The translations under genes and the position numbers were made by a program. The notes under the pieces are model-generated. The model was not told where the DNA came from. It saw only the letters and a list, made by a program, of their open reading frames with translations, and searched no databases. A stretch of DNA of 63,169 nucleotides, counting the filler, from Reticulomyxa filosa (taxonomy: Eukaryota > Protista > Foraminifera): NCBI GenBank assembly GCA_000512085.1. It is 17 parts of 17 records of this genome, joined end to end, with 100 filler letters (N's around TTAATTAATTAA, not from the genome) between each part and the next. Parts side by side here need not be neighbours in the genome. Positions count along the whole stretch, not along the records: positions 36,654 to 45,452 come from ASPP01009218.1; 16 more parts are not named here. One strand, written 5' to 3'. This document shows positions 1 to 63,169 of the stretch, one piece after another. Numbering within the stretch: the first letter of the stretch is position 1; each line of letters opens with the position of its first letter.

Positions 1-390
1 GGAGAAAATCGATTCTATTCATATAGTGCCATTTAGGTATTGCAGTTTTTTTTGCAACCTAATGTATCATGATTTATAGTTTTTAAAAACGTGTCTATTA
101 AAAATTTTTTGGAATAAGTTATTTCATAAACCGAAGCAATCATTCTTTTGTGAATGCTTTTAATGGGAAACATCAAACGAACCAAAATTAACAAGAGATT
201 GAAATCTAAATTTCTCTTTCAAAAACAAAGATTGTGGCTTCATTTGGAATTGAAAGATGAGAATACAAAGGAATGATAACACAAAAATGAGACAATAATA
301 ACAAATGAAATGTCCCATACAAGATAATTGCAAGAGAATTGTGAAGAAAACCAAAAACAAAATAAGAAACGAGACTGTTTGCGACAATGG

Positions 391-3300
391 TTAATGCGAT
401 TTTTGTGGTTTTTTGTTTGCAAAAACTCCTCGTTGCAAACGAAATTTTTTTTTGGTATCTGAACTGGAAGAAGGCTTGCCGCGGTCTTTGCGTATGTAAA
501 ACTTGGTATTTTGTCTTTTGCGGTTGAACTTGGGAGTGTCCTTCCAATAATCTTTGATTTTGATAGTCTTTTTTTTGGCAATCATGTGGCTAATTACAGA
601 TTTACCAGTTTGCCAATTTTCAGTCTCTTTCAATTTATCGAATTTACCTTTGCTTATTCCTAATTCATGCCAAATTCTTGGTTTTTCACGCGTTGTAGCT
701 TTAATTTCACCAGGAGTTTTTGGTCTTGCTTGTTCCAAAGTTTTTCCTCGTTGCAACATTGTCAACATTCGAGTATCGACCATTAACCGTTTCGCCTTTT
801 CAAGTTGTTTTTTCTTTTTTTCCCCCCAAAAAAGGTTATGATTTTCTTTTTGCCTGTTTGCTTGTAGTTTAAACATGCGTTTATATAAACATATATACAT
901 ATATATTTTTTTAAACCAACCGATCGAAATGCAATTTTTTGAGAGATTTGTCCATTTGCGCAGTGACATCTTTGTTGGAGGTCATGTGAGTGATTTGAAT
1001 CAGTTTGTCTTTGCTATTTGTATTTGCATTGAAAGTTTTGCGTTTTTGGCGAAAGTTGCGAAGTAGTTTTGACCGGACTTGATTGAATGTTGACTCATTG
1101 ACATCGACGCTAGTTTGAGTATGTATTGTTTTATTTTATTTTTTGTGAGTCCCTTTTTTGAAGAATTACAGAAGAACGAGTGATGACAAACCTGAGAGGC
1201 GTATAATCATTTTTGAATTGGCTCTCTTCGAAAAGGGAATATCGTCTTCGATCAACCCAACACAAAGCGATCTCCTTTGCGCCAATCTTGCATTTGCCAT
1301 TTAACGTGTCAATCACTTGCGAGGCTACGAAATGACTGGAAAATTTGACCGCGGCATCGCTGTATTCCGTAAACACAAATGTGACATTCCACCCACACGA
1401 GTTGCTTTCATCTATTTATATGTGTTTGTTGTGAAAGATCAAAGAGGACAAAGACACACCAATTCGGATATCCTTGGGAATCCACAAAAATATGAATGAT
1501 ATGTGGCGTTTCAATATTTGCGAACAGCGATTCGATGTCTTTATTGCTTACATTCCACGGCAAATTCTGAAGCAACACCCATTTGGTTTTGTTCCTCACT
1601 TTCGATCCCATTCGAACAATATATACATAGTCACATAAGTGATATTGAATTTACTCATTGATTATATACATTACAAAAAAAAAAAAAAAAAAACATACAC
1701 TTTTCATTTATCGTGATTTTCTTTTTTTCTTTGAATAACATCGCCTATGAAAAGCATTTGAACAAGCAGCGTTGATGACATAACTGAGAGCAGAAACGAA
1801 CATGCAAAACTTAACATAGACACATCGATTTTGACACAATTTATATTGCAAGGCATGCATGACTTGCAAGAGGGGAAGACTGGGGTCGAATTTGACAAAG
1901 CAATAGCCACTGCTGCGTGGATGACGTCGATTGTGCACAAGACGCAGATGTGTGATAAGAGTGGACGGATCTGACTCTGCTGACACAATGCCATGCTTTT
2001 GGGCATGGCAATAAATCCACTGCCGAATGTCCTCTTCGCCAATGGAATGGTCGATATTGTCCAACAGTAACGACAATGAAATCGGCGTATCTCTATCTTT
2101 CACATGTTGCTCAAATTGAAGCTGTTGCTTCACAAACTGTTGGATGCGAGTACTGTCGGGATACCAATCGCAATACACTGTTCGTCCCATTTTTTTTTGC
2201 AAATGACACTTTTCCAACATCTGACACAGCAATGTATTATGTATCAAACAAATATGACAATGTTGATGTATTGTGTCGCATGCTCAATTGCAAAGGTTTA
2301 AAACATAAAAAATAAAATAAAATAACTTGTGTCGCAGCTTCGCAAGACTTGAAATCAACAACGGCGTGTCCAGAAGGGAATTGATTTTGATCGAAACAAA
2401 TTTGGACGCGAAGTGGAACAAGAGCATTGGACTTGCGTTCGGCCTTAGGGATGCACTGCGAAATGAACTGATGCAAATGGAGAGCGTTAACTTTCCAATG
2501 CAAATTGAGAAACAAAACGCGCAAGGTGCGATTACACAAATCGGCACGCAGACGATTCAACACACGAAGCGAGTCGACAAGCCATTTCCTTGCATACAAA
2601 GATTGCAAGGAATGAGGAGAAGAGGAAGATGATGGCGAATCCAAAAAATTCAATGTGGCTGCCGTACATATGGTAGCCATGGATTCATCCGACAAAATCG
2701 GTCTTTCGATAACAAACTTTTGTTTATTGGCCAAAATTGGCAAAATCATTTCAATTTGCTTACTGTTATAAAACAATAAAAACGCGTAGCCAGGCTTTGG
2801 TTGCACAAATACCTCTCCCGTTGACATTTCTGTGGCAACTGTAGTGGCACAATGGAATAAGTAAATGTCATACGGGTGGCACTTCGATGGCACGTCATAA
2901 AACAGTGCCTGCTCGAGTCCCTTTTCATTCATGTGCGATGGAACATTCTTCACTACCAACAGTCGTCCATGAAATGGATTCATATTGTCCACTTTCATTT
3001 TACTCGTTTTGTTTTTGTCTTCTGTCAACTCAAATGAATAAGGCCATTCTCTTTTTATTTCTATTATTTCTTTTTCTTCTTCATTTGTTTCGTTCTCACT
3101 ATTATTCTCATTTGTCTCTGCTGACTCTTCTTCCTCTTTGGCGCTTCCATTTTCATTGCCATTTACTTCGCCGTTTTCATTGTCATGTCCACTTAGACTC
3201 GGGTTTGGACTTGGACTTGGGCTTGGATCTGGCATTGCTACCGATACATCGTCAAATGAAAATAATCGCGATTCCTCACTGTTGTCTGCTTTTTCCATTT

Positions 3301-3530
3301 CTTCATTTTCACGTGTCTCGCCTTTGTTCACTGTCTCATCAAAGTCCAACATTGCAAAGTCGCGGTTCTTTTCTTCTTTTTCATTTTTTTCTTCTTCCGA
3401 TAACAACCTTCAGATCGAGTCCAAACCAAACACAATTCCTTTTTCAAGCCAAAACAAAACAAAACATGATAATAAGAGTATGCAAAATCCCAGCCTTGGC
3501 GTTTAACTCTGCAAGATCGTCAACGTCCAT
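391..3530 (-). CDS. Multi-exon RNA-binding protein with several divergent RRM domains, an acidic N-terminus and a basic C-terminal tail
   Basis: RNP2/RNP1-like segments in successive exons: LLVVKNVP..GYAFLLF, VLFLNLHWKV..GHAVVDF, LLLDNI..GYCFVKF, VLLQNLPWNV. ATG at 3530 (MDVDDLAE) splices in frame into ORF 2237..3406. GT-AG introns; some internal boundaries uncertain. Confidence 0.75.
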
Positions 3531-3708
3531 CAAAGATCTCAATATTGTTATTCAAAATAATGCCAAGTTCTAGTTAGAATTTTAAACCCTGCAAAGTAAA
3601 AAGTTGTACTTTAAGAAAATTTGGCAACATCAGATGCTATTAAAAATATTTCTCTAGCACTGTCTATTTCACCATCTTATAAATTGTGTTTCAGGTTAAT
3701 TCAAGTCA

Positions 3709-6700
3709 GTGATGATCAAAGACAAGTATATTGACGAGAACAAAGTGTTCACAACCGTTTTTGTTTTTTTTCAACAAAAAGACCCCAGCATCAAAGTACC
3801 TGAGACCATGCAACTTTTGGGAATAGCCAAAGATGCAGAAAACAAAACACCTTCAAAGACACAAACAACATTAGCAGTAAATGCAAGAAAAATAAGTAGA
3901 TTGGAAAAACGTAGTCGACATTTGGCAGTATGGCGAGAGCGTTGGTGTTTGTTGTTAGAACCAAGTAAATTCTATACGTACAAATCGAATGACTTTAGTC
4001 AAAAGCCCACGGAAGTGATTGACTTGGAAAAATTTTATGTACAAGAAGATTCACTCTCAGCGAATCACTTCCGTTTGTTCCGCAAACACAAGTTGAAAAA
4101 AGATGCCAATGATACCAAAAACGATGGTATGTTTTTGCTTAGTTTTTCTTGTGAACGTATAATATTTAAGATTGTTCTAAAAAATAATTTTTTTAACTCA
4201 GCCCCCTTGTTTTGTTTTCTTCAAAAAAAAAAAAAATGGATGTACAATTTGATATACAAAAGAAACAGCGGAAGAAAAGAACAAGAAGGATCCCCATCAC
4301 TTTCACTTCCGAGGTGATTTGAAAGATGTGTTGGAATGGATAACTATTATCCGTGAGTTGGAGAGCATACGTTATTCGGCCATAGCGCCTTATATCAATT
4401 GTGCATTAAACGCTCGCGCAAAGCAGCCAAGCGTGACGAAGAGCACCGAGTCCAACCAGAACACCAACACTAATGCAAGCAACGGCAGCACCCAAGAAGG
4501 AACTGAGAGCCAGGAGAAACAAAACCATTTGGACAATAACACTTTGAAAGCAGAGTCAAATACAACCAAACTGATTAAAAAGCTGACCCTGAGCAATCGA
4601 AACCTGCACGTTAATGACACAGCAGTCTCTCGCAATACAGCTGATTCCATTGCTGACGTAGGCATACCCAATGTCGATGAAGTTGAGTGACACAAACAAT
4701 CACATTGAACAAGATTTGTTTTTGTTTGAATAGTCAATCAAAATTCGTGTAACAATATACGATTGTAATGTCTGATAACTTAGGAATAATCAAAAACATA
4801 ATGTGACACAGGCATTGGTGCATCATCCGTCACAAGCAGATATGACTCAGCAAATAGCACAAGGTTCCTTACGGCCGAGCGTTGCAGCGAACTCTGGACC
4901 TTTGATTCCGAGATATCCACCTCCACCGACTCCGGCGTTGTCGGGACCACCACCGTCGAGCTCTTCGATGATTGAGTTTATCAAACGTCCCAATCATCTC
5001 TCGTTGCCACAGGAGTTATCGTATTACATTCCATTGGATCAGACTGCGCCGGAAAAGCACATATTCAATCAACTCAAAGACGGCGTCGTGTTCTGTTTGC
5101 TTTTGAATGCGATCCAACCACAATGTATCGATCTGCGATATGTGAATATCCCCAAAGCAGACCCGCAAAAAAATCCTTTGAATAAAACGCAAGTCTATGA
5201 AAACTTTTTGTTGGTGTTATCGACGGCCCAATCTCTTGGCATTTCTACCATCCAATACAATTTGGATCACTTTATTGACGCCTCCAAAAACTATGAATGT
5301 GTGAAAGACTTGCTGCTGCACTTGATCGATGCCCATGTGGACAAGTTGATCAACTACAGTAAATTCCCCGAATTGATACGCTTGCAAAAAACAAACGAGG
5401 ATGATAAAACTTTGGAAGGATTGACCAGTGAAATGTGGTTAACGCGGTGGATCAATCATACTTTGGGTGTGTTATTATTTTTTTTTTTTTTTTTTCCTCT
5501 GAATTTAAACACAAATTGGTCATTGCTTTGTTTGTGTTTTGTTTTGAATAGGAGAAGATTTGCATTCTTATCACATTGAAAACATTGACGGCGATCAATT
5601 GAGTGAAAATAGCAGCCAGTTTTATGTGATATTTGCTTTCAAACTATTCAAAGTCTTCCATGAAAAAGGACTGCCCAAACTGCTTCAAATGGAAAGAGAC
5701 GGCGTCTTGCAACGTATCGCCGGACATGTAAACACCATTGATGTGCAGGTGCCCGACTTAAAAAGCACGGATCGCAATTTGCATAAACTCATACTTGCTC
5801 ATATGTTTATGTCAAACCATGGTCTGAAGCCATTGACCGAGCAAGAGCGAATCGAAAGAGCGCTGGATAACTACAAATACCAAGAGGAATTTCGAGAACA
5901 CTTAAATGAAATTGAGGCACTCATTCATTGGATAAGATCGCTAGTGCCCGATGAATATGTTTATAAAATTGATCGTTGAGTGAAAAGGGTAGGAAAAAAG
6001 TTCAAAGAAAAGTGCTCCCCTTCACAAAACTTTTTTGTTGTTGTTCTATCGCACATGCACTCACGTGCTAAAGGTGATTTAATGAATGGAATATTGCTGC
6101 TGAAAATATTAGACCGAATTCACCCCGGAAGCGTAAATTGGATGAAGGTGAAAATAGCACCTAAAAATAAATGGGACAGTGTTTTGAATTGCAATTTGGT
6201 AGTCGAAATAATTTCAAATGAACCTTTTGACTTGAAGACAACTAATATTGGTGGCGTAGATATTGCCGATGGCAAATTGAAAGCTATTTTATCCATTACT
6301 GGACAAATTCAACGCTACTTTATGATTAAAACTTTGAAAGAACTCAAATTTGCCGGAAAATATGTAACGGATGATCAAATTCGTGAGTGGTCCAACTCTA
6401 TTGCTTTACAGTCACCGCATCAGTTCAGTCAACCAATCAAAAAATGGAACGACAGATCTCTATCCACCGGATTGTACTTTTTGGATTTATTGGCCGTCTT
6501 GGACACCAGTAAAACTCTCTTCGATCCAGTACAGTTCAGTTGTTTTTTTCCCCTTTTTGTTCTTGGAGGTCAATCAAATTCAATAATAATAACAAAAACT
6601 AGTGTGCACAAGGATTTTTCATTGGATGAGAGCAGTGGCATTGACGAAGCTGCCCTGGTCGAGAAAAAAAAAAGTAATATCAGTGCAGCAATAACACTGA

Positions 6701-7032
6701 CGAGGAAGTTAGGCGGAATATTGTTTGTACATATGGAAGATCTCATTGAAGCCAAATCCCAAGCAACTTTAACCATTGTTGCTACTATTTTAGCTGTTGG
6801 CTTGAGAATGGGAAATTTTGCTAGGAGCTTTGAGCAAAGGGTATCAGTCATCCCAAAAGATATTCCAAAAGATATCCCCAAGGTAAATCCTGTAGAACCG
6901 AATACCACTGAAATCAAAAAAGAAATACCAGATAATTCCACTATCAGCGATACTGCTAACTCTGAACTTAAAACGAGTGACGAAAAAAACATCACCGTAA
7001 TAGAAAATGAGGAAAAAAAATCTCAAGAATGA
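3709..7032 (+). CDS. Fimbrin/plastin-like actin-bundling protein (4 CH domains) with an N-terminal PH domain
   Basis: PH: LEKRSRHLAVWRERWCLL..FYTYKS..EVIDL..FHFRGDLKDVLEWITII. CH motifs: LKDGVVFCLLLNAIQPQCID, WLTRWINHTL, NGILLLKILDRIHPGSVNW, NIGGVDIADG, DRSLSTGLYFLDLL, AITLTRKLGG..EDLIE. Introns at about 4127-4262, 4688-4783 and 5468-5551 keep the frame. Start codon uncertain. Confidence 0.85.
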
Positions 7033-7585
7033 TAGTTTGAGCTTTTTATATGTTGTGTAAAAAATGTTTCCATGTAAAAACAACATTCAAACTTTTTTTT
7101 CTAAAGAAAAATATAAATTAAAATAAACTAATACAATAATAACTAAACAAAAGCATTCAATGGGGTGCATGCATTCCCACTGCCCATTCAATGACAGAGG
7201 AGTTGAAAATCCAGTAAACAAATTTTGTAGATATAACTATCATTTTTACAAAAATGGAAATAAAAAATTGTTCTGTGTTTTGGTGTTTGATGAAATGTTA
7301 AAATTAGTGATCTGTTTGAAAGTATTGCTGATTTCTTAGTTTTTTTGAAAGAGCGAATTCTTTCCATTTGTAGAAAAACCAACAATTACAGTTGGCCTCC
7401 AAAAATTTATTTGTGAGTTGCAGAATTAATAAACTAAAAATACTACAGAATTTCGTCCAATTAGTATCTCTTAATAAAGTTGAAAAAAAGCAAATAGCAT
7501 TGTGTATCGCTCTTTGATTTGTCACGCACTTTTCATCTTTTAAAAGAAAATTTTACACAATTACATGTGCACAGTCGTAAATTGA

Positions 7586-9094
7586 TCAACTGGTTGGAGT
7601 TAATCTAACCATCATGACTCCGTGAGGAGACACTTGTTCAGCAGTAAAAGACCCTTTGTACACACCCAAGTCTTCGTGTGCCCACAAGTCTCTAATCGAG
7701 TAACTAGTATCACTGTTGAGGCCCAATTGCGTCCATGTAACTGGAATATTTACAGCAGAATTATTCCAACGGTTTAAAAATACAATGGCATAGCCATCAT
7801 TGGACAAAGGTGTGCCATAAACGTTTTGATTCCCAGAATTTTGAGACGCTACCATTGTGCACTGTTGACCTAATGGGTCTTGGCTGATAGCAATTGCCTC
7901 TTTGTTCATTAATATCATCTTGGTATCCGCGGACATGTCACGGATATCACAGCCAATGATTAAAGGAGCTTTTCCAATGCACCACAAGGAAAAGTGTGAA
8001 ATGTATTCGGTGGTTGTCATTCCACCATTTCCGACTTCCAACTTGCAAGCAAGATCCCAACAAGCACAACATAATATTTTGCTCAATTTGTAAAAAAAAA
8101 AAAAACACAACACAAAAATACCATGTCAGGATCGTTCCATCCTCCTGGCCCTGCATCGGCAGCAGGTCCGTTGTTATCCCAGTTGCTCAACATTGAGTCC
8201 CAGTTGTCTGATATATCACCAGTTGTGCGCCACGAGTTGCCGACATCTCCAGCCCTGTGGAAGTGAGAGGATTGAGGAACATTACCAGAACATACATTGT
8301 TTGCATTTGAAAAAGTTTGGACTGGGTCACTACATTGTGTCTCATCTCTTTTTAACACATACAATATCCAAGGAGGATGAAAACGAACATATGCATTACG
8401 TATACATAGAAAACAAACACACCAAGTCCAAGGATCGTCCACTCCCCATTCGCACATACTATAAAAAATGGGTCGTCCAGTTGCATTTAGAGCGTCTCTC
8501 ATGACCGGATAGCGAGTCTCTGGGGGTATGTTATCATCGTAACAATTATCATATTTCAAGTAGTCGACTCCCCATCCCGCATATGTGTTTGCATCAATAG
8601 TTTCATAGCCTAAGCTACCAGGCCTTCCAGCACATGTGAAATTACCTTTTTTTTTGTTGTTGTTTGGATGATTTTTCTATTTTAAAGTGGACTCGCTTTT
8701 AAAAAGACATTGGAGACAAGCATACGCATATATCGTACGCATCAATACCTGCATCACTGTACAGGCCAAATTTTAAACCATTGGCATGTGCCAATTGAGC
8801 TAATGGCGCAATGCCGTCGGGAAATGTTGTCGGCTCGGGGATGATGACATTGGTTCCTGGTGTCCTTGCATATGCCCAACAATCATCCATGTTTACGTAT
8901 ACATAGCCCACTGAACTAAGATTGGTTGTTATCATTGCTTGGATTGTCTCTTGGATTAGAGTTTGATCAATGTTACAATGAAACGCATTCCAAGAGTTCC
9001 AGCCCATTTGTGGAGTAAGGCCCAAACCATTGTTCAAGCCTTTGGCAATACCTAACCAACCTACAAGTGAATACAATAAAAGCATTGCACTCAT
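7586..9094 (-). CDS. Secreted alpha-galactosidase (GH27)
   Basis: Signal peptide followed by [64 protein letters not shown] and RDLW, all typical of GH27. Multi-exon. Confidence 0.95.
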
Positions 9095-9969
9095 TTACTT
9101 AAAAGAAAAGGGAAAGATCCAGTTTCAGAGTCAAAAGTCTGATTAAAGTCTTTTCTTTGTATTATCTTTTCCGAATTACAATTAATAACAATATTTTATG
9201 TTTAATTCACACCTAGCATTACTTAATTATGTTTCCCAATAAGTACTAAAAAAAAGTTTTTTAAAACGAGAACTTTTCTCTAAACTTTTAGGGGTTTTAA
9301 ATTCGTTTTGTCTTTTGTTTGTTTTGATATTGTGTTAAGAACAACATGTTCGATACAATGCCGTTTCAAGAGGAATTTCAAAAGTTAAGCTTTTATTGGG
9401 TTGTTATAACGGGGCGTCTCAAACACGGTTTTAAAATGCTTGAATACATTTGTAAACCGCCAGTGGAGACGTAGAGTAACAAACATGTCTCGAGATATAC
9501 TTACCCGAGACGCAAAGGGTTTGATATCTCGGTACTAAAAACAATTACATTTTGTTTTTTTTTTGAGATATGTCTTACATTAATTTTGCAATACATTTTA
9601 CATTAATTTTTTGCATAATGTTTTTGTATTGATCATTGCAATTGTACAGATTGAAGCAAAATTGCATTGAAAAATTTTTCGAAATGATTCTTTTTCACAG
9701 CGCGCAAAATCGGGTTTTTTTTAGGGTTGAATTGGAATAACGTTGTAAATTTTAGATTTTTAGTTTCAATTGTGCTAAATTTATTAATTTTGATAGACAA
9801 ATATTTCCTAAAAGTCAAGCTCAAATCTGTAAAACGTTAAAAACATTTTTTAAGTATTCAAACGATCAAGAACATCAAAATTTTGTTTTGCAATCAGTTC
9901 GTTGGAAAGGTTTCTTGAAAAACAAAAAGGGCCTAAAAGTGCAAAAAAAAACAACATTTCTTAATATTG

Positions 9970-11549
9970 ATGGAGACAGTTTTAGACAGAGAACAAAAAG
10001 AAACATTAAAAGCCGAACCAGAAGCAACCAACGATTCAAAAGGTTGCCAATGTTGTACCATCTTTACACCAGACCGCAAAATGTAAAAGAATAAGAAAAA
10101 AATTTCCAATGGTTGTTGCCGCTTTAAAAATGTGATTGTTGTGTTACCAATAGCAAACGTGGCTATGAAACACTAAAAATTGATGTTCACGCACATATTT
10201 TGCCAGAAGTGATTCCGAATTTTCGTGAACAATTTGGCTACGGCCAATTTGTTTCCTTGAAAAAGACAGACAAAAAAGGAATTGTATGTACCTTCTTAAA
10301 ATTTTTTCCAATAAACGAGCAGCAAAACAACAAATATATCAAATGAACAGTCACACATGTGGCAAGGAGACAAGTTCTTCCGAGAAGTAGACGACAAGTC
10401 ATGGTCTTGCGAAGCACGTTTGGTAGATATGGATTCGGACAATGTTCAAGTTCAGGTACTGTCGACAGTACCAGTCATGTTTAGCTATTGGGCAAAACCA
10501 CACGACACATTGCGCGTAGCACAATTTCTCAATGACGACATTGCGAATCGTTGCAAACAGTACCCTACACGGTTTGTCGGATTAGGAACTTTACCAATGC
10601 AATCCATCCCACTAGCGATCCAAGAATTGCGACGATGCATCTTGGAATTGGGCTTAGTAGGCATACAAATTGGATCGCATATTGAAAAGTGGAATTTAGA
10701 TGATGAAATATTTTTTCCTTTGTGGAAAGAAGGTAACAAAAAAACTACTTTTGCAAAATAAAAAAAGATTATTTTTATTAAAAAAAAACAGCGGAAAAAC
10801 TGAATGCATGCATATTTGTACACCCTTGGGAAATGATGGGAGAGAAGGAAATGTCAAAATACTGGTTACCATGGTTAGTTGGAATGCCAGCAGAATCGGC
10901 ACGTGCTATTTGCTCTTTGATGTTTGGAGGAGTATTTAAGAAATTTCCCAAATTAAAATTTTGTTTTGCTCATGGAGGGGGCTCTTTTCCTCACACTGTT
11001 GGCCGTGTTGAACATGGATACAATTGTCGACCAGATTTGACTCAAGTCAATTTGCAAGGCCCTGATGAATCTCCTTTGAAATGGTTGGGACATTTTTGGG
11101 TTGATTCATTGGTCCATAGCCCGGAAGCATTTACATTTTTAGTAAAGATAATTGGACAAAGTTAATAATAACTGTTCAGTCTCTTATATTTGAAGTGATG
11201 ACTTTGCAATGGTCGTTACTTTTTTTTTATCACAGACAGAATTGTATTAGGGACAGATTATCCATTTCCTTTGGGGGAATGCTATCCTTTGAAAAGTTGT
11301 GGAGAGTTAGTTGAAGGCTATGGGCCATTTAGCCACAAAGATAAAAAGCAAGTGCTTTGGTACAACGCACTGGAATTTATTGGTAAAGATGAAAGTGTGT
11401 TCTTGAAAAAATCACAAACCGATACCAAATTAGAGCCACAGACGCTACAAACAGAGTCGCAAAACACTGGAGATGCTAAACCTATTGCAAATGAAAAACA
11501 AGACATTTCCGAAAACAAAGTCGTCACAGAAGAAAAAACCACGGAATAA
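9970..11549 (+). CDS. ACMSD: 2-amino-3-carboxymuconate-6-semialdehyde decarboxylase (amidohydrolase family)
   Basis: KIDVHAHILPE, STVPVMFSYWA, FVGLGTLPMQ, HPWEMMG, WLVGMPAE, AHGGGSFP..GRVEHG and GTDYPFPLGE. Short first exon METVLDR.. from ATG 9970 splices in frame. Confidence 0.93.
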
Positions 11550-13133
11550 TGTTGAAATATTTTTTGTGAAAACGTATCTTGGATGATAAAATTATTTGTA
11601 GCGTATGGTTGTTTTTTTTTTGTGATAAATATTAGAATTCGTGAAAGAACACACGTTTTGCAGCCAACGACAACTGTGTCTGTTTGGTTGAGGATGAACT
11701 TATTCGGCTATCTCTAATTTAAATAAATTGGCATCACAAAACTCTTTTCTTTACAGCTATTTGCGAGATTATAATAATTTTGAGAATAATTCATAAAATT
11801 ACCTATTGATTTTCAAACTCTTCAAAGTAGTATATTTTCCAATTCTTTCAAAAAACGACAGCAAATTGCGAATTTTCGTTATTAACAATTTGTTTTATTA
11901 CGATCTAACAAAACAAATGTAAAAATAATATCTTGCATAATAACGAATTATTAATGTCGATTATAATATTCTTTATTTCAAATTTTTTTTATTTAATCTA
12001 AAATTAGAAATTACTATATATACGAACAATGCATTTGATCCAATGTACTAAACAACTGTTTTATGTGTAATTTAGTATATAGTAACATCTGATAATAGAA
12101 GTAAATGTACGTGATGAAACAAACATATGAAAAAGATAAAGTACAAATTTATATAGTTCATTCAATAAAGTAATTAAAAAGACAAACAGCTTAAAATTCT
12201 TTTGATTTCTGAAATGTCTTTGTAGTGAAAAACAGATTGTTCAGTTTTGTAAAGTTGGTTTTCCAGTAATTATTACAAATAAAGAGATAAAAAAATCTGC
12301 GTTTACCCTTTTTTTTACGACCCAAACAAACACAACTTAATGTTTTTGTTATGTGTTGTCATAAGAAAAAAACATCGATTAAGTTTTAAAAAATTAATTC
12401 ACTTTTCTCTGTTCACAAATGATATTTTCAATTTTTCTTTTGTTAAAATCAATTTTACATCGATTTTTTAGAGTATTTTTTTTTCAAATTTTCTACGTGA
12501 AAACGTTATGTCTACATAAATTAGCAAATCAATTTATTTGTTTGTGTAATCTGTTTGTTTTTAAAAGTTTAACAGCTGTGGACAACACTCTGAAAGAACT
12601 CAAAAATAGGTATGATTACATAAAATTTCATACTTTATTTAATACAAAATGTGAAGTAAATACAATTGCGGCATATAGAATTATTTATAAACTCCAGTAC
12701 ACCATAACTAGTGGCATCAATGGCTAAACAACTGTCACAAAATAATGATTAATGCACATCAAGTACACAAGGAGGAATATAAGTCTTTTTAAGGTGATGT
12801 TTTGTTTAAGTTATCTACACTTTATTTGGGCATTCTATCATCATAGTACTAATAGTTGTGAAAATAATGTATTAGTTTTAGATTGTTGTATATCTGATTT
12901 TCAAATGTTATCCTGAATATATTTTTTTGAAAACATAAAATGAGAATAAAAAAATAATATGGAATACCCCCTTAGAGAGAATAAAACTTTGCCAATAAGT
13001 CTAAGAGTATCTAATGCGAAGTGACTAAAAGTGTTTGTTTGTTAATATGCGAATTTAAAAATTTTTCTTGTATTCTGAAACCAAGAATTAAAAAAAAAAA
13101 TCAAACACACAAAGCAAAGAATAGACGGATTTG

Positions 13134-14495
13134 TTAAACATCCAAAGATTTGGTCAATGCAATCTTGATGGCGTGTTTGGCTTTGTTGATCATAGTAAGA
13201 TTGAAAGCGATAGAATCCAACAGCCCACTAACCGCGTAAACTCCTCCAACAATAGCGCATAAATTTACCAAGAAATCAGTTAAGGAAGGGCGTTGTCGAG
13301 AGATTCGCACCATATATTCATTCATTTCATAAATGAAAAATACTCCTGGTAACGCTACTTCTGTCCTCTCGTGTTCACTAGATGGCCGAATGTGATTGTA
13401 TTTATAGCTCGACCAATACTGATTCGAATATATACGATGACCCGTAGGGGAAATATACTCAGTTGGGATAATTTTCAAATAATATTGAAATACTCCTCCT
13501 CCCACTGTTTATGATTTTTTTTTTTTTTTGAAGCATTTTTCCGGTACAAACAAACAAAAAAAGCGTCTTTCCCTCCCTTACATACTTTCGGTGATAACGT
13601 GCGAAATCCCATTCAATGGAAACACTTGCTGTGGAAAAGGATCGCCAAAGGAAAGATGATGGATAGTGTGAGAACAATTAAATTTGGGGATATCACTCAA
13701 GACAAACTGATGGACGTGTCTGCCGTTAATGTTATGTGCCGCTCCCAGTGCCAAGTGGAAATTGCCTTCAACTTTTTGGACATGAAGATGTCCTTCAATA
13801 CGACATCCTTCGTTTTGTTCTTCGCCCAATTGTATTGTCTGCAAGCCTTTTAAACTATTTTTTTTTTTTTTAAGCAAAACAAAAAAAATGTATATACATA
13901 TTTTTTTTTTAAAAAAACGAAAGCAAACAAAAAAACCTGAGATAAATGGTCTATTGTTCATCCTTCTTCCATTTCTATCCAAACGATATTTGCGAATATC
14001 CGCTTGAACATGTACTTGTTGTTCGCCAGATACATCCATCGCATCTATACCCAGCGCTGTATTTGAAATGTGTAGGCAAAAACAACACAGATTGGTTGTC
14101 TACATATTTGATTTTGCAATATATCCCTCTAACAATGCCAATATCTGTTTTTTCAAAAGGATGGAATAAAAAGAAGGCAAAATACATACGTACATACATA
14201 CACAAGGTATGCGTGGGAACTCAATGTCGATGTGTATGTGTAGCTTGCTGTCGAACATTGTATCGACTATCAACTCCTCTTTTGCTTTTGGAAATAAATA
14301 AAAATATAGCTCTGACATCACCAGCCAGGCAATTAGACAAGATACAACCACTGACACCATTCCACCAAATTGCGTTTGAACACGTTGTGCGGTTTCCGTT
14401 TCCGTTTCAAACTTTGGAAACAAATCCAGTTGTTTTATTGTCTCGGATACCCTTAAATTCTTTTTAGCATGTCTTCGAGTTAACTCTTGTTTCAT
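13134..14495 (-). CDS. ER-Golgi intermediate compartment protein (ERGIC3/Erv46 family)
   Basis: LDLFPK..GGMVSVV (TM), IDIEFPRIPC, DAMDVSGEQQ, EGCRIEGHLHVQKVEGNFH, SHTIHHLSFG, FQYYLKIIPTEY, LPGVFFIYE and LCAIVGGVYAV (TM). Confidence 0.93.
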
Positions 14496-14864
14496 TTTTT
14501 TTTTTTGTGACTATAATGTTTTCAACAAAAAAAAATTATTACATTCGTTAAAACCCTTCTGTTCTCGTTTATCTACTTTTTGGCAAACCAGTTTGCTTTA
14601 TTTGAGAATTATATTATTATTTTGATAGTTGTTCTAGCCAAACGAGACCTTAGCTAGTATTTTCAATTTTTCAATTTGTTTCTTTAACTTTTGTGAGCGT
14701 TATGCTTCCAAACACTTTGTTTGTACAGTTTAACTTGGTTAAATGGGATATAACCAGAAAAACAGATGCAAAAGACTCACGAGTGTATCTTTGGGGACTG
14801 CTTTCGATATTTTTTTTTAATGATTAATAATTTTTTCGATATGCCAAATCAAAAATGTCCATTT

Positions 14865-15720
14865 CAGTATAGAAGCAAAAATCAATTTCTTGCCACGGGA
14901 CTCAAAAGCAACAGATAATAGAAGGAGTGGCGGAAACAGTGGATATCAAGTGATTGGTGTGGCACGAACATGTGGATTGATTCTGATAATGTTGGACACT
15001 TCAAAGCATTGCAACACAAGAAAATTATAGAAGAAGAATTGGAAGATTTTGGAATACGCTTGAATAAAAAGCCACCAAAAATCAAAATAAAAAATTGGAA
15101 AAAGGTTCTGTCAATGTCATCAAAATCGTCAAGCAAACACATTTGGAGGATCAGCTTGTTATGTAAAAAAGGAGATATAAAATATTTATAAATGTGTGCG
15201 TATACATTTATTTATTTGATTTATTTGTAATTTTTTTTTTAGATTACGAAATTATGCAAAGAGTTTCGCTATAACAGTGCAGAAGTTACAATACGTCAAG
15301 ACGCGACAATGGACGATTTGATCGATACATTGGAAGACAATCGGGTGTATATCACTTACTTATGTGTTGAATAAGATTGATAAAATATCAATTGATGAGT
15401 TGCCAATGTTAAGTAAGATTCAACACGTCATTCCCATTTCTGGTAAGACGAATGGAATATTCAAGAATTACTAGAAGAAATTTGGAAAGAATTGAAAACT
15501 ATTCAAATGTACACAAAACCCAAAGGACAAACCCCAGATTTAGATGATCATGTAATTCTGTCCAAAGACAAATGCACTGTCGAAGATTTTTGTTTAAAAA
15601 TACATAAAAGATTCAGAAGAGTTTAACTATGCATGGTGTGGAAACTTCTGCCAAATTTAACACAAAAAGTTGGCAAATCACAAATTTGATGAAGATGCCG
15701 CTCAGATCGTAAAAACATAA
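14865..15720 (+). pseudogene. DRG1: DRG1-like developmentally regulated GTPase pseudogene
   Basis: Fragments QVIGVARTC, HKKIIEEELEDFGIRLNKKPP, IRQDATMDDLID..NRVYI, YTKPKGQTPD, TVEDFCLKIHK, QKVG and DEDAAQIVK lie in shifting frames with stops; an intron is retained. Start approximate. Confidence 0.85.
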
Positions 15721-16486
15721 TCACAAATGATAATTTTTTTTACTTGGTATCTTCATTCAAACAAAATAATCAATTTTTTTTATTGATATTCAGATTTATT
15801 CTATACAATACAACTTTTAATCAAAAGTAATACATTCTTCTAAAAGCTATTCTTTCGAATCTTTTGATGCACTTTGAAATCTTTCATAAACTATTTCAAT
15901 ATCATTTATTATTTAAAAAATTAATATACATAATGTGTATTGATTGTAATTGTCATTTACACATGTGAAGACAGTTGATGAAACAACGTTCAGTGACTGC
16001 TTTCAAATCTGTCTTTGTATGATTTCCCGAACGCCGTTCTAAATATCCGCCTTTTGGGAAGGAAGAAGCGGTCGCAGTCTGTACTGCAATATGGACATAT
16101 AAACTATTTTTAAACTCTTTCTTTGTTCTTCTTTTTTAAAATCTTCAAATTATCTCTTTTTAGTAAAACAACGGTAGCTGCAGCATTTCTCTCTTAGCAA
16201 AAACGGTGAAAATGTATTTGAAAAAGAAATTTGACATGGTAAACATTTTCAAAAATTGATGAAGAACATGTTGATATTTTAGAAAATAAACATTATCATA
16301 ACTGTGTCACATGATCGAAATTGAAAACATATTTTTTTTCAAGAAAAAGTACTTCTGACAATTATTCGAAATACCATGCCAGAAGAACTAATGTGCTGTC
16401 TCCACAAACAGGGAATATTATTGTGAATCATTTTATTGAACTTGATATGTTTGTAGGAGAAGTTCCTATAAAGTAAAAGGGGCTGA

Positions 16487-16586
16487 NNNNNNNNNNNNNN
16501 NNNNNNNNNNNNNNNNNNNNNNNNNNNNNNTTAATTAATTAANNNNNNNNNNNNNNNNNNNNNNNNNNNNNNNNNNNNNNNNNNNN
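16487..16586. other. Artificial contig linker N44-TTAATTAATTAA-N44 (first of 16)
   Basis: Identical 100-bp linker with stops in all six frames. Other copies start at 23163, 27803, 29282, 30476, 33672, 35202, 36554, 45453, 46679, 48804, 51658, 54876, 58439, 59763 and 61231. Confidence 0.97.
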
Positions 16587-16610
16587 TTAACTTGTGCCTT
16601 TTTTTTTTAG

Positions 16611-17170
16611 GATGGTGTCCGGTTGGATGTGATATAACATTGCAAGAGAATGACGACTGGTTTTGTGTAGCCAATGTCCTATTGAAATCCTTGGATGAAT
16701 TGATAACGATTTATCATGACACTGTTGGAAATAATGGCGTCTTGGAAATGGATTTTGCAATTGACACCACTGGCAATGTTCATCCTAATCAGGCTGCCCA
16801 GTATAAAGCACTTGGAGATACAATCCGAAACTGCTATTCCACGCCCATTGCATCAACCAATGCAATTCTCAATGGTACAGCCAATACCACGCTGCAATTG
16901 TCATTGCCGCTTCATACCTATGACGTGCTTGATCGGGTCATTGTTCAAGAAGATATCCAATATGGCCAACGTGTTCGACATTTTTCTATTGAAGTTGATG
17001 GCCAAGGTGTCGCCAACTGGACATCTGTTGGGCACAAAAAAATTTTGTTGTTTGAAAAGGTTTTCACTGATGTCACTTCTGTTGCTTTGGTGATTGACCA
17101 ATTTGTTGGGGATGCTGTATTCATTAGCAACTTTGCTGCATTCAAGCCTTGTGCCAATGTAAATTTGTAA
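16611..17170 (+). CDS. Alpha-L-fucosidase (GH29), 3' exon; 5' part lost at contig end
   Basis: WCPVGCDITL..WF, KSLDELITIYHDTVGNNGVL, QEDIQYGQRVRHF and TSVGHKKI resemble the GH29 C-terminal half. Acceptor ttttttttag ends at 16610. Confidence 0.8.
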
Positions 17171-17831
17171 ACTATTTTTCAAAACATTCTTGACTTTATT
17201 TTTCTTTTTAATTCATTGTAGCTCTGTCTCTTCATTTTTTTTTTGACGTGAAAGTGGAAAATGCAATTACAAACTTGGAAGGACATTCTGTGTCATGTTG
17301 ATGTAGGATAATACTACACAATACAGGTATGGAGAGGGTTCAATAAGACTGTCTATTGTCTTTGCTGTACAACTGAACTGCTGACTACAGTACACAGCGT
17401 TTTCGTTTGTTCAAAATTTTTTATTTAAAATCCAAAAAAGATTTGAAAAATACCAAAAAAACTCTACGTAATGATCCGAGGATCATGGAGGTTTTGACAA
17501 AAAATATTACTATGAGAAAGACAAGTCTTTTTTACAGTACTAATTTTGTGAATATGCTTGACAGATATTAGTATACGTATTTTGTACGGCGGCCAGCGAA
17601 TCAAAGTATTTAAGGCATGTTGTCCATTTATATTTTAAAAAAATTAAAAATACAAAACTGCCAATGTCAAGAAACGCTTGGGCATTAAGGCAGTTCGTAT
17701 TTGAATAGGATTATTTTTACACACACGCATTATGTAGACAAGTTTGCTAGTGCCCACACACACATCAAAAAGAAAATCAAAAATATAAGGATCAACAAAA
17801 AAAAAAAAAAGGGTGCTTTCGGTTCAATCTT

Positions 17832-18480
17832 TTAATTGTTATCTTTGTAGGCATTGCCTGCACCAACTAAAATGTTAATCGTTTGTCCAAAAGTTGCAAA
17901 CACAGCCGAGAAATAAGCGATAGCGCGCCAGGGCATAAGTTCATATACGTAGCAAAGGGAATGTAGTAATCGTCCAGCGGTGAAAATGATAGCGAGGGCA
18001 GCAGTTGCATTATTAGATGTGTTACTGACGAGGTTCACAAAATATGCGATCCACAACAGCAACAGCCCCACTGGAATGTTTTCCAAGTCATTGAGCACGA
18101 TCCTTTGCCATCGTTTTTCCCGTCAAAGCTCGCTGTCAAAATAAAAAACAAACAAAAGGGATGTTATCTTTTTCTTCTTCTCATTGATATTCACCAATTA
18201 TTGTACCTGCGGACGCGGCGTTATTTTCTGCGCCATATTGTGTTCCATTTTTTTTGTTTAAGTCATTTTGAAATCCGTCCTTTTTGTTTTTTTTTTATGT
18301 GCTATTTATTTCACAGTGAAAAAATTTTAACTAGCGATCAAAAAAAAAAAATTTGGGCACTATTCAAACTTCAGGAGCTCTCGTACGGTGTTTTCCTTGT
18401 AGCAACGTCGTAAGCCAAAATTTAAAAAAAATTAAAAAGTTACAGATGGCAAGGATCAATAACACGGAACTATTTTTCAT
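17832..18480 (-). CDS. MAPEG-family membrane protein (microsomal GST/PTGES-like), 3 exons, apparent 1-bp frameshift
   Basis: MKNSSVLLILAICNFLIFFKFW..RAPE|DG, then RWQRIVLNDLENIP and FTAGRLLHSLCY. The frame breaks near 18120 in a homopolymer run. Confidence 0.8.
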
Positions 18481-18751
18481 TGTGAGGGTCTTATTCAAAT
18501 GTTGAAAGTTTTAGGTCTTTCTTAAAAAAAGCTTTTCTTTTAAGTCTAGAACTTTTTTTTCCCTGTTTGATATGAAAAATAGTGAAAAGTTGTCTGGATC
18601 AAATATATTGATTAAAAGTAGTTTATTTTGATGAAGTATGTTATCAAAACTACAAATTTCTGTTATGTGAAAGTATGAGACTGGATAGTCGTAAAACTCT
18701 TTTTTTTTCTTTTCTGGCGAGGTTCGGAGTTCTTGGGCTGGAGTTGCAGAT

Positions 18752-20151
18752 ATGTTCACGCCATTTCAATATTCGCTCAAAAATGACGCCCAAGTCGTTG
18801 TTGTAAAAGTCGGTTGTCACCACACGAGTATTAACACAATATCCACGTTCAACAGGTGCAACGACCATAACAACAACACCAATTACCATCAACACCAATG
18901 TCAGCAATCAAACCAACAATCTACAGAGCAATATACCAACAATCGCAACAACAATCGCAACAACAATCACGCAAATCGTAGATATAAAGGCAATATGCCA
19001 AGTTCGTGTGTCCAATCACTGGTTTTGTAAAAATAAAAAATCATGGAGTCACTCGATATTGTGTGACCTTGCACTACAGTTACTTTCACTATACATTTTT
19101 CTCAATTAAAAAAAAAAAAAAAAAGAGTTAAAGAAGTATGGAAAAATCACTTGGTAATGATAATATGACAATGTGTTCAGATTTCATATATCAAAAAAAA
19201 AAAAAAAATAGATTGCGCATCAGAACTTCCAATAGAGATTTGCCCAAGTCAAGGCAACAATGTGGGCTTACATAGCCACGACAACGCACACACAATCGAT
19301 TGGATTATCGACGCTGTTTGTGTTGAGCAAGTGGCGAGAATTATACGGCAGATGTTTATAAGTGCACTGCCAATATATTTGCACACGATACATCGGGCGT
19401 GAATGTGAAATTATCTTTACACACGCCAATGGAACAGAAGACTGGGCATCCAAAGTGCACTTTGTTGGTATCAAAGGCGTCTGAGATTTCGTATGAGAAT
19501 AAAAGGGCGCTTATCAATGGCGATGGTAATTGGCCACGTTGGCAAAGCTCGCAAGTAGTTGGAAAACGTCGTTGGATTGTGCGATCATCACTATTTATAG
19601 CAATGATCTACTATCGCATCGATATGATCGTGCTGAACTTACTATCCTCACACAATGGCACATACTTGCAGAATATAAAGGGCCGATCCACGACGATGGC
19701 GCATTGCGCAGCAACAAACTGACAGTCGAGCAAAGCAATTCAGACACTGCCAATTGGTATACCTATAACAATTTTCTTGATTTACGTATAAATATATGTA
19801 TATACTTTGTGTAAAATTATTCTTTTGAAATAAATACAAAAAAACAATGTATAACTGTTGTGTACGTGGTACATATTATTAAAAAAACGTATAGAGTGCC
19901 AACGACAGCACCAACACCAACAACAAGAAGAAAACGGGGTAGAAGCCATCCCCGCCTCCGAAAGGAGTAAAAAAGGTTTGTTTATCTTTTTTTAAATAAG
20001 AATATATTAACATATGTATGATTGTGTACAGGAGTCCCCCGCCCACCGAACAGCGTTACATATTTGTCCCCTACACTACACACATACGAATTGGGGTCGA
20101 AGGCCACCACGTCTCCGAAAGGAGAAATTACGGTATGCTATATTTATATAT
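18752..20151 (+). pseudogene. Degraded Thr/Pro-rich (PT-repeat) extracellular-type gene remnant
   Basis: Exon-like blocks with GT/AG borders encode TTITTTP, PTIATTIATT and VPTTAPTPTT. No continuous frame. Confidence 0.35.
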
Positions 20152-20429
20152 GTGTATAATTTTTTTTGTTAAAATAAAGTGGTTGTATGTATGTTATAAA
20201 TAGGAATTCCCTCAAAGAAAAAAAAAAATATATGTACATATATAATTTTTTTCTTTTTGCCCCATCCCTATATACAAAAAAAAACAAAGTGTGAGTGTTA
20301 TATCACAGGAAAAATAATTTGAAATAGAGCTTGAGCTCCACATCAAAGGTATGTATATTTTTGTTTCTTTAAACATTTAAAAATAATTTTGCTTGTGTGT
20401 TTGGATAGATGTCCAGGATCCAGTGCTGC

Positions 20430-20769
20430 TAAAAAAAAATTGTAGAATGGGAGGGAAAAAGGGGAAAAGTATAAATGGGAAAAAAAGGGGGAAAAAATGA
20501 TATATAAAATGGGGGAAAAAAAAAGGATGTATAAAATAGGGAGGAAAAAAAAGGTAAGAATAAAAAAGGGGATGGAAAAAAAGAAAGATATTAGAAAAAA
20601 ATTATTATTATGATTAGAAAAGAAAAAAATGAAAAAAAATTGATTGAAAATAATAAATGAAAAAAAAGAAAAAAGATAGAATAAAAAATGATTAGAAAAA
20701 ATAAAGAAGATAAAGGAAAAAAAAAGAAAAAAAAGGTGTAAAAAAAAAAAGGAATTGAAAGTGTTGGAG
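20430..20769 (+). repeat. 340-bp cytosine-free A/G-rich degenerate tandem repeat
   Basis: No C on the + strand between 20429 and 20770. Degenerate units of the form ATAAAATGGGGGAAAAAAAAGG. Confidence 0.85.
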
Positions 20770-21179
20770 CAATGACTCCAAAAATTGTTATATTTGGTGG
20801 GTAAATAAAAAGTTAAGTAAGTAAACAAATATATCTATTTTTCATATTTGATTTGTTTAAAATAAAAAAATAGACTGAAAGCGAGCATCAACACAAGTTC
20901 AATGTACAAAAGAAATTATCTAACATTCAATATTTTTCTAACTTTACATAATATACTTGTGTGTTTCCCCAGCTTTTTTGTTATAACACTAAAATAATCA
21001 CTTATTTTTACACATAGGTGGCAAAGGGAAAAAAAAGTATACGTGAATGCGTGTGTGAAGGCCTTAGCAAGAAAAAGAGCGTCGATGTGGTCAAGATATC
21101 TGTTGTTATCAAACGTACATTGGAGGATGCTTTGTAAGATATTGAAATAGATATTATAAATTGTTTTGTGATATACAGA

Positions 21180-23100
21180 CCTGGCGAAATTAGCAAAAAT
21201 TGTTCGCGTATTTGGATAGCGGGGTATATTATTAAGTTGACGTATATCCAGAGTAAGCCTTTACGTCAGTGACAAAAACATTTCGCGTGATAGGAATGAG
21301 CGCAATGGATCTACCTTGCAATGCTGTCAAAGCTATATGCAGCAAAGAAACATTGTGGAGTGGATTGGGTTTCGAGAACCCATGCATTATTGTAACAACA
21401 TATCGTTATATCGGCACAAGTTGAACCGAGCTTCAGAACATCATCCAAGTCGCTATCATATGCGACCACATGCCAGGCCTTTTCCACATGGATATACTCA
21501 GTGTCCTTCTCCGATCTTGCCTAACTTTTTCACCAACTTCCATATCCTGCAGTGAAGCCAACTGTGGATCAGATTATCCATCGATCAAGTTCACACATCT
21601 ATTTGAATATTAGTTTTTATGGAATATGGCTGCATTATCCCTCCCCTCCCATTACCAGCGTTGATCAAAGCGAACAATCTCGCGCATGAAGTTTCGCAAA
21701 CATACCGTGGAAAATATGTTGCAACCTTCGTTCTCCGTTTGTTGCGCTTATCATATTCTCGTGCCCAATCCCGTTAAGACATGTATGTCATGCTATGATA
21801 GATAGAAAAGATTTTTGAACTTGGATTTTTTGGTGAGCAGCTATTGCTGATCTTGCGCTAACTCGACCAGTCCAACGTATGAGTTGTAGTGCGACGTGGA
21901 ATTATCGAAAGTTTTTCCTGGACCCGCAGCGACAGTTCCTCCTATTCTTGCACAAATTACTCCCGAAAAAATTTGTTCGACCACACCCTCCCCAGCAAAA
22001 GTGTACCAACTACTCGCCATTCATATCCTCCCCGACAACAGTCCCAGCTTTGATATCAATGCAAGACCAAGCGGTAATTCTCTCAGTATTCTCAACAACA
22101 TATCATCCAATGTCTTTCCACGCCTTTGCACTATAGCTGTGAAGATGATGCGTATTGCGAGCTGTCAACGTATCGTGGTTGTTGTTGTAAAGTCGTCTTG
22201 GAGTGTGCCAGTACATCGTGTTTTTCCGATTATGTACGATGTATCTTGCCTGCGGATTACTTGTGTCGAACAGTGAAGAACAAGATCGTGCCTGTCGTAC
22301 AAATGGATTTGAATAATGAAATGGTACAGCAACAAAGATCCTCGTTGCAAGGCACATAGAGAATATTCATCAAATTGACACAACAAGAAACGAAGATGGA
22401 GTCATTGCGAATTGGAATGCATATGTATCTAGGATACATATCGTAAAACACACGGTACGCATATCTGTTAACATTTTTAAGTGACGTAGAATTATTGCAG
22501 ATGAATTGCAGGGCGACAGTGATAACAAGCTATCAAACGTGAAAGTAGGAGGAGAAAAAAAAAAAAACAAACTTATTGTCAATGCGTGGGCGTGCAAGTC
22601 TTTTATGTAACAAGAATCGGTGTCAATTGTGGCAGTATCGAGAGTAAGCTATTCTGTGGATACAACGAAGAATGTGACAGCACAAGGATTGATATGAGGA
22701 AATGTTATAGCATTATCGTACAAAGTATCCCTCGGATAGAGGATGCCGAACATCTTCAACCAATTGTTTGATTGTGTAAACACGGAACGATGCAATGATT
22801 GGATAGCAAAATAATCACGTGAAGTCGCGACAATTTCATATTTCAATTCGGAGCCACGTTATGGCTCACTCACTTGTAAAATATAGGTACATATGCGATT
22901 CAAGATATTGAAGAATGCTCCAAACGGATTGTTGAAAAGAAGTGCGCAGTGCAAATGGGGGTTTAATAACCATCGTGCAATCAATAATGGCTCCATTTTC
23001 GCAATGTGCGCTTAATTCAATTGCCGCTCCGTGGTGCAAATCGTAATTTTATTGTTACTAGCATAATGGATATTGATTGATCACACTTCCGGACTCAATC
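21180..23100 (+). pseudogene. Degraded Cys-rich coding remnant of unknown family
   Basis: GC content is coding-like. Short Cys-rich fragments (YSCEDDAYC, CASTSCF, CGYNEEC) are broken by many stops and frameshifts. Confidence 0.3.
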
Positions 23101-23447
23101 TAAATTTGACGAACCAATCATATAAAAAGCGTGCAAAAAAAAAAAAAAAAAAAAAAAAAAAANNNNNNNNNNNNNNNNNNNNNNNNNNNNNNNNNNNNNN
23201 NNNNNNTTAATTAATTAANNNNNNNNNNNNNNNNNNNNNNNNNNNNNNNNNNNNNNNNNNNNAGAATTGAGTTCCTATAAGCATAGGATCATAATCCATA
23301 AACCAAAATATGTTTGTTCGATTCCCACTTGATTGGGGAACATATATACACAAAAAAAACAATATTTTTTCTTTTCATTGCTTTTCGTGACTTAAAAATT
23401 GGATAAGAATTTGCAAGAAATTTCATTAGGGTTTAAAAAAAAAAATT

Positions 23448-24255
23448 ATGAAAAAATTGGTTGAAAGAAACCAGAAGAGATTCCAAGAAACTTAATAAAA
23501 GACTTGAACATGCATTTCGAAAGCTGAAACGAGACAGGATCTTATCTGCAAACACAATATGCGAAAGCAAAGACAAAATAAAAATCACATACGAATATGG
23601 AAACTCGCAAAAATAAGAAGTAGTCAAGTTTGAGGATGGGGATATTATAATTGCTATCGGATTTCTTAGTGTACATACACGTATATGTATAATAGTAATT
23701 TATCTGTCTATCCTTTGCATATGATACAACCGGAAGGTATGTCGGAAAATTGCAGAAACAACATCGATCCACGGAAAACTACTACATCGGAATGGAATGC
23801 TTTGAAGAAATAAAAGATGGGCACAATGGATGTATTGACAATGTAGAATATTTTTTCACGGGAATGGGCAAACAAACTGGAGCGTTGATCCCCTTTTCCC
23901 ATTTCAAATGTAAAATACATGACATTTGTTTCATTCAATTCTCCTTTCAATGTTATCTGCGTTCCATTGCTGTTTTGGATCAGTTTTATATACTATATTA
24001 TGTATACACATAATATATAATATATATATGTATATATATATATTATATATTGTATTTGTATGAAAACATAGCATCAACTCAAGCTCAAAAAATGCATGCT
24101 CCGTTGGTGTATTGCTCGTCTGCTAAATCAGTAAATGTTGCTAAAATTGTCAGGTCATTGACGTGATCAAGGTGTTCAATATGGCCACCAAAGTTGAAAA
24201 ATTCCACAATGAATTAACTGAACATATTTTGGAACACAATCTTCAAGTGGTATAA
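23448..24255 (+). pseudogene. Spg1/Tem1-like small GTPase pseudogene
   Basis: C-terminal KMHAPLVYCSSAKSVNVAKI..KVFNM..EHILEH resembles the Spg1 C-terminus (AMKASLVFCS..SINVQKIF..KVF..PILEY). The 5' part is frameshifted. Confidence 0.65.
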
Positions 24256-25056
24256 TTTTTTTAATATTATAAACGTAGTTTTTTTCAGAAACAAAAGTCT
24301 TTTTTTTTAAATGAAATTGTCATCGTTTTTCTTTTTTTTCTAAATTTTTTTGGTTCCATCTTTGGTTCTTAGGACATGTGAAATCTTCGTAATAAATAAC
24401 AGTTTTTTGCATTAAAAAATATATAGTAGTATGGAATTTCCAGCTTGTTTGTTATCCAAACTATGTTGTAGAAATCTTTTCGCAATTGACTTAACCAAAA
24501 ACTGTGTTATTGAATTTCAAAATTTTGTTGATAATAATTTGAGAATGCTTTTTTACAGCAAATATTCTACAAGACGCTTTGCATCAAATTTTTTTTTGGA
24601 AGCACAATTCTTTTTAGTTTCAACTCAAACCAAAACTGTTTTGAATCTTTATTACCCGAATTAATTTTTTTGTAAAATACGAACATTTATTCGTTCATTG
24701 GTATATAACCTGTTTATAATGACTATGTTTTGTGTCAAACTATTTTACACTAGTTTTAACATCATATTTGAGATTTCATTCTTTATTAGTTTGCACAACA
24801 CTATTTTTTTTGACTGAAAATACTTTGCAATGTAGACTTTTTTTTAAGAGTGGTCTCACTGTTCACTAAATTTTTTTTTGAGTAATAGGTATTATTGTGT
24901 TTCATCGAAACAATGGCACCACTTGTCATAAGTCGTGAACATTCCAAAAAATAAGATTGTCTTTTACAAACTTCACAAAAAAGAGTTTGAAAGATAACAA
25001 AAAAAGTGACTTGGACTAGCATATGCTTTAAAAAAAAAAACAAATCAATATCTTCT

Positions 25057-25560
25057 TTAGCAAAAGAAATAGTCATTTTCAATCAAAACATCTTCACCAA
25101 TGGCTTGTAAGAACTCTTGTTTGTTAAGTTTGCCAGTGGGATTTGATTTGGTTTCATTTTTGGCAATATCTAGCAATTGACTGTCAGAGATTTGTTTGCC
25201 TACCATATCTCGCAACAATGTACACAAATCATTAGTCGAAATTTCACCATTGTTGTTGATGTCATAACAGCGAAATGCTAAATTCAATTTTTCTTGTTTC
25301 GACGCCGAGGCACTAAATGTCCATAACATTTTTACAAAGTCTCGGAAGTTTATTTGGTTGCGATCTTCGACGTTAAATAATTGATTATTCGTTTGCATAA
25401 TAGATTCAATGATAATTCGGGAATCCATTCCAAATCATTACTCGTTATAAAACCTATATGATTACAGTCCAAATGCTCAAATCGTTTATATAACTTCTTT
25501 ATTTATGCTGCACTAAACTGTGAAGTACTTTCATCTTTTAATTCTTCTATATCTTCTGGT
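25057..25560 (-). pseudogene. Calcineurin B / CHP-like EF-hand protein pseudogene
   Basis: FSAA*IKKLYKRFEHLD..IPELSLN, then a frameshift to INFRDFVKMLWTF..EKLNLAFRCYDINNNGEISTNDL..MVG. One in-frame TAA plus a frameshift. Confidence 0.85.
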
Positions 25561-25679
25561 CCTCTCGTCACTTATGCTATTTGAATAGACGGGATTTGCA
25601 GAAATAATCTATATGGAAAGGGGGTCTGTCAAAAAAAGAAGAAGAAAAAAAAAACTATACAAAAATGGTATTTTTTAAA

Positions 25680-26373
25680 AAAGACATTTGGGTTTGAACT
25701 TGTGGTGCTGAGTGCTGTGAAGCCACAGACTTTTTTTGAATGTACGTCTCCTCTTTCACTTCGGGTTCTTCCGGCAAAAGTTGTTCCACTGCTTGGGATT
25801 CATCCGTTGCATTCGCAGGCTCTGCGCTTTTACAATCGTCCTCACTATTTTCATCAACAGCGTACCACCAGCCACTTGGGCTTACCTGTACATTGCGAAA
25901 AAAATTTTAAAAAAACAAGCAAGACATTCCATTTATTCAAAACATTGCCCACAGTTGTTTGAAGAACGAAACACATAAACAAATAAACAGGTTCATACCT
26001 GCATAATGACGTACTTGCATCCTTCACGCAAGTCCAACTCGTCTGCAACTGAACCGTAGTAGTCGTTAATAGCATGGCAACGAAACTCATCTTCCATTTC
26101 AGCAATGATCTTGAAAAAAGCTCAAAAATAATCATCTAAATAATTGAACCCTTTTGTCTTTTGAATCCAATTCAGTACAATGAATGCTACGTTTGCAATC
26201 AAAGCCAAAAACTTTCTTGCGTTTACAAATATTTGTCCTTTGGAGAAATGCGGCAGTGAACCCTCCAAGAAGTCTTGCACTTCTTTATGTGATCTTTTTT
26301 CTTTTGATTGCACCAGATCTTGGAAATCAAAGTGTTGGGTGGGTTTTGCATTTGTCTTCTTTTCTTCTTCCAT
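25680..26373 (-). pseudogene. Unknown membrane-protein gene, disrupted
   Basis: MEEEKKTNAK.. with hydrophobic FLALIANVAFIVL; frameshift near 26125; later exon-like acidic segment. Confidence 0.4.
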
Positions 26374-27039
26374 TGTGCCAAAATGTCTTTTCATTGTTCA
26401 AGCAAATTTGTTTTTCTAAAAAAAAAACAAGCCCCTTGGACACTAAGAAAATGAAAGGAACATTATCTAACTGATGAAATAAAATCCAATATTGCATATA
26501 CATATATATATATTTTTTTTTTAAATAAGAATGGAACAATTATTGATATTTACTATGTGGATTTTTATTTTGGAGTGAAATAAGACAAACGCATTTCCGA
26601 ATTGAAAAGTCAAAAATAAAAAATGAAATACATTTCCTTCTTCTCTCTTGAAGAGAAACAACAATTTGAAAAAATTTTTGAACGTTGAGTCAGAATAGAC
26701 AGAATGGAGTCTATAAAAAAAAAAGATTATTTCACGCTTGACAAGACAATAAAATTTTGGCTAATAGAAAAATAAAAAAGTCTTTGTTTTTTTTATTTAA
26801 TTTTCATTTTCATTTTGGAAACTAAAAAATAAACACTCTCTATTTTCATGCTAAAAGGTAAAATGATAATTTCAAAAGTAAAAATTAATTTTTTTAAATT
26901 TAAACATCACTATCCTCGCAAGACAAGAGCAACTAAATGGCTTACCAAGACTGCCACGGCTCCTCGTTTAACCAACACCTGCGAGCAGGAAAAGAAGATG
27001 GAGAGTTTGACCAAAAGAAAGCGAAAAAAAGCAAGAAAG

Positions 27040-27500
27040 ATGAGTTTCCGGTCTTTGGACATGAGCTATATCCAGATAATTTTGCCAACAGCAGTAGCGG
27101 AAGAATTTGCGGATTCGGTTGGCCGAGAGGGTTGCATTCAATTTACGGACTTGAATGAAGACGTGCAACCGTTCTAACGGCCCTACACGAAAGACATTGT
27201 CCGTATTCAAGAGATTGAAAGAAGGGTTAAAGACATTCAAAATCAGCTGAAGGAATACAGAGTAGTATTTCAGCCAAATGACGCCGTCCGAGTTTTGCAC
27301 TCATCGAAGACATGCTACGGTTGATACGATCCAAGTTGCGTGTTTTGCGAAAAAAAAGTGTTCTTTTTTTTTTTGCATATGCGTGGGTATCAAAACTTTG
27401 AGTGAAAAAAAAAATTACAAATATCAGAGAGACGTCTACAAAACGTCTCAAGAGCTGAAAACGCAAGTGCAGAAAAGGATTTGAAAAAACGACCGGTGAA
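27040..27500 (+). pseudogene. V-type ATPase subunit a (N-terminal part) pseudogene
   Basis: MSFRSLDMSYIQIIL..GCIQFTDLNEDVQPF*RPYTKDIVRIQEIERRV matches the subunit-a N-terminus (FRS..M, QF.DLN..V..FQR). TAA at 27175 replaces the conserved Gln; frameshift downstream. Confidence 0.88.
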
Positions 27501-40325: not shown

Positions 40326-41592
40326 TCATCCCCACAACCCAATCATGTTGTCATTTGACGAAGATAAAATTTTGTCACCACGTGGGGAAATATCCACTTG
40401 TGAAATATATGCAGAATGCGCATTTAATTTTTGTATTATCTTTCCTGATTTTACGTCCCACCATCTAATTGTCTTATCATTCGAACAAGATACAATCGAT
40501 CGACCATCAGGTAAATACCTGACATCCCTTACTACACTTAAATGTCCTTCCAGTTTTTTTACTATCTTTTTTTGTTGCAATATCCCATATTCGAATTGTT
40601 TTATCGCCTGAACAGGACACAATATATGCACAGTCTGGAGATGGCTGTGCATGTAATACAGCGTTTTGATGTCCTCTTAATATATGTAATTGTCTACCAG
40701 ATTTCAAATCCCATATGCAAATGGTTGCATCATAAGAGCATGACACAATTGTCTGGCCATCCGGTGAAAATTGCACATGACTTACTGTTTGTGTATGTCC
40801 TCGTAGTATATTCAATTGTTTTCCAGATTGCAAATCCCATAAACGAATTGTTTTATCTTCAGATCCAGACACAAGTGTGCTACCATCTGCTGAAAATTGA
40901 ACTGTGTTGACAACACTAGAATGTCCTGTTAATACTTTTACTTCAAGTGCTGATGCTACATCCCAAAGCCGAATTGTAGTGTCATATGAAGATGATATAA
41001 TCATTTTGCCATCGGGTGAAAATTGTGCATCATTTACCCATCTGGAATGTCCCATGAATTTTTGTATTTCTTTTCCTGATGCTACGTTCCATATTCTAAC
41101 TGTATTGTCAAACGACGCTGAAACAATTGTACTACCATCTGGAGAAAATTTTGCACTTCTCACGTTGTCAGAATGTCCTTGAAAGACTTTCAATAATTTA
41201 AAGTGTTTGGCCTGAATACATCATTGTCTTTTTGAAAAGCATAATTAAAAAATTTATGACAAACATAGATAATACTACTACTAAACATATCTTGCAATAA
41301 TTTTGTCAAATTCATCAATCCATCCAAAAGCAACTGATAATGATGTTATCCAATTGTTTAATATCAAGCCAACTTCTTCATCTGTCTTTTTTTCAGATTG
41401 TCAGTAGTAATTTATTTTACATTTGTTTGTGGCATTTACCGAGTATGTTGGTTGTATGTTGCTCTGGTCAAAGGTTTGCAAAATACAAGGTGTGTTTGTT
41501 TCAGTATTCCCAAGTGACTGCTCTTGTTCAGAATTAATTTCATTCGGTACTAATAGCATGGCTGTTGATACTGTAATCTCATTACTTGTCAT
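40326..41592 (-). CDS. WD40-repeat protein (highly regular repeats) with an N-terminal GWIDEFDK module; frameshift in an A-run near 40560
   Basis: Repeated GH..V..FSPDG..IVS.S.D.TIR.WD. Three exons: 41439-41592, 41287-41385 and 40326-41211. The frameshift may be a homopolymer error. Confidence 0.9.
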
Positions 41593-41849
41593 TTCAAGTG
41601 GTAATTCAGAATATTAAGAAAAAAATTATTTAAAAGATATTTATGAGATACACTCAAACGTTAGAAAATTGAGTTTATGTTGTCCCTAGAAGTGATGAAA
41701 ATGTATTACAATGTCTTAGAATTCAGTACAAGACTGCTCTTTAAAATGTATTTAAGTCAATTAACACCGTGACAAAAAATTATCTACCGTGTTCAATTGA
41801 AGTATTGCAATTAAGGTTCAGTCACTGAACAAAGAAAATTCAGTGAAAC

Positions 41850-42810
41850 AAAAACGCAAAGTCAAAAAACTAAATTTAAACATTAAAATTTTTAAAGGAA
41901 ACAAATCTTTTGAAGTTTGAAGGATTTGACCCTCCAATTTCTCAATCTCAATGTGTTGTACACAAAGACAGATACTCATTTGTGGACGTTTTAAAGAAGG
42001 AAACTGTTGTCCTTATCATCGCTCAATAACGAATACAGGTTTACCTGTAAGTGTCCAAGTAGTATGGCGTTCGAGTGAAACTGATAGATAATAATAACAA
42101 AGACATCAATGAAATTAATTTGCTGCCTTTGGTGGGATATAAAAAGAAACAATATGCATTATGACGAAATATATAGTGTAGAGTAATAACAATGAAATGA
42201 ATAAATCAAAGAAATTGGCTCCTTTCACGGACACTCACAATCATCAAATTGTCATTGGGAGATCAAGGTAATTGTCGGTAGTGTATGCAATGATTGGTGG
42301 AAGCAATAATTATTTGCCATTTATCAGTTATCTTAGTATGCTTGATTAAATATATTTCAATTTATTAAACATAATAATTTACCAATTAATGCTTATATAA
42401 TTATCATTGCTTTATATCAAAGTTAGAAAATAGACAAGGACAAGAAATGATTAAACAAATGAAGAAAAAAATAAACAAAATTATCAAATGATGTTGTTTT
42501 GTTCAAGACATGATTATCAATTGAATAACAACACTTTTCAATTTCATCAGCTATCTGTGATGATATTACAGCATTAAACTATATCATATTGCCTTTTGGT
42601 TGAACTGATTTATTTGGTTCTGTTTCATAATCACAAGTATTCAATTTAAGAAAACAATTGATGACATTTCAAAACATTTTACACAGTCCATTATGATTGT
42701 ATTGCAATGCTGAGTGAATACAACAATATATACATCATCGGAGGACAAAAGGATAAAAAGATAATATTAACTCATATGAAGACAAAAGTGTGATCATTCA
42801 CTGAGCGATT
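41850..42810 (+). pseudogene. Kelch-like propeller pseudogene (same family as 56799..58077)
   Basis: Colinear remnants SQCVVH, AMIGGSNNYL, GQEMIK, NTFQFHQL and IHIIGGQKDK..HMKTKV with many indels. Confidence 0.85.
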
Positions 42811-45204
42811 ATTTTTTTTATCAAATACAAATAAGTTTTCATTACGTATGTTCACACTTCAATAATTTCCTAACTGTATCACTATTTGCTATTTTCTTGC
42901 TTTTTTTTTCTAAGAAAGACAACAACTATTTAACTACTTTTTTCATAGCACACTGATTTAAGAATTCGATTCAATGACATTTTACTAAAGTTTATACTGT
43001 TCTCAAAACTTCAACAGCAACCAACGAATTGCAGTACTTCACTCGTGCTTCACTTGCGTTCGTCATGTCGGGTTAATTCTTTTCGCAAGTACATATTCCT
43101 AAACTTTTCCACATTTTCTTTTCTCTTCAAAATTTTTTGTCTATCTTTACTTTAGCATATATTTCCTGCACTTTTGTGACAAGCGCTTCACAAGTTCATA
43201 TTGTTAAAAAATAATTTTAAAAATAAGTACAATTTACAAAAATAGGTAAATGCTATCAATATCAATTTATCAATATCACGAAAGGCAAAAGACATATTGT
43301 ACAAGCATGAACGTAAGTGTGTTGCTTGATAGAATTCGGCTGCTTCGATAAAGCTGACACCATATCTGTTATATTTGTGAGTTCTGTGCAAATGGTGATA
43401 ATATTGTTGTCGAATATATATTTGTATGTAACCTACAATTTTTCAATGATTTATAATTTATTCTAAATTATAAATCATACTTAATATGATAGCTACAACT
43501 TTTAGTTTGTTGCAAAATGAAAAAAACAATGTCACTAACTTGTTGCGATATTTTAATCGTTGACAGATTGCGCATAGCATTGTTTTAATATTCAATTTAT
43601 TGAATATAGTTTATAGTCAATGTGTTAGTATCAGCGTCTAGTATAACTCCAACTTGCTCGTAATATGCGCTTACGATACTTTGTCAAACTTTCATTCAAA
43701 CATTTGCATATTCGTAACTTTATGCAACATCAATGAATTATTCAATACATATCAGTTAATATAGTACATATATGTAAATATAAATATAATATATAAAAAT
43801 TCTGTAACTGTTTTAAATATTAATTTGTGTGAGTTTATGTTTAATCCACAATATTAGAATAATCATTAACTTGTGCAAGATCAACAGCTTTTTTTTTACT
43901 AGATAGTTAATTTTTTATATTTATTATTTATTGTGGAAAAAAAGGTAGAATTTGAATAAACTTGTATTGTTTCAGATTAAACTAATCTTTCTTAAAAGAA
44001 AATTCACAGCAAATTTTTTCACAAAAATTTTCTTCAAATAAAAAAATATGTAAAATTCCTCAGTCGTTACAACACCATAACGTCTGTACTGCTTGCTCTA
44101 ACTAACCGTTAATTTAATCAATTTCTTAATTTAATTTAAATAATAATTAATTACCTTTTTTCTTTTAAAACCGAACCTTTGAATATATCGAATAATTACA
44201 TTCAGCGTAAAGTATATCAAATACAATAATTTTTACTTTGTGCAAAGAAAAGTTTAAACTTGTAAATATTTTCTTTACTGTAAAAAAATATAAAAAATTG
44301 TGAAATGCTGTGTTAGATACAGACATGAGCAATGAAACAGTTCATCCGCCAAACAACCTTCAAATTTCAAAAAGTAACAGCTGTAATCATAAAATGTTTT
44401 TCTTTTTTAATATTTTTTTTTTTCAATAATATTCAAATTTTGCAAATCTATGTGTTAAGGAGTATGATCAAAAAGTAAAAGAGAATTATGTCAACAAAGA
44501 TGAAGTGTTCAAAAAAAGATCTTTTTATCATAAGACTGTTTTAAAAACAAAATAATATCAAAAATGAAATGATATTGTATGTATTTATTTCTCATCTTTC
44601 AATAGAATTGTTTTATTTCCAAGATTGTGTTCGTGATATATTGAATTGATCAATGTTCCTTTGGTAATTGTTTTTTGTACATTTTCTTTGGTTTTTTCCT
44701 TTAGTAGAATCGACTTTTACATTGTTTAATTTCATTAATTTTGTTAAGTGCATTTATTGGTTTTTCAACTTTTGCACATTGCATTTTTGTTTGTTTCATT
44801 TAGCATTTTCTTTTTTATTTTAATATTTATGTTGTCATTTATGTTACCTATGCTGGTATTGATATTTTTTGTTGTTTGTATTTCCTGTTCGCTTTGTCAT
44901 TGTTGCTGCCGTTATTTTCTTTTTTTTTATGTTAGGCATGCGTATATTATAGAATTCACTGTCCACGTGTGTTGAAAGATTGCAATTGACATTTAGTCAT
45001 ACGCGTTACTTGGAATCCTCGTTTGTTATGTAGTCATTACAATATTACATTGGAACAATATCTTAATTTACATCTTCTTATTCATTCAATTTTGGTTCCT
45101 CTTTGTCTACATTTATATAAATCATCTTGATTGATTGTCCATTTGTTATTTTGATTTTTTTCATTTTGTCGTATTATTGTCAATTTGTGCTAAATGGACA
45201 AATT

Positions 45205-45452
45205 CATAACCGGATTGTCGTATATATGAAAATGGCAATGTTGGAACCATCACACGAAAATTGTATTCTGTTTATACAATCCGACAACTGAAGTTATTTG
45301 CTAGACGAAATATCACACGTTAGAATCATGTAATCCCATGAACATGAGACAGTTATCATCAGCGATATTCTTACAAAATGTAAATGGCATCCTAAAGATG
45401 AAGACGCTCTTCTGCCACGTCCCACATTTGAATTGTATTATCTTCTGGACAT
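45205..45452 (-). pseudogene. WD40-repeat pseudogene fragment
   Basis: EDNTIQMWDV, VSCSWD, IQFSCDGS and TTIRL, with stops. Confidence 0.65.
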
Positions 45453-46228
45453 NNNNNNNNNNNNNNNNNNNNNNNNNNNNNNNNNNNNNNNNNNNNTTAA
45501 TTAATTAANNNNNNNNNNNNNNNNNNNNNNNNNNNNNNNNNNNNNNNNNNNNAATTTGTTATGTGCGAATGCATCGTTTTTCAATTGTTTTTTTTTGTTC
45601 TTTCAAATGAATCACTTAGAGTAAAACACAATGATATCTTGTTTGGTATGATAATTTAGGTTTTTATTTGTGCCTTTTGAATCAATATAAATGCTGTAAT
45701 TGATGAAATCTGATTTGATTAATTAAAAAAAGAAAAAGATTGCTTTTGTGGATGTAAAAATATATAAGATTGATTATGATTCTTTTTTCAAAGAAATAAA
45801 CAAGAATCTTTGTCAATTAATATGCATAGTCATAAAGTTACATGAAAAAAAAATTCCCAATGAAAAGAAAAGCAAAAACAAAAATTATATCAGATAAAAA
45901 AAAAACATATACAAGACTCAAAAAGTCATTTTTTTGTTTCGTTTTGATCACACTCTTGGCCAATCAACTCAATTGATCGAATAGATGTGAATATCTTTGT
46001 CTAAGTGAATAATTGTAAAGTTTATTTTAATTTTGTCACTGAACTAAATTTTATGCTGAAGAGATTTAATTAGAATAACATATTAGTAAAAATATTTACA
46101 AATCCTAGTTTACAAATTCATTTACAAAGTTTAATTTTACGTATAACAAAAAAAAAAGATACGAAAAGGTAGGTATATTACGGTATGCCCTTTGTTGGTC
46201 AAAATTTTTTTTTTGATCATAATTTTCG

Positions 46229-46678
46229 TTGAAGAAACGACCCATAGAAAAAATTTCGACCAGAAAGAATACACAAAAAGATCCAACATCTTCTCCTTTG
46301 ATGAGAAGTCAAGGAGCGGATCCTTCCAGCTCAAGCAAAGCGGGTCATGGAGCAAGCAAACCAGGCACGGGAACAGGAAGAGCAGTGCCAATGAAAAAGA
46401 CGGCAACAACATCAGCAACAAACGTGGTGGATAGAAAAATCGGCATATCGACGAGTAATTCATTGGCAAGTGTGGAGAACACGAACCAATACATCGGTGG
46501 ACATATGCCACAGTTGAACTTGGAAGAGCTGCGAAACAATCCATTCATTGACACGGCGGACTTGTTGATGACATCGAAAGTGACAGCCCCAATTGTGAGC
46601 GGACATAACAACGCTAATAACGCAAGCGCGACTAGTGACAGCTCGAATCACGCTAAGACGATGACCGACACCCATTTG
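46229..46678 (+). CDS. Low-complexity Ser/Thr-rich ORF, partial
   Basis: About 150 open codons with coding-like GC running into a linker; no recognisable domain. Confidence 0.45.
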
Positions 46679-46778
46679 NNNNNNNNNNNNNNNNNNNNNN
46701 NNNNNNNNNNNNNNNNNNNNNNTTAATTAATTAANNNNNNNNNNNNNNNNNNNNNNNNNNNNNNNNNNNNNNNNNNNN

Positions 46779-48700
46779 AAAACAAATGAAAAGATTGGAG
46801 GAGCACGAAGTCGAAATTGAAAAGAAAGGGCTCCAAAAAAAATATAATCAAAGTCGATGTCGGGCATCGTGAAGGATTGATTTGCTGATCGGCCAACTTT
46901 CGTTTCATTTGAACACCGATGCAACTGGCAATGGTGAAATTATTATCATTTGGTTTTGTGTTATATCTGTTTCCAATAAACAACAAATAAATAAATATGT
47001 GTATGTTTATATGTATACTTATTATTATATTTATAATAATTTGTTTTTGTGATTAAATGCAAAGATTGAAGTATATTCGAAACGCGTTATTTGATTTATC
47101 ATATGCCCATTTGTATTTTGTACAAGAAAGGCAATATCAAATGCAGGATCCAAAGAAAAGGGCAGCTATACGAAATTGAACACTTGCAAGGATGACGAAT
47201 TTCAATGACGATTGGTAAAGACGATGGAATACTTGCAAGAAAACAACGATTAGATGTGGAGCTATATAACAAAAAGAAAAGAAACGCTTGACAGTGAATG
47301 AAGAAAATGTAACCATATTGTTTACGGAGAAATAACATTGAATTCTGCCCACTGACTATTGACCAGGATGCTTTTAATATGAGACCATGTTCGAACAAGA
47401 TGCTGCTCAATTGGAACAATTTGTCTCCGAGGAAAAGTCGATTCCAAGTATCAAATTGCCATTGCCATTGGGTTGAACGAGTGCAGACCATTAAAGAATT
47501 CATGGCCATTCACATTACCAAGACTGATCCGACGATTTAAGCGAGTTTTGCTGCTTGTGCTTGGACCAGTGCGACGAAGTCCAGTACCGCTTCCAGTTCG
47601 TCAGTAAAGTAAAAATGATTCGTTGCAAAATGAAGCGATGTCAAGTTCATTGGATTTATGGACATGATCATTTTGTGGTTGATCAATGGAGAAAGGGGCA
47701 CATGACCGACAAAGGGGCACATGACTGATAAAGGGGCCACGACGGAGAAAGGGACACATGACGGAAAATTCCATGACGTGGGGGGTTACCAACGGCGACC
47801 GTGGTAGGACCAACACAAGAAACAAAAAGCGTCAAAGTTGGTGGTCGTGTTCGTGAAGGTGTCGCGAAATGTGTTGGAGGACGACTTTAGTCGAGGCGAG
47901 AAACGGGACTCGAACTCGATAATTGATAGACCGATGACTATGGTGGAAGAAATACTCCAAGTTCGCAACAACAGTAAAAAAAGAATCTACTTATCTTGTG
48001 TTATCATATTTGTGTGTGTTTCAATACAGTCACCGAAAACAGTGAATACTCGTGAAAGACAATACGAGGAAGACACTCGGCCAGTGAACAGAAGCAAAAC
48101 GAAATATCTTTGGACGAGACCAAAAAAGCGATTGAACGAGAACGCGAGGAAGAAGCAGAAGTGAATAAAAATGAAGACGAAAACGAAGACGAAAAAGCCG
48201 GGCATGGACGCGCAAAAAGCACGGTGGCGAATTTCTTTGACATGGCTGTCGGCAATCGAGTTCGAATATTGGGAAACAAAACATGTGTCATGTCCTATCT
48301 TGATGATGTGGAGTTTTCCAATGAAGAGAATTTATGGCAAGTGGTATGATTTATTTATTTGCTTTGAGAAGAAAAAGCCCTTGATTAGTGTTGAATTTTG
48401 TTTCAATGTTAGAAAGCAGACTGATGGCAGCAATGATGACGAAGACTACACAACACCACCTCCACAAGCGTCATAACCGAAAGTGCCAATTCAAGATCAG
48501 AAACTAAATGAAGTTTTTTCGAGGGAAAGCAGGAGTGGTGAACACACACTGGAGAAACAGATTTGATGAAAGGAAATCGATTTGGAGTTGAAGACATGGA
48601 GCTCTTACGGCACAATGGCACATAGTGAGGAAAGAAACATTTTGAGGCCAATGTATGTCGTGGCCATTTCACTCGAGATGCTCAATTTCTCAAGTAGTGA
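46779..48700 (+). pseudogene. CAP-Gly-domain gene, degraded
   Basis: VGNRVRILGNKTCVMSYLDDVEF and RFGVE..HNGT**GKKHFEA..RGHF resemble CAP-Gly (G.V.Y.G..F / G.HDG.V.GK.YF). Numerous stops. Confidence 0.55.
47689..47763 (+). repeat. 18-19 bp tandem minisatellite, 4 copies
   Basis: GAGAAAGGGGCACATGACC / GACAAAGGGGCACATGACT / GATAAAGGGGCCACGACG / GAGAAAGGGACACATGACG. Confidence 0.85.
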
Positions 48701-48903
48701 TTCCTTTGATGAAGCCATTGGGCCCAGAAACCCAACAGTCGCATAGTTTTCGTCAGTGGAGGGGCGATAAGTATCTCAAGTGCATTGCTTATCCTCATTT
48801 TTGNNNNNNNNNNNNNNNNNNNNNNNNNNNNNNNNNNNNNNNNNNNNTTAATTAATTAANNNNNNNNNNNNNNNNNNNNNNNNNNNNNNNNNNNNNNNNN
48901 NNN

Positions 48904-48950
<47 letters not shown>

Positions 48951-49014
48951 TTTATTTTTTATGTGAGTATTTTTTGAACGCACACTAAAAGGGTCTGCAT
49001 CGTCACTGGAATCA

Positions 49015-51040
49015 GTGTATCTGCTTCAAACCTCACCTTTCGCAGACCAATCGAAACAAGAGAGAATGCCGAAATGCGACAACGGTGTGACAATGTCGTT
49101 GGGAGGACTTCCGCCGTCCCCACATGATCTTGCCATCCCTGGAAATCAGAGAATGATAAGTATTTATCCGATTGTGGTGCCTTCCACAACAACAACAACA
49201 ACAGCAGCAGCAGTAGCAACAGCAGTAGCAACAAGTGATGCGTACAGGTACCAACCCAGTGTTTCCCATTGGTCTGATGATAATCGAAATGAAAAGCGAA
49301 TGCATTGCGCAACTGGTCCTTTGAGGAGTGACGATGATACAACTCGTCATTCAAAGTACCAATTCGCAAATGTACACACGCAGATCGAGATTGTTAAACC
49401 TGTTGACGGTGTTCGCTGTGTACCTGTCTTGGCGAAAGCTCCTCGTTCTGATCGCGTCAATATCTGTGCCAACGCAAGCGCAAGCGAACGGACTTGCTTC
49501 ACTATCTCGTCAGAGCCCGTCGATTGTTGCGCTTTCGAGAGGAGTGTGTGTCTTGTGGAATTGGCCAAGGTGCGAAAATGCATTCTGCATACGTAAACCA
49601 TTTTATATACTTATATTTTTTTTAAGTTGATTATATGTAACACAATTGTATGTGTATGCAAATGATTGGATACAGCTGTGGCAGCCGTTAGTGAGGTAGT
49701 GGAACAACTTAAACGAGAAAAAGTTGCAATCGTTACCAGTTATAATGTGTTGCATTTTTTTTTCCCAATCCTTTGAGAAGAGATTTGAAGAACATAGGCA
49801 CACAAGGATTTGGTAATAAAATCGACACAACGTCCAATGCTTGTGTGCGTGTGTTGAAATAATAACGGACTTAGTCGAGATTGATGATCGAGCAAATGAT
49901 TATCTTCCAGTCCTGGAAGTTCGCCTGCGGCGTGGTGAGCATTGCCACATATGCATTCTTTTGTTGCCGAAAAACGAAACGAAACAAAACAAAACAAAAC
50001 AATCATCTACCTTCTATCGTCCTCTTAAAACATCTTTCTACTTTTAGCCAAGCTTTTTTTTTCTTGAAGTTATTTTGTTATTCTTTGTTGTTGTTTTTTT
50101 TTCCATATATCGCGACTGGCTCTTTGAAACAACGATTGCCTAAGTTATTGTCAGATTTTCGACGTCGCAAGGTCATTGAAATATTTGAACTGTTCGATAC
50201 AGAACTAAAAGGAAAAATATCAATTTTGATCATTGAAAAGGTAATTTTTTTTTTTAAAAATGAGAAAGTCTTTGCAATAAAAAAATAGCTTTTTTTTTTA
50301 TGGCTGATATAATATGTGTTATTTTTAATGTGCAGATGAACCTTCCAGAGAAATTCCACACAAAATCCACTCACAAAAACAATCAAGATTTTATGAAAAG
50401 AAAGGGAACGCATTTATCAGGTAAGGATATTGTCTCTTATGCATTCAAAAATATTTTTGCAATTTGTTTTTTTTTCCTTTTTCATTCAATATATACCCGA
50501 CGTTGGTTTGTGCTTGAAGAATTTATTAGCTATTGATATCTGCTAGTTCATCCATTGATTTTGGAGTTTCATTTTAAGCGCGCAATATCGTCGTTGAACG
50601 GAAAGTTGGATGTGCAATATGGACCTTTACAGGCCCTTCATTCGGAATGTCAAGAGTTTGTGTTAGTATCGGAAAACGTCGGAGATCAGAAGGCTTCCAG
50701 CCAAAAGGAACAACCTCATGACGTTGAGAGATGAAGTGAATATGATGACTGTTGTCACGAATATGAAGACGATGATGCGTATGAAAGTGAATGCGGCAAT
50801 GTCGACAATGATAAAGAGGATGAAAGTGTAAGTGAAAAAATATACAAGCAGAATGACAAAAATGGTGTTGTTGTCACTAATGAACCTGTTCGTGGTGCCA
50901 ATAAAAATGAACAGATCATTTCGTGCCGTGCAGTACCTGGAATACATCAAAGCAAACATGAAAGGCTGTTGGAGTTTGGAAACCAAAGGCACCAGTTAGT
51001 CCAATGCACAAAAATTAGGCGCTTGTTGTCATAATAGTTC
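49015..51040 (+). pseudogene. Unknown multi-exon gene with an EF-hand-like motif, disrupted
   Basis: EIFELFDTELKGKISI (EF-hand-like) and an acidic tail. In-frame stops in several exons. Confidence 0.4.
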
Positions 51041-51757
51041 AAGGGCTAGGAAAAATGAAGACAAGTAATGAGAAAATATTCAAACGGACCAAAAATGGTC
51101 GTTTGTATCACTTTAATTGTTTTTATGTGTTTTTTTTGGTGTTGGAAAGTTCTATATCCCATATTTTTTCACTCTGGGCAGCAATTTTTTTTTATGTCTT
51201 TTTGTAGTCTTTCTATTTGCCTTTTTTTTAGCATCTTTGTTTATTTTTTTGTTTGTTTTTGTTTTTTGTTCATTCTAGTTCTTTATGTTTGTATGTTTTT
51301 TCCTTATGTTCCATACAGTGATTCCATTTTCTCACTTTAAGTTTGTACAAGTGCTTCATCGCAAACTAGCAAATAAGCCATCTGTCATTGTTTAAATTTG
51401 TAACTTGTGTAATTTTTATTTTCTTGAAAACAAATTAGATCTTCATATACAGTACGTTTGCCAAAATTCAAAGATCGAATACAATTTCTTTCCAAAGTTC
51501 ATAAAGTTTTTAACCTATAAAACAATGAATATTGATAAAAAAATTTCTAAAAAAGTATATTTAAAACCAAAATTAAAGAAAATAAACATCTAGTTTTAGG
51601 TAAGTGAATGTACGTTTGTAACTGCAAAACCTGTGAGCGTATTTTTATTACATATTTNNNNNNNNNNNNNNNNNNNNNNNNNNNNNNNNNNNNNNNNNNN
51701 NTTAATTAATTAANNNNNNNNNNNNNNNNNNNNNNNNNNNNNNNNNNNNNNNNNNNN

Positions 51758-53602
51758 AAAAAAAAAAAAAAAAAAACTAACTCGCTCGCTTCCAGCTAAA
51801 TCAACCAAATTTAGCTTTCCAACTCGAAATTGCTGTCGTAAACAGTTTCTATTTTTGTCGTTGGTTTTGTTTTTAATCGCATCTGATGTGTCTTGTGGGA
51901 TGATAGGTACTTTGGAGTGAGATTGTTCAGGTATGTCTTCACTGGATTGATCTGCCTCCAAACTCAGTTCATTTTGCTCCACGATAATGATAAATATGGC
52001 GTGACTTCGCGAAGATAGTTCGTTGAGCTTGGTTGAGCATGTCATCCGCAGGGATGCACCCTTTTTAATTAGTCCATAGATCTCGGCTGGGTTACGTACC
52101 ACCCACTCCGACAAGCCTTCTACATATAACCCTTTTTTTTTATCTTCGCGGATTTGCAAGTTGCCGCGCTCCGACTCTAACAAATCGGAAATCACTTCGT
52201 TGTAAATCTGCAAATATGACGTACGTACCAGGAATCTCATTGTTGGGCTAGCCTTCTCTTCAATAACTGACAAATAATCAACATTAAAGACAAAAAAAAA
52301 AAAACCTTTTATTGAATTTTTAAAAAGTTCCGAGTCAGTTACGAATATATATGTACATATATATTTTTTTTTTTTTAGTCAACATTGAAATATTTCCTCA
52401 ATAGCTCTGGGAATGATACCACGTTGTTCATCACTATCAAAACCTTCCATTGTGTATGTCTTGCCAGCAGAGGTTTGCCCATAGGCAATAATACTTGCAT
52501 TGTAACCTTGCAACGTCGATATCGCCGCCTCCCTAGCAATGCTCTCGTATACGTCCTTTTGCTTAGCGCTTTCGTCGTGCACATGATCAAAAGTGAAACT
52601 ATGCATTGTATGCACCAACGATGAGCTAGCACTATTGAGTGATTGTTCTGAGGATGCACTATTAAATCCATCTGATATTGATATTGCTATTTACTCAAAA
52701 AAAAAAAAAAGGGACGAAAGAATTAAAACCAAAAACTAAAAAAGAAAAATACATAATATCATATATACACACAAAAGATATATAAACATAAACATGTTTG
52801 CAGAAATGAGCTAAACACTTGTTATGAATTCTCACGATATTTGCAAAACCAAAGGGAGAATTTAATTCACGTGCCAATGGAGGTCTCACTCGAATTGCCA
52901 CTTTAAAATTTTCATTCACATCGTCGTTGTCTGTCGATTGCAAAATGCTTGTGTTCGTTCCAACTTGGCTTGGTGTTTGGCGTTTATTCGCTGGAGTATT
53001 TTGTTCCGACGTAATATATCTCTACAGCGCGTGTAATTTTTTTAAAAAAATTCAAATGTCACAATAAAAAAGGCACCAAAAAAAAAAAAAAAAAAAGGCA
53101 TTTTGTGTTTTAATCTAAAAAAAACTTTCAAACGCGATTATATAACTAAATCATTAGGTTTTTCTGTGACACTCTTTGGGCGCATTTTTGGGGTTATCAT
53201 GTCATCATTCTCTTCCAGTGCAGATTTTGACTTGCGTTGGCTCTGTCCTTCGAAAGAACGGCTGTGCCTGAGACTTTTGTTAGGCACGTCAAAAAAACGA
53301 TGAGTGGAGCCGGACTCTACTGGCGATTCAAAAGTTTTTGCTGCAAACGAATCATTGTGGTCACGGAAAAAGTGGTCTGTTGCGCACTGGTTCTGACCAA
53401 ACACGTTTGGAGGATTGCGAAACAATTGAGGTGACGGCATAGTGTTTGAATAGCTCGAGTTTGCATTTTGTTGATAAAATGAAGAATTGCTATTATTTCC
53501 ATTGTTGGAGGCACTTTTATAACTTGAAGTAGTAGACCCTATATAGCCTCTCAAACGAATATCACGGTCGGGAAGAACAGATGCATTTATGTCCATTCCC
53601 AA
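51758..53602 (-). CDS. Kinesin-like protein, N-terminal extension plus motor domain (3' truncated by linker)
   Basis: NFKVAIRVRP, FTFDHV, GYNASIIAYGQTSAGKTYTM, SYLQIYNE..DLL, NELSSRSHAIF and GKLNLVDLAGSER. Start approximate. Confidence 0.93.

Positions 53603-63169: not shown

What the first reader, a model, noticed from the sequence alone, without database searches (positions are those of the whole stretch)
41287..41385. A 33-codon phase-0 exon module shared by two unrelated propeller families: candidate new adaptor 'box'
Seen: in the WD40 gene, TDEEVGLILNNWITSLSVAFGWIDEFDKIIARY is exactly one 99-nt exon with phase-0 introns on both sides. The Kelch-like gene has a separate exon (56799-56906) starting in the same register, SKNEIKFIIQYCVRTLKIKLGWIDDFDKIIMKY; 13 of 33 residues are identical with no gaps. 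Known: short helical F-box and SOCS-box modules couple WD40/Kelch substrate receptors to cullin-RING ligases, and such families expand by birth-and-death. Inference: this is a lineage-specific, exon-shuffled helix-loop-helix tag that docks many propellers onto a common partner, possibly an undescribed ubiquitin-ligase receptor or innate-recognition system.
Basis: partly seen in the sequence, partly recalled or inferred. Interest (0 to 1): 0.85.

Follow-up and report, generated by a model that had tools for sequence, protein, structure and literature searches.

The report
Unnamed helical tag on foraminiferan propellers
The giant freshwater amoeba Reticulomyxa carries an undescribed 33-residue two-helix tag, encoded by its own small exon, on hundreds of WD40 and Kelch propeller proteins; it probably docks them onto a shared partner such as a ubiquitin-ligase adaptor, but no partner has been shown.

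Summary
The piece is Reticulomyxa filosa contig ASPP01009218.1. Exon 41287-41385 (-) encodes a 33-residue motif with phase-0 splice sites, just before a seven-blade WD40 exon. A profile finds it in 192 protein clusters (50% identity); all 36 hits checked are R. filosa. In 17 genomic copies, 15 keep a phase-0 acceptor and 13 a phase-0 donor. It sits before two distinct WD40 subfamilies, after Kelch domains, and between Kelch and WD40. It has no Pfam or PDB sequence match, dN/dS is about 0.4, and it fails the F-box, BC/SOCS-box, LisH and H-box patterns. In context AlphaFold gives a low-confidence helix-loop-helix. The only solved chains aligned over all of it are DCAF5 and WDR33, which bind DDB1-type clefts: a weak hint of a DCAF-like docking tag (about 35%). 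Lone-exon shuffling between unrelated families is only partly supported: Kelch-box-WD40 fusions link the families, so movement of a box+WD40 cassette and later truncation explains the Kelch copies. No RNA or partner evidence. This copy lacks the conserved Arg14 and its WD40 exon has a homopolymer frameshift.

The parts
41287..41385 (-). 99-nt exon encoding the 33-residue helical module (two predicted amphipathic helices, about columns 2-15 and 21-33); this copy has Thr in place of the family's Arg14
41440..41592 (-). probable first exon, 51 codons, low-complexity N-terminal tail with no Pfam match; the start agrees with the NCBI gene model
41386..41439 (-). predicted 54-nt phase-0 intron upstream of the module (GT...AG, purine-rich acceptor as in other copies); a phase-1 alternative 41420-41382 is not excluded
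41212..41286 (-). predicted 75-nt phase-0 intron downstream of the module (GT...CAG, with in-frame stops)
40326..41211 (-). last exon, about seven WD40 repeats (886 nt, one base over a whole number of codons)
40567..40573 (-). A7 run at or near which the WD40 reading frame shifts by +1: a homopolymer sequencing error or a real pseudogene lesion; not resolved
   Evidence: no reads decide it

Best explanation
Shown: the exon encodes a conserved, unannotated 33-residue module of R. filosa, found on at least about 190 clusters of fast-diversifying WD40 and Kelch proteins, kept as one phase-0 exon and constrained by selection. Inferred: it is two amphipathic helices that fold on binding a shared partner, so the variable propeller picks targets and the module docks it on a common machine. 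The likeliest named machine is a DDB1-family adaptor, with the module working like the helix-loop-helix of DCAF substrate receptors of CUL4-type ubiquitin ligases. It spread mostly as part of a box+WD40 cassette joined at its upstream phase-0 intron to different N-terminal parts (short tail, Kelch, Kelch plus coiled coil, TRAF finger); Kelch-box-stop genes probably lost the WD40. That the module is real and constrained is about 90% likely, a shared docking role about 65%, and the DDB1-type partner is the stated confidence.
For: 192 clusters at E<=0.001. Near-invariant I8, W12, R14, I18, G21, W22, I23, F26, K28, Y33. Helical hydrophobic moments of 0.56 peaking at 96-100 degrees in both halves. 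dN/dS 0.41 over 15 copies. AlphaFold of a paralogue gives helix-loop-helix directly before the first WD40 strand with pLDDT 52-70 against 92-99 for the propeller, as expected of an element not fixed without its partner. Among the top 50 PDB representatives only WDR33 (6fuw_B, 6bly_B) and DCAF5 in DDB1 (8tl6_B) were aligned over the whole module. WDR33's N-terminal helices overlap those of DDB2 in DDB1 (PMC5760199). DCAF helix-loop-helix motifs have very low sequence similarity, so a missing sequence match is expected (PMC13061254). Cul4/DDB1 complexes are ancestral in eukaryotes while elongin complexes arose in animals and fungi (PMC2785787).
Against: No partner was tested and no multimer prediction was possible. 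The structural hint is weak: ranks 33, 39 and 50, rmsd 3.2-4.2 A, a low-confidence segment, and only first and last aligned residues are reported. The isolated 33-mer and the Atlas model of a Kelch-terminal copy are single straight helices. A recalled H-box pattern matches 0 of 148. A position after a Kelch domain is not usual for DCAFs (own knowledge). The three Kelch-terminal copies give dN/dS near 1.0, on few sites. DDB1 and CUL4 in R. filosa were not checked.
Confidence: 0.35

Rival explanations
1. LisH-like self-association tag: the two helices pair with the same module on another molecule, so family members form homo- and heterodimers that bring two propellers together, with no outside adaptor.
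For: Same length as LisH (about 33 residues; own knowledge). The first helix has the LisH-like hydrophobic spacing in 115 of 148 copies against 25 in shuffles. LisH occurs on WD40 and Kelch proteins such as LIS1, TBL1 and muskelin (own knowledge). Dimerisation would explain low confidence in a monomer model.
Against: The LisH core (Gly-aromatic turn followed by small residues) matches 0 of 148. No LisH Pfam hit for 46 members, no PDB sequence hit. The spacing match is generic for amphipathic helices. LisH normally lies tens of residues from the propeller (own knowledge).
Confidence: 0.2
2. Structural cap or linker without a common partner: an N-terminal helical appendage of an ancestral WD40 gene that packs on or spaces the propeller and was carried passively as the family multiplied; Kelch-terminal copies are recent leftovers.
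For: About 70% of hits have WD40 directly downstream. Kelch-terminal copies have dN/dS near 1.0 at dS 0.14, share intron ends with Kelch-box-WD40 genes and are interleaved with them on the tree. Predicted cyanobacterial ATPase-WD40 and kinase-WD40 proteins also align over this segment (rows 2-3); G-beta aligns from the second helix.
Against: The model does not pack the module confidently on the propeller. The module is at least as conserved as its partner domain in every class, Kelch-terminal included (0.66 vs 0.56, though hits were selected by the module). The Kelch exons themselves have dN/dS near 0.6. It is shared at about 49% identity by two WD40 subfamilies no more alike (37%) than unrelated WD40s.
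Confidence: 0.2
3. Docking tag for an undescribed, lineage-specific partner: a divergent cullin adaptor, or a G-gamma-like or signalling helix in a recognition system that also involves NACHT and TRAF proteins.
For: No match to any known box. Restricted to one lineage. Occurs with a TRAF finger (L005) and once with a NACHT-like domain (L008). Protists hold divergent cullins (PMC2785787).
Against: No positive evidence for any such partner. The NACHT fusion is a single case on a 1.3-kb contig without the 5' intron and may be a chimera.
Confidence: 0.15
4. Divergent SOCS/VHL-type or F-box-type box that binds Elongin C or Skp1.
For: Use at either end of a propeller recalls BC-box proteins such as KLHDC2/3 (own knowledge). 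The second helix has the hydrophobic spacing of a Cul2-box or first F-box helix with Ile in place of Pro (pattern from PMC13061254).
Against: BC-box 0/148, Cul5-box 0/148, Cul2-box 2/148 (chance 1.1), F-box start 0/148; prolines almost absent. No Pfam or PDB hit. No room for the later F-box helices. Elongin-cullin complexes are reported only for animals and fungi (the survey predates this genome).
Confidence: 0.1

Closest known systems
DCAF helix-loop-helix / H-box (DDB2, DCAF5, DCAF12; WDR33 N-terminus in CPSF160)
   Same: About 33-residue two-helix element directly before a WD40 propeller; poorly defined by sequence; weak whole-length structural overlap with DCAF5 and WDR33.
   Different: No sequence match; strongly conserved Trp12/Arg14/Gly-Trp-Ile/Phe26 signature; also found after Kelch domains; DDB1 binding untested.
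SOCS box and VHL (BC + Cul2) box receptors, e.g. WSB1, KLHDC2/3/10
   Same: Short helical tag at either end of WD40 or Kelch propellers in an expanded family.
   Different: Lacks the BC-box small residue and the cullin-box prolines.
F-box-WD40 and F-box-Kelch proteins
   Same: N-terminal helical tag on birth-and-death propeller families; decayed copies are common.
   Different: Two helices, no Leu-Pro start, directly abuts the propeller or a stop codon; no Pfam F-box hit.
LisH motif
   Same: Length and first-helix hydrophobic spacing; association with WD40 and Kelch proteins.
   Different: Core turn and second helix do not match; no Pfam hit.

Membership tests
F-box | Match to Pfam F-box or F-box-like models | tested here: not met
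   0 of 46 members
F-box | Leu-Pro-x-Glu start and three helices | tested here: not met
   0 of 148; two helices predicted
F-box | Binds Skp1 | not testable with these tools
   no multimer prediction or assay
SOCS/VHL box | BC-box pattern | tested here: not met
   0 of 148 (pattern from own knowledge)
SOCS/VHL box | Cul5-box or Cul2-box with proline | tested here: not met
   0 and 2 of 148, chance 0 and 1.1 (patterns from PMC13061254)
SOCS/VHL box | Binds Elongin B/C | not testable with these tools
   no assay
DCAF helix-loop-helix (H-box) | Helix-loop-helix next to a WD40 propeller | tested here: inconclusive
   predicted in context at pLDDT 52-70; single helix alone
DCAF helix-loop-helix (H-box) | Sequence likeness to known H-boxes | tested here: not met
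   no PDB hit for the profile; recalled pattern 0 of 148; H-boxes are weakly conserved, so this is a weak test
DCAF helix-loop-helix (H-box) | Structural overlap with a DDB1-bound receptor | tested here: inconclusive
   8tl6_B aligned 3-332, Z 36.7, rmsd 3.6, driven by the propeller
DCAF helix-loop-helix (H-box) | Binds the BPA-BPC cleft of DDB1 | not testable with these tools
   no multimer prediction or assay
LisH | Pfam LisH match and core turn pattern | tested here: not met
LisH | Homodimerises as a four-helix bundle | not testable with these tools
   monomer prediction only
Symmetric (phase 0-0) shuffled exon module | Conserved phase-0 introns at both ends | tested here: met
   15 of 17 acceptors, 13 of 17 donors, from genomic sequence; not confirmed by RNA
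Symmetric (phase 0-0) shuffled exon module | Moved on its own between unrelated genes | tested here: inconclusive
   Kelch copies explained by cassette fusion and truncation; presence on two distant WD40 subfamilies fits a move or an old shared origin

The most novel reading that the evidence does not exclude
The module is a new class of adaptor-binding box that couples hundreds of variable WD40 and Kelch receptors to an undescribed rhizarian cullin-RING ligase or non-self recognition machine in a giant multinucleate cell.
Probability: 0.2. Interest if true: 0.8.

Novelty: new variant of a known kind. Interest (0 to 1): 0.55.

Why it matters
R. filosa's large WD40 and Kelch expansions have no functional handle. 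A conserved tag common to both gives one, and a single cheap test: find what a 33-residue peptide binds. If the partner is DDB1, this would be a very large DCAF-like receptor expansion with, unusually, a sequence-definable helix-loop-helix and Kelch receptors. If the partner is new, it adds a class of ligase box from an understudied supergroup. The exon signature would also repair many gene models, which read through its flanking introns. Limits: one species so far, and no experimental support.

Tried and rejected
Pfam on the exon and on 46 members: nothing meaningful. PDB sequence search with two module profiles: chance hits only; a longer profile hit only through its WD40 strand. ESM Atlas features: no usable hit; by structure only generic long helices. 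Word-based homologue searches on the module found 1 and 3 proteins, all R. filosa. Sequencing runs: DNA only, low depth; one 237-nt contig matches 41426-41662 exactly; no splice or frameshift evidence. The 33-mer model was a single helix, so it was not fold-searched. Paper searches found no description of the motif; the R. filosa genome paper is not held. Rejected: chance similarity; a non-coding repeat (codon-position differences 0.41/0.22/0.49); a degenerate WD40 repeat (helical); an upstream Kelch exon in this gene (the only Kelch remnant is on the opposite strand). The spliced window protein was not joined for any search; exons were searched by reference and the database paralogue P0228 stood in for folding.

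Full report
Source and gene. A protein encoded in this piece is on record on Reticulomyxa filosa contig ASPP01009218.1, 8799 bp, the length of the piece. NCBI calls a 377-residue gene at window 41592-40326 on the minus strand. My reading has three exons: 41592-41440 (low-complexity tail), 41385-41287 (the module) and 41211-40326 (about seven WD40 repeats; Pfam WD40 E 5e-66 and 1.5e-18 on the two sides of a frameshift). The introns are 54 and 75 nt, both phase 0. The last exon is one base too long; the frame shifts at or near an A7 run at 40567-40573. This may be a homopolymer error or a real lesion. The only runs found are low-depth DNA and decide neither this nor the splicing.

The observation. 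The exon reads as quoted and has AG before it and GT after it. Among 17 genomic copies (this one and 16 on ten other R. filosa contigs), 12 have AG directly before column 1 and 3 have it one codon earlier. Twelve have GT directly after column 33 and one has it two codons later. Four Kelch genes have no downstream donor and run to a stop. Purine-rich acceptors like this one recur (L006, L007, L009).

The family. R. filosa WD40 proteins nearest to the WD40 exon carry the same motif. A seven-sequence profile scored 192 clusters at E<=0.001 among 1.84 billion representatives. Each cluster is a 50%-identity group, so the copy number is higher. All 36 of the top 150 whose source I checked are R. filosa; ranks 151-192 were not visible. 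Viral and metagenome contigs gave nothing. Conserved columns are I8 91%, W12 97%, R14 94%, I18 85%, G21 97%, W22 99%, I23 95%, F26 93%, K28 86%, Y33 93%. The window copy shares 13.5 of 33 residues with members on average and has Thr at the Arg14 column, so it is a divergent member. Differences fall least on second codon positions and dN/dS is 0.41 overall, 0.38-0.53 in the WD40-linked classes and 1.0 in three closely related Kelch-terminal copies (few sites; the Kelch exons themselves give about 0.6).

Architectures. Most hits are short tail-module-WD40. About 15 are Kelch-module-end and about 11 are Kelch-module-WD40, some with a coiled coil before the module. One has a TRAF finger upstream and one a NACHT-like domain. 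Many 'other' flanks are intron read-through in poor gene models. The WD40 partners fall into two subfamilies whose mutual identity (37%) equals that to unrelated WD40s (34-37%), while their modules share 16 of 33 residues. The window's WD40 belongs with the subfamily that is also fused to Kelch (49-51%).

How it spread. The three-part proteins weaken this. Kelch-module-stop and Kelch-module-WD40 genes are interleaved on a weakly resolved Kelch tree (4 changes; one origin not ruled out). L002 (stop) and L003 (WD40) share the last 13 bases of the upstream intron, and their Kelch exons are as close as those within either class. The stop genes differ at the donor position. The simplest history is a module+WD40 cassette joined to Kelch at the upstream phase-0 intron, then loss of the WD40; the direction is inferred, not shown. 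An independent move remains possible for the two WD40 subfamilies.

What it is structurally. No Pfam family matches 46 members and no PDB sequence matches the profile. Alone, AlphaFold makes one helix, as does the Atlas model of a Kelch-terminal copy. With the propeller (paralogue P0228, 44 sequences) it makes helix, five-residue loop, helix, ending four residues before the first strand, at pLDDT 52-70 against 92-99 for the propeller. Both halves are amphipathic. Fold searches are filled by the propeller. Of 50 PDB representatives, only WDR33 from CPSF160 complexes and DCAF5 bound to DDB1 were aligned over the whole module; beta-TrCP aligned from residue 18 and G-beta from 30. Predicted cyanobacterial ATPase-WD40 and kinase-WD40 models also span it. 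These overlaps involve a low-confidence segment and are leads only.

Mechanism. Shown: a conserved, exon-encoded, constrained module on many variable propellers. Inferred: it folds on a partner shared by the family (about 65%). For the partner I rank a DDB1-type cleft first (35%). The position and size fit DCAF helix-loop-helix motifs, which have little sequence similarity among themselves (PMC13061254). WDR33 and DDB2 use overlapping N-terminal helices in homologous clefts (PMC5760199). Cul4/DDB1 ligases are ancestral whereas elongin ligases are reported for animals and fungi (PMC2785787). Rivals are LisH-like self-association (20%), a passive cap or linker (20%), an undescribed partner (15%) and a divergent BC-box or F-box (10%). 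The pattern tests for BC-box, Cul2/Cul5-box, F-box, LisH core and H-box all fail, so it is filed under none of them.

Novelty and verdict. I found no description of the motif in the held literature; the genome paper itself is not held. It is best called a new variant of a known kind: a short helical docking tag on an expanded propeller-receptor family, not a member of any named box. The feature is real and testable; its function is not shown and it is known from one species. Interest 0.55.

Noticed in passing
window 41907-42798 (+): Decayed Kelch pseudogene with many stops and frameshifts, head-to-head with the WD40 gene; 67-72% DNA identity to Kelch exons of L002, L003 and L010; no module exon was found after it.
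   Followed up: partly
window 45081-45425 (-): Weak, broken WD40 fragment at the contig end.
   Followed up: no
L010 205-3729: Same head-to-head layout of a module-WD40 gene (-) and a Kelch gene (+) as in the window; module-bearing genes cluster, with six unselected copies in about 54 kb of fetched loci.
   Followed up: no
L004 about 1066-1164: Decayed module with stop codons, still flanked by AG and GT and followed by a WD40 start: evidence of birth-and-death turnover.
   Followed up: no
L008 110-1295: NACHT-like domain runs in frame into the module with no upstream intron; a recombinant gene or an assembly chimera.
   Followed up: no
window 36813-37355 (+): Intronless 180-residue gene with a helical start and an acidic low-complexity tail, GC about 50% against 30% around it; no Pfam match.
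   Followed up: no
window 38659-39823 (-): NCBI calls a 327-residue gene; its main frame has no Pfam match and the region has long open frames on both strands, so it is doubtful.
   Followed up: no
protein P0041: An R. filosa gene model that reads the module in the wrong frame; many others read through its introns, which hides the motif from annotation.
   Followed up: no
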